From Phycisphaerae bacterium (GTDB taxonomy: Bacteria; Planctomycetota; Phycisphaerae; UBA1845; Fen-1342), in the NCBI GenBank assembly GCA_050115495.1, contig JASFQK010000012.1:1-64000 (forward strand): DNA of 64,000 nt, written 5' to 3'. The position numbers and the translations under genes are program-made. Shown in pieces: positions 1 through 64,000 of this stretch. Under the pieces are notes generated by a model. The model did no database searches and had not been told where the DNA came from. It saw nothing but the letters and a program-made list of their open reading frames with translations. Numbering within the stretch: position 1 is the stretch's first letter; the number at the start of each line of letters is the position of its first letter.

Positions 1-161
1 ATCGCAGACGTGCGTGGCTTCGCTTCCATGCCCTGCTCCCTCACTGATGACCTTCCTTGCCCCTCGCACCTACTCTACCCTGGCCGTCAACGATTATTTC
101 ACAAGCTCAGACGCCCGCCCCACCCAGTGCTGGGGATCATCTCACAAGTTCAGGGACGTCA

Positions 162-1541
162 TCATGTCGAGGATCGGCGGGACGTCAACCCGCGGCGGTT
201 GGGTTGGGCGGCGGACGCGCTGGCGGTGGGGTCGACCTCGCGGGCCGTGGCTACGCCGAGGTGGTGCCGCTTGGCGTGGTACATGGCGGTATCGGCCATG
301 GCGAGGAGCCTTTCCCAGGAGCCGGCACGATGCTGGCGGAGCGAGGCGACGCCGATGGAGAGGCTCGGACGCGGATCGACGCCGGTGAGGGCCTTGACAC
401 GCTGCGTGAAGAGCTCGCGGAGGCGTTGGGCGAGGATGCCGGCTTCGAGGGTGTTGGTGTCGGGGAGGAGGAGGACGAACTCGTCGCCGCCGTAGCGGAC
501 GGCGAGGTCGGTGCGTTTGCGGATGGTGGCCCGAACGAGCTCGCCGACGAACATCACGAGTTCATCGCCGGTCTGGTGGCCGAGGGTGTCGTTGAGGTTC
601 TTGAAGTGATCGATGTCGATCATGAGGGCGGTGAGCTCGCTGCCGCGAGTGTAGACGAGTTCGACGAGACCCGGCAGGTCGCGGATCATGGCCCGGCGGT
701 TGAGCAGTTTGCTGAGCGGGTCGGTGTCGGCCTGGCGGGTGCTCTCGTGCAGGGCCCGGGACATGGTCTTGGTCTTGGCCTCGACGCGGGCGTCGAGCGA
801 TTGACGCAAGTCGCCGGCTTCGGCCCGCCAGTGCTGCATTTCTCGTTGCACCTGCTCGATGGACTGGGCGAGGTCGCGGAGCTCCTGAGGGGCGTTGTCG
901 GCGAGGGCGGCCGCTGTCAGTCCGCGAGAGGCCTGGGTCACCCAGCCGGAGAGGGCTGAGAGGGGTTTCTGGATGGCCAACTGGTAGTAGAGCAGTCCGC
1001 CGAGAAGACCGGCGAGGGCGAGGGCGATGCACAGAGCCAGTCCGCCGCTGCCGGTAGGCGCCGCGGTTCCCAGATCGATGATCGTGGCGAGTACGCCGCC
1101 GTCGCTCTGGGGGATGGTCAGCAACTGGAACTGCTTGGAAGGCCGGCCGTTGACGACGACCGGGGCGCACGTGGGCGTCTGCTGGCCGAACGGGATCTGG
1201 TCGAGGATCTCCTCGCGACGGAGGTTCGTCAACCGCCGAAACTCGAGCCCTTCGCGCTGCGCGTTGAACACCCCTGCCCAGCGCACGGACATGCCGAGCT
1301 TACTGAGCCGTTGCACCCACTCGCCAGCGCCCGGCTGGCGGTCGAGGTGAGAGCTGAGCGCGACCGCCAGCAGCGCTTCCGAGCTACGGACGAACTGCGT
1401 TTCCTGACGCCGGGCCAGCAACAGATGCCCCCACCACCCGGCCAGTCCCACCGTCCCGGCGACCAGCAATACGAGCAGTATGCCGCGCAGCTCAAGACTG
1501 GACGGTAAACGCAAGTGCAATTTGGGAGCAGACCCACGCAT
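162..1541 (-). CDS. Membrane-anchored diguanylate cyclase (2 TM + HAMP-like linker + GGDEF)
   Basis: TDPLSKLLNRR, MIDIDHFKNLNDTLGHQTGD and RYGGDEF motifs; two hydrophobic segments. Confidence 0.92.
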   Translation of the reverse strand: MRGSAPKLHLRLPSSLELRGILLVLLVAGTVGLAGWWGHLLLARRQETQFVRSSEALLAVALSSHLDRQPGAGEWVQRLSKLGMSVRWAGVFNAQREGLEFRRLTNLRREEILDQIPFGQQTPTCAPVVVNGRPSKQFQLLTIPQSDGGVLATIIDLGTAAPTGSGGLALCIALALAGLLGGLLYYQLAIQKPLSALSGWVTQASRGLTAAALADNAPQELRDLAQSIEQVQREMQHWRAEAGDLRQSLDARVEAKTKTMSRALHESTRQADTDPLSKLLNRRAMIRDLPGLVELVYTRGSELTALMIDIDHFKNLNDTLGHQTGDELVMFVGELVRATIRKRTDLAVRYGGDEFVLLLPDTNTLEAGILAQRLRELFTQRVKALTGVDPRPSLSIGVASLRQHRAGSWERLLAMADTAMYHAKRHHLGVATAREVDPTASASAAQPNRRGLTSRRSST

Positions 1542-1549
1542 CGCCTCTT

Positions 1550-1557
1550 TTATCGGC
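1550..1557 (-). promoter_or_regulatory. Putative sigma28 (FliA-type) -10 box upstream of the GGDEF gene
   Basis: GCCGATAA on the minus strand, 8 nt before the ATG; the -35 match is poor. Confidence 0.35.
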
Positions 1558-1586
1558 GCGGGTCAATTGCGATGTGAGTGAGCGCG

Positions 1587-2399
1587 TCAGGCGCTGGCGG
1601 CCAGGACCGGTGGCTCGGCTGGCTCCGCCTCGGCATCGGGTTCGGCCTGGTTTTGCCGGCGGATGGCCAGGGCTTCGAGCGGCGGAAGGTCCTCGACGTC
1701 TTCCAGACCGAAGACGTCCAGAAACTTCTTCGTCGTCCCATAAAGCAGCGGTCGACCAACGACCTCCGCGCGGCCGACGATCTTCACGAGCCCCATTTCC
1801 CGCAGGCGGTTCAGCACGTCGCCGCAGGCCACGCCGCGGATCGCCTCGACGTCGGCGCGGATGATGGGCTGCTTGTAGGCGATGATGGAAACGGTTTCGA
1901 GGGCGGCGCCGGTGAGTCGCGTTCGGCGGCGCTGCTGGTTCAGCCGAGAGAGCCACGGCTCGAACTCTGACAGCGTCATCATCCGATAACCGCGGGCGAT
2001 CGCCTCGATCCGGAAGGTCAGACCCGCCGCCGCATACTTGTCGTTCAGGGCGGCGATGTGCAGGCGGATCTTCAGCGGCGTGCAGCCGTCGATGAGATCG
2101 GCCAGGCGAGCGGCCGGCAGTGGCACGTCCGCCGCGAAGAGCAGCGCTTCGAGGACCTGGCGGGCCTGGACGTCTTCCGGCGTGTCGGCAGTCGCGGTGG
2201 CGTCGGCCGGCAGTGCGTCCTCTTCGTCGACGACAGGCTCCAATACGTCCGTGTCCGCCGGTGTGCTCATCGTGGTGGAATCGAGGTCAACGAGATCCGC
2301 GAGGTCCGTCGAACAGGGGTTGTCGTCGGGAATCGCGTCCCCCGTGCCTTCCGTGGTGGTGTACGTCATACGGTCGAGAACTTGCGTTTCGTCATCCAT
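1587..2399 (-). CDS. scpB: SMC-Scp complex subunit ScpB with acidic N-terminal extension
   Basis: LEALLFA, ALETVSIIAYKQPIIRADVEAIRGV, GRPLLYGTTKKFLDVFGL motifs. Confidence 0.95.
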   Translation of the reverse strand: MDDETQVLDRMTYTTTEGTGDAIPDDNPCSTDLADLVDLDSTTMSTPADTDVLEPVVDEEDALPADATATADTPEDVQARQVLEALLFAADVPLPAARLADLIDGCTPLKIRLHIAALNDKYAAAGLTFRIEAIARGYRMMTLSEFEPWLSRLNQQRRRTRLTGAALETVSIIAYKQPIIRADVEAIRGVACGDVLNRLREMGLVKIVGRAEVVGRPLLYGTTKKFLDVFGLEDVEDLPPLEALAIRRQNQAEPDAEAEPAEPPVLAASA

Positions 2400-2598
2400 G
2401 ACGTCTTGCTCCTCGCTACAAACCCGCAGGAGTGTACCACGCCCCAGAGGCGCGGTCCAGCGTGTTCAAGCGCGGGCGGCGCTGATTCCGGGCGGGCAGC
2501 GTTTGCCCGGTCGTGCGGCCCGTGGCAGACTACGGTCGCTGGACGGCCCGTCCGTCGACGGTGCGACGGAGGACGGCCGGCAGGAAGACGAGGTGAGG

Positions 2599-3159
2599 AT
2601 GCCTACGCAGGTGGCACAGCGGCTGGTGCTCGACCGAGCCCAGCTCGTCGTCGTCGATATCCAGGAGAAGATGCTGCCGCACATTACCGGGCGCGAGCAG
2701 GTGCTCGAACAGTCCGTGCGGATGATCCGCGCCGCCTGCGAGATGGGCCTGCCGGTGACCGTCTCGGAGCAGTACGTTCGGGGGCTGGGGCCTACGGTCG
2801 GCGAGGTGCTCGAAGCGACGGGTGACGCCGAGCGGCTGGAGAAGATGAGCTTCAGCCTACTGGGAGACGAGCCGCTGAGCAGGCGTATCCTGGGACTGTC
2901 GCGGCCGCAGGTGTTGCTGGTGGGCATCGAGACGCACGTGTGCGTGCAGCAGACGGCGCTGGACCTGCTGGCGGCCGGGCACCTGCCCGTGGTGCTGGTC
3001 GACGCAGTCGGGTCGCGCCGCCCCACCGATCGCGATACGGCCCTGACTCGAATGCGGGATGCGGGGGCGGTCGTGACGACGGTCGAGTCGGCGATTTTCG
3101 ACATGCTGGTACGGGCCGGTACGGACGTGTTCAAGCGCATTCTGCCCCTCGTGCGGTGA
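2599..3159 (+). CDS. Isochorismatase-family (YcaC-like) cysteine hydrolase
   Basis: VVVDIQEKM, SEQYVRGLGPTV, EKMSFS, GIETHVCVQQTALDL; ATG at 2599 after GAGGTGAGG. Confidence 0.9.
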   Translation: MPTQVAQRLVLDRAQLVVVDIQEKMLPHITGREQVLEQSVRMIRAACEMGLPVTVSEQYVRGLGPTVGEVLEATGDAERLEKMSFSLLGDEPLSRRILGLSRPQVLLVGIETHVCVQQTALDLLAAGHLPVVLVDAVGSRRPTDRDTALTRMRDAGAVVTTVESAIFDMLVRAGTDVFKRILPLVR

Positions 3160-3166
3160 GGCGATC

Positions 3167-3442
3167 GTGCCCTACGACCCGACGGACGACGAATACGAAG
3201 AGGACGGGTACGACCCGGAGGAGCCCGACGGGGCCGACCTGGACGACGATGACGAGACCGTCACGGTCCCCTGCCCGCATTGCGGCGAGGAGATCCCGGA
3301 GACGGCCGACCGTTGCCCATATTGCGGGGATTGGGTCGTACAGGGCGGCGAGCACGGGGCGGTGAGCCGCGGGCCGGCGTATGTTGTGCTGCTGGTGGCG
3401 TGCATTTTGTTGATTGTTGCGCTGTTGTTGTTGTGGCGCTGA
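3167..3442 (+). CDS. Small zinc-ribbon membrane protein
   Basis: Acidic N-terminus, CPHCG...CPYCG, C-terminal TM helix. Confidence 0.8.
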   Translation: MPYDPTDDEYEEDGYDPEEPDGADLDDDDETVTVPCPHCGEEIPETADRCPYCGDWVVQGGEHGAVSRGPAYVVLLVACILLIVALLLLWR

Positions 3443-3472
3443 TGGGCGGGCGGCGCGGTAGTTGGCGTCCGA

Positions 3473-3617
3473 CGTCCGACACGGAGGTCGGACGCTACGG
3501 AGATTGCGAGAATGGTCGTTTGTCGGTGGTCGACGTCGGCCACGGGGGGCCGACGCTACGGTCCGGTGCGGAGGCCGGCCGCGAGAGAAGACGGCCGGCA
3601 CGGAGACCGGCCGGTAC
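3473..3617. repeat. Cluster of three GTAG-type REP-like palindromes
   Basis: CGTCCGAC-ACGGAG-GTCGGACG-CTAC (3473-3498), CGTCGGCC-ACGGGG-GGCCGACG-CTAC (3534-3559), degenerate third copy 3592-3617. Confidence 0.8.
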
Positions 3618-3743
3618 GGTGGCGGACTGGATTTCCGAGTTGGGTTAACTACACTGATAGCGCTGTGCGGGGGACAGTCGGGATTTGCGCCGAGACACGG
3701 CGCGAGCGGCGAGCGTGCCAGACGCCGCCAACGGAGACCTGTC

Positions 3744-4994
3744 ATGAAGTACATGCTGATTCCCGTCCTGTGCATGGGCATCCTGCTGCCGACGGTGGCC
3801 CGGGCGGATCTCGAGAAAGGTACTTACGCCCCGGATCTCGAGGCCAAAGAGTGGATGAACACCAAGGAGCTGCTGGGTAGCGAGGAGGACGGGCCACTCT
3901 CGCTGTCCGATTTGCGCGGCATGGTGGTCGTGCTGTACTTCTGGGTGTCGTGGAGCCGCGGCGGTGAGTATTACATGCCGTTGGTCAACATCGTCGAGAA
4001 CCACCCGTATCTCGGCCGGCGGCAGGGCGTGTTCCTGATGGGCGTCACCGAGGCCGACCGCTCGCGCGTCGAGGAGATGGTGAAGGAGGAACGCCTGCTC
4101 TTCCCGATTGCCCTGGAGTGCGACGCAGCCGAGGAATACGACATCGACTCGTTCCCGCACGTCGTGGTCATCGATCCGAACGGCAAGATCGCCTTCTCGG
4201 GCTCGGCCACGACCGGGGGCGGCGATCGGTTTATCCAGCAGATCATCGACGCCGTGCGGGAGACGCCGCCGACGCGCACGCACCCGCGTGAGGCCGCTGA
4301 GGCCCGGCGTCACCTCGACCATGCTCGCGAGCAGATTCGGGGCGGCGACTACCGGGCCGCCTACCGCTCGGCCCAGGACGCGTACGAGCGGGCCCTGACG
4401 GGCGATACGCTGAAGACCGAGTGCCAGGACATGCTCGACCTGCTGGAGGCCATCGGCCGCGACAAGCTGGCCGAGGCCCTGGCCGACATCGACTTCAAGA
4501 AGTTCGAGGACGGTGTGACGCTGCTGCGTGAGGTGTCGGGCAAGTTCCGCGGGATGAAATCGGCGCGGACGGCGAACCAACGATTGCGCTCGCTCGAAGA
4601 GAACTTCCCCGAAGTCAAGCAGGTTCTGGAGCGGCTGCAACACGAGGCCGAGGCCCGCGGGCTGCTGGTGGCCGTCCGCGACGCGCTGTGGGACCGCGAC
4701 TTCGGCACGGCCTACGACACGCTGGAACAGATCACCAAGGACTACGCGGACACCCCCGTGGCGGTTGACGCCCGCACGATCATGCAGCGCATGGGCAAGA
4801 ACCAGACGATCATGGGCTACGTGCGCGACCACAAGGCGGCCAAGGACTGCAACAACTGGATGGGCCAGGCCCGCAGCTTCATCCGCATCGGCAACGTCCC
4901 CAAGGCCAAGGAGCTGCTTCGCCGCATCATCAACGAGCATCCCGACACGAAGTACGAGGAAGAGGCGTACCGCATGCTCGGTGAGCTGCCTTAG
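3744..4994 (+). CDS. Exported TlpA/thioredoxin-fold protein lacking CxxC, with helical TPR-like C-terminus
   Basis: Signal peptide (..TVARA); [35 protein letters not shown]-terminal helical repeats. Confidence 0.8.
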
Positions 4995-5047
4995 TCCCCC
5001 CGGCTTCGCTCGCAGGGGCGCGCCCGGGGCGAAGCGGCCAGCGACTT

Positions 5048-5986
5048 ATGACGAACAAAGACCCGTACGAGATCCTCGGCGTCCCGCGCACCGCTTCGCA
5101 GGACGAGATCAAGCGCGCTTATCGCCGCCGGGCGAAGGAAACGCACCCCGACCACAATCCCGGCGACAAGTCTGCGGAACAACGCTTCAAGGAAATCCAG
5201 GCCGCCTACGAGGTCCTCGGCGACAAGCAACGCCGGGCCCAGTATGACCAGTTCGGTGCCGGCGGCCCCACGCCCGAGTTCCACAACTGGGGCGCCGACG
5301 TCGGTGGCAACCCCTTCGGTAACATGGGCTTCGACCTCGGGGGCATGGGCGACCTGACGAGTATCTTCGAGCAGTTCTTCGCCCGCGGCGGCGTCGGCGG
5401 AGGCCGGTCCCGTGGACGGGCTTCCGGACGGCGGCCCGCGCGACGTGGAGCCGACCTCGAAACCTCCATCGAGCTCACCTTCGAGGAAGCCGTCCAGGGC
5501 TGCCAGCGCGAGGTCGTCCTCGGCGGTCCGAGCATGGAGTCCGAACGTATCTCCGTGCGCGTTCCCGGCGGCGTCAGCGACGGCAGGCGCATTCGCGTCT
5601 CCGGCAAGGGGCAACCCGGGCCCGGCGGACGCGGCGATCTGCTCATCCGCTGCCGGATTCGCCCGCATCCGCTGTTCCGCCGGGATGGGCTGGATGTGCT
5701 GCTCGATCTGCCGCTGACGTTTGCCGAGGCGACGCTGGGGGCCAAGGTGGAGATCCCTACGCCGGACGGCACGACGATCGTCACGGTTCCGCCGGGGACG
5801 TCGAGCGGTTCGAAGCTGCGGCTGCGTGGCCGTGGCGTGCGTGAGGAGCGCAGCGGGCAGCAGGGTGATCTGCTGGCCGTGGTCCGCATCCAGGCGCCGC
5901 GGCAGGTGTCGGCGGAGGCCCGCCAATTGCTGGAGCAGCTCGAGCAGGAGCTGCGGCAGCGGCCGCGGGCGCACTGGTCAACATGA
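5048..5986 (+). CDS. DnaJ class B / CbpA-like co-chaperone
   Basis: J domain with HPD, G/F region, DnaJ_C domain, no CxxCxGxG zinc finger. Confidence 0.92.
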
Positions 5987-5996
5987 AGGGACAGCC

Positions 5997-6437
5997 ATGA
6001 GCCGCAGGCGGGGGTCAACTTCCGGGCGATTCGTCCTGCTGCTGATGGTGATCGCCCTGCTGCTGACGGTCTGCGTGGCCATGTACCTGGCGCTGGTGCG
6101 GGTGATGGAGACGCCCGGGCCGTCGCAGGTGACGGACGATCCGGCGGTCGCCCTGCGCGGCAAACTGACGCTGCTGCTACTCATCGTGCTGTGCGCCACA
6201 CTGCTGATTCTGATGTTCGCCATCGGGGCGTACCTGCTGCTGCGGGCCGGGCGGGCCGTGTCGCGGCAACGCCTGGGCGGCAAGCCGACGGAGTACGTGG
6301 ACGCGTGGAGCCAGTACCGGCTCAGCGATGAGCAGATCGAAGCGGCCACGCGGGAGGAGGAACGCCCCCGCCGGCCCGGTGCCCCGCCCCGCCCCCCTGC
6401 CGATGAGGATGACGACGAACCTGGTCTGGAGGACTGA
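5997..6437 (+). CDS. Hypothetical 2-TM membrane protein
   Basis: ATG at 5997 after AAGGG; two hydrophobic helices; operon spacing. Confidence 0.75.
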   Translation: MSRRRGSTSGRFVLLLMVIALLLTVCVAMYLALVRVMETPGPSQVTDDPAVALRGKLTLLLLIVLCATLLILMFAIGAYLLLRAGRAVSRQRLGGKPTEYVDAWSQYRLSDEQIEAATREEERPRRPGAPPRPPADEDDDEPGLED

Positions 6438-6441
6438 ACCC

Positions 6442-8037
6442 ATGCCCGTCAACAAGTCGCCCGCTTCGCGCACGCCGACGAAGAAACGTCCCGCCGATGC
6501 GCTCGAGCGTCTGTACGGCTACTGGATTCTGAGCACGGCGGTGCTGGCGTTCGCCCTGGTGGCCAGCGTGCTGGCGATGCGCGGGGCGCTGAGCCAGCAG
6601 GCGTCGCTGTACGCCGGGCAGCAGGAGGCGCTCGAGAACCTAACGAAGCGGGTCGAGGCGCTGGAGGCGACGGGCGGGCACGGCGAGGTGGCGACCGCGC
6701 CGGCGACGACTGCCGAGGAGAATCCGCCGGCAGAGCCCGAGTTGCCGCCGTCGTTCCCGGTGCCGGGCGTGAGGCCCTCGCCGCCGCCTGTTAACACGAC
6801 ACCGCCGACACCGCCCGTGAGCGAACCGACCCGTGAACCGCCTCCCCCTGATGGGCCCGTGATGGGCACGCTGCTCGACAAGGCCCTGGTGGCGGGCACG
6901 CTGGCGCCGCTGGTCATCGGCGATCGGGCGGCGGCGGAGGAGGTCACGGCCACGGGGCTGCGGTACCTGCGGCAGGCGGAATGGAGCGGAGATACCTGGG
7001 CTCGCTGTGCCATCGTGGCCCGCCTATTGGATCAGCACGCTGCCGCCGAACGGTTCGCCGAGGCGGCGTACCGGGCGGGTGATCCGCTGACGGCGTTCAG
7101 CGAGGTTTCGGCCCGCGTCTTCCTCGACGAAGCCCGCCCTACCGATGCGCTGCTGCACGCCCAGCATTTCGACCAGCAGACTGAAGGCTCGCCCACGGCT
7201 CGCGTGCTCCTGGCTCGCGTGGCGCTGGCCCTGGACAACCCCGCTTCGGCGGACGAGATCGTCGCGGGCGTGGCGGTGGACGAGACGCTGTCCGTGCCGG
7301 ATCGGCTGGCGCTGGGGCGGGTGTGCCTGGCGCTGGAGCGGTGGGAGCAGCTTGCGCAGGTGATGGATTCGATCCAGACGGCGCCGCCGGCGCTGGAACG
7401 CGAACGGAACTTCCTGTACGCGGTGGCCCTGATCCAGAGGGGCGGGAACCTCGCCGAGGCGGGCAGCGTTCTGGCCTACCTGGCGGCGGAGGGGCCGGGC
7501 GACGAACCGGCGGCCGGGGCGACGGGGCCGGACACGTACGAGATCACGCTGTGGCAGGGTGTGGCGTTGCTGCATGGGCGGCAGGTGGCGGCGGCGCGAG
7601 AGACGCTGGAGCGGGCCGCCGGCCTGCGGGCCGATCGTCCGGAGGCGTACTACTGGCGGGCGGTGCTGGCGTACCAGGACGGCGACGTGGCCGGAGCCCG
7701 GCTTTATTTGCAGAACGCACTGGCGACGTCGGCTCGCTATGCGCCGGCGTGGGAGATGCTCGGGCAATTGGCGCTCAACGAGGGCGATCTGACCGACGCC
7801 CTGACCAATCTACGAAAGGCGGTCGAGGTCAACGAGCGGCGGGCTTCCGCGCACTTCGCCATCGCCCTGGCCCACGCGAAGGCGGCGCGGCGCGAGCCGG
7901 CGGCGGCCGCCCTGCACCGGGCGCTGGTGCTCGATCCGACGTACCTGGAAACCGCCCGTCATGCCGAGGTCATCACCCGGCTGTTCACGGAAGAGGAGCT
8001 GATGTCCCTCCTCACCCAGCCGCTCTACGACAACTAG
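6442..8037 (+). CDS. Membrane-anchored TPR protein
   Basis: N-terminal TM, Pro-rich linker, TPR motifs (PEAYYWRA.., APAWEMLG.., ASAHFAIA..). Confidence 0.85.
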   Translation: MPVNKSPASRTPTKKRPADALERLYGYWILSTAVLAFALVASVLAMRGALSQQASLYAGQQEALENLTKRVEALEATGGHGEVATAPATTAEENPPAEPELPPSFPVPGVRPSPPPVNTTPPTPPVSEPTREPPPPDGPVMGTLLDKALVAGTLAPLVIGDRAAAEEVTATGLRYLRQAEWSGDTWARCAIVARLLDQHAAAERFAEAAYRAGDPLTAFSEVSARVFLDEARPTDALLHAQHFDQQTEGSPTARVLLARVALALDNPASADEIVAGVAVDETLSVPDRLALGRVCLALERWEQLAQVMDSIQTAPPALERERNFLYAVALIQRGGNLAEAGSVLAYLAAEGPGDEPAAGATGPDTYEITLWQGVALLHGRQVAAARETLERAAGLRADRPEAYYWRAVLAYQDGDVAGARLYLQNALATSARYAPAWEMLGQLALNEGDLTDALTNLRKAVEVNERRASAHFAIALAHAKAARREPAAAALHRALVLDPTYLETARHAEVITRLFTEEELMSLLTQPLYDN

Positions 8038-8047
8038 GCGCAGCGGA

Positions 8048-10264
8048 TCACTGGCCGGCGGCGGGTCTCGGCCGGCTGGCGAAGATGGACAGCAGGATGC
8101 CGACGGTGACCAGGGCCGCCGCCCCACCAAGCCAGATCGCCGGCGGCATGACGCTCTCACTTCCCTCCTGGAAGAAGCCGACCTTTTGCAGCCAGGGCAG
8201 CAGGCCGTCGTCGCGGGCCATGAGCACGACCATGCAGTTGTGCATCATGTGGGCCAGCATCGCCGGCCAGATCGAGCCCCACTGCACGACGAGCATACCG
8301 AAGAGGACGCCAAGGGCGGCGGTGACTGCGAGGCGGTGCACGCTGTAGTGCGTCGCGCCGAAGGCGAAGGCCACGACGAGCACGGCGCCCACGCGTCCGA
8401 GGGCAGCACGCAGGCCACTGAGGGCGAAGCCGCGGAAGAAGAGCTCTTCGCAGAACGCCGGGACGATGCCGGCGAAGAAGATCGTGCCGATCAGCGAGAG
8501 CTGGCGCAGTTGCTCTTCAAGCGGACGGGCGGCTTCCTCGAATTCCGCCGGCAGCGGGAGGAAACGTTGCTGCACGGAGAGCCACGCCAGAGCCAGTACC
8601 CAGGTGCCCAGGCCGAAGCACAGGGCCGCCAGCCACGCTCCCGGTCGCGGCAGGCCGAGCGACAGGGCAGACGTGATGCGCACGCGCAGGTACGCCGCGG
8701 TGGCGATGGGTAACGCCGCGAAGAGGATGGCCAGTGTCAGGGCCAGACCGGCCAGGTGCTCGACGCTGCCCGGCACGAGGCCGCTCTTGAGCATCGACTG
8801 CTGCACGAAGAAGTTCAGCGAGTAGACGACGGCCACGAGCAGCATGGCCTGGGCGGCGGTGGGCACGTTTCGCGGGCGGAAGAACTTGCGTTTGAACAGC
8901 GTGCGGATCGAGGCGCTGTCCGCGAACAGCACCGCCTCCTGCCCGAACAGCTTGGCGGCGACGGCCACCGCCGCTGCGGCGTACACGCACGTGGACAGAC
9001 TGACCCAGAGGATGGCCACCCGGTCGATCTGCCCCATGAACAATTCGCGCGTGAGGATGACGATGTTCGTCACCGGCAGGATGAGCAGCGGTCCTTTCAG
9101 CTCGGTGCCGGGCAGCACACCGATGACGGCGGGGATCAGCGCCACCATCATCACGGGCATGACGTAGTTCTGCGCTTCCTTGAAGCTGCGGGCGAAGCTG
9201 CACACGGCCAGCAGCATGGCGCTGAACATGACCGCCAGCGGGATGAGCACCAGCAGCACGAGCGGCAGGGTCCGTAGCGGGATGGTCACGTGCCCGCCGC
9301 CGGTCAGGACGTTGCCCAGCCCGCCGAGGTAGATCGTCCCGCCGATGGAGAGCAGGTTCAGAATGGCGCTGAGCATGCCGATCGAGGCGACGACGACGAA
9401 CTTGCCGGCGATGAGATCGACGGTGGGCACGGGGGCGGCCATGAGCGTTTCGAGGGTGCCGCGTTCGCGTTCGCCGGCGGTGAGGTCGATCGCCGGGTAG
9501 ATGGCCCCGGTGATGGTCATGATGATGAGGATCAGGGGGACGATCTGCCCGAGGACTGAGCCGCCGAGCTTCTCGGGCGAGGCGACGTCTGATGCCTCCA
9601 GACGCAGCGGCTGGATGAAGTCGAGCGTCTTGTTCTCGTCCGCCAGGCGGCGTTCGACGATGCGGTCGTTCGCCCGTTGGAAGATGCCCTCCAGGCCGGC
9701 CGTGGCGATCTGGCTGCGAATCTCGGTCTGGTCAACGACCAGCATGATATGCGTGGAGAACGGCGAATCCGGACGCGGCAGCCGGTCGCCCACCACGATC
9801 ACGCCGGAGTGGGCCCGGCCGTCGATCACCGCCTGCGGCACGTCGGGGAAGACCTCGACGCGGTACGGCGGCGGACGGTGGCGCACGTCGGCCTGGGCAG
9901 TCTCGGCGGCGCTGCCTTCGTGCTGCGGCGAGGTCACATCGCTCGGCTGGCTCTCGGTGGCGGCCTCGATCGCGGCGGGGACATCCTCAGCGGCTCGGCC
10001 GATCGCCGCCGGATGACGGGCCGGATCCGGGTCGATGATGCGCGTCCGCAGCCAGTGGGCGATGTCGGGCGAGCCGACGGCGACGGTGTACTCCTCCTGC
10101 TTGAGCCGCCCCACCTGGAGCTCGAACGCCTGGAGCGAGCCGAGCATGAGCGCCGGATAGAGCACCATGGGCACGAGGACCATGGCGACCAGCGTGCGGC
10201 GGTCGCGGAGCGTGTCGGCGAACTCCTTGCGCCAGACTGTACTAATGCGCGAGAAGCGGTTCAT
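8048..10264 (-). CDS. natB: NatB-like ABC-2 permease fused to CPBP (CAAX) intramembrane metalloprotease
   Basis: RKEFADTLRDRRTL, AIDLTAGERERGTLETL, ARSFKEAQNY; C-terminal EELFFRG, FGATH, AHMMHN. Confidence 0.88.
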   Translation of the reverse strand: MNRFSRISTVWRKEFADTLRDRRTLVAMVLVPMVLYPALMLGSLQAFELQVGRLKQEEYTVAVGSPDIAHWLRTRIIDPDPARHPAAIGRAAEDVPAAIEAATESQPSDVTSPQHEGSAAETAQADVRHRPPPYRVEVFPDVPQAVIDGRAHSGVIVVGDRLPRPDSPFSTHIMLVVDQTEIRSQIATAGLEGIFQRANDRIVERRLADENKTLDFIQPLRLEASDVASPEKLGGSVLGQIVPLILIIMTITGAIYPAIDLTAGERERGTLETLMAAPVPTVDLIAGKFVVVASIGMLSAILNLLSIGGTIYLGGLGNVLTGGGHVTIPLRTLPLVLLVLIPLAVMFSAMLLAVCSFARSFKEAQNYVMPVMMVALIPAVIGVLPGTELKGPLLILPVTNIVILTRELFMGQIDRVAILWVSLSTCVYAAAAVAVAAKLFGQEAVLFADSASIRTLFKRKFFRPRNVPTAAQAMLLVAVVYSLNFFVQQSMLKSGLVPGSVEHLAGLALTLAILFAALPIATAAYLRVRITSALSLGLPRPGAWLAALCFGLGTWVLALAWLSVQQRFLPLPAEFEEAARPLEEQLRQLSLIGTIFFAGIVPAFCEELFFRGFALSGLRAALGRVGAVLVVAFAFGATHYSVHRLAVTAALGVLFGMLVVQWGSIWPAMLAHMMHNCMVVLMARDDGLLPWLQKVGFFQEGSESVMPPAIWLGGAAALVTVGILLSIFASRPRPAAGQ

Positions 10265-10994
10265 CCGCGTGCACCAGGTGTAGGAAGATGTCGCTGAGCC
10301 GCTGGCGGCCCGTCTTCTGTCTCAAACCGTCGAGCGTGTCCTCGGCGACCAGCCGTCCATCGTGGATGAGGCCGATCCGCCGGCACATCTTCTCGATTTC
10401 GTCCAGGGCGTGCGTGGAAAGCAGGATCGCCTTGCCCGCGGTCGCCTGCGTCTCGATGAAGTGCAGGATCAGCCGGTTGGACAGCACATCCAGGCCAAGC
10501 GTCGGTTCGTCCATGATGAGAATGGGCGGGTCGGCGATGAGCGCCCGGGCGATGTTCGTCCGCTGCCGCTGCCCCGTGGACAGCGCCCCGCAGCGGAGCT
10601 TCAGAAACGGTTCCATGCCCAGCCACTCGATCAGTTGGGCGATGCGGGCCCGGGCCTGGGCCTTGGGAATGTCGTACAGGACGGCGAAGTACTCGAGCAC
10701 CTCGACCGGCGTCAGCCGCTGATAGAGGCCGGTGTTGGCCGTCAGGTAGCCGATCTGGCGTTTGACGTCGGCGGTGTGGTGCGTGACGTCGTGGCCGCCG
10801 ATGAGCACACGGCCGCCGCTCGGCTGGAGCAGGCCGCTGACCATGCGAAGCGTGGTGGTCTTTCCGGCACCATTCGGACCCAAAAGACCGTAAATCTCCC
10901 CTGGGGCAACCTGGAAACTGATCCGATCGACGGCCACCTTCTCGGTCCCATCCGGGTTGGGGAAAACCTTGGTGAGTTCCTCGATCGCGATCAT
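10242..10994 (-). CDS. natA: NatA-like ABC transporter ATP-binding protein
   Basis: GPNGAGKTT, LSTGQRQR, ILIMDEPTLGLD, STH; likely start MIAIEEL at 10994. Confidence 0.9.
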   Translation of the reverse strand: MIAIEELTKVFPNPDGTEKVAVDRISFQVAPGEIYGLLGPNGAGKTTTLRMVSGLLQPSGGRVLIGGHDVTHHTADVKRQIGYLTANTGLYQRLTPVEVLEYFAVLYDIPKAQARARIAQLIEWLGMEPFLKLRCGALSTGQRQRTNIARALIADPPILIMDEPTLGLDVLSNRLILHFIETQATAGKAILLSTHALDEIEKMCRRIGLIHDGRLVAEDTLDGLRQKTGRQRLSDIFLHLVHADEPLLAH

Positions 10995-11099
10995 CCGTGC
11001 TCCCGGGGCGCCGCTCGTCCTATCGGAGCGTTCCACGCGTTGCACCAGCCTACCGCCTCAGGGCCCGGACCGCAGCCCCACGTCCGAGAAACTCGCGCT

Positions 11100-12707
11100 T
11101 CAAACGAGTGAGGGTCGGGGGCGCTCGCGCGTCGGCGGCGTGTCGGTGGGCAGCTCGACCCAGAACGTGGCCCCCTGCCCCACGGCGCTCTCCAGCCCGA
11201 TCTCCCCGCCGAGCAGATGCGTCAGCTCCCGGGCGATGGCCAGGCCGAGGCCGGTGCCGTGGTGCTCGCGGGTGGCGGACTGGTCGATCTGGCGGAATTT
11301 CTCGAAGATCGATTCGTGGTACTCCGGGGCGATGCCGGGGCCGCTGTCGACCACAGACAGACGCACGTGCCGCTCCCCGATCCGCCTGGCCGTCAGCCGG
11401 ACGCTTTGCCCTATGGGCGTGAACTTGATGGCGTTGGAGAGGAGGTTGAAGAGGATCTGCCGTAGCTTGCTCTGGTCGGTCTGGAGCTTGGGCAGGTTCT
11501 CGTCGGCCTGGAGGAGCAGCACGAGGCGCTTCTCATCCGCCAGCGGCCGGACGAAATCCAGCAATGTGGTGCAAAGCTCGCCGGGATCCACCGTTTCGAT
11601 GCGCAGCTCGATCTTGCCGGCCTCGATCTTCGCCAGATCCAGCAGGTCGTTGATGATCTCCAGGAGAATGCGGCCGGAAATGAGGATGTTCTCGGCGTAG
11701 CGGGCGGCGCGGGTGTCGCCGGTAGCGCGCGGTCCCTCGCGCAGCAGCTCGGCGAAGCCGATGATGCTGGTCAGGGGTGTGCGCAATTCGTGCGAGACGT
11801 TGGCGATGAACTCGCTCTTGACGCGGTTGGCCTCGAAGAGGGCGACGTTGGTCTCGGCCATCTGCCCGAGCTTCTCGTCGAGCAGCACGTTGGCCCGCCG
11901 CAGTTCCTCCTGCGACGAGCGCAGGCGTTCGAGCATGTTGTTGAGGTTGGCGGAAAGCTGCTCGAACTCGTCGCCGGTGTGGACGTCGGAGCGGACGTCC
12001 AGGTCGCCGTCGGCCACGCGGATGGTCACCTCGCGCAGGCCGTGGATGGGCGAGAGGATGTAGCGCTGCGTGATGACGTAGAAGACGAGGATGGCCAGGA
12101 TGCCCGCCAGGGCCCCGGCGGCGATGACCACGAGGCGGTTCCAGATCATTCCGTAGCGGCTCAGCTCCGCGGGCAGATCGACGACGATCATCCCGGCCAA
12201 CTGGTTTTCCTGGTACGGGGTGGCGCCCTTGCCCTCGGCGTGGCAGGCGAGGCAGCGTCTGGAGACGCGCACGGCGTGCGCGTAGTGCAGTTGCCGGCCG
12301 CCGGCCTGCTGCTCGGTGCGGAAGACCGAATCCTGCGTCGGGTTGCCCAGGAAGGCTCGTACGGCGCGGGCCACGAACGGATCCTTGGCCAGTTGCTGCG
12401 GCAGCGCGTTCGGATCGGTGACGCTCAGGTCCAGGCGGACGAAGCGCGGGTGATATTTCGGTGCGTCGGGCAAAAGGCTGAATTCGTCGCCGTGCGGACC
12501 GGCGCCGGCGCCGGGGCCGTCCGTGGCGGGCATGGCTTGGCGGAAGTAATCCTCGACGATGCGCTGCGCTTCGTAGAAAGGCTGCTGAAGGACGAGCTGT
12601 TCCATGCGATACCACGGCACAGCGAGCGCTGCACCGATGATAAGCAGAACCGCCGCCCCGAAGAGGATGCGGTATTTGGTGGCCAGTGAAATTCGCGCAA
12701 ATCGCAT
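11100..12707 (-). CDS. Sensor histidine kinase with periplasmic CxxCH (DUF3365/Tll0287-like) domain and HAMP
   Basis: CLACH between two TMs; HAMP; SHELRTPL H-box; NLLSNAIKFT, DSGPGI, GTGLGL. Confidence 0.92.
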   Translation of the reverse strand: MRFARISLATKYRILFGAAVLLIIGAALAVPWYRMEQLVLQQPFYEAQRIVEDYFRQAMPATDGPGAGAGPHGDEFSLLPDAPKYHPRFVRLDLSVTDPNALPQQLAKDPFVARAVRAFLGNPTQDSVFRTEQQAGGRQLHYAHAVRVSRRCLACHAEGKGATPYQENQLAGMIVVDLPAELSRYGMIWNRLVVIAAGALAGILAILVFYVITQRYILSPIHGLREVTIRVADGDLDVRSDVHTGDEFEQLSANLNNMLERLRSSQEELRRANVLLDEKLGQMAETNVALFEANRVKSEFIANVSHELRTPLTSIIGFAELLREGPRATGDTRAARYAENILISGRILLEIINDLLDLAKIEAGKIELRIETVDPGELCTTLLDFVRPLADEKRLVLLLQADENLPKLQTDQSKLRQILFNLLSNAIKFTPIGQSVRLTARRIGERHVRLSVVDSGPGIAPEYHESIFEKFRQIDQSATREHHGTGLGLAIARELTHLLGGEIGLESAVGQGATFWVELPTDTPPTRERPRPSLV

Positions 12708-13310
12708 AAAGCGTTTCCGAGATCGCCGGGCCGTGCGAGTTGCTTAGCACGAAACGGTCCAGCCCGCAACTTGCGTGGGCCACACAGTTTGGCGGACGGG
12801 GCCCGCCGGCAGTTGACAATGGCTTCTCATTATACGTTCACCTTAATAGCGGTCTTGCCACGGCGGCCCGCCGGCGGGTACACTACGCGACGTTGGCGAA
12901 GTGGTGGTTCCCTTAGCATTTCCATGAATCGGCGACAGATTGCTCGCATGCCAACTACGAACGTTCTGACCATGACCGTGTCGGACGCAGGAACGAAGGA
13001 GTCATGTTCCCGGCGGTCCAGAGGTGCGCTCCGGTGCACGGGGAAAGCTTGGCGCTCTGTACGGAGGCAGGCGCTGGCGGATTGAAGCAACACGTCTGGG
13101 GGCGGAATCCAGACGGGGTGGTTGAGAACGTCGAACGCTTCGCGACGGGCGCAGCGTGGCGGCTCGGGAGGCGCGCATACGCGATTGCTCCCGGCGGGGG
13201 TGTTGCCCTATAGTGCGTGTTCCGCTGGCCCGATCGGCGCTTGCGCGAACGATCGCCGCCCTCGGTCTTGAAGTTCGAAGACCCTGCCCGGCCCGGAGTC
13301 GTGACACGCC

Positions 13311-15140
13311 ATGCAGCACCAGGAATTGCGCCTTATCATTGTCCTCATCGCCTGCTCATCTTTCACGATGCTCGGTGGTTGCCGCACCGCCGTCGATCAG
13401 ACCGACCGCGAAGTAGCCGCGGTCATCGCGGAGCGCCAGCGTGCGGCCCTGGATATCCAGGTGCCGGTGCGCATCAGCTCTGAGGACGACAGCTTCGAGC
13501 GGCCGCCGCGGAGCGCGTTCGACAGCACGCCCAACCCCCGCCCTGCCGGCGTTCCCGCCGCCTTTGAACAACCGGCCGAGCCGCCGGCGACCACCGATGC
13601 GCCGGAGATCGTAACCACGGCACCCCCCTCGACGATGACGGGCGCGGCGAACTCGCGGTCGGGCATGCTGCCGCCGGCCATCACCGACCCGGTTTCCGAC
13701 GACCCGCCCGTCATCTTCACGCTGACGGATGCCCTGGCCTACGCCCAGCAGCACCGCCGGGCACTGCAACGGGCGGAGGAGCAGCTCTACGTGGCTGCCC
13801 TGGCCCTGACGCTCGAACGGCACCTGTGGACGCCGATCTTCTCATCGAACCTGAGAACCGTGTACGGCAACTTCGGCGAGATCCAGCATTTCGACCAAGC
13901 CATGCGCTTCGTGGCCGACCTGTCCGTGTCGCAACGGCTGCCCTACGGCGGCGAGTTCACCGCCCAAGCCGTCAGTACGCTCATTCGCGACGTGAAAAAG
14001 ACGATCACGTCGGCGGAGGGCAGCACAATCGAGGTGGGCCTGAACGTGCCGTTTTTGCGCAACGCCGGCCACGTGGCCCAGGAGGAGCTGATTCAGCTCG
14101 AACGCGAATTGACGTACGCGGTTCGGGCCTACGAGCGCTTTCGGCGGACGCAGCTCGTGCTCGTCACCGAGGCGTATTTCGACCTGCTGCGGGCCAAGCA
14201 GGACATGGTCACCAGCGAGATGAGCCTCAGCCGCCGCGGGCAGATTTTTCAGCGGGCCCGCGAGTTCGAGAAACGGGAATTGGGCAGTCTGCTCGAAACG
14301 CAGCGGGCCGAGCAGGACTACCTCTTCGCCGAGAACGAATTGGAAAGCGTGCGCGAGAGCTTCCGGGCCCAGGCGGACCAGTTCAAGCTGCTCATCGGCA
14401 TGTCGGTCGATCAGCCGCTCGGCCGCGATCAGCTCGAAGATATCCAGGCCATTGAAGGGCGCATCGCCGGCGGGGAGTTCCCGCTGTTGCAGCGGTCGGC
14501 GGCGGTCGAGCAGGACGCACTGGCCCAGCAGGTGGCGATCGACTACCGGCTGGACCTGCTGTCGGAGCATGACCGGATCGACGACGCCCGCCGCGGAGTG
14601 GCCGTGGCCGAGAACGCCATGCTGCCCGACCTGGACCTGAACACGACGGTGGCCTGGGAGACCGATCCGACCCACTATCGGCTGGGCGATTTCTCGTTCG
14701 AGCGGACGACCTGGCGGAGCGAACTGGTGCTCGAGCTGCCGCTGGAGCGGACGCGTGAGCGGCATCAGTACCGGGCGGCGTTGCTCGACGTGCGGCAGGC
14801 CGAACGTGACTACCAGGACGCGCTGGAGAGCATCCGCGCCGAAGTGCGCAGCGCCGTGAACAACCTGCGGCTGGAGGACCGCTCGGTCGAGATCCAGCAG
14901 CGCAACCTGGCCGTCGCCGACAACCGCGTGGAATACGCCCGCATCCGCTACGACGACGGCGAGATCGAGGTGCGTGAGCTGCTCGACGCCGAAGCGGACT
15001 GGACGAGCGTCAGCAACGCCCTGAGCCGGGCGAAGACGTCGCGGTGGAAGGCGTTGCTGCGGTTCCGGTTGTCGACGGGCACGCTGCGCATCCACGAGGA
15101 CGGTGAGCAGGAAGTCGCCCCGGTCATAACGGGTCCCTGA
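13311..15140 (+). CDS. TolC-family outer membrane efflux lipoprotein
   Basis: Lipobox-like MLGGC; OEP pattern (LTLTDAL-like, LSVSQRLPYGG, LPDLDL, LELPL, RYDDGEIEVRELLDAE). Confidence 0.85.
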   Translation: MQHQELRLIIVLIACSSFTMLGGCRTAVDQTDREVAAVIAERQRAALDIQVPVRISSEDDSFERPPRSAFDSTPNPRPAGVPAAFEQPAEPPATTDAPEIVTTAPPSTMTGAANSRSGMLPPAITDPVSDDPPVIFTLTDALAYAQQHRRALQRAEEQLYVAALALTLERHLWTPIFSSNLRTVYGNFGEIQHFDQAMRFVADLSVSQRLPYGGEFTAQAVSTLIRDVKKTITSAEGSTIEVGLNVPFLRNAGHVAQEELIQLERELTYAVRAYERFRRTQLVLVTEAYFDLLRAKQDMVTSEMSLSRRGQIFQRAREFEKRELGSLLETQRAEQDYLFAENELESVRESFRAQADQFKLLIGMSVDQPLGRDQLEDIQAIEGRIAGGEFPLLQRSAAVEQDALAQQVAIDYRLDLLSEHDRIDDARRGVAVAENAMLPDLDLNTTVAWETDPTHYRLGDFSFERTTWRSELVLELPLERTRERHQYRAALLDVRQAERDYQDALESIRAEVRSAVNNLRLEDRSVEIQQRNLAVADNRVEYARIRYDDGEIEVRELLDAEADWTSVSNALSRAKTSRWKALLRFRLSTGTLRIHEDGEQEVAPVITGP

Positions 15141-15207
15141 GGCCCCCGCCGGTGCCGGCGGCGGCACTACCGGCGAGGCGGCGGGCGGATATAATATTCG
15201 GTATTGA

Positions 15208-15282
15208 CGGGGCGTAGCTCAGCCTGGCTAGAGCGCTGGCTTTGGGTGCCAGAGGTCGCAAGTTCAAATCTTGTCGCCCCGA
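15208..15282 (+). tRNA. tRNA-Pro (anticodon TGG), CCA not encoded
   Basis: CGGGGCG/CGCCCCG acceptor stem, CTGGC-TTTGGGT-GCCAG anticodon arm, GTTCAAATC T-loop; TATAAT at 15190-15195. Confidence 0.97.
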
Positions 15283-15450
15283 TTCGAAAAACCTCCCTCC
15301 ATGTAGCAGCAGGAATCCACCGGCGATTTCAGTTGTCCGCGGATTGACCGGCGCTATTCCCGCTGGCCGCGAGGCAGACAGAGGAGGCCTCTCATTCGCG
15401 AGCTGTCGATGCCGGGTTGCGAACCGGCATGCAGCCGCGAGAATAGCGCT

Positions 15451-16698
15451 ATGAAACGCACCCGTAAGTGTGTCAGACTGGGCTTGGCGATCGGCCGAAG
15501 TACCTCCGGTTGGGCGAAAACGGCTCTCTGTTCGTGGGGAATACTGCTTGCGGGCTTGTTCGGCTGCCAGGCACCGTCGCCGATGGCTGATCCATCTCAG
15601 GATCCGGCGTCGGGTGAAGTTCCCTTGCCCGCCGCCGCGGGCTTTCGTGCATATCTGGTGCATCAGGGCGACGCAGGTATCTGGACCGTCAAATGCCTGC
15701 CGGTCCTGGAGCAGTACGCCTGCCCCGAGATCGTCGCCCTGGACGATCTGGGGCGCTGCACTGTGCTCATCTCCTACAGCGGCAAGTGGACACCCTGGCT
15801 GACCGTGCAGGATGGACGCTGGCTGGGGGGTATTGCCCACGCGGACGTCGATCCGCGACGCCCCGGCAAGGAGCTCTACGTCGGCGGTCAACGCGGCAAC
15901 CTCTACCAGATCTGGCCACATCCCCACGGCGGGTTCGACACGAACGTCATCGCGTACCTACCGGGAAGGGAGATTCACACGCTGGTTGCCGCCGATCTTG
16001 ACCAAACACGCGAGGGTATCGAGTTGTACGCCTTCACGCGGCCGGGAGGGCTCTATCAAATCCAACCTCAGGCGGAACCGGGCAACGCCTTCACGTGCCG
16101 CCTTGTTGAGGAGCTGCCCGGTCGAGTTCGTGATGCCGCCATTCTCCGTGATTCGAACGGTGAAGCGATCGGCGTTGCGACGGTCTCGCGCAGCGGTCAG
16201 CTTTGTCTGATGCAGATCGACGCAGGCAAGCCGAAGTGGACGACACTCTACGGGGCTGATACGGGGCTTGGCCGCCTCGCCGTCAGGCCGCGCACCGCCG
16301 GTGGTCCGATCGTGCTTTACGTGACCTGCGATGACGGTTGCGTCATCCGGATGGAGCAGCGCGGGGACGGTTGTTTTGAGTCAGAGGTGATCTTCACCGG
16401 CCCGCAAGGACCTCGCGGCCTGGTCTCAGGACACTTTCACGCAGATCCGAGCGTCGAGTCGGTCGCCGTGTTCGGATACTCCAAGCAGGTTCAGCTCTTG
16501 ACGCGAAAGGACGGCGGCCAGTGGCGCGCCGAGACCATCTTTGAAGACGTCGACAAAGGGCACTGGCTGGTGGTTGGTGAAGTCGATGGACGAAACACGA
16601 CCGACGAGATTATCCTCAGCGGCTATGGTGCGCGCGTAGTCTTGCTGACCCGACCACCCGGCTACGGCATCCAAACCGGAGCCGCGGTGGGCCAGTAG
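15451..16698 (+). CDS. Putative lipoprotein with FG-GAP-like beta-propeller repeats
   Basis: LLAGLFGC lipobox; repeated ADVDPRRPGKELYVGG / ADLDQTREGIELY / GEVDGRNTTDEI motifs. Confidence 0.72.
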   Translation: MKRTRKCVRLGLAIGRSTSGWAKTALCSWGILLAGLFGCQAPSPMADPSQDPASGEVPLPAAAGFRAYLVHQGDAGIWTVKCLPVLEQYACPEIVALDDLGRCTVLISYSGKWTPWLTVQDGRWLGGIAHADVDPRRPGKELYVGGQRGNLYQIWPHPHGGFDTNVIAYLPGREIHTLVAADLDQTREGIELYAFTRPGGLYQIQPQAEPGNAFTCRLVEELPGRVRDAAILRDSNGEAIGVATVSRSGQLCLMQIDAGKPKWTTLYGADTGLGRLAVRPRTAGGPIVLYVTCDDGCVIRMEQRGDGCFESEVIFTGPQGPRGLVSGHFHADPSVESVAVFGYSKQVQLLTRKDGGQWRAETIFEDVDKGHWLVVGEVDGRNTTDEIILSGYGARVVLLTRPPGYGIQTGAAVGQ

Positions 16699-16845
16699 GT
16701 CGCGGGTTGAACTCAGCCTGACCACGTTACGCCAAGTCAACGCACAAAACGCACCGTTTCCTCTTGGATGAACATCCGCTTCGATGGGCGGCCCCGTGCA
16801 GAACCCGTCCAGGAACACGTCACGTTGATCCCCGATGGGTAACCG

Positions 16846-17919
16846 TCAAGTGTGCGCGGCGGGATCTGGGAGAGGCGGTTCGGCAATTGCCGTGCATAGC
16901 CTTACCTGCCCATAGCGCAAACGCACCCACGAGACGATCAGTAGACAGCCGAGTACCACCGCTGCCAAGGCGATCAGCCCCGACTCCGGTCCGAACTCGT
17001 CCCCAACCCAGAGTCGGGGGCCATTTCGCAAGGTGGCCAGCATCGTGGTGCCAGAGAAACGCTCGCCACTTACGGGGAAGCCAAAGATGCTTGTCTGGAA
17101 CAGGTTCCACGTGATGTGCAAGCCGATTGGGATTGCCAGGCTGCCGGTCAGGATATAGCCCAACGCCAGGAGGACCCCGCCCAAACAGACGCTGATCGTG
17201 CTGATAGTGCTGGTATGCGCATTTGACAGGTGCAGTGCACCAAAGATCACGACGGAGAACAGGATGGCGGTGAGCAACGCGCCGCGCGCACCGGCGGATT
17301 TGAAATGGAATCCTTCGGCAAGATTGGTCAGGACGTAACCGCGAAAGAGCAACTCTTCCGCGAAACCAATCAGTGCAAACGTGAACGCCGACAAGGCGAA
17401 GGCAGCCCAAAACCAGGTGTTGGCCTTGGCGGTAACCCAAGTCCCGGTGATCTCCACCCAGCCGGCGGCCAACTGAACCAGGAACACAGTCGAGATCAAC
17501 AAACCGCCGAGAGCTAGTCCAAAGCCGAAGTCAATCGCCCAATCCCGGTCGAAACGAAGACCGAAGCCGGTGAATGGCCGCCGATCGAGGACCCGGCCTG
17601 CCAAGCAGACCGCTGCGATGGATCCCACCGATTCCACGACCGCTTCCCAATCTTCGGGTAACTCCGATTGCCCGCCCAGGCATGCCCAGATGATTGCCTT
17701 GGCGATGAGCAGAAACAGGATCACGAACAGGACGTACCCGACCCCGAAGGCGGCAAGCCGACAGAGCATTCGCGGGCGGTCCTCGCGGCGATTCCAGAAG
17801 ATGTGGCCAATGTGTTTCAGATCGGCAGTCTCCAACGCCCGGGCATCGTGCCAATGGGCCATTGCGGAGAAGAGCGCGCCCGTGGCACGCCTGCTGACGC
17901 AGGTGTATTCAGTGGCCAA
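16846..17919 (-). CDS. CPBP-family (CAAX/Abi) intramembrane metalloprotease
   Basis: AEELLFRGY, IFGALH, IGLHITWN, FGPESGL; start uncertain. Confidence 0.9.
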   Translation of the reverse strand: MATEYTCVSRRATGALFSAMAHWHDARALETADLKHIGHIFWNRREDRPRMLCRLAAFGVGYVLFVILFLLIAKAIIWACLGGQSELPEDWEAVVESVGSIAAVCLAGRVLDRRPFTGFGLRFDRDWAIDFGFGLALGGLLISTVFLVQLAAGWVEITGTWVTAKANTWFWAAFALSAFTFALIGFAEELLFRGYVLTNLAEGFHFKSAGARGALLTAILFSVVIFGALHLSNAHTSTISTISVCLGGVLLALGYILTGSLAIPIGLHITWNLFQTSIFGFPVSGERFSGTTMLATLRNGPRLWVGDEFGPESGLIALAAVVLGCLLIVSWVRLRYGQVRLCTAIAEPPLPDPAAHT

Positions 17920-18000
17920 GTTGGATTATTCCGGCTCCCCGGTAGCAGCCGGCGCGCATTGGCCAGGTGAGTGGGTCCGGCGGCGTAGGCGGCTCGGCTC

Positions 18001-18165
18001 GACCGCGTTAATGAAGAAGCCGCCGAGCACTTCCTGCGGGGATACGGGTCCCTGGCGGACCAGTTAAACCGTTCGTCGGTTTCGATTTCGGCCAATCTGG
18101 CGGAGGGCAACGGACGGTTCACCAAGGCGGACCGCAAGCATTCCTGCGGCATCGCCCGTGGCCGG
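18001..18165 (+). pseudogene. Remnant of a four-helix-bundle (23S rRNA IVS protein / bAvd-like) gene
   Basis: Hand translation, frame starting 18001: ..EHFLRGYGSLADQLNRSSVSISANLAEGNGRFTKADRKHSCGIARG; in-frame stop just upstream and no start; absent from the ORF track. Confidence 0.8.
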
Positions 18166-18525
18166 GCATGCGGACTCCGTTGCGGCGATGCACGCGCAGC
18201 TTAGACAGTACGCGCCGGTGACCGGCTGCGCCCCCTGGCAATCGTCGGGGACGCCGTCGGTCGACACAGCGTCGCGGCTGACGCCAGGCCTTGCCACGTT
18301 GTTACCGGACGTCGCCTTCGGCAGGCGCTTCGCCGACGCAAAGGCGGGAATGCGGCGATGAACTCCAGACGCTGTCGCCCGATTGTCGCGGCAGCTCTTC
18401 TTCCAGCCCGATACAGACGTTAGGATAGCGTTATCTGGAAGAGAGGACGCCCCCAGTGAATCCGCGGTGCAGGCGGGCGTAGCGCTCCAAGGGAGGCAAC
18501 CGGTCTTCGCGGGATAGGGAAGCTT

Positions 18526-21500
18526 GTGATGAGCAGTGTGGGAAAGACGTTTCGGGCGATCATCTGCTGTGCGCTGTTCGCGCTCCTCGTGCCCCCGGCA
18601 CTCATGGCCGACAACGGCGACGGGTCCATTGTCGGTTGGGGTTCGCAGGTCGTGGGTACTGGCCTGAGCAGGGACTTCGTGACCATCGCGGCGGCCTGCC
18701 ACCATAGTCTTGCCCTAAGGGCAGATGGCTCGATCGCAGCCTGGGGATGGAATCTTGACGTCTACGGAGACTACTTCGGACAATGCAATGTGCCCGCACC
18801 CAACTCTGACTTCGTGGCCGTTGCAGTTGGGCGGTATCACAGTCTTGGACTCAAGTCCGACGGCTCGATCGTGGCATGGGGATGCGACTCTCAAGGCCAG
18901 TGTGAGGTGCCGGAGCCTAACACGGATTTTGTGGCGATTGCGGCGGGTTGGTACCACAGCCTCGGGCTGAAATCCGATGGCTCGATCGTGGCATGGGGAT
19001 ACAACCACAACGGCCAATGCGACGTCCCATCGGAGAACACTGATTTCGTGGCTGTCTCGGCCGGTCATGAACACAGCCTCGGCCTGAAGTTGGATGGTTC
19101 GATCGTCGCCTGGGGCTATAATCCGTATGGCCAATGCGACGTTCCGGCGCCAAACTCTGGCTTCGTAGCCGTTACGGGAGGCGGAGGCCACAGTATCGGC
19201 CTGAAGTCGGATGGTTCGATCGTCGCCTGGGGCTACAATCCGTATGGCCAATGCGACGTTCCGGCACCAAACTCTGACTTCGTAGCTGTTGCGGGAGGCG
19301 GAATCCACACCGTCGGCCTGAAGTCCGATGGCTCGATCGTAACGTGGGGGAATAACGAATACAGCCAGTGCGACGTTCCGACACCGAGCGCGGACTTCGT
19401 AGCCGTCTCGGCTGGCTACCGGCACAGCCTGGGCTTGAGAGCCGACGGTTCGGTGGTCGCCTGGGGATGGAACGAGTACGCCCAATGCGACGCGCCGGCG
19501 CCGAACGAGAGCTTCACGGCCGTCGCGGGCGGCGACGAACACAGTCTCGGGCTGAGAACAGACGGCTCAATCGTTGCCTGGGGCCTCAATATGTGGGACG
19601 CGTGCGAAGTGCCAGCGCCCAACACAGACTTCGTGGCTATCGCAGCGGGCGAGGGCTACAGTCTGGGCCTGAAATCCGGCGGCTCGATCGTGTCATGGGG
19701 CCTCAGCGCCATCGGTCAATGCGACGTCCCAGAACCGAACTCGGACTTCGTGGCCATCTCGGCGGGCCATAACCACAGTCTTGGCCTGCGAACTGATGGA
19801 TCGATCGTGGGCTGGGGAAGCAACGCCTACAGCAAATGCGCGGTGTACGAGCCGAACTCGGGCTTCGTGGCGGTCTCGGCAGGTTGTGAACACAGCCTCG
19901 GCCTTCGAGGTGACTCAGTCGTAGCCTGGGGATACAACAACTGGGGACAATGCAACGTGCCAACGCCGAACACGGATTTCGTGAAGATCGCGGCGGGTGG
20001 AATGCACAGCCTCGGCCTGAAGTCAGACGGCTCGATCGTGGCGTGGGGCTGGAACGAATACGGCCAGTGCAGCGTACCTGCGCCAAACATGGACTTCGTG
20101 GGTGTTGCGGCAGGCTCCCGCCACAGTCTCGGCCTCAAGTCTGATGGCTCGATCGTGGCATGGGGAGACAACGTCGCCGGCCAATGTGACGTCCCAACGC
20201 CGAACACTGGCTTCGTGGACGTCGCTGCATTTGTAGGCTACGACGGACGCAGCAGCCTGGCCCTGAAGGCCCCGACGCAGCAGATCGCACTCCACGTCGA
20301 CGACGACGCCCCGCTCGGCGGCGACGGCCTGTCGTGGGCGACGGCCTACCGGCACCTTCAGGACGCCCTGCTATACGCCATGAACAACGGCGATGTCGTT
20401 GAGATCCACGTCGCACAGGGCATGTATCGACCGGATCAGGATGAGGCGGGGGTCGTCACACCGTTCGATCAGACCGCTACATTCCAGCTCCCGGACGGGG
20501 TGTCACTGCTGGGCGGCTATGCCGGACTCGGAGAGCCGGACCCGGACTTCCGCGACGTCGAGAGCCAGCCCACGATTCTCGGCGGCGACCTCGCGGAGGA
20601 CGACCCCGCGCTGGGCGACAACAGCTATCACGTGGTTGACGGCTCCGGCACGACGAACGCCTGCCTGCTCGACGGCTTCGTGATCGTCGGCGGGAACGCG
20701 GACACTGCGGCGCACGACCTCGGCGATCACGGCGGCGGGATGATCGTCGTGTATGGCGATGGCCCCACCATCTACCAGTGCGTGTTCCACGACAACTACG
20801 CCGCGTTCGGCGGCGGTGCGATGTTCACCGAGGGCGGAACGAGCACCGCGGTCACGAGCTGTCTGTTCTATGGCAACGAGGCCGGGGACTGGGGCGGTGC
20901 CGTCTATAACTGCTGTAATGGGGCAAGTTTCACGGACTGCCAGTTCAGCAGCAACGAGTCCCAGTCGGGCGGCGCGATGTTCAACTTCGGCCCGGGAAAC
21001 TGGGAGATCAGCAGCTGCGCGTTCACGTCAAACATCGCCTCGGCCGGCGGCGGCGCGATGATCAACCAGAACGGCGCCAACCCTGCGATAACCAGCACCT
21101 CCTTCTGGTCGAACACGACGCAGGGCGGCGGCGGGGCGCTCCAGAGCTGGCAAAGCGCGCCGACGTTCTCCGATTGCGCTTTCGTGGGCAACTCGGCTGC
21201 CTCACCGGCAGGCGGCGAAGACGGCGGCGTCCTTGAGAACGCCGACGGCAGCCACGCCGAGTTCGTGAACTGCTATTTCTTTGCCAACACGGCGAACGAT
21301 TGGGGCGGCGTGATTTCCAGTGAGGGTGGGAGTTCGTTCTCTCTGACCAACTGCACGCTCGTGTGGAACAACGCCAATACGGGTGGTGCGCTGGCCAACG
21401 GCAGTGACAGTACCGCCTCTGCCGTGAACTGCATCTTCTGGGACAACTTCGCTGCGGTGGGACCGCAGATTGCCGACGGCGACGGCACTGTGACTGTCAC

Positions 21501-21969
21501 GTACAGCGACGTCGAAGGTGGTTGGGGCGGCGAAGGCAATATTGACGCCGATCCTCTCTTCCTGGCGGGACCAGCCACGTGCCAGTACTTGTGCCAACAC
21601 GCCGCCGGCCAGCCCGTGCAAAGCCCGTGCGTGGATGCGGGACGAAGTGACGTGTTCGACCCTGTTACACGGACAACCCGCACGGACGAGGCTCCGGACA
21701 CCGGGGCCGTTGACATGGGCTATCACGCCCAGGTACTGGGCATTCCGCACCTCTTCGGCGATTACACGCGGGACGGCGTTGTCACGTTTGCTGACTTCAG
21801 CAGCACGTACACCGCCACGTTCGTTTCCTGCTTCACTGGGCCATGCGGCGATCCTGTGTGTCTGCCGTTCCTGTATTCGTATTCCTGTTGCAGTACAGGC
21901 GACTCTGAGACAGACGGCGACATCGACCTGGCGGACTTCGCGGAATTTCAGCGAGCGTTTCAGGAGTAG
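18526..21969 (+). CDS. Secreted protein: 14 RCC1/BLIP-II-like repeats + right-handed beta-helix (Pmp-like) + dockerin-like C-terminus
   Basis: Signal peptide; 14x (G/D)SxxxWG units with HSLGLKSDG and GQCDVP; DGLSWATAYRHLQDAL; GGA(M/V)..F..N repeats; GDSETDGDIDLADFAEFQRAF. Confidence 0.9.
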   Translation: MMSSVGKTFRAIICCALFALLVPPALMADNGDGSIVGWGSQVVGTGLSRDFVTIAAACHHSLALRADGSIAAWGWNLDVYGDYFGQCNVPAPNSDFVAVAVGRYHSLGLKSDGSIVAWGCDSQGQCEVPEPNTDFVAIAAGWYHSLGLKSDGSIVAWGYNHNGQCDVPSENTDFVAVSAGHEHSLGLKLDGSIVAWGYNPYGQCDVPAPNSGFVAVTGGGGHSIGLKSDGSIVAWGYNPYGQCDVPAPNSDFVAVAGGGIHTVGLKSDGSIVTWGNNEYSQCDVPTPSADFVAVSAGYRHSLGLRADGSVVAWGWNEYAQCDAPAPNESFTAVAGGDEHSLGLRTDGSIVAWGLNMWDACEVPAPNTDFVAIAAGEGYSLGLKSGGSIVSWGLSAIGQCDVPEPNSDFVAISAGHNHSLGLRTDGSIVGWGSNAYSKCAVYEPNSGFVAVSAGCEHSLGLRGDSVVAWGYNNWGQCNVPTPNTDFVKIAAGGMHSLGLKSDGSIVAWGWNEYGQCSVPAPNMDFVGVAAGSRHSLGLKSDGSIVAWGDNVAGQCDVPTPNTGFVDVAAFVGYDGRSSLALKAPTQQIALHVDDDAPLGGDGLSWATAYRHLQDALLYAMNNGDVVEIHVAQGMYRPDQDEAGVVTPFDQTATFQLPDGVSLLGGYAGLGEPDPDFRDVESQPTILGGDLAEDDPALGDNSYHVVDGSGTTNACLLDGFVIVGGNADTAAHDLGDHGGGMIVVYGDGPTIYQCVFHDNYAAFGGGAMFTEGGTSTAVTSCLFYGNEAGDWGGAVYNCCNGASFTDCQFSSNESQSGGAMFNFGPGNWEISSCAFTSNIASAGGGAMINQNGANPAITSTSFWSNTTQGGGGALQSWQSAPTFSDCAFVGNSAASPAGGEDGGVLENADGSHAEFVNCYFFANTANDWGGVISSEGGSSFSLTNCTLVWNNANTGGALANGSDSTASAVNCIFWDNFAAVGPQIADGDGTVTVTYSDVEGGWGGEGNIDADPLFLAGPATCQYLCQHAAGQPVQSPCVDAGRSDVFDPVTRTTRTDEAPDTGAVDMGYHAQVLGIPHLFGDYTRDGVVTFADFSSTYTATFVSCFTGPCGDPVCLPFLYSYSCCSTGDSETDGDIDLADFAEFQRAFQE
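18616..20270 (+). repeat. ~117-bp (39-aa) intragenic tandem repeat array
   Basis: e.g. 19081-19185 and 19198-19302 are nearly identical at a period of 117 bp. Confidence 0.9.
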
Positions 21970-22282
21970 TCGAGTCTTTCCCGTGGATGGATTCGCGCAT
22001 GAGGGAGACGCACAACCTCCGGCAGGAAGTTCCGGCCCTGGCCGGTCACCACGATTCGCGATCCGGGCCGCGAGTAGAGCAGATGGGCGGGAGATTACGA
22101 AGACAGGTGAAGGCAGACCCACGCCTATCGAGCGGCGTGCGTGGCTGCCGGTTGGGTTCGCTCGTCTGCGGTCGACTGCTCCGTTGTTCACCTGTTTCTG
22201 CAACGGCGCGGCGGCAGTTCTGGTCGTCGGATGGACCAGCCTGGCTAACCGCCGGCGGCGGCCGGAACGCCGGGCACTCGGT

Positions 22283-22440
22283 TTACGGTTGACCCCGCGC
22301 GGCGCGGCCTTCCGCCGACCAGACGTAGAGCATCCCTTCCAGTGTGCCGGCCCACATCAGGTCGCCGGCTCCGCCGAGGCGGCGGATGTGGCCGGTGAGT
22401 CGGCGCGTCCAGTGGGGCGCACCGGCGTTGACGCCGCAAG
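22283..22440 (-). pseudogene. Possible C-terminal remnant of a PQQ/WD40-type propeller gene
   Basis: Hand translation: ..APHWTRRLTGHIRRLGGAGDLMWAGTLEGMLYVWSAEGRAARGQP*; no convincing start; strong hairpin at 22461-22495. Confidence 0.4.
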
Positions 22441-22871
22441 TGCGTCGCCGGTAACCTCGCCCCTGGCGTCACCCGACCGGCTGGTGACGCCGGGGTCTTC
22501 GTGCTGGAGTGTCTGTGCGCGTGGGGACCGCCGTCATCCTGGTCATGTGTTTGGCGAGCGTCGGCTACGGCTCGTGGCTGATCTGCCTACCGTTCAGTGG
22601 TTACGAAATGTGCTTCTTTTCGCAGACCTGCTCGCACAAGATCGGATTCGATGATGGGAAGAGCAGTCATGCACGACAGACACGTGTGGAGGGCGGCGCA
22701 GACCCTGGCAAACAAGATCAGTAATGCGATACGTCCTCCCATTGGGACCTTCGGTACAACGCATGCACACTCGAAAAGGGAGGCTTGCTGCTGGTGCCCA
22801 CGATTTCAGGCGGTTCTGAATTGGGTTGGTATTTCTGATGGGGAGTTTCTCTCAGTGAGAGGGGTCGGACA

Positions 22872-23351
22872 ATGGGCAAAGTGATTGCTGCGATTACGGG
22901 CCTACTGTTGCTGGGTGGGTGTGATTCTTCCATGCAGACCAACGCCGGCGCGGGGCCGAGTCTCTGGGCGGCGGAGGAATTCAGTGTTCGGTTGCGCAGC
23001 GAGTGTGACCAGGTGGGATACGTTGTCGCCTATCGAGGTTCTCTGGGATACGTGAGAACAAAGGGCCTGCAGCCCGCGTATGAGGCGGGTCAATGGGACG
23101 TATTTCTGTGGAAAACTCGAAGCAAGGAGGGCTTGGCAACTGAGCTTATGCGGGAGGAGGATGTTGCATCGTTGCAGGTCGTTAGATCTGCTGGATGCGA
23201 TGAGAAGGTGGCTATCGTACGCATCAACGGGGAGCCCATGCATTTCAGAATCAAAGGGCAGAGTCTTGACTGGCAGCTTCCCGGAACACAGATAACCGTC
23301 GCGGGATTGCTCGAGTTGTGCTCGGACAGGCCGGCTCCGCCCGTTGAATGA
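22872..23351 (+). CDS. Hypothetical lipoprotein (visibly lower GC)
   Basis: MGKVIAAITGLLLLGGC lipobox; GAGAGGGG upstream. Confidence 0.65.
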   Translation: MGKVIAAITGLLLLGGCDSSMQTNAGAGPSLWAAEEFSVRLRSECDQVGYVVAYRGSLGYVRTKGLQPAYEAGQWDVFLWKTRSKEGLATELMREEDVASLQVVRSAGCDEKVAIVRINGEPMHFRIKGQSLDWQLPGTQITVAGLLELCSDRPAPPVE

Positions 23352-23373
23352 GAGGGGTCTGAATGAGCGAGCA

Positions 23374-24660
23374 TCAGTCGCGCGGCTGTCGCCGGACGAT
23401 CGGCGTGTAATCGAACGAGATGCGATACGCCGTCCGCCAGATTGGGAAACGCACGCTCAGACGGAAGCCGTCGAAGTCCTCGCGTTTCAGGCCCGCGCGG
23501 TCGAACAGCTCGTGGGTCAGCTCTGTGATGCGCGGATAGGCCGGATCGCTGATGCGATTGAGGTCCTTGGACAGGACCGTCAGCGTGGGGTTCAGCGACA
23601 ACTGGCTGAGCCAGCGTGTCGATTGACCGGTCTCGAAGTCCGGGTTCCAGGTGTGGCAGCCGACCGTCGGTATCGAGGCGTGCTTCATCAGACTGCGGTG
23701 CAGGTAGCGATCGAAGATCAGGTGCCGGGCCGGGTAGTTCACGAGCTGCCACGCTTCCGAGGCGTGCGGCGGGTCGAGCAGCGGATTGTGCTTCGGGTCG
23801 ACGAATCGCACGGCGGTGACGACGTCGATGCTGCCGCCGTCGCGAAAGGACTGCGGATCGATGATGTGCACGACGCCCTGCCGAAACCCCGTTTTGCCCC
23901 CGACGACGATTGGTAGCGGATGCGAGCTGAACTCCGGCAGAACGCAGTTCCAGTTGCGACCGACCGCCGGCCGGCCCTGCACGCTGGTCACGGGCGGCGA
24001 CTTCGCGTCCCGGTCGTCCGTGGGATCGTAGAGGTTCCAAAGCGCCAGTGGCCGCGCCCGGGCCTGCGCGCGGAAGCCGATCATGCCCCGGCCGTAGATC
24101 GTCTCGATGTGCGCAGGGTTTCGCGCATTGAGGAAGTCCAGCCCGATCTGGAACTGCACGTCTGACTCGCACCCTTCGAGCAGCAGTGCGTTCTCATGCA
24201 TTCGTTCGGCGATGCCATCGTCGATGCCGCCGGGCGCTGCCTCCTTGTTGGAGGTAGGGACGGCGTTGGCCAACGCGCGGCGGAGACCGGCCTGGCTGCG
24301 GAAGGTCTGGCGCACGTACTCGTCGGCCAGGTCGATCGCCGCCTGCAGACCGACGAGCCGCTGCTCATCCGTACCGGCCTCGCGCAGCGCCTTGACGAAA
24401 CGCCGCATGCCATCTGCTCCCGGCAGTTGGGCGAGGCGTTCGATCGGCTCGCCGCTACCCTGGTTCACGCCGGTGAGGATGCGGTGGCAACTGGACTTGT
24501 CGAGCGTGAGCCTCTTGGCGAGCTGCGTGGCGGTGCAGTCCGCGGTGGGCAGGACATACATGACGCGTTTGAGCTCGGCGAGCAGGCGCGTGCCGAGGCG
24601 GTTGCCACGCTGGCGATCAGCGTCTTTGAGAACTTCTTGTCCTCGATCTTCCCGGCTCAT
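23374..24660 (-). CDS. Hypothetical protein with N-terminal HTH-like segment (putative regulator)
   Basis: TATQLAKRLTLDKSSCHRIL; 428-aa ORF with typical codon use, divergent from the PEP-CTERM gene. Confidence 0.7.
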   Translation of the reverse strand: MSREDRGQEVLKDADRQRGNRLGTRLLAELKRVMYVLPTADCTATQLAKRLTLDKSSCHRILTGVNQGSGEPIERLAQLPGADGMRRFVKALREAGTDEQRLVGLQAAIDLADEYVRQTFRSQAGLRRALANAVPTSNKEAAPGGIDDGIAERMHENALLLEGCESDVQFQIGLDFLNARNPAHIETIYGRGMIGFRAQARARPLALWNLYDPTDDRDAKSPPVTSVQGRPAVGRNWNCVLPEFSSHPLPIVVGGKTGFRQGVVHIIDPQSFRDGGSIDVVTAVRFVDPKHNPLLDPPHASEAWQLVNYPARHLIFDRYLHRSLMKHASIPTVGCHTWNPDFETGQSTRWLSQLSLNPTLTVLSKDLNRISDPAYPRITELTHELFDRAGLKREDFDGFRLSVRFPIWRTAYRISFDYTPIVRRQPRD

Positions 24661-24723
24661 GGCCCTATCTAACCCGATTTTCCCAACGAAATCCAGCGCA
24701 AATGTCGTCTTCGAGCATACGTC

Positions 24724-24774
24724 TCAGAAATTCTGAAATATTTCTTGACACACCGGATCGGCAAACGCTATCCT
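24724..24774 (+). promoter_or_regulatory. Sigma70-type promoter with adjacent palindromic operator(s)
   Basis: TCAGAA-A-TTCTGA (24724-24736), GAAATATTTC (24735-24744), then TTGACA (24745-24750)-N18-TATCCT (24769-24774). Confidence 0.6.
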
Positions 24775-24836
24775 GCGGAGGTTGTGTCCGAACCGCACCA
24801 TTCCCCGAGTACTTAGCAAGGAGCAGAGGAGAGAAC

Positions 24837-25460
24837 ATGGCTCATCGTTCACGATTCGCCCGGCATGGGCTGCATCTGGGACTTGCGACTGTCGCCTGCC
24901 TGATCATCGCCATCCCCGCCGCCCCCGCAGCCTTCATCCACTTCGATCCTGCCACCCCGATCGCGATTCCCCCGTCGACCGACACCGGCTACTACATGAA
25001 CGTGACCAACGGCGACTTCGGACCCATGGGCACCGTCGAGAATCCCAGTATCGGCTGGTACACGACGATGTCCGGCGTCCTCCCGATGCTGCACTTCGGC
25101 GTGCCAACTGGCAGCGGCAGCGGCTATCAGGGCGCCCTGCTCAACAGCCCGCTGAACCTCGCCCCGGGCACCTACATCGGTCCGGATTCCGCCTTCTACA
25201 ACGGCACAGGCCTGGGGGCCGCCTTCCACCAGACCGGCACGGAGATCGCCGGTTTTCGCTTCATCAACCATGACACCAACGTGTACAACTACGGCTGGAT
25301 TCGCGTCACGACTACGTCCGGCGGGGGCTACCCGGCGGCGATTCTCGATTGGGGTTACGACGATACGGGTGCCCCGGTCTTCGCCGGTCTTGTCCCCGAA
25401 CCGGGTACCGCGGCGAGCTTCGTCCTGGTTGGCGCCCTCTGCCTGATGCGCCGCCGTTAG
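24837..25460 (+). CDS. PEP-CTERM sorting-domain protein
   Basis: Signal peptide; YNYGWIRV..DWGYDDTGAPV; VPEPGTAASFVLVGALCLMRRR; SD AGGAGAG. Confidence 0.92.
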   Translation: MAHRSRFARHGLHLGLATVACLIIAIPAAPAAFIHFDPATPIAIPPSTDTGYYMNVTNGDFGPMGTVENPSIGWYTTMSGVLPMLHFGVPTGSGSGYQGALLNSPLNLAPGTYIGPDSAFYNGTGLGAAFHQTGTEIAGFRFINHDTNVYNYGWIRVTTTSGGGYPAAILDWGYDDTGAPVFAGLVPEPGTAASFVLVGALCLMRRR

Positions 25461-25570
25461 ATCTTACGCCGAGTCTTCTGAAACGCTCTGCGGGGCACGA
25501 ACTTCGCGCGAAGTCCGTGCCCCGCCGACTTCTCCCAGCAAGGGCATGTCTGCGTCGTGCCGGCGGCGTT

Positions 25571-25897
25571 CTACTCAGGCAGGTCGTCCAGGATCGTGCG
25601 CATGTGCCGGCGATATTCGCGCAGTGCGGTGCGGCCGGCGTCGGTGATGCGCAGCGATGTGCGGGGTTTGCGCTTCACGAACTCCTTCTCGACCACGACG
25701 TAGCCGGCAGTCTCCAGCTTGGTCACGTGCGATGAGACGTTCCCCCAGGACAGCCCCGTCTGCGACACCACAAACGTGAAGTCGGCGCTCTCCACGACGG
25801 AGAGCAGCGCCATGATGTGCAGGCGCGCGGGCTCGTGGATCAGACGATCCACCGCGCCCGGCGACTCGTCCTGGTGACCATCATCCACGGCGGTCAT
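25571..25897 (-). CDS. Winged-HTH transcriptional regulator (HTH_34/MarR-like)
   Basis: DRLIHEPARLHIMALL, GNVSSHVTKLETAGYV, KPRTSLRITDAGR. Confidence 0.9.
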   Translation of the reverse strand: MTAVDDGHQDESPGAVDRLIHEPARLHIMALLSVVESADFTFVVSQTGLSWGNVSSHVTKLETAGYVVVEKEFVKRKPRTSLRITDAGRTALREYRRHMRTILDDLPE

Positions 25898-26546
25898 CTT
25901 CCGACGGCTCCTTCGGCTCGTGAATGACAGGGTGGCTGCGCAGGAACCGCGTCAGGACAACTGCGCCCATCGCGATGACGACCGCCGCGCCGGCGGCCCG
26001 GAAGACCAGTGGCCCCGGATCGAGGCCCCCTGCCTCGCGACACAGCGTGCGCACCACCTCCGGCAAGGCGAACATCACGGCGATCACGTACAGCCGGCGA
26101 TAGTCCAGGATGAACGCCGGCACGCCGAAGAGCAGCAGGAAGAAAACGCCGAGCAGGACGGGCGATACGAACGGCGACAGGGCTTCGCCGAAGAGACTTC
26201 GCTGTCTGGCCGCCGCGACGAGCGTCACGGCGAAGGTCACGTTCACCAGGACGGCCACGATGCCGATGGCCCAGGCCGCTCGCGTCATTCTCCGTCGACC
26301 GAAGCGGACTTGTCCCGCCCGCGGGATCGCGATGCGGCGCCGAGCCGCGAAGAAGGTCGCCGCCAGCATCGCGTAACCGCAGAGGTTGATCGCCGTCATC
26401 ACCGGTTTGGACAGATCCGTGCGGGCCAGCAGGCCGATCACCCCCCACCACAGCAGCAGCACGCCCAGGGCCAGATCGAGCAATCCGTTTTCGATGACGG
26501 ACTGCCAGGCTCTTCTCTCGATGCCCATGAAGTCAAGCTCTTGCAC
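25881..26546 (-). CDS. Multi-TM membrane protein coupled to the wHTH regulator
   Basis: GTG at 26546 after AGGGAGA; NGLLDLALG and PRAGQVRF motifs, ~6 TM. Confidence 0.75.
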   Translation of the reverse strand: MQELDFMGIERRAWQSVIENGLLDLALGVLLLWWGVIGLLARTDLSKPVMTAINLCGYAMLAATFFAARRRIAIPRAGQVRFGRRRMTRAAWAIGIVAVLVNVTFAVTLVAAARQRSLFGEALSPFVSPVLLGVFFLLLFGVPAFILDYRRLYVIAVMFALPEVVRTLCREAGGLDPGPLVFRAAGAAVVIAMGAVVLTRFLRSHPVIHEPKEPSEDDRRG

Positions 26547-26581
26547 GCTGTCTCCCTGCCTGAGCCGCGGCTCCGCCAGCA

Positions 26582-28060
26582 TCATGGGCTGGTCACGCGC
26601 ACGGCTCTCTGCGGGTAGAGCAGCGGGAGCCGCAGCAGCACGTGCGAGACGTTGCCATGTTTGTCGCGGACGAACTCGAAGTGCCGGCGTGAGCCGCTGT
26701 CGAAGTGGAATTCCGTGTCGCTCGCCGGCAGCAGTGGCCGCCGGCGGCCGAGGGCGGGTTGCACCCACCAGAGCTGTCCGGACTCCAACTCGAAGACCCA
26801 CTCGGCACCGCCGTGTGCCAGGAATCCCTCATCGTCGGGAACGCGGTACGTGCCCGCCAGGGATTCGAGGATCTTCGTGTCCACGGTGACCGGCTCCGGC
26901 GGAGCGAGCGGCTGACCCAAAGCGATTGCCGTCAGGTCGGCGGCCACGTCGGACACGCCCCGGGGATGGCGGGGGTTGTTCGACAGCACGATGACGTGCA
27001 GATCCTCGTCGGGCACGATCACAGCTTGCGTGGCGAAGCCGTGTATTCCGCCGGCGTAGACGATGATCCGGTGACCGAGGAAGTCGCTGATGCCGCAACC
27101 ACAGGCCACGGGGACTTCCTTGCCGTTATTGAGCCGGAAACGCGTCAGGGCGCGGCCCAGCGTGTCCTTGCTGATGAGCTTGCCACCCAGGTACGCCTGA
27201 TCCCAGCGGTACAGGTCGTCCACGGTCGACACGTGGCCGCCGGCGGCGTAGGGCTCGCTCATGTTCAGAAACCGGGCGTTGTTGTATCCGCCGTCGCCGG
27301 AGGGTTCATAGCCGGCGGCCCGGTTGGGGATGATCGGGAGGTGGCCGCCGTACCGTGTGCTCTTCATCCCCGCTGGCGTGAAGATCTTTTCCTGCACGAA
27401 GTCCTGGTACGACTGCCCGCTGACCTTCTCGATGATCACGCCGAGCAGAATGTAGTTCGAATTGCTGTAGGCGAAGCCGTCGCCGGGTTTGAATTCGAGC
27501 GGCTTGTCCTTGAAGAGGTTGATGAGGCCCTGAGGTGTGATGTCGTCGTGCCAGCCCTCCTGCATCTTGGGCAGGTTCAGGTAATCCCAGATGCCGGACG
27601 TATGCGCGACCAAGTGCCTGATCGTGATCTTCTCGCCGTGCGTGGGGTAGTCCGGAAGGTACTGCGTGATGTCGTCGTCCAGGCTGAGCCGGCCCTGCTC
27701 CTCCAGCATCAGAATGGCCGTGGCGGTGAAGAACTTGGTCATCGAGCCGACGCGGAACACGGACTCCGGCGTGATGCGGATGTCGTGCTCCAGATTCGCC
27801 ATGCCGTAGCCCTTGCGAAGCACGACGTCGCCGCGCTGGACGACCAGCACCGCTGCGCCGGGTTCGTCGGCCGGGTAGATCGAGGATAGGTGTTTGTCGA
27901 GCTTCGCGGCGATGTCTACCGGGCCGTCGTCGGCGCGGACCGCCGACACGAGCAGCGCGAGGAAGAATAGACACGCGATCAAAGCCAGCAGCGTGCGGCG
28001 TGCGTGGCGGGGACCGGTCGTGATTAAGTGTCGATCGGCCGGAGCGCTTCGGTTTGGCAT
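26582..28060 (-). CDS. Serine hydrolase, beta-lactamase class C / CubicO family, with C-terminal DUF3471-like domain
   Basis: FRVGSMTK (SxxK), YSNSNY, HTSG; the usual HxG motif reads YAG; signal peptide. Confidence 0.9.
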   Translation of the reverse strand: MPNRSAPADRHLITTGPRHARRTLLALIACLFFLALLVSAVRADDGPVDIAAKLDKHLSSIYPADEPGAAVLVVQRGDVVLRKGYGMANLEHDIRITPESVFRVGSMTKFFTATAILMLEEQGRLSLDDDITQYLPDYPTHGEKITIRHLVAHTSGIWDYLNLPKMQEGWHDDITPQGLINLFKDKPLEFKPGDGFAYSNSNYILLGVIIEKVSGQSYQDFVQEKIFTPAGMKSTRYGGHLPIIPNRAAGYEPSGDGGYNNARFLNMSEPYAAGGHVSTVDDLYRWDQAYLGGKLISKDTLGRALTRFRLNNGKEVPVACGCGISDFLGHRIIVYAGGIHGFATQAVIVPDEDLHVIVLSNNPRHPRGVSDVAADLTAIALGQPLAPPEPVTVDTKILESLAGTYRVPDDEGFLAHGGAEWVFELESGQLWWVQPALGRRRPLLPASDTEFHFDSGSRRHFEFVRDKHGNVSHVLLRLPLLYPQRAVRVTSP

Positions 28061-28085
28061 CGTTGCGGTCTCCCTTCCTGGCGGA

Positions 28086-29201
28086 TTAGTCGGCCGCGAC
28101 AGTCTCATGAATCCAGTCGGAGATCGTCTTCAGCACGCCGGGGGCGAGCTGTTCTTTCGGCAGCGTGGCGTATTCCGACATACTCCCGGACTCCGCTTCC
28201 AGGAACAGGTGGTTGACGCAGGGGAGCACGTGGACGGTCAGCTTGCGGTTGCCGCCGCGGCGCAGGGCCTCTTCGAGTCCGGCGCGGTTCTGCGCTGCGT
28301 CGCATTGCACGTCGAGTTCGGCGAACAATGCCAGAACCGGCGCTTTGACCTTCGCCCAGTCCTCGGCGGCGTTGTGCGAGAGGAGGTACCGGTAGCGTTG
28401 CGAGCGGAATACCTCCATGGCCTGGGCCGCCTTCTTCGCCGCGATGTTCCTCGGATCACGCAGCAGCGCCTTCTTCCAAGCCGGCAGCTTCTCGATTCTC
28501 TTCAACGTGATCTCGCGGACCACACGCTCCGCTTCCGCCCAATCCTCGTGTAGCACGAGCTTGAAGAGCCTCTCCTGGTCCCGAAGCAGCTCCGCGACTT
28601 CGTCCTCGCTCATGCCTTCCGCTTCGGCCGAACGGCGGGCCTGTTGCAGCAGCAGCTTGATCCCCTCGACCGCCGGCCCGCCCAGCGATACCACGAAAGC
28701 CACCCGGTCATCGCGGGCCGCGACCAACGCCGCGATGAGGGCCCCTTCGCTGTGACCGAGCAGACCGACCTTGCCGGCGTCGATATCCCCACGCTGTCTC
28801 AGGAAGGCGAGCGCCGCGGCGGCGTCCTGCACGAAGTCGTCTTCGGTGGCGTCCAGATAGTCACCGGTCGAATCGCCCACGCCGCGGTCGTCGTAGCGCA
28901 GGACGGCGACGCCCTGCCGCTGAAGATGATCCGCGATCAGTTGAAACGGCGCGTAGCCGGGGAACATCCGCATGCTGCCGTTGCGGTCCTGCGGTCCGCT
29001 GCCGCTGATGAGTACCACCGCGGGATGTGGGCCCTGCCCTTCCGGAACGACCAGCGTGCCGGCGAGGGTTGCGGAACCGCTACGGAAAGTCACGTCCTCC
29101 TGGTTGCCGCGGTCGGCGGCGTGCGCGAACACCGCCGGCAGGAACGCCAGCGCCAGGATGCCGGCGACGCCAAAATGGTGGCGAGATCGAGGATGAATCA
29201 T
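28086..29201 (-). CDS. Exported alpha/beta hydrolase (S9/S15-like)
   Basis: ISGSGPQDRN, RYDDRGVG, GHSEG, ELDVQ, NHLF. Confidence 0.9.
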   Translation of the reverse strand: MIHPRSRHHFGVAGILALAFLPAVFAHAADRGNQEDVTFRSGSATLAGTLVVPEGQGPHPAVVLISGSGPQDRNGSMRMFPGYAPFQLIADHLQRQGVAVLRYDDRGVGDSTGDYLDATEDDFVQDAAAALAFLRQRGDIDAGKVGLLGHSEGALIAALVAARDDRVAFVVSLGGPAVEGIKLLLQQARRSAEAEGMSEDEVAELLRDQERLFKLVLHEDWAEAERVVREITLKRIEKLPAWKKALLRDPRNIAAKKAAQAMEVFRSQRYRYLLSHNAAEDWAKVKAPVLALFAELDVQCDAAQNRAGLEEALRRGGNRKLTVHVLPCVNHLFLEAESGSMSEYATLPKEQLAPGVLKTISDWIHETVAAD

Positions 29202-29328
29202 GCCGGCTCTCCGAGGGGCCCATGCGATTGCCGCCGAGAAAGCCTCGGCGGTGCAATAGAGATCCGATAAACGCCCAGTTTCCAGCCGCAGAAAACATCA
29301 CTTGCCGCTGTCTTGCCCATGCTGTATA

Positions 29329-29383
29329 CTTTGTACGACAAAGCTCACTGTGTTGAATATAGCACAGGAACCGGTCATGTCAA
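29329..29383 (-). promoter_or_regulatory. Promoter of the hydrolase-wHTH operon with downstream palindromic operator
   Basis: Minus strand TTGACA (29383-29378)-N16-TATATT with TGn extension; perfect dyad CTTTGT-ACG-ACAAAG at 29329-29343. Confidence 0.7.
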
Positions 29384-29554
29384 ACGAATTCCAGCGGGCG
29401 ACGCGGCCAGGACCCGCCGCGAGTCGCTCAGCGCCGGCACGGCGGCATATGACAGCTACGAGCGTGATCTGACGGATTACCTGAGTTGCGGGTCTTCAAG
29501 AGATCCTCCGCCGGGACGCCGCCCGAGGGCCGGCTGGAAAGGAAAGGCTCTGCC

Positions 29555-30136
29555 ATGCTCGAAGGGAAACACGTCATTCTGCGGCTGTTTCGAGAGTCGG
29601 ATCTGGAGGAGTTCATCGCGCTTCAGAACCGGTGCACGGAGCGCGGCGAGTATTACCCGCTCGGTCTGCAATCGCCGGCGGCCGCGGCCCGGGACATGAA
29701 GGAAGGCGGCTGGTGGGAGGAGCACACGGGCCGCATGCTCATCACCGACAAGCAGGGACGGCTGCTGGGCTCGATCTTCTTCTTCAAGGGGGCCCCCTAC
29801 CAGGACGGCTACGAGGTCGGCTACACCATCTTTCGGCGGGCGGACCGCGGGCGGGGCATCATGAGCGAGGCTCTGCCGCTCTTCTCGGCGTACCTGTTCG
29901 AGGCCAAGCCGATCGGGCGGCTGTTCCTCTTCGCCGCGACGGAGAACGCCGGCTCCAGGCGGGTCGCGGAGAAAGCCGGCTATCACCAGGACGGCACGCT
30001 GCGGCAGGCGTTTTTCCTGCGGGGGCGATTCCATGACTGCGCCGTGTATTCGATGCTGCGCAGCGAGTGCCGGCCACTGGCGGAGTTCCTGCAACCTCCC
30101 GGAGATGGCGCGGTCGAGACGGGGGCGAGCCGGTGA
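29555..30136 (+). CDS. GNAT acetyltransferase (RimJ/RimL-like)
   Basis: EVGY, RGRGIMSEAL, NAGSRRVAEKAGY. Confidence 0.9.
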   Translation: MLEGKHVILRLFRESDLEEFIALQNRCTERGEYYPLGLQSPAAAARDMKEGGWWEEHTGRMLITDKQGRLLGSIFFFKGAPYQDGYEVGYTIFRRADRGRGIMSEALPLFSAYLFEAKPIGRLFLFAATENAGSRRVAEKAGYHQDGTLRQAFFLRGRFHDCAVYSMLRSECRPLAEFLQPPGDGAVETGASR

Positions 30137-30654
30137 TGAGCTCGTCGGCGAGACTTCCGCAGGCCGAGCGGCTGCAGTTTCGGCGGTTGACCATGGACGA
30201 TCTCGATCCGCTCGCCGAGTTGTACGCCGATCCGGACGTGATGCGGTACATCGGCGTGGGTGGCGTCCGTACGCGTGACGGGACGCGCGAGAAGCTGAGA
30301 GAGCTGATCGACGCCGAGGCGAGCCAGGGTTTCGGTGTCTGGGCGACGATCGAGTGGGAGACCGGGACGTTCATCGGGCGCTGCGGTTTGATGACGTGGG
30401 AGATCGAGGGGCAGCACGAACTGGAGGTGCTGTACCTGCTCGGTCGCCCGTACTGGGGACGCGGGCTGGGGACCGAGGCGGCGATTGCCATTCGCGATTA
30501 CGCGGAGCAGGTGTTGCACAAGCGGCGGTTGATCGCGCTAATCCACGGCGGCAATCACGCCTCGAGACGAGTCGCCGAGAAGGCGGGATTCCGGCATGAG
30601 CGCGAGGTGTCGTTCCAGGGACACCACGTGGCCATGTTCGCACGTGTTTGTTAA
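30136..30654 (+). CDS. GNAT acetyltransferase (RimJ/RimL-like)
   Basis: DPDVMRYI, FIGRCGL, WGRGLGTEAA, NHASRRVAEKAGF. Confidence 0.9.
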   Translation: MSSSARLPQAERLQFRRLTMDDLDPLAELYADPDVMRYIGVGGVRTRDGTREKLRELIDAEASQGFGVWATIEWETGTFIGRCGLMTWEIEGQHELEVLYLLGRPYWGRGLGTEAAIAIRDYAEQVLHKRRLIALIHGGNHASRRVAEKAGFRHEREVSFQGHHVAMFARVC

Positions 30655-30666
30655 AGGGGCCTGAGC

Positions 30667-31218
30667 ATGTTGGAAGGTAAGCAGGTAACGCTTCGTCTGT
30701 TCACCGAAGCGGACGTCGATGAGCTGCACGGCCTGGACGCCGACATCGCCGCTCGCGGGGAGCACTTCCCGATCACGCTGCATCCGCTGGCGGAGATGCG
30801 CAAGCAGTTTCGGGAGACGGGTTGGTGGCAGGAGGACCAGGGCCGCATGGCCATTGTTGCTCCGGACGGTCGGCTGGTGGGTGCGATCGTGTTCTTCAAG
30901 CCGTCGCCGATACTGGTCGGGTACGAGATCGGCTACGTGGTCTTCCGGCCGGAAGATCGGGGACATGGCTACATGAGCGAGGCGCTGCGCATCTTTTCGG
31001 CGTACCTGTTCGAGCTCCGGTCCGTGCCGAGGTTGCAGCTCGGGATGTTCGCCGGGAACGCCGCCTCACGCCGGGTGGCCGAGAAATGCGGTTACCAGTA
31101 TGAAGGCACGCAGCGCCAGGGCGGTTTCCTGCGCGGGCAGTACCGGGATCGGGAAACGTTCTCGCTGTTGCGGAGCGAGTGTCCGCCGCTGGTCGCGTTG
31201 CTGTCGGACGCGAAGTGA
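30667..31218 (+). CDS. GNAT acetyltransferase, paralog of 29555-30136
   Basis: MLEGKQV, GWWQE, YEIGY, MSEAL..FSAYLFE, NAASRRVAEKCGY. Confidence 0.9.
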   Translation: MLEGKQVTLRLFTEADVDELHGLDADIAARGEHFPITLHPLAEMRKQFRETGWWQEDQGRMAIVAPDGRLVGAIVFFKPSPILVGYEIGYVVFRPEDRGHGYMSEALRIFSAYLFELRSVPRLQLGMFAGNAASRRVAEKCGYQYEGTQRQGGFLRGQYRDRETFSLLRSECPPLVALLSDAK

Positions 31219-31240
31219 AAATGAGGGAAGGAGAACATAC

Positions 31241-32269
31241 ATGCCCTTTCTGCGCACACCGATTCTGTTGACGCTTCTGGCCGGCATTCTGGCGGCGACT
31301 GGGCGTGCGGACGATCGGCCGAGCGAGAAGAAGTTGTTCGACGTCGCACCGCCGCTGCGAAGCGGCTACCTCAAGGTCGACGACGTGCACGAGATCTTCT
31401 ACGTCGTGTTCGGCAACCCGCAGGGCAAGCCGGTCATCGTCCTGCACGGCGGGCCGGGGGCCGGGTCGTACCCGCGTCTCATGCAGTACTTCGATCCGCA
31501 GAAGTGGCTCATCGTGCTGCACGATCAGCGCGGCTCCGGCCAGAGCCACCCCGCCGGCGAGCTACGCAACAACACGACGCAGGACCTCGTCGAGGACATC
31601 GAGAAACTGCGCGAGCACCTGGGCATCAAGGAGAAGGCGCTCGTTTTCGGCGGCTCGTGGGGTTCGACGCTGGCGCTGGCGTATGCGGAGGCTCATCCGG
31701 AGTCGGTTCGGGGATTGGTGCTGCGTGGTATCTTCACCGCCTCCGAAGATGAACCGCTGAACGGCTACGTCGGACCGATGCCGCGGGCCTTCTTTCCCGA
31801 CTCCGCCGCCGAGTTCGACGCGGCTTTGCCGGAGGAACTGAAGCCGTGCACGCCGCAGAAGCTCCTGACGCTGTTCACGGGGGACGATCGGCCTACGCAG
31901 CGCAAGGTCGCCGACGCCTGGATTCGCTGCGCGATCAAGACCGGCGCGCTGCACGTGTCGGATGAAGAGCTGGACGAGGGCTGGGGCGATTTCGACGCCA
32001 CGCCGGGGGCGCGTATCGACTGTCACTATGCCGTCAACGGCTTCTTCGTGCGGGGCGATCAGCTCCTGCGCGAGGCGAAGAAGCTGGTGGACATTCCCAC
32101 CACCATCATCAACGGGCGGTACGACGTGGTTTGTCCGCCGATCACGGCGTGGCGTCTGCATCGGCAGTTGCCGAAATCCAAGCTGGTCATCGTCGAAGAG
32201 GCCGGGCATTCCGAAGCCGAGCCGGGCATCACGCAGGCGCTGCTCACCGCGGTGGCGGAATTCGAGTAG
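31241..32269 (+). CDS. pip: Prolyl aminopeptidase (S33) with N-terminal signal peptide
   Basis: LHGGPGAG, DQRGSGQS, GGSWGSTLALAYA, GRYDVVCP, AGHS. Confidence 0.9.
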   Translation: MPFLRTPILLTLLAGILAATGRADDRPSEKKLFDVAPPLRSGYLKVDDVHEIFYVVFGNPQGKPVIVLHGGPGAGSYPRLMQYFDPQKWLIVLHDQRGSGQSHPAGELRNNTTQDLVEDIEKLREHLGIKEKALVFGGSWGSTLALAYAEAHPESVRGLVLRGIFTASEDEPLNGYVGPMPRAFFPDSAAEFDAALPEELKPCTPQKLLTLFTGDDRPTQRKVADAWIRCAIKTGALHVSDEELDEGWGDFDATPGARIDCHYAVNGFFVRGDQLLREAKKLVDIPTTIINGRYDVVCPPITAWRLHRQLPKSKLVIVEEAGHSEAEPGITQALLTAVAEFE

Positions 32270-32350
32270 TACGCTGCGCGAGAGCAGGTGGATAGGCGAG
32301 GGAGTCGCCCGGCGTGTGACGTCCGATCGGGGTTCGACGTCGGCTACGGT

Positions 32351-32438
32351 GTGTGGCATGCCGAAGCGCAGCGCCGGCATGTCTTTGCTGGCGCGTGAGG
32401 AAGACATGCCCGCGCCTTAGAGCTTGGGCATGCCACAC
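32351..32438. repeat. ~88-bp nested palindromic REP-like element, copy 1
   Basis: GTGTGGCATGC...GCATGCCACAC termini with inner GGCATGTCTT/AAGACATGCC stem; second copy at 56289-56375. Confidence 0.85.
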
Positions 32439-32465
32439 CGCGTGAACGGTTGGGACGCTTCTTCC

Positions 32466-32493
32466 GGCTCATAGCTCAAGGCTCACGGCTCAA
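32466..32493 (+). repeat. Heptamer tandem repeat (RGCTCAN)x4
   Basis: ggctcat agctcaa ggctcac ggctcaa. Confidence 0.65.
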
Positions 32494-32506
32494 CGCCCGG
32501 CGAAGA

Positions 32507-32592
32507 CGTCGGCCACGGGGGGCCGGCGCTACGAAGACGGCCGACACGGAGATCGGAGGCTACGGACGTCCGGTGCGGAACCCGGACGCTAC
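32507..32592. repeat. Second cluster of three GTAG-type REP-like palindromes
   Basis: CGTCGGCC-ACGGGG-GGCCGGCG-CTAC, CGGCCGAC-ACGGAG-ATCGGAGG-CTAC, CGTCCGGT-GCGGAA-CCCGGACG-CTAC; same family as 3473-3617. Confidence 0.8.
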
Positions 32593-32771
32593 GTGATGCT
32601 GCCAGTTGACAGCCGGCGGCGGTGTGGCACAGTTTGGCGGAGATTGCGGGCCGGAGTCCCTTTCTACGCCTGGCCGGGTTTGGCTCCGTGGCCCCGAAGA
32701 CCGGGGTGACCGCCCGGCAGAGAGGGACCGGAGACACTGCCGACACGGACTGCGCCCGAAAGGAGTCGGAC

Positions 32772-34118
32772 ATGCCGCCGACCGAGAACGAGAACATCCC
32801 GCCGTCGGCGGAGCACCCGCCGATCACGGATACCGAGCTCGAAGCCCTGGCCCACGAGCACCCCGCCGACGTCGCCGACGCCATCGAGGCCATGCCGGCG
32901 GCCGAGGGTGCCGAGCTGCTGGCCGCCCTGCCGCCCGAAGCCGCCGCCGACGCCCTCGAGCACATGGACGAGGAGGACGCGGAGCTGTACGTGGCGGAGC
33001 TGGCTCCGGCGCTGGCGGCCAGTGCCGTTCAGGAAATGGCCCTGGACGACGCGGCTGACCTGCTGGCCGAGCTGCCCGCCGACCGCCGGCGGGAGATCCT
33101 GGCCGGCCTCGACGCCGAGGATCGGGCCCAGCTCGAAGCCCTGATGGCGTATCCGCCGGAGAGTGCCGGCGGCATCATGTCCCCCGAGGTGACCGCCCTG
33201 GCCGAGGACCTGACGGTCGCCGACGCGGTCAGTGCCCTCCGGCGGCTGGCGGACGAGTCGGAGCAGGTCTTCTACACCTACGTGGTGGACCGGGATAAGC
33301 GGCTGGTCGGGGTCCTGTCGCTGCGGGACCTGCTGCTGGCACGGAGCACGCAACACCTGCGCGAAATCATGATCACGCACCTCGTCAGCGTTCCCGCCGA
33401 GATGGACCGCGAGGAGGTGGCGGCCGTGTTCACGAAGTACGGTTATGTGGCCCTGCCGGTCGTGGATGCCGGCGGGCGGCTGCTGGGCATCGTCACTGTC
33501 GACGACGTGGTGGACGTCATCCAGGACGAGGCCACCGAGGACATGCACCGCATGGTGGGTGCCGGTGCCGACGAGCACGTGGCGTCGCCGATCCCGTTCG
33601 TTCTTCGGCGGCGGGTGCCGTGGCTGCTCGTGAATCTGGGAACGGCCTTTATGGCGTCGCTGGTGGTCGGGCTGTTTGAGTCGACGCTGGCGCAGCTGAC
33701 CGCCCTGGCCGTTCTCCTGCCGGTCGTGGCCGGCCAGGCGGGCAACACCGGACTGCAATCGATGGCCGTGATCATTCGAGGCATCGCGACGGGCGAGACG
33801 CGCGGCCGGCGGCTCACCCGCGTGCTCACGCGGGAGATCGGGATCGGCCTGGCGACGGGCTTACTCATTGGCTTGACCTGCGCGCTCGTCTGCCTGGCCT
33901 GGCGCGGCGACCCGTGGCTGGCGACCGTCATCGGCTTGGCCATGGTGGCCTGTATGCTGGTGGCGACGGTCAGCGGGGCGCTGGTGCCGCTGGGCATGCA
34001 GCGGTTGGGCTTCGATCCGGCCCAGTCGGCCAGCATTATCCTGACGACCATCACGGACGTGGCCGGCTTCGGCATCTTCCTGGCGCTGGGTGCGTGGCTG
34101 CTGGGCGGTCACGGTTGA
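32772..34118 (+). CDS. mgtE: Magnesium transporter MgtE
   Basis: HPADVA, YPPESAGGIM, CBS pair, RRRVPWLLVNL, GQAGNTGLQS, DPAQSASIILTTITDV. Confidence 0.95.
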   Translation: MPPTENENIPPSAEHPPITDTELEALAHEHPADVADAIEAMPAAEGAELLAALPPEAAADALEHMDEEDAELYVAELAPALAASAVQEMALDDAADLLAELPADRRREILAGLDAEDRAQLEALMAYPPESAGGIMSPEVTALAEDLTVADAVSALRRLADESEQVFYTYVVDRDKRLVGVLSLRDLLLARSTQHLREIMITHLVSVPAEMDREEVAAVFTKYGYVALPVVDAGGRLLGIVTVDDVVDVIQDEATEDMHRMVGAGADEHVASPIPFVLRRRVPWLLVNLGTAFMASLVVGLFESTLAQLTALAVLLPVVAGQAGNTGLQSMAVIIRGIATGETRGRRLTRVLTREIGIGLATGLLIGLTCALVCLAWRGDPWLATVIGLAMVACMLVATVSGALVPLGMQRLGFDPAQSASIILTTITDVAGFGIFLALGAWLLGGHG

Positions 34119-34257
34119 GGTGAGGAGGGGGCGTCCCTGCGTTGTGCGCCGCAGGCCGGTATGCGACAATCCTGCTGCGGGCCGGGCCGTTCCCGCGAGC
34201 GATCTGCATGGGACGCTCCGCGGGAGATCGGCCAACACACAACATCGGAGGTGCCCC

Positions 34258-36138
34258 ATGCCCGATCGGGCCATGCTGCGCCTGTGCGTGCCGCCGGACG
34301 TTCGGCCTCTGCTGGAGCCACGCCCCGGGCGCGCTGTCCTCATGCCGCAAAACCGCGCGGAGCTGATCGAGTGGGCGTCGCACGGTCAGGACCGTTTCGA
34401 GGTCGCCTACGACGTGCCGGGTCGGGGCCGCGTGGTCGAGGTCGAGGTCGTACGCTGCCGCAACGGTCTCGCCGTTCACGTGCCGGAACCGTACATGCGT
34501 CGGCGTGACCCGGACTGCATGGTCGTCGCCGACGAGCAGCCGACGGACAAGCAGCGTTTCCAGGATCGCTTCGGCGTCCCGTTTGCCGACTGGCGCAAGC
34601 CGATTCTCTCCTGGCTCGCGGAGCAGTCCGTGGTCGTTGTGCCTTTCCGCGCCGGCCGCAGCGAGTCGGACTACGATGCGGTGCTCATCGCTCCGGAGAA
34701 TGCGGCATTCTTCGCCGCCGCCCTGGCCGATCTACAGGGGATGCTCTCGCCGGATGAACTCGGCGACAGCTTCACGCCGCGGGCCATCATCTACATCGCC
34801 CCGCCCTTTCGCCACACGCATTGCGACGGCAAGCAAGTGGTCGTTCACAACCGCCTGGCGGGCGTGCACGAAGTGTTCGCCCTCAATCTCTACCCGGGCC
34901 CCAGCGCGAAGAAGGGTGTCTACGGCGTTCTGCTGGCCATCGGCGCGGCCGAAGGCTGGGTCACTGCTCACGCGTCCTGCGTGCAGGTGGTCACGCCCTA
35001 CGACCACGTCACGACCATCATGCATGAAGGCGCCAGCGGCGGCGGCAAGAGCGAGATGCTGGAGTATGCGCACCGCGAGGCCGACGGCCGTCTGTGTCTG
35101 GGCCGCAACCTCGTCACCGACGAGAGTATCTACCTCACCCTGCCCCGGGGCTGCGAACTGCACCCCGTGACGGACGACATGACCTCCTGCCATCCAAGCA
35201 TGCAGAACGACTCCGGCCGGCTGGTCGTCGCCGACGCCGAGGACGGCTGGTTCCTGCGGATCAACCACATCGATCACTACGGCATCGACCCGCACCTGGA
35301 ACGACTCTGCGTGCAGCCGGCGGAGCCACTGATCTTCCTGAACCTGCACGCCGTCCCGGGTGCCACCTGCCTGATCTGGGAGCACGTCGAGGATGCCCCC
35401 GGACGCCCCTGCCCCAACCCGCGCGTCATCGTGCCCCGACGCATCGTCCCCGGCGTCGCTACGGGCCCCGTTGAAGTGGACGTGCGCAGCTTCGGCATTC
35501 GCACGCCGCCCTGCACGGCGCAGGCTCCGTCCTACGGCATGGTCGGATTGCTGCACGTGTTGCCGCCGGCGCTGGCCTGGCTTTGGCGGCTCGTCGCGCC
35601 CCGCGGCTACGCCAACCCCAGCATCACCGATTCCGCCGGCCTAGCCAGTGAGGGCGTCGGCTCGTATTGGCCGTTTGCTACGGGTCGCCGGGTGAGCCAG
35701 GCCAACCTGCTCCTGCGGCAGATTCTGGCCACGCCGAAGACGCGGTACGTGCTGATCCCCAACCAGCACATCGGCTGTTGGCAGGTCGGCTTCATGCCGC
35801 AGTGGATCGCCCGTGAGTACATGGCCCGGCGCAGCGGTGCGCGGTTCCGACCCGACCAACTGGTCCCCGCCCGCTGTCCGCTGTTGGGGATGACGCTGAC
35901 GTCCATGCTCGTCGAAGGGGTGCCGATCAGCCCGTGGCTGCTCCAGGTGGAGTTGCAGCCGGAGGTCACCGAGTCGGGCTACGACGCCGGCGCGCAGATG
36001 CTGACGGACTTCTTCCATCAGGAACTCGCCGTCTATCCGCGCGAAGCCGAACTCGAACCCCTGGGCCGGCAGATCATCGACTGCTGCCTCGCCGGCGGCA
36101 CGCTGGCCGACTATCGCGCCCTGATCCCGATGTCCTGA
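34258..36138 (+). CDS. DUF4914-family protein (PEPCK-like P-loop fold)
   Basis: YMRRRDPDCM, LYPGPSAKKGVY, HEGASGGGKSEMLE, VTDDM, SEGVGSYWPFATG. Confidence 0.85.
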   Translation: MPDRAMLRLCVPPDVRPLLEPRPGRAVLMPQNRAELIEWASHGQDRFEVAYDVPGRGRVVEVEVVRCRNGLAVHVPEPYMRRRDPDCMVVADEQPTDKQRFQDRFGVPFADWRKPILSWLAEQSVVVVPFRAGRSESDYDAVLIAPENAAFFAAALADLQGMLSPDELGDSFTPRAIIYIAPPFRHTHCDGKQVVVHNRLAGVHEVFALNLYPGPSAKKGVYGVLLAIGAAEGWVTAHASCVQVVTPYDHVTTIMHEGASGGGKSEMLEYAHREADGRLCLGRNLVTDESIYLTLPRGCELHPVTDDMTSCHPSMQNDSGRLVVADAEDGWFLRINHIDHYGIDPHLERLCVQPAEPLIFLNLHAVPGATCLIWEHVEDAPGRPCPNPRVIVPRRIVPGVATGPVEVDVRSFGIRTPPCTAQAPSYGMVGLLHVLPPALAWLWRLVAPRGYANPSITDSAGLASEGVGSYWPFATGRRVSQANLLLRQILATPKTRYVLIPNQHIGCWQVGFMPQWIAREYMARRSGARFRPDQLVPARCPLLGMTLTSMLVEGVPISPWLLQVELQPEVTESGYDAGAQMLTDFFHQELAVYPREAELEPLGRQIIDCCLAGGTLADYRALIPMS

Positions 36139-36272
36139 AACGCTTGGACCATGCCGGCTCGCAGAAGCTGTCCGATCCGCGTCGCCGATACGGTATCATG
36201 CAGGTGTTGCCGTTCGAATGGGGCGGTCGGACCGCCGCCGGAACGGGAGCTGGGAGTGTCGACGTGGGAAGT

Positions 36273-37604
36273 ATGCAGCGTCGTGCGGTTTGGGCGTTCG
36301 CCGCTTCGTGTCTCTGTGTTCTGCTCGTGCCGGCGCCGGCACCGGCCCAGGACGGGGAGCTGGGTGCCCAGGCCGTCTACCAGGGTGGGCAGGCTTCCGA
36401 CGCCTTCAGCGCCATCCACTATCTCGGCAACGGGCGGATCATCGCCGGTAAGCGGTCCTCTTCGTCAGCCAACCGCTTCCTGCTGAGTGAAGACTACGGG
36501 GCTACGTGGCGGGTCGTCTCCTGCCCCGGCTCGACCGGCGCCCACACGTATTTCTTCGGGCAGAGTGGCGACCTCGTCTTCTCCGGTACCGGGGACACGG
36601 GCAGCGCCTGCCTGATGAAGAGCGTCGATGCCGGCCGGACGTGGTCGGTGGCCCTGACGGCCGCGCAGATCAACAGCCTGATCGGCAGCGCCGACGCCAA
36701 GGCGGTGTTCAGCCCGGTGTGCCTGGGCAGCGACCGCTGGATCGTGAACGTCAAGAGCTTCGACACGCTCCGCAAGGTCATCATGTCCGACGACAACGGG
36801 GCGACGTGGTACGTGCCGGCCGCCCAGCCGGGGCAGAATGCATCGTCGTGGGCGCGGCAGATGATCCTCACGAACGACAACGTGTTGCTCTGGCCGTCGT
36901 GCCTCACGAACAGGATGTACCGGTCGACCGACCAGGGCGGCAGTTGGTCCGCCGTGACGGTGCCGGGAGCGTCGCTCTTCCAGCCGCTGTGCGACGCCGG
37001 GAATAGGGTGTATTTCTGCGGCGACGTGCGGACGACAGCCAACACGCCCATCGCTTTGTACCGCAGCCTCGACCAGGGTCTAACGTGGAGCCTGTCCGTG
37101 CAGGTCAACCTCCAGCGCCCCACGCTGACGTACTGGCGTGATGTGATCAAGGTCGGCGATAGCCTGCTGGCGTCGGCCTGCTGCATCGAGGGCGGCAGCA
37201 GCGACCGCTTCATGCAGTTGTTCGTTTCGGAGGACGACGGTTCGACTTGGCTTTCGCTCGGGAACCCCTATATCGGCCCCTTCGGCGGCATGCAGGCCAT
37301 TTACCAGATGTGCGCCACGGAGGCGCAGATCGTCTTCGCCGGCTGCCAGCCGGACAGCACGATCCTGCGTTGGTCGATGCCGGTCGGCGTCGATAGCGGT
37401 TTGCCGGGCGACGTGGACGGCGACGACATGGTCGATCTGGATGATCTGGTTCTCTTCGCCGACGTCTGTGCCGGCCCCGACGCGCGCCTGCCTCCCCCAG
37501 GCTGTGACCCCACACACTTCCTCCGGGCTGATTTCGACGACGATGTCGACGTGGACCTGTTCGACCTGGCCGGCTTGCAGACGGCGCTGTCGGGCACTCC
37601 GTAG
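36273..37604 (+). CDS. Secreted BNR/Asp-box (sialidase-like) propeller protein with dockerin-like C-terminus
   Basis: Six SxDxGxTW-type boxes; PGDVDGDDMVDLDDL...ADFDDDVDVDLFDLA. Confidence 0.85.
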   Translation: MQRRAVWAFAASCLCVLLVPAPAPAQDGELGAQAVYQGGQASDAFSAIHYLGNGRIIAGKRSSSSANRFLLSEDYGATWRVVSCPGSTGAHTYFFGQSGDLVFSGTGDTGSACLMKSVDAGRTWSVALTAAQINSLIGSADAKAVFSPVCLGSDRWIVNVKSFDTLRKVIMSDDNGATWYVPAAQPGQNASSWARQMILTNDNVLLWPSCLTNRMYRSTDQGGSWSAVTVPGASLFQPLCDAGNRVYFCGDVRTTANTPIALYRSLDQGLTWSLSVQVNLQRPTLTYWRDVIKVGDSLLASACCIEGGSSDRFMQLFVSEDDGSTWLSLGNPYIGPFGGMQAIYQMCATEAQIVFAGCQPDSTILRWSMPVGVDSGLPGDVDGDDMVDLDDLVLFADVCAGPDARLPPPGCDPTHFLRADFDDDVDVDLFDLAGLQTALSGTP

Positions 37605-37868
37605 CGGCGGCGCGTTCCTGCGACACGAGGGGTCTGCCGGCTCCGACATGTCGGCATCGTCGCCAACGTTTCGGATTCGCCACCTCGGTTGACGTGGATC
37701 AGCGCTGTCCTTGTCGAGAGCCCGCGCGCCAACGATTGGACGGCCCAACTCAAAACGCCGATCACACCCTCGATACAGCGTGTCGGCCTGCTGCGCGGGC
37801 CGGCTCTTCGTTTCTCCGATCGCATCGCCGGCTTCGCGGCAGTCTGAACGCATCTTTGAGAGTACCCC

Positions 37869-40691
37869 ATGAAGCTGAGGTTAAGCACCAAACTCATCGT
37901 CACGTACCTGGGCTGTGGCCTGATCCCGCTGGCCACCGTTGCCCTCGTCGGCTACGTGACCGCGAACAAGGGCATGGACGACATGACCGCGGAGGCGAAC
38001 ACGGGTCTCAAGTCCGCGGCCGGCAACCAGCTCACGGGCCTGCGGGACGTGAAGCGGGCGCAGGTCGAGTCGTATTTCAAGGCACGCGAGCGGGACCTGA
38101 ACGTGCTCACCGAGAACGTCCGGGCACTGATGCACGAGTCGTTCAACAAGTTGACCGCCGTGCAGGTGCCCAAGCGGATGGAGGTCGAGGAGTACTTCGT
38201 CGGGCTGCGCAAAGACATTCTGACGCTGGCCCAGAGCCACGATTTGCGCAGTGCGTTCGACGGCCTGCGCGACTACCACGAGGAAATGCACACCGGTGCG
38301 ACCGAGCCGTACGACGTCTCCACGGATGCATACAACGCGCTGTGGGAGAAGTACGACAAGTCGCTCGGTGCGTACGTGCGCATGAAGGGCTACCAGGATG
38401 TTCTGTTGATCTGCGGGCCCCACGGACACGTCATGTACTCTTCGGCGCGGGGGCGTGATATGGGCACCAACCTCAGCCACGGGCCGTACAAGGACGAGGG
38501 CCTGGCCCACCTCTGGCATGACGCCTGTGGGGCCAAGGACTTCACCGTCGAGGACTTCAGCGCCTACGCTCCGAGCGACGGAGAGCAGGCCGGGTTTGTC
38601 GGGGCGCCCCTGTTCGACGAAGCGCACGAGATGATTGGCCTGGTCGCGTTCCGCATCCCGGTCGCCGACCTGAACCGGATCGTCCAGCGCCGTGAGGGTC
38701 TTGGGACGTCCGGCGAGACGTATCTCGTCGGCCTCGATCACGGCAAGACGGCTTTCCGCAGCGACATGCTCACCATGGGTGACGGCAAGTACGTTGTGGG
38801 CGCAGAGATTCACACGGCCTACATCGACCGCATCCTGGAGAGCGGGCAGAGTTTCCAGGAAACGTACGTCGACAGTGCCGGCAATCCCGTCCTGGTCGTG
38901 GCCGAGCCCGTCGACGTGAAGGACCTGCACTGGGCCTGCATCACCAAGATGAGCCTCGAAGAGCAGATTGCCGCGAAGCTGCCCGGTGAGCAGGACGACC
39001 TTCTCACCAAGTACACCAAGCTCAACGGCTACTACGATCTGTTCCTCATCAACAGCCAGGGCTACTGCTTCTACAGCGTCGGCCACGAGGCCGACTACCA
39101 CACGAACTTCGCCAGCGGCCAGTACAAGGACAGCAACCTCGGCCGGCTCGTGCAGCAGGTGTCCCAGAGCGGCAAGTTCGGCTTCGCCGACTTCGAGCCG
39201 TACGCGCCCAGCAACGGCGACCCGGCGGCGTTCATCGCCGAACCCGTGGTGAATGATGGCCAGACCGACGTCATCGTCGCCCTGGAACTGTCGCTCGCCG
39301 ACATCAACGCCATGATGGCCATCCGGGACGGCATGGGCGAGACTGGCGAGACCATCCTGGTCGGCCCCGACTACCTGATGCGCTCCGACTCCTTCAGAGA
39401 TTCAGCCAGCCACAGCGTCAAGGCTTCGTTCGCCAACCCCGACAAGGGCAAGGTCTACACCAAGGCCACGCGGGCCGTTCACGAGCAGGGCCAGAAGGGG
39501 CTCCTGGAAGGCATGACCGACTACGTCGGGAACAAGACGATGATTGCCTACGCGCCCGTGGAGGTCTTCGACCGCAAGTGGTGCCTCAATGCCAAGGTTG
39601 ACGAGGCCGAAGCCCTGGCTGCCGTGGTCCACGCGGAGCAGACGGCGCACACCGCCGGCGCCACGCTCGTGACCCTGATGCTGGTCTGCGCCGGCGTAGT
39701 CGCCACGCTGGTGACGATCCTCAGCTTGTACGTGACTCGGTCGATCAACAAGCCGATCAGCGGTGCCATTCGGCAACTCTCGGAGGGCGCCCTGGAGGTG
39801 ACCGAGGCGTCCACCCAGGTCGCCAGCGCCTCACAGCAATTGGCCGAATCGGCCAGCGAGCAGGCCTCGTCACTCCAGGAGACGTCCGCCGCCCTGGAGG
39901 AAGTCTCCGCCATGACCCGCTCCAACGCGGAGCACGCCAAGCAGGCCAACACCCTCAGCGGTCAGGCCCGCGCCGCCGCTGAGGAAGGCGACCAGACCAT
40001 GCACCGGCTCAATGACGCCATGGGTGGCATCAACGAGTCGTCCAGCAGGATCAGCAAGATCATCAAGGTCATCGAGGAGATCGCCTTCCAGACAAACCTG
40101 CTGGCGCTGAATGCGGCGGTCGAGGCGGCTCGGGCCGGCGAGCACGGCAAGGGCTTCGCCGTCGTGGCCGAGGAAGTTCGCAACCTCGCCCAGCGCGCCG
40201 CCGGCGCCGCCCGCGAGACGACCTCCCTCATCGAGGAATCGGTCGAGCGCGCCCAGGAAGGCGTGACCGTTGCGCACGATGTCGGTGAGGCCCTCTCCCG
40301 CATCGTCGCCGACGTCGCCCAGGTCACCGAGCTGGTCAACGGCATCGCCCAGGCCAGCAACGAACAGGCCGAGGGTGTGAGCCAAGTCAACACCGCCGTA
40401 TCGCAGATGGACAAGCTGACGCAGTCCGCCGCCGCCGGCGCCGAGCAATCCGCCGCCGCGGCCGAAGAGCTGTCCGCCCAGGCCAACACGGTCAATTCCG
40501 TCGTCGACGGGCTGGCTCGCCTGGTCGGCGGCGGAGGCGTGAGTGCCCACACGACGCCCGCGCTGACCAAGTACGCACCGGCCAGGACCAAGGCAGCCGC
40601 GCCGGCGACATCGCCCAAACGGCCTCCCGCCTCGCCCGCCCCAATGCCCCCGTCGGGCGGCTGTGCAGACGATACTCTCGCTAACTTCTAG
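37869..40691 (+). CDS. Methyl-accepting chemotaxis protein with double Cache-like sensor
   Basis: Two TMs; GYxDxxLI / GxxGETYLVG Cache motifs twice; [37 protein letters not shown]. Confidence 0.95.
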
Positions 40692-40705
40692 GTGTTCACC
40701 CGCAC

Positions 40706-40740
40706 GGCGAGCGGGGCGTCGCGTGACGCTCCCGCTCGCC
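40706..40740 (+). terminator. GC-rich hairpin after MCP1
   Basis: GGCGAGCGGG...CCCGCTCGCC stem 15 nt after the stop; no U-tract. Confidence 0.5.
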
Positions 40741-41052
40741 ACTCACTCCCTCTGTCAGCGCCGGCCCGTCTCCCCCGCCACACCTCACGGCATAGCGCAC
40801 GAGCAGCCAACTGAAGACGGCAGATCGGACTCGCCGCCGTTTTGTTAAGACCTGCGCGTTGGCGCGGTCACGATTCACAGGGTCCAGGGGGGATTACAGA
40901 GCGCACATACCGGATTTACGAAACTCCCGGTTGCCGGGAACCGATTCTCAGCCGGGGAGTGTTCGCCGAGGCGGTGTCGAAGTACTGCGCGAGCCACACA
41001 AGCCGTGACATCGCCGCTATGTCGCCCGATAACTAGATCCGGAGTGCACGCC

Positions 41053-44000
41053 ATGAGATTGGGTACCAAGCTCGTGTCCGCTTTTCTGGGCTGCGGCCTG
41101 CTCCCTGTGGCCATCGTCGCCGTCGTGAGTTATCGCACCGCCGACAACGGCATGCACGCCATCACGCAGGAGTCCGGCACGGCGCTGAACGCGGCGGCGT
41201 TCAACCAGCTCACCGCCCTGCGTGACGTGAAGAAGGCCCAGGTCGAGAGCTACTTCGCCCAACGGCACCGTGACCTGGCCGGCCTGGTGGAGACTGTCGG
41301 TACGCTCCGGCAGGAGGCGTTCAGCAAGCTGCAGGCCAATCGCGACGTGAAGCGGGCCGCCGTCGAGCGCTACTTCCAGTCCATCCATGACCAGATCCTC
41401 ACCTTCTCCGAGGACCAGATGGTCATCGACGCCATGCGCGAACTGCGGCAGGACTTCCGCAAGTTCCGCGACGAGAACCACGTCACCGCAGAGACGCTTC
41501 AGAAACAGAAGGAGGAGCTGCGCACCTACTACGCGGGCGAGTTCACCGCCGAGTATCGCAACCAGAACGGCGGCCAGACGCCCGACATGGATTCGTACTT
41601 CTCCAAGCTGGACGACGACTCGATCGCCCTGCAACACGCGTACATCCGCGCCAACAGCAACCCGCTGGGCTCGAAGCACCGTCTCGACCGGGCCGAGGAC
41701 GAGTCGAGCTACAGCAGGCTGCACGGCCGGCTGCACCCGATCGTCCGCAAGTACCTGGAGAAGTTCGGCTACTACGACATCTTCCTGGTCGATCCGGATA
41801 CGGGCGACATCGTTTACACCGTCTTCAAGGAGCTGGACTTCAGCACGTCGCTGCTGGACGGGCCGAACGCCGGGACGAACTTCGGCGAGGCCTTCCGGGC
41901 CGCCAACGCGGCGACGGACCGGGACGCCGTCGTGCTGGTGGACTACAAGCAGTACCTGCCGTCGTACGAGGCGCCGGCCAGCTTCATCGCCTCGCCGATC
42001 TATGACGGCGACGAGAAGATCGGCGTGGCCATGTTCCAGATGCCTATCGATCGGTTGAACACGATCATGGGCGAGCGCTCCGGGCTGGGTGAGACCGGCG
42101 AGACGTACCTGGTCGGCCCCGACAAGCTGATGCGCTCGGACTCGTACCTCGATCCGCAGCACCGCAACGTCGTGTCCGCGTTCCGCCAGCCGGAGACGGG
42201 AAAGATCGACACCGGCTCCACCGCCCGCGGTCTGGCCGGTGAGTCGGGCATGCAACTGCTCACGAGCTACACGGGCCACCCGGTGCTGAGCGCCTACTGC
42301 CCGGTCAAGGTCGGCGACTTCACCTGGACGCTGGTGGCCGAGATCGACGTGACCGAGGCCTTCTGCCCGAAGAGCGAGAGCGGCGAGCAGTACTACAAGA
42401 AGTACATCGAGATGTGCGGGTACTATGACCTGTTCCTGCTCAACCCGGACGGCTACTGCTTCTATACTGTCTGCCACGAGTCCGACTACCAGACCAACCT
42501 CGTGAATGGTCCGTACGCCCAGACGGGCCTGGGCGAGGTCTTCCGGCAGGTGCTCAAGAGTGGGCAGTTCGGCTTCGCCGACTTCGAGCCGTACGCACCC
42601 AGCAACGGCGATCCGGCGGCGTTCATCGCCCAGCCGGTCGTGCACGAGGGGGATACGGAGGTCGTCGTGGCCCTGCAACTGCCGCTCGAAGGCATCAACA
42701 ACATCATGTCGTTGCGCAGCGGCATGGGCGAAACCGGGGAGACGTACCTGGTGGGGCCTGACAAGCTGATGCGTTCGGACTCGTACCTCGATCCGACGGG
42801 GCATTCCGTCGTCGCCTCGTTCAAGGACCCGAGCAAGGGGGCCGTGGACACCGAGGCTGCGCGGGCCGCCCTGAACAGCCAGACCGACACCAAGGTCGCC
42901 ACGGACTACACCGGGAAGCGCGTGCTGAGCGCCTACGCGCCGGTGGACGTGTTCGGCACGCGGTGGGCGCTGCTGGCCGAGATCGACGAGGCGGAAGCGC
43001 TGGCGGCCGTCCAGCACGCCGGACAGGTTTCGAAGTCGGCCGGCACGACGCTGCTGGTCTGGGTCGGTGCCTGTGTCGGGCTGGCCGTGATCGCGGTGAC
43101 GCTCATCAGTCTCTTCGTCGCCCGCTCGATCAGCAAGCCGATCAACCGCGCCATCCAGCAGCTCTCGGAAGGTGCGTCGCAGGTTACCGAAGCCTCCTCA
43201 CAGGTGGCCTCCACGTCGCAGCAACTGGCCCACGGTGCCGGCGAGCAGGCGTCATCGCTGGAGGAGACCTCCGCCGCGCTCGAAGAGGTGGCCGCGATGA
43301 CCCGCACCAACGCGGAGAACGCCCGCCAGGCCAACGACCTGAGCGATCAGGCCCGCGGTGCCGCCCAGGAAGGCGACCAGACCATGAGCCGGCTGAATGA
43401 CGCTATGAGTGCCATCAACGAGTCGTCCGACAAGATCAGCAAGATCATCAAGGTCATCGAGGAGATCGCTTTCCAGACGAACCTGCTGGCGCTCAACGCG
43501 GCGGTCGAGGCCGCCCGGGCCGGGGAGCACGGCAAGGGCTTTGCCGTCGTGGCCGAGGAGGTTCGCAACCTCGCCCAGCGTGCTGCCGGCGCTGCGCGTG
43601 AGACCACCGGCCTGATCGAAGAGTCCGTCGACCGCGCTCAGGAAGGCGCGGGTGTCGCCCGGGATGTGGGCGCGGCCCTCTCCCGCATCGTCACGGACGT
43701 GGCCAAAGTGACGGACATCATCAACGGCATCGCCCAGGCCAGCAACGAGCAGGCCCAGGGTGTCGAGCAGGTCAACGGTGCCGTTTCGCAGATGGACAAG
43801 GTCACGCAGTCGAACGCCGCCGCCGCCGAAGAGGCCGCCGCTGCCGCGCAGCAGCTTTCCGCCCAGGCGAATGCGGTGAACGCTGTTGTGAGCGGTCTGG
43901 CTCGCGTGGTCGGCGGCGAGATCCGTTCCGCCGACAACGCCGACAAGCCCGCGCCGCCTGCCGAGGCGACGCGTGCCCAGGCGGAGCGGCGCCCTGCTCA

Positions 44001-44070
44001 GCCTGCTCCGCAGCAGCGGCGGCCGGCCGTCCGCGACTACACGGTCGACGATGACGTCACCGGCTTCTAG
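41053..44070 (+). CDS. Methyl-accepting chemotaxis protein, tandem paralog
   Basis: Same architecture; ATG at 41053 after [24 protein letters not shown] twice. Confidence 0.95.
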
Positions 44071-44082
44071 CTGACCAGCCAA

Positions 44083-44122
44083 CCGGCGAGCGGGTGTGCG
44101 CTCCGACGCGCCCGCTCGCCGG
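44083..44122 (+). terminator. GC-rich hairpin after MCP2 (same stem as 40706-40740)
   Basis: CCGGCGAGCGGG...CCCGCTCGCCGG. Confidence 0.5.
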
Positions 44123-44305
44123 CGGCCCAGGTTTCGCGCCGACCGCCCCCGTCCGTCCTGACCACATCCGTCCCTCCCCTGCTTCCGCCGGCGTTGCGGC
44201 CACGGTAGCATCCTGTTTGCCCTGTGTGTCCAGGCGTCTGGGCCCGCATGCAGTTCCCCCGCGCGGCGCCGGTCCTGGTTTCAGCGGGGGCTCTGAGGTC
44301 AGCGC

Positions 44306-45049
44306 ATGGACTTCCGCAATTGCTATGAGGATGACGCGTACGCCGCTTCCTACGCCCGGCTCGAATTCCCCGGCACGTACTACCTCGCCTTCCGCGATCT
44401 GCCCGAGCTGTTCAGCCGACACGCCCGCGGCGGGCGGGCGCTCGACTTCGGCTGCGGCACGGGACGCTCGACACGTTTTCTCGTACGGCACGGCTTCGAT
44501 GCGCTCGGCGTCGACATCTCGCCCGGTATGGTGGAGCGGGCGCGGACCATCGACGCCGCCGGCGATTACCGCCTCATCACCGACGGTGACCTGAGCCAGT
44601 TCCCCGAGGCATCCTTCGACCTGATTCTGTCGGCGTTCACGTTCGACAACGTGCCCACCCGCGAGCGCAAAGTGGCGCTGTTTGGCGCCCTGTGTCGCCT
44701 GCTGCGCCCTTCTGGCCGGCTGATCAACCTCGTCTCGTCGCCGGAGATCTACTGGCACGAGTGGGCGTCGTTCAGCACGAAGGACTTTCCGGAGAATCGA
44801 CAGGCCCAATGCGGCGACGAAGTGCGGATCGTCGTCACCGCCCTGGACGATCATCGGCCAGCGGTGGACGTTCTGTGGCCAGAGGACGCGTATCGCGACG
44901 TGTACGCCGCCGCCGGCCTGGAGGTCGTGGACGTGCATCGCCCGCTGGGCCGCCCGGACGAGCCGCACGCCTGGGTGAGCGAGACGACGACGGCCCCGTG
45001 GACGATCTACGTTCTCGGCCCGGCGGCGGGTTCGCACGCCGTCGACTGA
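44306..45049 (+). CDS. Class I SAM-dependent methyltransferase
   Basis: ALDFGCGTGRS, GVDISPGM, SFDLI, LLRPSG. Confidence 0.92.
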   Translation: MDFRNCYEDDAYAASYARLEFPGTYYLAFRDLPELFSRHARGGRALDFGCGTGRSTRFLVRHGFDALGVDISPGMVERARTIDAAGDYRLITDGDLSQFPEASFDLILSAFTFDNVPTRERKVALFGALCRLLRPSGRLINLVSSPEIYWHEWASFSTKDFPENRQAQCGDEVRIVVTALDDHRPAVDVLWPEDAYRDVYAAAGLEVVDVHRPLGRPDEPHAWVSETTTAPWTIYVLGPAAGSHAVD

Positions 45050-45089
45050 GCGAATCCGCTGGTCGCGTGGCAAGTGGAGTACTGCGCAG

Positions 45090-45512
45090 ATGGACGAGCC
45101 CCTCTTCCCCGACAAGTCGCATAAGCCGACCGACGCTGATCTTCAAGCTGTCCTCGGCGCGGCCAAGCGCCACTGGGATAGCCTGACAGCGCACGCGCTC
45201 GAAGCCGATCCGGCGGCGGTGCCCGAGTGGAAGTACTACATGAAGAAGACCGGCTGGACGTTTCTCCTGCGGGGCAAACGTCGGAACTTGCTGTACATGC
45301 GTCCTGTCGCCAAGGGGCGGTTCAACGTGACGTTCGTCTTCGGCGACAAGGCCGCGAAAGCCGCCGAGGAATCCGACCTGCCCGAGCACGTCGTCGAGGA
45401 AATCCGCCAGTCGCCGAAGTACCCCGAAGGCCGCGCCGCCCGCGTCGAAGTGAAGACCGCCGCCGACCCGAAGATCGCCCGGCAGCTTCTGGCGATCAAG
45501 CTGGCGCACTGA
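45090..45512 (+). CDS. DUF3788-family protein
   Basis: EWKYYMKKTGW, KRRNLLY, FVFGDKA, KYPEGR. Confidence 0.8.
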   Translation: MDEPLFPDKSHKPTDADLQAVLGAAKRHWDSLTAHALEADPAAVPEWKYYMKKTGWTFLLRGKRRNLLYMRPVAKGRFNVTFVFGDKAAKAAEESDLPEHVVEEIRQSPKYPEGRAARVEVKTAADPKIARQLLAIKLAH

Positions 45513-45540
45513 TCGGGTTGGGTGCGACGCGTCGCCAGGC

Positions 45541-47211
45541 TCAGCCATCGGGCGCAGCGTGTGCCGTGCCTCTGAGCACCTTGCGAACGGCCCGGGCCAT
45601 GTGCAGGCCGACCTGGTCCTCCTCGTCGACCACGATTGGGGCGCCAGCCACCATCAGCTCCCAGCGATATACGTGATAGCGTGCCCGGGCGATGATCGTC
45701 GCCTCCGGAGCAATGGCGCGGACCTGCTCGATTACCTGCCGGGCTCCCGCCGGGTCCGGCAGCGTCACCGCCACGGCCAGCGCAGCCTCGACGCCCAGAT
45801 GCTCCAGCACCTCTCGTTGCGTCGCGTCGCCGATGTGCGTCGGCAATCCGTAGCTGCGGGCGACGGCCGCTGATTTCCGGTTCAACTCGACTATGACCAG
45901 CAGCGACTTGTACCGCGGCAGCAGCGCCTCGGTAATACGCCGCCCGGCGGGCCCGAAGCCGACGATGATGACGTGGCCGCGCAATCGCCCTGCCGTTTCT
46001 CCCTCAGTGGATAGCGTTTGCCCGACTACGGCCAAGCGGCGACCCACGGCTGTCGCCAGTCGTGGCGCAGCGGCCACCAGGTACGGCGTGAGGAAGAGCG
46101 TCGCGATCGTCGCCGCCACGAGGAGGTCGAAGAGCCCGCCGTCAATCACGCGTCCCTGGCGTGCCACTTCCGCCAGCACGAACGAGAACTCGCCCACCTG
46201 GGCCAGGCAGACGCCGGTAGCCACGGCATGTCCCGGCGGACAGCGGAACAGCCACACCACACCGGCGGCCACCATCGCCTTGCCCGCCACGATGGCCACC
46301 ACGACCGGAACCACCGTCGTCCAGTGGGTCAACGCCCACGCCGGGTTGCTCAGCATGCCGATCGAGCTGAAGAACAGCGTTACGAAGAGCGTGCGGATCG
46401 ACGCGACGTCGGCGCGGATCTGCGTAGCAAACGGCGATTCCGCGAGGAGCAGGCCGGCGACGAACGCTCCCAGCGCCGGCGACAGCCCCAGCTCGTGCGA
46501 CGTCCACGCCGCTCCGACCGCGGTTACGATCGCCAGCAGGATCGGCAGGTCGCGGTTCCGCGCCGCTGCCGACGTGCCCAGCAGTGGCGGGACGACGTAG
46601 TTCAGCACGACGAACAACCCGGCGCCCAGGAGTCCGCCCAGGCCGACCGCGCGGCCCAGCTCCCAGCCGACGCTCAGCGGCGACGCCGCCCCCTCTCGGG
46701 CGAGTGCCGTCACCACGAGCACGAGCGGCACGACCGCCATGTCCTGCACTAGCAGGATGCCCAGGGCGCTCCGGCCATGCAGGCCGTCGATTTCCGCACG
46801 CCGTGCCAGCAGGCGCAGCACGCACGCGGTGCTGCTCAGCGCGATCATCGCTCCGATCGCGACCGCCGACCGCCCACCTAGGCCCAGTGCCAGGCACGCT
46901 CCGGCGGCCAGCCCGCCCGTGAGCAGCACCTGCGCGGTTCCGCCACCGAAGGCGATCGCTCCGATACGCCGCAGCCGGCGCCACGAGAACTCCAGTCCGA
47001 TCGTGAACAAGAGCAGGGCGACGCCGAGCTCGGCGATGGCCGCGACGGACTTATGGCTGGGCATGAGGTCCAGAGCGTTGGGACCGAGAAGCGTCCCCGC
47101 GAGCAGGTAGCCGAGTATGGCACTCTGCCGCAGCCGCTCGCACAGCGCGCCGAGCAACGTCGCCGCCGCGAGGAGGATGAGCACATCCAGGAGTGCCGTC
47201 CACAGATCCAC
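45541..47211 (-). CDS. Cation:proton antiporter (CPA2/Kef-type) with TrkA-N domain
   Basis: AELGVALLLFTIGLE, ALSSTA, LLVQD, LGAFVAG, QVGEFSFV, IIVGFGPAG; GTG start at 47211 after GGAG. Confidence 0.92.
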   Translation of the reverse strand: MDLWTALLDVLILLAAATLLGALCERLRQSAILGYLLAGTLLGPNALDLMPSHKSVAAIAELGVALLLFTIGLEFSWRRLRRIGAIAFGGGTAQVLLTGGLAAGACLALGLGGRSAVAIGAMIALSSTACVLRLLARRAEIDGLHGRSALGILLVQDMAVVPLVLVVTALAREGAASPLSVGWELGRAVGLGGLLGAGLFVVLNYVVPPLLGTSAAARNRDLPILLAIVTAVGAAWTSHELGLSPALGAFVAGLLLAESPFATQIRADVASIRTLFVTLFFSSIGMLSNPAWALTHWTTVVPVVVAIVAGKAMVAAGVVWLFRCPPGHAVATGVCLAQVGEFSFVLAEVARQGRVIDGGLFDLLVAATIATLFLTPYLVAAAPRLATAVGRRLAVVGQTLSTEGETAGRLRGHVIIVGFGPAGRRITEALLPRYKSLLVIVELNRKSAAVARSYGLPTHIGDATQREVLEHLGVEAALAVAVTLPDPAGARQVIEQVRAIAPEATIIARARYHVYRWELMVAGAPIVVDEEDQVGLHMARAVRKVLRGTAHAAPDG

Positions 47212-47351
47212 GTGTGTCTCCGCCACACTGTGTCGGCTACCGTCGTCGCACGCCAACTGGCGCACAGTGCTACCATCAAACGACGCGGGGGGCAATCACG
47301 GCGCTGCCAACGCGGACCGCCCACAGCCGCCGGCGGCTATAATCGTGCACC

Positions 47352-48344
47352 ATGTCGCACCGGAACCGACTCACGTTCGGTCTCATCGTTGTGCTGCTGC
47401 TGTCGGCGATCGCGGGCTGTCTGCGACCGGTCGGCTGTCCGGACGGTGGCGCGGTCGCCGATTCGATGACAGTAACGCCGACCGTCGAGCCTTATGTCGG
47501 TCGGGGCGACCCGTATGCCCCCGGGTCGCTGGCCGTGCGGACGGTCAATTTGGACTGCTGTGTGATCGGTGTTCCCGTCCCGCTGCTGATCTATGCTCCG
47601 GAGACGCCCGGCGCGTATCCGATTGTGGTGTTCTTTCATGGCTTTCTGTCGCGGAATGTTGCCTATAGCGAGATTCTGCGCCACGTTGCCAGCCACGGCT
47701 TCGTCGTGGTCGCCCCGCAGATGTACGAGCCCGGCCTGCCGGCTCTGCTGGGCAATCCGTCGGCTGCCGAGGAAGCCGATGTGGCCGGCGAGTTGCTGGA
47801 AGCGCTGCCCGGGCGGTTCGATACGCTGCTCGGCTATGCCCCCGCCGGCGACCGGGTCGGTCTGGCCGGTCACTCTCGCGGCGGAAAGGTGGCCTGGCTC
47901 GTGCTGACCGCCGACGCGTCGCGTGCCCGGGCCGTTGCCGGCGTCGATCTGGTCGACGGTACCGGCGGCCCGCTCGGGAACCAGGCCCGTGTCGTGCAGG
48001 GTCCGTTCGCCTTCAGCCTGCCCGCGCTCGTCATCGGCACTGGCCTCGGCGGAGACTGCGCCCCCGTCGGCGACAATCACGAGCAGTTCTACGCCGCGAG
48101 TGCGTCGCCGGCGTGGCACATCGTCGTGCCGGATCACGGCCACGGGGACATGCTGGACGAGGACGCTGCGGCCGCCGCCGGCGTGCCCTGCTCCACCGGC
48201 CCAAACCGCGCCGCGATGCGCCAGCTCACCGCCGGCCTGCTGACCGCCTTCTTCCGCGCCAGCCTCCAGGGCGATGCGACCGCCTATGACTACCTCACCG
48301 ACACCGACGCGGCGCCGCTGGCGATCGAAGTCGAAAGCAAGTAG
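47352..48344 (+). CDS. Chlorophyllase-family alpha/beta hydrolase, lipoprotein
   Basis: LSAIAGC lipobox; YPIVVFFHGF, HVASHGFVVVAPQ, GHSRGGK, VDLVDG, CAPVGDNH, GHGDMLD. Confidence 0.85.
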   Translation: MSHRNRLTFGLIVVLLLSAIAGCLRPVGCPDGGAVADSMTVTPTVEPYVGRGDPYAPGSLAVRTVNLDCCVIGVPVPLLIYAPETPGAYPIVVFFHGFLSRNVAYSEILRHVASHGFVVVAPQMYEPGLPALLGNPSAAEEADVAGELLEALPGRFDTLLGYAPAGDRVGLAGHSRGGKVAWLVLTADASRARAVAGVDLVDGTGGPLGNQARVVQGPFAFSLPALVIGTGLGGDCAPVGDNHEQFYAASASPAWHIVVPDHGHGDMLDEDAAAAAGVPCSTGPNRAAMRQLTAGLLTAFFRASLQGDATAYDYLTDTDAAPLAIEVESK

Positions 48345-48383
48345 CCCCCTGTCCCCGGACCCTGCCCCGGTGGCGAACGGGTG

Positions 48384-50126
48384 TCAGTCCTGCCTGGGCT
48401 TTGCCTGTCTGGCCACCGCCACGATCGCGTCGAGCTTCTCGCGAACTTCGGGATCAACTTCGTCCGGCGGAATCAGGGTGGCCAACTGGTGGTAGTCCCG
48501 CTTGCGCACGAGATTGGGCAAGCCCAGGCGATCGAAGTAGGTGGCAAACAGCGGATCGAGGAACGCGTCCGTGGCCTTGGTGTCCACCCACCAGGCATGC
48601 CCCGCGTCGCGCAGCGCGACCGGCGGCATCTGGTCGTGGATCAGGGTATCCATCAGCTTCACACGCTTGTCGGCTTCCGCCTGCCCAAAGAGATCATCAT
48701 CCAGATCATGCCGGGCGTACGCCCGGAGCACGCTGGGCAGGCACAGGTAGTTCTCAATCTCGCGACGCTTCCAGCTCAGTCCGGCGGCACCGAGGTCGTC
48801 CGGCAGGTCGCGCTCCAGACGATCGAACAGGGCGACGCCAACGAGGTCGCGCTTGGCCTCGCGCAAGCCGTGGAAGTGGCGTCGCACCGCATCGGGCTGG
48901 TTCCCGACATAGTGAACGAAGGGCTCCTTCAGAGAAGCTGCCGCCTCGTGTCCTAACGTCGCCGCAAAGGCTTGGAGGATCGCGAGATCGGTCGAGCCCT
49001 CCAGGTAGAGCACCCAGCCGGTCTGCTCGGCTTGGTAGTAGTGCTCGAAGCCGATTTCATTCAGCGCCTTCAGAACCTGTGAACTGCGGTCATCCAGGCG
49101 GTGCGGCCGACCGACGAAAGCTACCACGACGTCGCGCTCGGCGGCTTCGTTCAGCACAACCTCCGAGTGGCTGGCGGCGATGATCTGCGAGCCTTGCTTC
49201 TCTGCCGTTTCTTTGAGCAGGTTGTAGATCTGGCGCTGCCGCAGGATCTCCAGGTGCGCGTCCGGCTCGTCGAGCAGCAGCACGGTTCGCGGATTCGCGT
49301 ACAGGTGCGCCAGCAACAGCAACGTCTGCTGCAATCCGCGGCCGGAGGACGAGAGATCGAGGTGCGTGCCGTCACGCTCCTCGTAGGCCATCGTGATCTC
49401 ACCGCGCTCCACGCTGAATTCCGGCGACAGCAGCTCGACGCCGAACAGAGACCGTATCGCCTTGACCAGCGCCTGCCAGTCGTTCTGCGAGTCCGCTTGA
49501 GACTGGATCTGGTAGCAGAGGTTCCGCAGCACCTGGGCGGTCTGTCCCTCGCCGATCAAGACGTTGACCCGTCCCGGCTCCCACTTCGGCTCCACCGCCG
49601 CCAGCCCGGACATCGGCGGCAGAAAGGCGATGCGTACATCCCCTGCCGCTGGCGGCACGTTCATGCGCGTTACCGTCGACCCTTCCTCTTCGCGCAGCGG
49701 GCGACAGTAGAGCGACTCTTCGTTGGCGTAGTCAAACTCGATGCCACAGGACCAAGCGTGACCCTCGGTGACGCCGTCGACGATGACGTCGATCCGGATG
49801 TTCTCGGTCTTGGGCTTCTTTCTCCCGTTCGTTTCCACCTGCTCGACGTTACGCACGTGGAGGCCGCGCCACAGCAGGCTGGCGAGTGGCACGGGCAGCG
49901 CGATAAGGTCGCGGCGATTGATCGTGACGACGGGGCGTTTCTCCGGAGACGCTTTCCCCCCGCGTTTCTCCAGCCACCGGCGGACACCGATGTTCCATAG
50001 GGCGAGGGCCTGCAAGGCCGTGGTCTTGCCGGAGTTGTTCGGGCCGATGAGTACGGTGGCCGACCCGAGGTCGATGTCGATATCATCGAACCGCTTGAAG
50101 TTCCGGATGCGAAGCCGCGTCAGCAT
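48384..50126 (-). CDS. OLD-like ABC ATPase + TOPRIM-like domain (putative ATP-dependent endonuclease)
   Basis: LRIRNFKRF, GPNNSGKTT, SSGRG, LLLDEPDAHL, SHS; C-terminal YLEGSTD..FD..REIENY. Confidence 0.82.
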   Translation of the reverse strand: MLTRLRIRNFKRFDDIDIDLGSATVLIGPNNSGKTTALQALALWNIGVRRWLEKRGGKASPEKRPVVTINRRDLIALPVPLASLLWRGLHVRNVEQVETNGRKKPKTENIRIDVIVDGVTEGHAWSCGIEFDYANEESLYCRPLREEEGSTVTRMNVPPAAGDVRIAFLPPMSGLAAVEPKWEPGRVNVLIGEGQTAQVLRNLCYQIQSQADSQNDWQALVKAIRSLFGVELLSPEFSVERGEITMAYEERDGTHLDLSSSGRGLQQTLLLLAHLYANPRTVLLLDEPDAHLEILRQRQIYNLLKETAEKQGSQIIAASHSEVVLNEAAERDVVVAFVGRPHRLDDRSSQVLKALNEIGFEHYYQAEQTGWVLYLEGSTDLAILQAFAATLGHEAAASLKEPFVHYVGNQPDAVRRHFHGLREAKRDLVGVALFDRLERDLPDDLGAAGLSWKRREIENYLCLPSVLRAYARHDLDDDLFGQAEADKRVKLMDTLIHDQMPPVALRDAGHAWWVDTKATDAFLDPLFATYFDRLGLPNLVRKRDYHQLATLIPPDEVDPEVREKLDAIVAVARQAKPRQD

Positions 50127-50208
50127 GGCCCTAGTGTCGCCTGCCACCCAGACCATGGCAAGGCGCCCACGACGTCCCTTGGCCGGTCCGGTGTGGTAGC
50201 AGTCTCCC

Positions 50209-50237
50209 TTGACCCACCCGCCTCGATTCGGGATAGT
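50209..50237 (+). promoter_or_regulatory. Putative sigma70 promoter for the structured leader
   Basis: TTGACC-N17-GATAGT; predicted start falls at about 50243-50244. Confidence 0.45.
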
Positions 50238-50243
50238 AGAATT

Positions 50244-50365
50244 GGCGTACGAAGGACGCCGCCGGGCCTGCGGGAAGGATTGAATCCACCTTCGGGCGTG
50301 TTCGCTGTCACCTTCTTTTCCGCCCGCATGAGCAGGCCTCGGGCGTGATGGAAAGGAAGGTCCTC
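50244..50365 (+). ncRNA. Candidate cis-regulatory structured leader RNA
   Basis: GGCGT/ACGCC hairpin; GGCCTGC/GCAGGCC, TGCGGG/CCCGCA, GAAGG/CCTTC stems; alternative ACCTTCTTTTCC pairing with SD GGAAAGGAAGGT. Confidence 0.6.
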
Positions 50366-51607
50366 ATGCTCCGTTCACTTCCGCCGAAGCCAAACCTGCG
50401 ATTCCTCCAACTTCAGGTCAAGGGCCTGCTCCAGGCACAGCGCCACGCGAACGCCGCCGCCTGTCCCACGCTGCGTTTGCTCGACCGCTTCCGCAACGCC
50501 GGCGACGAGGAGATTCTCGGCGCCAAGGTCATGCTGCACGAGGCGCAGTTTGCGCTGGCCTTGTCGTACGGCTTCAAGAGCTGGCCCGATCTGCGCCGCC
50601 ATCTCCAGACGCTCGTCGAGGTTACGGACCATTCGCTCGACGCCGTCCACCTGGGCACGCCCGAGGAGATCCCCGAATACGCCGCCGCCGGCGTGCCGCT
50701 GGCCACGGTGGCCGCCCTGCACCGCGCGGGCGAGAACGTCGACTTCATCGACCTCGCCGCCGGCAGCGGCTGGGCGTTCAGTTTCGGCTATCGGTACGAC
50801 GATATCTCGCCCGCCTTCCTCGCCGTGCGCGGTCGGCCCGGACGGGACGGCCCGTTCGAGGTCTTCGCCTTCCTCCCCGAACGGCTGGGCTATCGGTACG
50901 AATCGGCCCGTACGCAGGTGCTCGACGAGCTCTGGCCGTTCGTCGTTCGCCACGTCGACGCCGGCACGCCGATCATCAGCGAGCGTCTCGACGGCGGCCT
51001 GATCACGGCCTATCGCGGCGACGGGCCGGACCGTGCCGTGCTCTTCGACGGGCCCGTGGGGGCGGGCTGGGTTCCCGTCGGCGAATTGCAGCCCTACGCC
51101 GTCTACGTGCTGCAGCGCGACGGCCAGCCGCAGCCGACCAGACAGATTGACGCCGAGGCCTTACGGCGAGCTGTTGCCAAGGCGGCGCCGCATACGTGGC
51201 GAGGCGTACCGCAGGGCTTGGCGGCGCTCGAGGCCTATCTGGTGGATGTGGCCGATCCGAACAAGGCCTTCGCGGAAACGCCGGAATGGTTCTGTTGGGC
51301 GGCGTTTGAGCGTCTGACGGCGCGCAAATGCTGCGCTTTGTGGCTCCGCCGACTGGCCGAGCGGTTCGGCGCCCCCGCCAGGAAGCCGCTCCGTGCCGCG
51401 GCCGACCACTACGCGGCGGCGTACGAGCAGTATGAGCAATATCGCCGGGCGGTCACGGCGGGCGAACCGACCCGCGAGGATCTACTCCACCGCGCCCGCA
51501 CTCCCGCGCGGATCGCCGCGATCCTCCCACTGCTGACGGCCGGCATCGAGGAAGAAACCCGGGGTCTGGAGCAGCTCCAGGCTGCCGCCGACCAGACCGC
51601 TGATTGA
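50366..51607 (+). CDS. Hypothetical protein: N-terminal LPxxPNL..YGFxSW domain + BtrH_N/C39-like C-terminal region
   Basis: LPPKPNLRFLQLQVKGLL...LHEAQFALALSYGFKSWPDL; SGWAFSFGY, VDAGTPII, GLAALEAY, LRAAADHY. Confidence 0.7.
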   Translation: MLRSLPPKPNLRFLQLQVKGLLQAQRHANAAACPTLRLLDRFRNAGDEEILGAKVMLHEAQFALALSYGFKSWPDLRRHLQTLVEVTDHSLDAVHLGTPEEIPEYAAAGVPLATVAALHRAGENVDFIDLAAGSGWAFSFGYRYDDISPAFLAVRGRPGRDGPFEVFAFLPERLGYRYESARTQVLDELWPFVVRHVDAGTPIISERLDGGLITAYRGDGPDRAVLFDGPVGAGWVPVGELQPYAVYVLQRDGQPQPTRQIDAEALRRAVAKAAPHTWRGVPQGLAALEAYLVDVADPNKAFAETPEWFCWAAFERLTARKCCALWLRRLAERFGAPARKPLRAAADHYAAAYEQYEQYRRAVTAGEPTREDLLHRARTPARIAAILPLLTAGIEEETRGLEQLQAAADQTAD

Positions 51608-51659
51608 GGTCAACGTCGCCTGCCGCGCGTATAATAGAAGGTGTAAAAGGGTTCTGTGC

Positions 51660-52091
51660 ATGCACCGCCATTGCGGGGAGAACGACACGCAGAATACCGG
51701 TCGGACGGCGGCGGCGCCATCGGTGCCACCTCCCGCGGCGCGGGAGATCCGCGTGTGGCGGTACATGCTCTGGGGTGCTGTCATCGGTATCCTGGCCGGC
51801 ATCGCCGAGGCCATGCTAACGGCGATCGGAGCAACCGACTTCTGGCGAACGGCCGAGCTGCACTGGTGCCAATTCGGGGGCTGCGTGTGGCCCTGGGGTG
51901 CCGTCGCCGGCTACATCCTCGCCCGACGCGCCCAGCGCCGCCGGGCCGACCGCGAAGCCGCCGGGCTCTGCCGGAACCGCGGCTACAACCTCACCGGCAA
52001 CGTTAGTGGGCGCTGTCCCGAGTGTGGCACCGCCTGCACGCTGCCGGGACAGTCCGCGTCGCCGGCGGACGCAGGGAAGGAGTGCCCTTGA
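51660..52091 (+). CDS. 2-TM membrane protein with C-terminal (degenerate) Zn ribbon
   Basis: CRNRGYNLTGNVSGRCPECG; TATAAT at 51630. Confidence 0.75.
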   Translation: MHRHCGENDTQNTGRTAAAPSVPPPAAREIRVWRYMLWGAVIGILAGIAEAMLTAIGATDFWRTAELHWCQFGGCVWPWGAVAGYILARRAQRRRADREAAGLCRNRGYNLTGNVSGRCPECGTACTLPGQSASPADAGKECP

Positions 52092-52594
52092 ACCGCACCC
52101 GGGCCTATCTCGAACTGCTGGGTTGGCTCGTTCTGGCCGTGCTGCTGGCGTGGTTCGGCACGGCCACCGTACGCGAGATCGTGCCGTACCTCGTGTGGAC
52201 ACCGCTGCACGTCCTGCCGTTTGCCGTGATCCTATTGGCGTCTTACCGGGCAGGCTCGAACCGGCTACCGACGTGGCCCGTAGTTACCTTCGGTCTGTTG
52301 TGCACGATCGGGTTTCTGCCGCTTCTGCTGCCGGATACACGGGGCCGGGCGGCGCTCGACGCGGGCATGGTGACCGTCTGGTTCTATGTCGCCCGCACCG
52401 CCACGTTCACGCTGTCGCTGCCCGTCATCTGTGCCTTTGTGGCGATACTCGGCCGCCGCCGCGCGCAGCGTAAGACCGGCCACTGCTCGCACTGCAGCTA
52501 CAACCTCACCGGCAACGCCAGCGGACGCTGTCCCGAGTGCGGCGAGGTCGTTTCGGTTCCTGATCAGCGCGGGAGAGATGCGCATGCCGGGTGA
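52088..52594 (+). CDS. 4-TM membrane protein with C-terminal Zn ribbon
   Basis: TTG start overlapping the previous stop, SD GGAAGGAG; CSHCSYNLTGNASGRCPECG. Confidence 0.8.
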   Translation: MNRTRAYLELLGWLVLAVLLAWFGTATVREIVPYLVWTPLHVLPFAVILLASYRAGSNRLPTWPVVTFGLLCTIGFLPLLLPDTRGRAALDAGMVTVWFYVARTATFTLSLPVICAFVAILGRRRAQRKTGHCSHCSYNLTGNASGRCPECGEVVSVPDQRGRDAHAG

Positions 52595-53273
52595 ATCCGC
52601 CGGCCCTGTCGAGCCCGCCGCCGTGCCGAGCGCAGAATCTGCGCCCCCTTCCCGTTGGCTCAGCGCCGGCGTTCGGCTGCTTGCCATTCTCGTCGCGGCG
52701 GCGGCAGCCCTGCTTTCCACAAACAACTGGTGTTTCGTCATCCTGCCGGCGGCCCTGGCGGCGATCGTCGTTGATTATGTCGTGAGCGGCATTCGCCCCT
52801 GGTCTGTTCTCCGCCTGATCGTCGCCGTCGCCGTGGGGCTGGCGGTCGGCCGGCTGCTCAGCGTCGGGCCGGACTGGGCCTTTCAGGAGGCCTTCGGCGT
52901 CGACGCCCCCGCCGGCGTTCGCGACGTGCATATCTTCCGGCACTACGTCGGCGGCCCCGGCGAGCACATCCTCATCATCGAGTTCACCGCCAACCCGGAC
53001 GTGGTGAAGGCCCTGTTGTCGCTGCACCCCGTGGTCACCAACAGCGAGACGGCCCAATCCTGGCATGCCGCCGGCGGCGGGTGGCCGCAGGCGTTCGACG
53101 ACTTCGCCGGACCGTGCCCGATGGGCTTCGCCCGCGCCGCGTGGCTGCGTATCCGCCCGTTGGCGGAACCGGAGGTCTTCGACTTCGGCGGTATCGAGGC
53201 CAGCGGCGGCCGGCTTGTTCTCTTTCACGAGCCGCACACCGATCGCTGTGTCGCCCTGCACGTGCGGTGGTGA
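52584..53273 (+). CDS. Hypothetical membrane protein
   Basis: Three N-terminal hydrophobic segments + soluble domain; overlaps the previous stop. Confidence 0.7.
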   Translation: MPGESAGPVEPAAVPSAESAPPSRWLSAGVRLLAILVAAAAALLSTNNWCFVILPAALAAIVVDYVVSGIRPWSVLRLIVAVAVGLAVGRLLSVGPDWAFQEAFGVDAPAGVRDVHIFRHYVGGPGEHILIIEFTANPDVVKALLSLHPVVTNSETAQSWHAAGGGWPQAFDDFAGPCPMGFARAAWLRIRPLAEPEVFDFGGIEASGGRLVLFHEPHTDRCVALHVRW

Positions 53274-53335
53274 GTGTGTTGCGGGCACCGAGCACGGCCC
53301 GCGACGGAAACGCCGGCCATGGAGCCCAGATCCGC

Positions 53336-54580
53336 ATGGCAGACGCTCAAGACAACTCGCCGACCCGCCACCGCCGTCGGGACGTCCTCCGCCGGCGGCC
53401 GTGGCTGTCCGCGGCCATTCTCGCCGGCGGCGCCATTGTCTACTGGCTGCTGTGCTGGCCAGCAGTCTCCGCCAGCGTCTTCACGCCCGTCGACCCCTTC
53501 TGGGGGTTCATGCGCTGGCTCTGGCCGATTCCCGTGCTGCTGTCGGCGATTTGCGAGAACCGGCGGTGGACCAGAACCTGGCAGCTTCTCCTGTACGCCC
53601 TCGCCGTCGGGTACGTGTTCCGGATAACGTTCCACAGCCCACTCTACCTGCTGTTGTACCGACCGACACTGGCAACGTGCATGCAGCGCACCGCTGTAGG
53701 CGGGGGCATCGTCTTCGCCGCCGCCTGGTGCCTGGAGCAGGTGGCCCAGTACTCGCTGCGCTTCGTTCGCGGATTCGAGACACAAGGTCTGTGCCAGCGC
53801 TGCGGCTACTGCATCCTGCACCTGCCCGAGCCACGCTGCCCGGAATGCGGCCGACCATTCGATCCAGAGCACGCCACCAGCGCTCTCACGTCCCGGGAGT
53901 CTGCCCGCCCGCGGCGGACGCAGATCGTCGCGATTGCCCTGATCCTCGCCGGCGCGAGCACACCGTTCGTGCTCCAGGCGATCTCCAATGGCGTGGCCGC
54001 GGCCCAAGGCCGGGCGGCGGCGAAGAACGACTGGGCTGCTGACTGTCCGCTCTTCCACATCGACAGAAGCGCCACCCCGTGGCTCACGAGCAACACGTAC
54101 GATGTGGACACGGGCATGCTCCTTCGCTCTTTCGGCGCGGGTTTGAGGACAAAGCCGTTCGAAGAGGCGTACCACGCCGCGATCCTGAAGCAGCTTGCCC
54201 GCTACGGCCCGCCCCCGCGACGGCCGGACGTGTTGGACCGCGAGCAAATCAAGGCGTTGCTGGCGTCGGGCCGCTTCGTTGACGTGTCTGAGGACCACTT
54301 CCACCTGAACAACGTGCTCATCACACGGTACTCGTTCGACCCGATGTGGCCGATCAAAGGACGCCCCGACGCTCCACCCGGGTGGTTCGAGATCGGCAGC
54401 TTCGGCTGCCCCGTCTCCTGCGCTTACTCGGACGACGCCAGCGGCGTGGCCTACCTGTTGCTCAAGGACACGTTGCTCGTGAGCTTCGCGCCAGATGGCA
54501 GCGTGCTCCAGCAAGTCGCGCTCGACCAGGACGGAGTCGCCGACCACCCCCCGATCTGGCCACCGCCGCCGGCTCCGTGA
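53336..54580 (+). CDS. Multi-TM membrane protein with internal Zn ribbon and C-terminal soluble domain
   Basis: CQRCGYCILHLPEPRCPECG between TM4 and TM5. Confidence 0.78.
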   Translation: MADAQDNSPTRHRRRDVLRRRPWLSAAILAGGAIVYWLLCWPAVSASVFTPVDPFWGFMRWLWPIPVLLSAICENRRWTRTWQLLLYALAVGYVFRITFHSPLYLLLYRPTLATCMQRTAVGGGIVFAAAWCLEQVAQYSLRFVRGFETQGLCQRCGYCILHLPEPRCPECGRPFDPEHATSALTSRESARPRRTQIVAIALILAGASTPFVLQAISNGVAAAQGRAAAKNDWAADCPLFHIDRSATPWLTSNTYDVDTGMLLRSFGAGLRTKPFEEAYHAAILKQLARYGPPPRRPDVLDREQIKALLASGRFVDVSEDHFHLNNVLITRYSFDPMWPIKGRPDAPPGWFEIGSFGCPVSCAYSDDASGVAYLLLKDTLLVSFAPDGSVLQQVALDQDGVADHPPIWPPPPAP

Positions 54581-54766
54581 CCACGCTTTCCTCGGCGTAC
54601 CGTCGCCTTGCACACCCGTGCTCGCCGCGCGTACGATGATGCTGAGGGAACGTGGCGGTGCGGCAGCGTGCCGCTCGTTCGGGGAGTATCATTTCGAGAG
54701 AGCTCCCCACGCCCAGCGCGGGCCGGACAGCGGCCAGCGCATGACACCAGTCGATCGAGGCGTTCC

Positions 54767-56230
54767 ATGTGGCCCATGCTCATCATTGTGCCCCCCCTGC
54801 TCGTCACCGCCGGCACCGGGCTGTGGCTGTTTCTCCGCGGCTGGCGGCAACGCACGGACACCGGCACGCTCTACTGCCGGACTTGCGGCTATAACCTCTC
54901 CGGCCTCGAAAGCCAGAAGTGCCCGGAGTGCGGTCGCGATATCCGCGACGGTGCCGTCTGGGGTCGGCGCTCGCCCCGCTACCGCCTGGTCATCCCCGGC
55001 GCCCTGCTGCTCATCATCGCCGTCGGCGTGCCGGTGGCCTGGATCGGTACCGGCATGCACCGCTACCGCTGGGTCCGCCTGGTGCCCACCGATTGGCTGA
55101 TCACCCGCTACGAAACGGCGCCGGTGGCGTACCCCGACAGCGTGCGCGAGCTCTATGGCCGGCTGCTCAGTGGCCGGCTCTCCGTCGAACAGCGGGAGCG
55201 GCTGGTCGGCGTCTGCCTCGACAAGATCCTGCCGCGCACGCAGACGCCACCGACCGCCAGCGCGGCTCCCACCACGACGACCACTTCCGCGCCGGCGACC
55301 AGGTTGGACTCATTCACCTGGTGGATGTTCATGGGCGCGGTTGGTCCGGGCACACTGACCGCTGACCAGTGCCGCCGACTGCGCGAGGGCCTCTACAGCG
55401 AGATCTTCCTGGACGTTCGCCCGACGGCCCGTGTCGGCGAGCCGGTCCCGGTGCGCGTCGGCTACGAGCTGACCCCGCTCGGCATGCAGGCCCCGCACGC
55501 CGACGTCAATCTCGAGGCCAAGGATACCGTCATGGTCGGCGGCCAGGCCCAAACCGCCGACCTCTCCGTGCTCCCGTTCTTCCTGAGATCCACGGCGCCG
55601 TCCCGTGTCTCCGGCGAGATCCAGTTCGACCGCCCGGGCAGGCAGGAAGTACGCGTCGATCTGTGTGTCCGTTCGAGCCGCTCGCCGCTCGGCGGAGTCG
55701 TCTTCCCCGTCTCGGCCATGGTCGATGTCTTCCCCGCCGACAGCGACGCTGATCTGACGCTCGTCTCCTCGCCGGAGCTCGACGCCGCCATCCGCGAGAT
55801 CGTCCAGGTCGCCGACATCAGCCTTCGCCGAACCGGCTTCAGCTACGGCCAGACGGAGCGCTGGAAGGTCCCCGTACCCTGCTGCTTCGAGGTCTTCGCT
55901 CGCGTCGACGGGCAGGACTACCCGCTGATGTCTGTCGTCCTTCGCCCGGACGCTGAGGCCGATCACCCGTATCCCGACCCGCTGGGGTACATTCCCCCGC
56001 CGCTCGGCGATCGTGACACGGTCGATCTCGTCTTCAAGACGAACCCCGCCCTCGCTCGCCCGACGATCGACATCAGCACGCTATGGAACGGGGAGTTTGT
56101 GCAGGAAGGCGTCCCCCTACGCCACCGCCGGCAAACGACGTCGCAACCGGCGACGCAGCCCGAATCACAGCCTGAAGCGCAACCGGAATCACGGCCGGAC
56201 GCGCAGCCTGCGGCCGCCCCTGCGCCGTAG
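54767..56230 (+). CDS. Membrane protein with N-terminal Zn ribbon, large soluble domain and xQP tail
   Basis: TM-CRTCGYNLSGLESQKCPECG-TM; tail TTSQPATQPESQPEAQPESRPDAQP. Confidence 0.8.
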   Translation: MWPMLIIVPPLLVTAGTGLWLFLRGWRQRTDTGTLYCRTCGYNLSGLESQKCPECGRDIRDGAVWGRRSPRYRLVIPGALLLIIAVGVPVAWIGTGMHRYRWVRLVPTDWLITRYETAPVAYPDSVRELYGRLLSGRLSVEQRERLVGVCLDKILPRTQTPPTASAAPTTTTTSAPATRLDSFTWWMFMGAVGPGTLTADQCRRLREGLYSEIFLDVRPTARVGEPVPVRVGYELTPLGMQAPHADVNLEAKDTVMVGGQAQTADLSVLPFFLRSTAPSRVSGEIQFDRPGRQEVRVDLCVRSSRSPLGGVVFPVSAMVDVFPADSDADLTLVSSPELDAAIREIVQVADISLRRTGFSYGQTERWKVPVPCCFEVFARVDGQDYPLMSVVLRPDAEADHPYPDPLGYIPPPLGDRDTVDLVFKTNPALARPTIDISTLWNGEFVQEGVPLRHRRQTTSQPATQPESQPEAQPESRPDAQPAAAPAP

Positions 56231-56288
56231 CGCCGGCCCCCGTGGCTGGCGTCTTCGGCGCGTCTTGAGCCGTGGGCCGCGCGCCAGG

Positions 56289-56375
56289 GTGTGGCATGCC
56301 GAAGCGCAGCGCCGGCATGTCTTCGTCTCGCGTCAGGCAGAACATGCCGGCGCCTAAGGCTTCAGCATGCCACAC
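56289..56375. repeat. ~87-bp nested palindromic REP-like element, copy 2
   Basis: First 35 nt identical to 32351 onward; ends GCATGCCACAC; lies between convergent genes. Confidence 0.85.
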
Positions 56376-56411
56376 ACGGCGCTTTCTCCACAGCGCCGTA
56401 TTTGCTCTACA

Positions 56412-57827
56412 TCACATCGCCGCGTCGCCGAACAGCGCCTGGAACAGCGCGAAATCCTGAAGGTCCACGTCGTCGTCCGGCTCGGCGTCGAATGACGTGC
56501 AGCCGGGCGCGGTGAACGTCCCCGCCGGCCCGCTGTAGCATTCGACGAAGTAGTCCAGATCGTGGAGGTTCACCAGCCCGTCGCAGTTGCAGTCCATGGG
56601 TCCGCACGGCTCGATCATGATGTCCACGATGATGCCTTCGACAACGGTCAGGCTATACGGCAGCTCCGCCGGCAGGCGGTACCAACCGTCGTACGCTCCG
56701 CTCCACCCGAAGTTGATGTGGTAGTACCCGTTCGTGTTGTAGCCGTCGACGACAACGTTGTGCCCGGACGACCAGGTTGGGTCGACGATGGCCAGGTGTG
56801 CCGGGTAGGCGTCTATCATGTTCTGCATCATGCGCGGGTACGGCCCGACGGATTCCTGGTAGAGCAGCTCCGCCGCACCGCAGTTGAACTTCCCGTACGC
56901 ATCCTTCGCCTGGCTGACGCTGAACGTCCCCGAGGCACCGCTCGTGTACACCTGTCGGGCGGCCACGCCACAGGCGAAGATCAGCGCCGCCCGCTCCGTG
57001 CTGTCCGGTCCGTTGCCGTGATGGTACTTGTCGAACAGCGAGTCGAGGTACGTGTTCAGTTGCGGGAACGACGGGAAATCCTGCGCGGTGTGGTCATCAT
57101 CGATCCAGTAGTTCCGACCGGCATAGCTATGATAGTAATCATCCGTGTCGTCGAACTGCTTCCCGTTCAGCCGCGCGTGGTAGTTGACGATCTGCGCCAT
57201 GGCCACCGCCGGACAGCCGGCCACGCTGCGCGCATGACTGACCGGGTCCGTCGGGCACAGCGCGTTGTACGGCGAGCTCTGGTTCCACTGCGTCAGCACC
57301 CACCCACCCGTCGGCGTCGAGCCGGACGGCGGCCACTGCTCGAAGCCGCGGTCGCCCGTCGGCGAAACATCGAGTCCGGCCAGCCGCCGCCATTCCGCCT
57401 GGCGATCGGCGTTTGTCTCCGGCGTCAGAACGTCCAGGTGTCCGAGCCGCGAGCGCAGATCCAGCAGCAGCAAGCGGTGCAGCGGGTCGGCCGCTTCGCC
57501 ATCCGCCGGCACGGTGCCGGTGAACGAATACGCGATCACGGGCGGCAGCGCCATCGACGCCGGCACCATCACGTAGCCCTGCGGCGTGAGGTCGAAGTGG
57601 TAGTACAGAACCTGGTTATCGGTCGGATCGACGATCGCCCGGCCGTCGCCGACGGTGAACGTCCCCGGCGGCTGCGACCGGAGCATGTGTTTGGCCGCCA
57701 CGCGGGCGGCCGTCGCCAGATCGATCGAGCCGTCGTCCCGAGCCACGTCCGCCGCCGGCGATACGCCGACCAGCGTCAGGAACATGCTCACGACGACGAC
57801 GATCCGCACGCAGATTCTCGGTGTCAC
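56412..57827 (-). CDS. Peptidase C10 (streptopain/SpeB family) with Spi-like prodomain and dockerin-like C-terminus
   Basis: TQWNQSSPYNALCP, AGCPAVAMAQI, GHNVVVDGY, HINFGWSG; PPVIAYS prodomain; GTG start at 57827 after GGAGG. Confidence 0.92.
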   Translation of the reverse strand: MTPRICVRIVVVVSMFLTLVGVSPAADVARDDGSIDLATAARVAAKHMLRSQPPGTFTVGDGRAIVDPTDNQVLYYHFDLTPQGYVMVPASMALPPVIAYSFTGTVPADGEAADPLHRLLLLDLRSRLGHLDVLTPETNADRQAEWRRLAGLDVSPTGDRGFEQWPPSGSTPTGGWVLTQWNQSSPYNALCPTDPVSHARSVAGCPAVAMAQIVNYHARLNGKQFDDTDDYYHSYAGRNYWIDDDHTAQDFPSFPQLNTYLDSLFDKYHHGNGPDSTERAALIFACGVAARQVYTSGASGTFSVSQAKDAYGKFNCGAAELLYQESVGPYPRMMQNMIDAYPAHLAIVDPTWSSGHNVVVDGYNTNGYYHINFGWSGAYDGWYRLPAELPYSLTVVEGIIVDIMIEPCGPMDCNCDGLVNLHDLDYFVECYSGPAGTFTAPGCTSFDAEPDDDVDLQDFALFQALFGDAAM

Positions 57828-58016
57828 GGTGCCACCCTCCGCATTCGGTCTGGGGTCTGCCTGTCTGTCCTGGGGGCGCGGGCGGCACATCGCACCCGAG
57901 AGGACGGCTGGGAACGAAAGAACCCCGCCTGCCCCGGCGTGTACGGCTCGCGTAACGCGCCCATCCACAGCGCGTCACTGCCATAGTAGCGGGTTACCAT
58001 GCCCCCCAACAAGCGA

Positions 58017-58058
58017 ATTGTGCCGGCGGGCGACAACAAGCAACACCGCCGGCACAAT
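58017..58058. terminator. 13-bp perfect hairpin downstream of the PadR-HAAS operon
   Basis: ATTGTGCCGGCGG / CCGCCGGCACAAT. Confidence 0.55.
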
Positions 58059-58077
58059 CCGCGGACCGTGTTTCTGC

Positions 58078-59241
58078 TTAACCACCGCCGGGAACAGTGA
58101 GCTGCACGCGCGGCTCGATCCCGCCGCCCGTCGACACATCGGTCTGAAGCACCAGCGGCATCGTCGAGTCCGCGCGAGCATCACGCGCCGGACGCGACGT
58201 TCCCCCTATCCGTGGTCGCAACACGCGATAGCCGACGTGCAGTGTGGCCTGGGCTGTCAGCGGCAGCTCGAGCGACGTAATCTCGTCCACGAACGGCGGT
58301 AGCTTCGTCCGCGCCCGCAGCCACACCCTCATGCCGTTGCCCCGGCCCTCGACCATGAGCCACACGTTGGGCTCCATCGCCCTGCGAACATCGAAACCCG
58401 GCGGTGCGACGAACTCGACGTTCGTGCGCGCCATTTCCGGCAACCGTAGCTCCACCGCGACCGGTTGACTGGTCGTCGGCACATCGAACACCTGCTGCGC
58501 GTAACCCACCCAGTACAATGATTGTGAGCGATCCGGCGGCTCGTCCCTTCGCCGCATTTGCTCATCAATCCACTCACCCGCCTCCAGTTCCGGGTCGACG
58601 CTCACCGCCGCCGTGTACGTCCCCGCGGGCCGCTGACCCAGGTTGATGACGCCATCTTTGTCCGTCACCAGCAGCTCGTACGCCTCCGGCAACGTCACCC
58701 GCATCATCGCCTCGTCCTTCATCGGCCGCATCCACAGCATCGACGTATTGGGTGCCGGGAACGGCGCTTCTTCGATACGGCGCGGCCAGATGTACACCTC
58801 GCGACCGGCCAGTGGTTCGCCGGCCGCACTGGATAGCGTGAGGCGAACGCGCGTGATGCCTGCGTCCAGACTCGCCACCGTCGCCTGCAAGTCGGACACT
58901 GCCCCCGCCGTCGCTGCGGACTGCCGATAGACCATGACGCTGACGATGGCCAGCACGGCACAAACCGCCGCCAGACTACCGAGCATGACACGCTGAACCA
59001 TGAGTCTCCTCCCATGATGAAGCCAGTACAGCTCGCGAGCCACGGCTTCGACGTCGCCGAACGCCGCCCGCGAGCGCTCCTCCGCCTCTTCCGTCGGCAT
59101 GCCCGCCGCCGTCAGGTCGGCGACGCCGCACGCCAGGTGATCCTCGATCTCATCGCGGATGTCGTCCCGCGAGGGCGGTGTGGCGGCCGGCCATGCTCCC
59201 GCGAGGATGTCGGTGGGTTCACGCCGGCTGGACATCGCCAC
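58078..59241 (-). CDS. HAAS / 'permease prefix domain 1' single-TM protein with exported C-terminal domain
   Basis: DIRDEIEDHL...GMPTEEAEERSRAAFGDVEAVAREL, one TM, LVTDKDG..PAGTY. Confidence 0.8.
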   Translation of the reverse strand: MAMSSRREPTDILAGAWPAATPPSRDDIRDEIEDHLACGVADLTAAGMPTEEAEERSRAAFGDVEAVARELYWLHHGRRLMVQRVMLGSLAAVCAVLAIVSVMVYRQSAATAGAVSDLQATVASLDAGITRVRLTLSSAAGEPLAGREVYIWPRRIEEAPFPAPNTSMLWMRPMKDEAMMRVTLPEAYELLVTDKDGVINLGQRPAGTYTAAVSVDPELEAGEWIDEQMRRRDEPPDRSQSLYWVGYAQQVFDVPTTSQPVAVELRLPEMARTNVEFVAPPGFDVRRAMEPNVWLMVEGRGNGMRVWLRARTKLPPFVDEITSLELPLTAQATLHVGYRVLRPRIGGTSRPARDARADSTMPLVLQTDVSTGGGIEPRVQLTVPGGG

Positions 59242-59578
59242 CCCCTAACAACCCTTCCATGACCGCCCGGTACGCCTGCCACTGCTTCCGCTTCTGTTCG
59301 AGCTGCTGCTGGCCGGCGGGCGTGATCGCGTAGTACTTCCGCCGACGGCCGTCTTCCGTGGGTTCCCACCGGCTGGTAAGCAGCCCGTCCCGCTCCAGCT
59401 TGTGCAGGGCGGGATAGAGACTGCCTTCGTTCAGATCCAGAGCGCCGCCACTTCGCTGCCGGAGTCGCTTGCAGATCTCGTAACCGTACGTGGGCTGAGG
59501 CGCAACCACTTGCAGCAAAATGGTTTGCAGACTACCTCGCAGCCAGTCGACATCGATGCTCATGTCAGTGGGCTCCAT
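59219..59578 (-). CDS. PadR-family transcriptional regulator
   Basis: YGYEI, EGSLYPALHKLERDG, RRRKYYAITPAG. Confidence 0.95.
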   Translation of the reverse strand: MEPTDMSIDVDWLRGSLQTILLQVVAPQPTYGYEICKRLRQRSGGALDLNEGSLYPALHKLERDGLLTSRWEPTEDGRRRKYYAITPAGQQQLEQKRKQWQAYRAVMEGLLGGGDVQPA

Positions 59579-59595
59579 GCCTTGGGTTCCTATGT

Positions 59596-59624
59596 ACTAT
59601 ACCACGGAATCCTAGGCAAGGCAA
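59596..59624 (-). promoter_or_regulatory. Sigma70 promoter of padR
   Basis: TTGCCT-N17-TATAGT on the minus strand, overlapped by imperfect CCTAGG/CATAGG dyads. Confidence 0.6.
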
Positions 59625-59657
59625 ATCCGCCGGCAGATTTCGTCTGGAATCCCGCCC

Positions 59658-61154
59658 TTAGGAGGCCCGCTTGCGCAGGCCCAGACGCTTCATGGTGCTG
59701 TGCAGTGTCGTCGGTTTCACGCCCAACCGGCTGGCGGCCCCGCCCGCACCGGAGACCTTGCCATCGGCCTCATCGAGCGCCCGCAGGATCTCTCCCGCCA
59801 GCGCAACGTCCAGCCGCCGCAAGCCCGCCGGTATGCGCTCGTCCGGCTTGGCCGGGCGTTCACTCGTTCGCGCGGCGGCCAGACCGGCATCGGCGCGAAC
59901 GTCCAGGTGCTCGTTACGAATCCGTCGCCCGCTGGCGAGAATCGCCGCTCGCTCCAACGTGTTTCGCAGTTCGCGTACGTTGCCCGGCCAGTCGTGCTCC
60001 TCAAGCTGTCGTAACGCTCCCGCGCTGACCTCCAGCTCCGGCATTTCGAGCTCACCGCGGAGCACCTTCACGAAGTGGGCGACGAGCAGTGGAATGTCCT
60101 GCCGCCGTTCTTTCAACGACGGCAATCGCAGCGGGAACGCATTCAGCCGGTAGAAGAGGTCTTCGCGGAACCGGCCGGCACCGACCTCGGTTTCGAGCTG
60201 CTTGTGCGTCGCTGTGATGAGCCGCACATCGGCGGTCAGCGGCACACACGCCCCACCGACGCGTTCGAACGTGCGCTCCTGAAGCACACGCAGCAACTGA
60301 GCCTGCACCGCCGCTGACAGCTCCGCCACTTCGTCGAGAAACAACGTACCGCCGCGGGCGAGCGCGAAGCGCCCGTCGCGTCGCCGATCCGCACCCGTGA
60401 AAGCCCCCTTCTCGTGGCCGAACAGCTCACTGAGGGCCAGATCCCCCACCAACGCTGCGCAGTTCAGCGCAACGAACGGCCCGCTCGCTCGCGACGACCA
60501 CTGGTGAATCGCACGGGCCACCTGTTCTTTGCCGGTGCCCGTCGCGCCGGTGATGAGCACTGTGGCCGGCGTCGGCGCAACCAATCGCACACGCTCGACC
60601 ACCTCGCGCCACGCCGGGCAGCGACCGACGAGTGATGCGCCGGCGGGACCGGTCTCGCTCAGCGTCGCGTTCAGTGCGGCCAGTGCGTCCACTTCTCGCG
60701 CCAGCCGGTCCGCGGCCTCCTGCGCTTGCAGCGCCCGCGCGGCCAGGCCGGCCAGGGCGTTGACCGCACGAATCTGGTCTTCGCTGAATGCCCGGCAGGT
60801 GGCGGCGTCGAGTGTCAGCACGCCGACTAGTTCCCCGCTGGCGCGCAATGGCGCCGCCAGGCACGTGTGCGCGTGCGGCAGTTCGACGACCCCCGCGTAC
60901 GTGTCGGGTTCGTCGACGTCGTGCTCTTCCTCGTCGTGGACGAGCTTGGCCTGCGAGCCGGCGACGATGGCCGACAGCATGGGCCGCTCGGCGAGACTAA
61001 CCCGCCGCCCGATGAGTCCGGGCTTCGAGAGCGGTCCCGACGCCGCCCGCACACGTAGGGTCTGCGGATCGTCCACCGACAGGACGACCAACAGGTCGGC
61101 GGCGACGACCGCGTTGAGGGCATCCAGGATTTGATCGAGGTCACGAGATTCCAT
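59658..61154 (-). CDS. Sigma54-dependent activator, GAF-AAA+-HTH (NorR-like)
   Basis: GAF with PDTY..HTC..LTLD; GATGTGKE, ELFGHEKGAFTGA, LFLDEV, FREDLFYRL, WPGNVREL. Confidence 0.92.
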   Translation of the reverse strand: MESRDLDQILDALNAVVAADLLVVLSVDDPQTLRVRAASGPLSKPGLIGRRVSLAERPMLSAIVAGSQAKLVHDEEEHDVDEPDTYAGVVELPHAHTCLAAPLRASGELVGVLTLDAATCRAFSEDQIRAVNALAGLAARALQAQEAADRLAREVDALAALNATLSETGPAGASLVGRCPAWREVVERVRLVAPTPATVLITGATGTGKEQVARAIHQWSSRASGPFVALNCAALVGDLALSELFGHEKGAFTGADRRRDGRFALARGGTLFLDEVAELSAAVQAQLLRVLQERTFERVGGACVPLTADVRLITATHKQLETEVGAGRFREDLFYRLNAFPLRLPSLKERRQDIPLLVAHFVKVLRGELEMPELEVSAGALRQLEEHDWPGNVRELRNTLERAAILASGRRIRNEHLDVRADAGLAAARTSERPAKPDERIPAGLRRLDVALAGEILRALDEADGKVSGAGGAASRLGVKPTTLHSTMKRLGLRKRAS

Positions 61155-61159
61155 ATCAG

Positions 61160-61291
61160 CGATATATCGTCATCACACGACCAATCGTATCAACTATCGG
61201 TATATCGTCAAGTTGCGTAAACGGTGGTACTCTGTAAGAATCTGAGCAGCAATGACTTACGGAAGCACGCGATTTTGGCACGCCGCATGCT
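61160..61291 (+). promoter_or_regulatory. Sigma54 -24/-12 promoter of dps with candidate UAS and IHF site
   Basis: TTGGCACGCCGCATGCT (GG 61277-78, GC 61289-90, N10 spacing); TATATCGTCA twice (61163, 61201); TCGT-N6-ACGA dyad; CAA-N4-TTA IHF-like core near 61250-61259. Confidence 0.8.
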
Positions 61292-61331
61292 CTAAGTCAG
61301 GTGCCTTGATTCAAAGAGAAAGGAGAACATC

Positions 61332-61775
61332 ATGGCAAACGCGAACGTCGAAAAAGGTCTCAACGGTCTTCTGGCCGATTCCACCGTCCTCTACGAGAAG
61401 CTCCACGCGTTCCACTGGTACGTCGCCGGTCCGCAGTTCTTCCAGCTCCACGCCAAGTTCGAGGAGCTGTACGACCGCTTCGCGGAGGTCACCGATGACC
61501 TCGCCGAGCGTATCCTGACCATCGGTGGCAAGCCGGTCGCGACGCTGCGCGGCGTCCTCGAGCTCGCCGAGATCAAGGAATACACCGGGACCAAGTCGGG
61601 CCCGGAGATGATCGCCGCCATCGCCGCCGACTTCGAGCACCTGCTCGACCGGAGCGGCAAGGTCATCGCGGCGGCCGAAGAGGCTGACGACCGCGGCACG
61701 GCCAACCTGCTCGACGGCCTCAACGATGAGCTCCAGAAGACCCTCTGGATGCTCAAGGCCTGGCAGGCCGCGTAG
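61332..61775 (+). CDS. dps: Dps (DNA-binding ferritin-like protein)
   Basis: KLHAFHWYVAGPQFFQLHAKFEELY, DDLAERIL, KTLWML; SD AAGGAG. Confidence 0.96.
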   Translation: MANANVEKGLNGLLADSTVLYEKLHAFHWYVAGPQFFQLHAKFEELYDRFAEVTDDLAERILTIGGKPVATLRGVLELAEIKEYTGTKSGPEMIAAIAADFEHLLDRSGKVIAAAEEADDRGTANLLDGLNDELQKTLWMLKAWQAA

Positions 61776-61802
61776 CACCGAATCCCAAGACCCCTGATAC
61801 CA

Positions 61803-61845
61803 GACGAGCCCGTGTCGCTCCCCGGCGGCGCGGGCTTTGTCTTGT
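61803..61845 (+). terminator. Rho-independent terminator after dps
   Basis: GAGCCCGTGTCGC / GCGGCGCGGGCTT stem followed by TGTCTTGT. Confidence 0.65.
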
Positions 61846-61850
61846 GCCCC

Positions 61851-62852
61851 CTACTCGTTGTACCGCCGAAAGATGCGGCAGATCGCCAGCGTGACCCAGA
61901 GTTGCATCGAGCGGGCGCGAGTGGGTGAGGCCCCGCCGCGTTTCGCGTACGAGAGCTTCCACAGGCCGTCGCGCTGCTGACGCTCGATCAGCCAGCGCAG
62001 ACCGCGTTGGATATCCGGGTCGTTAGCGGGCACGCCGATGAGCGACAACGAATCCAGCGCTGCCACCAGGTGGTTCCACCAGAACGGGTACTGGAACCGC
62101 ACCCAGTAGTCGGCGGCGCGGTACGACCCGTACACGTCCGGCTGGAAGAAACGCGTCTTGAGCAGCTCCGCTGCCGCCCGCACCGGGCGCGAGCGACGAT
62201 GCCGCGAGTGCGCTGCGAATCCCCGCAACACCATGCCCGTCCAGTTGTGTGAGAACGGCTTGCCGCGGTCGGGTTCGAGCGGCTCGGCGTACTCGCTCGT
62301 CAGGCGGTACATCTCCGCCCGGTTGAGCTTGTGTGTCAGCAGCGGGATCGTCCAGCCGCCATCGTCCTGGCGCATGTCGAGCAGCCACCGCAGGCCGCGC
62401 TCGACCCGCGGATCGGTCCCGTAGCCAGCCTTGATCAGCAGCCCGAGTATCGCCCCGGTGTAGTACGTGGCGTACTGGTTGGCGATCATGCCGCGGATGT
62501 CGCCAGCGGGCGTTTGACACGAGAGCAGGAACTCCGCCGCCTGCCTTCCGGCGGGATGCTCGCGCGTGAAGGCGTACTGCTCGACCAGTACGCGGAACTG
62601 CTTCCACGTTTCGAGCAATGCGTAGTGGTGGGCGGGATAGACGGGCGGTTGCCGGCCGGGATAGCGGAACGAGCCGTTGTCGTCCTGCCGGCGAAGCAGC
62701 TTCGTCACTTCCGGTGGCGTCCACAACGTGCGGGCGGGTTCGACGTCCTCGCCCAGCAACTCCCGCCGCACGTGATACGTCAGTGCCGGATCGTCGGCCG
62801 ACATCAGCGGCGTGACGGGATCGTGGCGTAACATCTTCCGCCAACGGCTCAT
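61851..62852 (-). CDS. Prenyltransferase/squalene-cyclase-repeat (alpha/alpha barrel) protein
   Basis: QW-like motifs RQDDNGSF, RQDDGGW, QQRDGLW; FQYPFWW. Confidence 0.75.
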   Translation of the reverse strand: MSRWRKMLRHDPVTPLMSADDPALTYHVRRELLGEDVEPARTLWTPPEVTKLLRRQDDNGSFRYPGRQPPVYPAHHYALLETWKQFRVLVEQYAFTREHPAGRQAAEFLLSCQTPAGDIRGMIANQYATYYTGAILGLLIKAGYGTDPRVERGLRWLLDMRQDDGGWTIPLLTHKLNRAEMYRLTSEYAEPLEPDRGKPFSHNWTGMVLRGFAAHSRHRRSRPVRAAAELLKTRFFQPDVYGSYRAADYWVRFQYPFWWNHLVAALDSLSLIGVPANDPDIQRGLRWLIERQQRDGLWKLSYAKRGGASPTRARSMQLWVTLAICRIFRRYNE

Positions 62853-62898
62853 CTGGAAGCCAGGCTCCCTGCTTTGGCGCGGCACTCCGCTCGGGCAG

Positions 62899-64000
62899 TT
62901 ACGCCGAGGGCGTCTCGCGGTCCAGGACCTCGCGCACACGTTCGAGAAGCTGCCGCCGGCTGAAGGGCTTCGCGAGGAACTCGACGCCGCTGTCGAGCAC
63001 GCCGTGATGGGCGATGACGTTGGACGTATAGCCGGACACGTACAGCGTGCGCACGTCGGGCCGGCGGGCGGTGATGGCCGCGGCCAGCTTCCGGCCGTTC
63101 AACTCGGGCATGATGACGTCGGTCACTAGCAGATGGAGGGGCCCGTCGTGCTCCGCGGCCAGCTGTAGGGCGTCACGCGGTCGGCGGGCTTCGAGCACGC
63201 AGTAGCCGGCCTCCCGGAGCATGCGGGCCGTCAGGTCGCGCACGGCCAGATCATCCTCGCAGACGAGGATCGTCTCCGTGCCCGTGGGTAGGATCCGCTC
63301 CCGCTCCTCGGCCGCCACCACCTCTGGCGCGGCCGGGACCAGCGGCAGGTACACGCGGAAGGTCGAGCCCTGCCCGACTTCGCTATAGACGCTGACGTGC
63401 CCGCCGGCCTGCTTCACGATCCCGTAGACGGTGGACAGACCGAGGCCGGTGCCCTGTCCCAGCGGTTTCGTGGTGAAGAACGGCTCGAAGATGTGCTTCA
63501 GTGTCTCCGGCTCGATCCCGGTGCCCGTGTTGCTCACGGCCAGGAGCACGTGTGCGCCGGCCTTGGCCTCCGGGTGACTAGCGACGTAGGCCTCATCGAG
63601 CACGGCGTTGCCCGTTTCGACTGTGAGCTTGCCCCCCTCGGGCATCGCGTCGCGGGCGTTTACCACCAGGTTGACGACCACCTGCTCCAATTGCCCCGGA
63701 TCTGCCTTGACCGTCGCCGGCGCGGCGGACCGCACCAGTCGGAGATCGATGTCCTCGGTGATCAGCCGGCGGAGCAGTTTCTCCACCTCGTTGAGCATTC
63801 GATTGAGGTCGAGCACCTTGGGACGCATGACCTGCCGGCGGCTGAAGGCCAGCAATTGCCGGGTCAGTGCCGCGGCACGTTGCGCGCTGCGCTCGATCTG
63901 GTGCAACCCTTCCTGAAGGCGAGCCGCCTCCGGATAGTGGGCCCGGACTTCCCCGGTGGCCAGCTCGACGTTGCCGAACATGGCGGTGAGGATGTTGTTG
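62899..64000 (-). CDS. Hybrid histidine kinase (HisKA-HATPase-REC), 5' truncated by the window edge
   Basis: LTRQLLAFSR, NLVVNARDAM, FEPFFTTK, GTGLGL, LLVTDVIMP, KPF. Confidence 0.93.
   Translation of the reverse strand, partial: NNILTAMFGNVELATGEVRAHYPEAARLQEGLHQIERSAQRAAALTRQLLAFSRRQVMRPKVLDLNRMLNEVEKLLRRLITEDIDLRLVRSAAPATVKADPGQLEQVVVNLVVNARDAMPEGGKLTVETGNAVLDEAYVASHPEAKAGAHVLLAVSNTGTGIEPETLKHIFEPFFTTKPLGQGTGLGLSTVYGIVKQAGGHVSVYSEVGQGSTFRVYLPLVPAAPEVVAAEERERILPTGTETILVCEDDLAVRDLTARMLREAGYCVLEARRPRDALQLAAEHDGPLHLLVTDVIMPELNGRKLAAAITARRPDVRTLYVSGYTSNVIAHHGVLDSGVEFLAKPFSRRQLLERVREVLDRETPSA

What the first reader, a model, noticed from the sequence alone, without database searches (positions are those of the whole stretch)
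50209..50640. Two-state structured RNA leader coupled to an 'LPxxPNL..YGFxSW' N-terminal domain: candidate new RNA-protein regulatory system
Seen: a promoter placing +1 at a GGCGT-ACGAAGG-ACGCC hairpin (50244-50260), then two mutually exclusive folds. State A: GGCCTGC 50265-71 / GCAGGCC 50332-38 (or TGCGGG 50269-74 / CCCGCA 50323-28) with GAAGG 50274-78 / CCTTC 50311-15, leaving the SD free. State B: ACCTTCTTTTCC 50310-21 pairs with SD GGAAAGGAAGGT 50350-61 (12 bp, one G-U), supported by GCCC/GGGC, blocking translation. The gene begins with a ~80-aa helical domain fused to an unrelated BtrH_N-like region. Unverified recollection: this small domain (Glyoxalase_8-like) caps many ankyrin, glyoxalase and other proteins, often behind similar 'GTACGAAGGACGC...GTTCGCT..CACC' leaders. 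Inference: a portable module in which the domain binds its own leader, or the leader is an orphan riboswitch. I cannot match it to a named Rfam family.
Basis: partly seen in the sequence, partly recalled or inferred. Interest (0 to 1): 0.85.

Follow-up and report, generated by a model that had tools for sequence, protein, structure and literature searches.

The report
Uncatalogued pseudoknotted leader RNA, domain-linked
The untranslated start of this gene's message is one copy of a widespread, uncatalogued folded RNA that hides the ribosome-binding site and almost always sits in front of genes whose proteins begin with the same small unannotated domain, which points to an undescribed way of controlling translation.

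Summary
Window 50241-50365 (+) is a real, conserved, about 125-nt mRNA leader. It follows a sigma-70-type promoter (50209-50237) and precedes a 413-aa gene (ATG 50366). I gathered 121 loci from named MAGs of about 11 phyla. In 123 of 130 matches to the gene's 85-aa N-terminal domain, the same leader lies directly upstream. Searching leader-first, 44 of 46 hits precede that domain.

On an unbiased alignment of 112 leaders, 91% of pair cells are paired, against 43-57% when partners are slid. 34 of 39 pairs show compensatory changes. The fold has P1, P3, and a long hairpin (P4+P5) that buries the Shine-Dalgarno sequence. It also has two pseudoknot contacts: PK1, and the P2 loop-loop pairing.

No Rfam 15 family matches, and my literature searches found nothing. 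Mutual exclusivity of the two folds is not shown.

The most likely function is a translational lock. Its trigger is unknown: the domain itself, a small ligand, or folding kinetics. This scan has reported the same module on other genomes before.

The parts
50209..50237 (+). sigma-70-type promoter: -35 TTGACC 50209-14, 17-nt spacer, -10 GATAGT 50232-37. The predicted start is at or near G50244.
   Evidence: 9 of 12 matches; 1 site against 0.1 expected. Homologues keep cTTGAC and tAtaaT at the same place. Of 82 leaders with enough upstream sequence in my slice, 65 have TTGAY-N16-19-nAnnnT. In 55 of those 65 the -10 ends 6-7 nt before GGCG.
50241..50365 (+). Leader RNA, one member of an uncatalogued family (covariance model R1).
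   Evidence: R1 hit 50241-50371, 115.8 bits, E 6e-29. It is the only copy in the own genome.
50244..50260 (+). P1 hairpin GGCGT/ACGCC with the 7-nt loop ACGAAGG.
   Evidence: helix 1: 4 of 5 pairs show double changes (GGCA/TGCC, GGCT/AGCC, GTGT/ACAC).
50251..50293 (+). PK1 pseudoknot: P1-loop GAAGG 50251-55 pairs with CCTTC 50289-93.
   Evidence: RNAalifold picks it. helix 2: 5/5 pairs covary, 91.4% paired. In divergent leaders the pair is CAGG/CCTG.
50262..50273 (+). Pa: the 2-bp closure CC 50262-63 / GG 50272-73 around the P2 5' strand.
   Evidence: helix 3: 95.1% paired, both pairs covary (CG/CG, GC/GC, GT/AC, CT/AG variants).
50265..50338 (+). P2 long-range loop-loop pairing: GGCCTGC 50265-71 with GCAGGCC 50332-38, which lies in the loop of P4.
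   Evidence: helix 4: 97.8% paired, 7/7 pairs covary; 94.5% paired in the divergent set. Flanking linker lengths are fixed.
50277..50287 (+). P3 hairpin GGAT/ATCC with a 3-nt loop ending in a near-invariant A.
   Evidence: helix 5: 4/4 pairs covary, 94.4% paired. The loop is 3 nt in 112/112, and A is at the last loop position in 109/112.
50310..50361 (+). P5+P4 hairpin that sequesters the ribosome-binding site. Anti-SD ACCTTCTTTTC 50310-20 pairs with SD GAAAGGAAGGT 50351-61. P4 is GCCCG 50322-26 / CGGGC 50340-44.
   Evidence: helices 6 and 7: 88.6% and 92.8% paired; 8/11 and 4/5 pairs covary. The computed energy of P5+P4 is -18.9 kcal/mol. Many U-G cells, with U on the 5' side, place the structure on the sense RNA.
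50366..50620 (+). Coding sequence of the 85-aa N-terminal domain (LPxxPNL...AK..LL...C..LR...Q.ALA..YGF.SW).
   Evidence: 1271 cluster representatives at E<=1e-3, nearly all matching from residue 1. AF2 gives five helices, pLDDT 89.6. No Pfam or NCBIfam family. No solved fold.
50633..51607 (+). C-terminal body: a BtrH-type papain-fold acyl/amide transferase-like domain plus a helical tail. 51605-51607 is the stop codon.
   Evidence: Pfam BtrH_N E 1.2e-3, below cut-off. AF2 pLDDT 79.9. Foldseek AziU3/U2 7wuw_C E 9e-8, TM 0.58; also CcbD and CtaG.

Best explanation
The leader is a cis-acting translational lock. It is transcribed from its own strong promoter. It folds into a compact 5' domain: the P1 hairpin, whose loop pairs with the strand just after P3, and a 2-bp-closed loop carrying GGCCTGC. 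That loop pairs with the loop of a long 3' hairpin (P4+P5), and the stem of this hairpin buries an unusually long Shine-Dalgarno sequence. In this fold the ribosome cannot reach the SD, so the gene is silent until something loosens the fold, or it is silenced further when something clamps it.

Shown: the fold, its conservation, and that it contains the SD. Inferred: that it controls translation.

My single best guess for the partner that sets the lock is a protein of the N-terminal-domain family itself. That would be feedback acting on every family member in the cell, because the leader travels with that domain whatever cargo is fused behind it. This last step is inference only.

My odds:
- The fold is real: about 0.95.
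- It gates translation through SD masking: about 0.7.
- The domain family is the effector: about 0.3.
For: Fold:
- The MAFFT alignment of 112 leaders was not fitted to any structure. On it, 91.2% of 4355 pair cells are standard pairs, against 43-57% with partners slid by 1-3 columns.
- 34 of 39 pairs have changes on both sides.
- There are 400 compensatory cells, against 123 +/- 10 in shuffles; 0 of 500 shuffles reach any measure.
- The pseudoknot pairs, which are absent from the covariance model, hold in 23 divergent leaders: 92.6% paired against 33-42% slid.
- Linker lengths around P2 are fixed, while other loops vary from 13 to 49 nt.

SD masking:
- P5 pairs 50310-20 with 50351-61. It covaries with the SD variant (CCTTCTTTTC/GAAAGGAAGG, CCTTCTTTC/GAAAGGAGG, CCTTCTTCC/GGAAGGAAGG, CCTCTTTTTC/GAAAAGGAGG).
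- P5+P4 is -18.9 kcal/mol.
- The internal anti-SD:SD duplex has median -16.7 kcal/mol, against -13.8 for SD with this genome's 16S tail. The internal duplex is stronger in 85 of 112.

Link to the domain:
- 123 of 130 domain matches have the leader directly upstream. Of the 7 misses, 3 are contig edges, 2 are internal second copies of the domain, and 2 are true misses.
- Leader-first, 25 of 26 hits and 19 of 20 precede the domain.
- Cargoes are unrelated to one another.
- The domain is moderately basic: median pI 9.15, net +3 over 158 proteins.
Against: No binding or expression data exist for any member, and no RNA-seq holder was listed.

The leader-domain link may only reflect co-inheritance of adjacent DNA while 3' cargo is swapped. 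It therefore does not require physical contact.

L046:432-569 is an intact leader (108 bits) in front of a homologous enzyme body that has a signal peptide in place of the domain. L114:169-303 (91 bits) has no domain ORF behind it.

Sixteen percent of the domains have pI below 7. The domain has no recognised RNA-binding fold.

About 36 near-invariant positions across roughly 11 phyla, together with two tertiary contacts, look as much like a riboswitch aptamer as like a protein operator.

With the SD helix this stable, a further repressor seems hardly needed.
Confidence: 0.3

Rival explanations
1. Orphan riboswitch. The same fold is an aptamer for a small molecule or ion. Ligand binding stabilises or loosens the 5' domain and the P2 loop-loop contact, and so sets SD access. 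The domain family is then simply the regulon of that ligand.
For: The architecture is elaborate and pseudoknotted, with the SD built into the conserved fold. About 36 near-invariant nucleotides are kept across roughly 11 phyla. There are 1-9 copies per genome. Near-invariant unpaired adenines sit at junctions: A at columns 42, 43, 50 and 55. An intact leader occurs without the domain (L046).
Against: No coherent pathway or transporter is among the controlled genes; the cargoes are heterogeneous. Few conserved unpaired positions are available to form a pocket. No conserved alternative pairing that would act as an expression-platform switch was found. There is no Rfam match.
Confidence: 0.27
2. 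Ligand-free kinetic or physical gate, which is the first reader's two-state idea in its workable form. During transcription P2 forms first and delays P4/P5, giving each new mRNA a short window of translation before it locks itself. Alternatively, ribosome or S1 competition, an RNA helicase, or RNase processing opens the lock.
For: The P2 strands are transcribed before the SD. The P2 duplex is -13.5 kcal/mol. The locked state is thermodynamically dominant yet the SD is extremely strong, which suits an all-or-none window. No effector is evident from gene context: no conserved neighbour in 121 loci.
Against: The fixed 5-nt and 1-nt linkers around the P2 3' strand suggest that P2 and P4 coexist rather than alternate. 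Such a gate does not need so elaborate a 5' domain (P1, PK1, P3).
Confidence: 0.2
3. An unrelated trans factor binds the leader, and the leader mimics that factor's normal target. Candidates are a protein or sRNA not encoded nearby, or a ribosome-associated factor that recognises the 16S 3' end.
For: The leader carries CCTGCGG followed by CACCTTC, and then a second TCACCTTCTTTTC. The own 16S rRNA ends ...CCTGCGGCTGGATCACCTCCTTTCT, so the order of elements resembles helix-45 3' strand plus anti-SD tail.
Against: The similarity is a post hoc observation. CCTGC covaries with its P2 partner, so base pairing, not sequence, is the constraint there. Any anti-SD must resemble the 16S tail. No candidate factor was found.
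Confidence: 0.12
4. There is no RNA function. The conservation is DNA-level, for example a promoter or operator, or a recombination module copied together with the 5' end of the gene.
For: The promoter, leader and first 85 codons are always inherited together.
Against: Compensatory changes occur in 34 of 39 pairs, including long-range ones. Frequent U-G pairs would be A-C mismatches on the other strand (for example pair 116/188 with UG in 45 sequences). Helix sequences differ while the pairing is kept in divergent subfamilies.
Confidence: 0.03

Closest known systems
Autogenous translational operators with pseudoknots in ribosomal-protein mRNAs (E. coli rpsO/S15 leader, rpmI-rplT/L20 long-range pseudoknot). 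Recalled from the literature, not tested here.
   Same: A 5' leader on the mRNA of one protein family. A pseudoknotted fold that includes or traps the ribosome-binding site. The control is translational, with no terminator (one search found none).
   Different: Those operators are confined to related bacteria and to one essential gene each. This leader occurs 1-9 times per genome in about 11 phyla. It sits in front of a domain fused to unrelated cargoes. The domain is not a known RNA binder. Binding is untested.
SD-sequestering pseudoknot riboswitches (SAM-II RF00521, preQ1-II RF01054 and similar). The architecture is recalled; Rfam membership was tested.
   Same: The SD is part of the conserved fold. 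Loop-to-strand pseudoknots are present. There is no separate terminator platform.
   Different: No Rfam model matches the window at gathering score or at E<=10, nor 20 homologous loci. This RNA is much larger (about 125 nt, five helices plus two tertiary pairings). No ligand or metabolic regulon is evident.
Loop-loop (kissing) contacts that organise riboswitch aptamers (purine riboswitch L2-L3, guanidine-II). Recalled.
   Same: A 7-bp pairing between the loop closed by Pa and the loop of P4 ties two subdomains together.
   Different: Here the contact joins a 5' domain to the SD-masking hairpin itself, rather than forming a ligand pocket that has been demonstrated.
Earlier reports of this scan on other genomes (e1-6818884, e1-7598738, e1-7598730, e1-6813189, e1-8132792, e1-6775465). 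These are AI notes.
   Same: They describe the same leader family and the same N-terminal domain, and reach the same reading: an uncatalogued pseudoknotted leader that hides the RBS.
   Different: They are a different copy on different DNA and are not independent evidence.

Membership tests
Any Rfam 15 family (4227 covariance models) | Score at or above the family's gathering threshold | tested here: not met
   The window at gathering score gives only a tRNA at 15208-15282. The region 50000-50700 at E<=10 gives only a chance minus-strand P4 sRNA hit, 14.3 bits against 37. 20 homologous loci give 0 hits.
Riboswitch (generic class) | Conserved structured aptamer supported by covariation | tested here: met
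   34/39 pairs are compensatory, and 0/500 shuffles reach the observed values.
Riboswitch (generic class) | Expression platform coupled to the aptamer | tested here: met
   The SD lies in P5 of the conserved fold. No terminator is present.
Riboswitch (generic class) | Direct, selective binding of a small molecule or ion | not testable with these tools
   Needs in-line probing, ITC or similar.
Riboswitch (generic class) | Controlled genes form a coherent metabolic, transport or signalling set | tested here: not met
   48 of 122 family proteins have a Pfam cargo at E<=1e-5. These span T2SSE, FHIPEP, FliG, PilM, Response_reg, HATPase_c, RNA_pol_Rpb2, NusA, ClpX zinc finger, APH, GNAT, HEAT, Ank and others. 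Only the N-domain is shared.
Autogenous translational operator | The leader sits on the mRNA that encodes the binding protein | tested here: met
   If the N-domain is the binder: 123 of 130 and 44 of 46 leader-first. Exceptions are L046:432-569 and L114:169-303.
Autogenous translational operator | The encoded protein is an RNA-binding protein | tested here: inconclusive
   Median pI is 9.15. No Pfam or NCBIfam family matches. No solved fold matches (Foldseek best E 2.6; VIA best Z 4.3).
Autogenous translational operator | The protein binds the leader and represses translation | not testable with these tools
   Needs EMSA and reporter assays.
Pfam BtrH_N (PF14399), for the C-terminal body | Score at or above the Pfam gathering cut-off (29.7 bits) | tested here: not met
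   19.5 bits, E 1.2e-3, residues 131-204. The fold does resemble the BtrH-type enzymes AziU3/U2, CcbD and CtaG (E 9e-8, TM 0.58), so the body works like that family, but sequence membership is not shown.
Pfam Glyoxalase_8 (PF20066), for the N-domain | Score at or above the cut-off (23.7 bits) | tested here: not met
   The window's domain has no hit even at E<=10. Relatives P0016 and P0043 give E about 0.02, 15 bits, against profile positions 5-55.

The most novel reading that the evidence does not exclude
Promoter, leader and N-domain together form a portable, self-contained expression-control cassette. The 85-aa domain would be a new RNA-binding fold that recognises the pseudoknotted leader. 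Alternatively, domain and leader would sense the same signal. Either way, any cargo fused behind the domain is placed under one family-wide translational lock. The cargoes include pieces of flagellar (FliG, FliN, FlhA), pilus (PilM, PilB/T2SSE, PilC), transcription (RpoB lobes, NusA, DksA finger) and Clp machinery. The patchy, multi-copy distribution across phyla and the decoy-like cargoes would fit a conflict or defence-type family that is kept silent until triggered.
Probability: 0.22. Interest if true: 0.9.

Novelty: new variant of a known kind. Interest (0 to 1): 0.8.

Why it matters
If the fold gates translation, this is a new and widespread class of structured leader, seen in about 11 phylum-level groups as named in the MAG record titles. 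It comes with a ready-made alignment and covariance model. Whether its key turns out to be a metabolite (a new riboswitch class) or the accompanying 85-aa domain (a new RNA-binding fold and a modular feedback cassette), it opens a directly testable question.

It also gives a first handle on a large unannotated protein family. The domain matches 1271 cluster representatives at E<=1e-3. Its members fuse that one domain to fragments of motility, secretion, transcription and proteolysis machines.

Tried and rejected
- Single-sequence folding: MFE z-score -0.64, so it says nothing either way.
- Leader DNA and N-domain paralogues in the own genome: none beyond the locus itself.
- Rfam at gathering score and at E<=10: no family.
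- RNA-seq: no RNA holder listed for window 50100-50900, so I did not lay reads.
- Viral contigs: 12 pattern matches, none confirmed as a relative of the domain.
- Fold of the N-domain: Foldseek pdb has nothing at E<=1e-3. VIA-align wide has best Z 4.3. The PDB sequence profile has none. The ESM Atlas gives only unnamed clusters.
- Conserved neighbour genes in 121 loci: only antisense shadow ORFs over the domain, and 8 ECF-type sigma factors.
- PADLOC on P0001: no family.
- Idea that the 16S tail out-competes the internal anti-SD: rejected, because the internal duplex is stronger in 85/112.
- Literature: seven full-text searches plus passage look-ups in PMC2864571 and PMC11109978 gave nothing on this RNA or domain. 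PMC2864571 lists a 'Rhodopirellula-1' motif that has no Rfam entry. I could not inspect it because its description is not in the main text and I did not read the supplements, so identity with this leader is not excluded.
- Tool slips: wrong start coordinate, corrected; parameter out of range, not repeated; too many words, corrected.
Full report
**What is in the window.** A TTGACC-17-GATAGT promoter lies at 50209-50237; one search found one such site where shuffles give 0.1. A GGCGT/ACGCC hairpin starts 7 nt after the -10. A purine-rich Shine-Dalgarno sequence GGAAAGGAAGGT lies at 50350-61, and the ATG at 50366. The ORF (50366-51607) encodes 413 aa (P0001). Taken alone the sequence is unremarkable: its minimum free energy is only 0.64 SD below dinucleotide shuffles. 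No Rfam family matches at gathering score or at E<=10 in 50000-50700. The leader DNA and the N-terminal 85 aa are single-copy in this 6-Mb genome.

**Relatives.** The first 85 aa match 1271 cluster representatives at E<=1e-3 and 381 at E<=1e-10, almost always from residue 1 of proteins of very different lengths. I aligned the window's domain with 22 short relatives (A1). With that alignment I fetched 75 loci from species-representative genomes and 46 from metagenome contigs. The record titles name Phycisphaerae and other Planctomycetota, Verrucomicrobiota, Lentisphaerae/Victivallales, Hydrogenedentota, Zixibacteria, Armatimonadota, Sumerlaeota, Fibrobacteres, Gemmatimonadetes, Coatesbacteria and Pseudomonadales MAGs; these bin labels are not checked. 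The 40 nt before the start codons are strikingly alike although the domains are only 40-70% identical. The likeness extends about 125 nt upstream, to a conserved cTTGAC/tAtaaT promoter. Of 82 leaders with enough upstream sequence in my slice, 65 have TTGAY-N16-19-nAnnnT. In 55 of those 65 the -10 ends 6-7 nt before the GGCG of P1.

**The fold.** I aligned 112 leaders with MAFFT, without any structure (A2). Before alignment I dropped six sequences, and they count as misses or special cases below: L092:1855-2000 is an internal second domain, and L066, L075, L114:1764, L096 and L079 showed no obvious leader by eye.

RNAalifold proposed the P1-loop/CCTTC pairing, a 2-bp CC/GG pairing, P3 and P4. 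I then counted a structure of seven helices, two of which cross the others:
- P1: 50244-48/50256-60
- PK1: 50251-55/50289-93
- Pa: 50262-63/50272-73
- P2: 50265-71/50332-38
- P3: 50277-80/50284-87
- P5: 50310-20/50351-61
- P4: 50322-26/50340-44

Results:
- 91.2% of 4355 cells form standard pairs, against 43.4-57.1% when every 3' partner is slid by 1-3 columns.
- 34 of 39 pairs have changes on both sides.
- There are 400 compensatory cells, against 122.8 +/- 9.9 in shuffles.
- None of 500 shuffles reaches any of the five measures.
- P2 is 97.8% paired with all seven pairs covarying (GGTCTGC/GCAGACC, CGTCTGC/GCAGACG, CGGCAGC/GCTGCCG, CGGTTGC/GCAACCG, GGCCTAC/GTAGGCC).
- Frequent U-G cells in P5 (for example 45 and 53 sequences at two pairs) would be A-C on the other strand, so the structure belongs to the sense RNA.

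The shuffle control ignores relatedness. The slide control and the number of independent pair types are therefore the stronger arguments.

A covariance model (R1) holds only the nested helices. It scores the window at 115.8 bits. In 23 mostly divergent leaders aligned to R1, the two pseudoknot helices are absent from the model. They are nevertheless 92.6% paired against 33-42% slid, with 10 of 12 pairs compensatory, for example PK1 CAGG/CCTG and P2 GGTCCAC/GTGGACC.

P2 and P4/P5 share no bases; they cross, with the P2 3' strand lying in the 13-nt loop of P4. Three observations argue for coexistence as a loop-loop pseudoknot:
- Both covary.
- The non-conserved linker between P4 and the P2 strand is 5 nt in 108 of 112 leaders, and the linker after it is 1 nt in 112 of 112. 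Other unpaired stretches vary from 13 to 49 nt and from 3 to 30 nt.
- My own geometric reasoning: a 5-nt linker can cross the deep groove of a 7-bp helix when the 3' strand runs continuously through P2 and P4.

This is inference, not proof, and a kinetic alternation is not excluded.

**Link to the protein domain.** R1 found 129 hits in the 121 loci. Of 130 tblastn matches to the domain, 123 have an R1 hit ending at the start codon. The seven misses are:
- three at contig edges (L035, a second match in L044, L061);
- two internal second copies of the domain (L116:2014, L092:2001);
- two true misses (L114:1764, L075:2001).

Because that set was chosen by the protein, I also searched leader-first:
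- Five other genomes gave 5, 5, 9, 4 and 3 hits. 25 of these 26 precede an ORF that starts with the domain; the exception is the weakest hit, at 30 bits. Some of these are the same places as loci.
- In a sample of 151 Planctomycetota genomes, 9 have a hit at E<=1e-4, the own genome among them. The filters used there lose weak matches.
- Of 20 further hits, from that sample and from two small orders, 19 precede the domain. These include a shorter subtype (...AQ..LAREYGF.SW..LK.HVE).

Leaders not followed by the domain:
- L046:432-569 (108 bits)
- L114:169-303 (91 bits)
- L096:134-237 (40 bits)
- G163:C35:94189-94365 (48 bits)
- G003:C12:149779-149914 (30 bits)

L046 is informative. Its leader is intact. 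The ORF starts at the usual distance, but it encodes a lipoprotein-like signal peptide followed by a body distantly homologous to the C-terminal part of P0001 (29% identity, E 1e-4).

The tight link may simply mean that promoter, leader and the first 85 codons are inherited as one block while the 3' part is exchanged. It does not by itself show contact between RNA and protein.

**The proteins.** The domain has no Pfam or NCBIfam family. Two relatives touch Glyoxalase_8 weakly, at E 0.02. AlphaFold2 gives five helices with pLDDT 89.6. No solved fold resembles it. It is moderately basic, with median pI 9.15. Its last two helices around YGF.SW look to me like a helix-extended-loop-helix, but that is a recalled resemblance and was not tested.

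Of 122 family proteins scanned, 48 have a Pfam cargo at E<=1e-5:
- Secretion and pilus: T2SSE (6), T2SSF, PilM (2).
- Flagellar: FHIPEP C-terminal half (2), FliG_N/FliG_C (4), FliN.
- Signalling: Response_reg (5), HATPase_c (3).
- Transcription and Clp: RNA polymerase beta lobes with TPR, NusA_N, NusA-type KH, ClpX and DksA zinc fingers, Clp_N.
- Enzymes: a bifunctional nuclease domain, APH (2), GNAT, methyltransferase, FGE-sulfatase, PhyH, BtrH_N (2).
- Repeats and others: HEAT (3), CarboxypepD_reg (5), Ank (2), Cass2/GyrI.

The window's own cargo (residues 90-413) folds like the BtrH-type papain-fold enzymes AziU3/U2, CcbD and CtaG (E 9e-8, TM 0.58). No neighbouring gene is conserved across the 121 loci. 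Several loci carry two to four tandem units, each with its own promoter and leader, for example G001:C165.

**How it most likely works.** Shown: a conserved fold that contains the SD. Inferred: it gates translation. P5+P4 is worth -18.9 kcal/mol in the window. The anti-SD:SD duplex (median -16.7) is stronger than SD paired with this genome's 16S tail (-13.8) in 85 of 112 leaders. Yet -13.8 is itself a very strong SD (the own 16S tail was used for all leaders, which is an approximation). So the resting state is closed, and an opened leader should translate very well.

What sets the lock is open. I rank the candidates as follows:
- A protein of the domain family itself: about 0.3.
- A small ligand: about 0.27.
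- A ligand-free kinetic or ribosome/processing gate: about 0.2.
- Another trans factor: about 0.12.
- No RNA function: about 0.03.

**Comparison with what is known.** The leader works like autogenous pseudoknotted operators (rpsO, L20) or SD-sequestering pseudoknot riboswitches (SAM-II, preQ1-II). Both comparisons are recalled. It is a member of none: Rfam 15 has no matching model. Seven full-text searches and passage look-ups in two papers found no description of the RNA or the domain. The supplements of PMC2864571, where a 'Rhodopirellula-1' motif without an Rfam entry is described, were not read.

This scan has reported the same module on other genomes several times. I saw those notes after reaching my reading. 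They agree with it, but they are AI notes and not independent evidence.

**Limits.**
- There is no expression, probing or binding evidence.
- MAG taxonomy is taken from record titles.
- E-values of R1 are rough.
- The covariation counts are per sequence, not per evolutionary event.

Noticed in passing
window 48384-50156 (-): The divergently transcribed upstream gene encodes a 590-aa ABC-type ATPase. Pfam gives AAA_21/AAA_15. PADLOC gives its best hits to NsnB, AriA, AriAB and GajA, which are the ATPases of anti-phage systems. No link to the leader gene was found.
   Followed up: partly
window 51660-52091, 52022-52594, 53081-54580 (+): A run of predicted membrane proteins shares a C-terminal ...NLTGN.SGRCPECG zinc-ribbon-like motif (weak Pfam zinc-ribbon hits only). 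The paralogous family has unknown role.
   Followed up: no
window 47352-48344 (+): A chlorophyllase-family alpha/beta hydrolase (PF07224, E 4e-56) with an N-terminal lipoprotein-like signal.
   Followed up: no
L046:432-1727: An intact leader (108 bits) precedes a BtrH-like protein that has a lipoprotein-type signal peptide in place of the N-domain. A normal leader+domain gene follows at L046:1878.
   Followed up: partly
proteins P0029, P0042, P0045, P0052, P0074, P0153: Cargoes behind the domain are often isolated pieces of cell machines. Examples are FlhA cytoplasmic half, FliG_N/C, FliN, PilM, T2SSE+T2SSF, RpoB lobes+TPR, and NusA_N with ClpX and DksA zinc fingers in one protein. They look like decoys or titrators. 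Their function is unknown.
   Followed up: no
G001:C165:18-4607 (= L023, L141, L146, L156, L161): Four tandem promoter-leader-domain units lie within 4.6 kb. Other genomes hold 3-9 dispersed copies.
   Followed up: partly
window 50267-50293 and 50308-50321 versus L186:1251-1285 (-): The leader carries CCTGCGG, then CACCTTC, then TCACCTTCTTTTC. The own 16S rRNA ends CCTGCGGCTGGATCACCTCCTTTCT. This may be mimicry of the 16S 3' end, or chance combined with the needs of an anti-SD.
   Followed up: partly
A2 columns 150-182 (e.g. L104, L105, L108, L121, L122, L127, L130, L133, L039:865, L086): About a dozen leaders carry an extra small hairpin inserted in the 3' internal loop between P4 and the SD. 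The rest have 5-7 unpaired nt there.
   Followed up: no
L092:1740-2250, L116:1753-2260 (P0010): Some proteins carry two copies of the N-domain in tandem. Only the first copy has a leader.
   Followed up: no
L066:1897-1965: Only the 5' half of the leader (P1 to PK1) is recognisable upstream of a domain gene in a MAG labelled Enterobacterales (23 bits). It is either a decayed copy or a misassembly.
   Followed up: no
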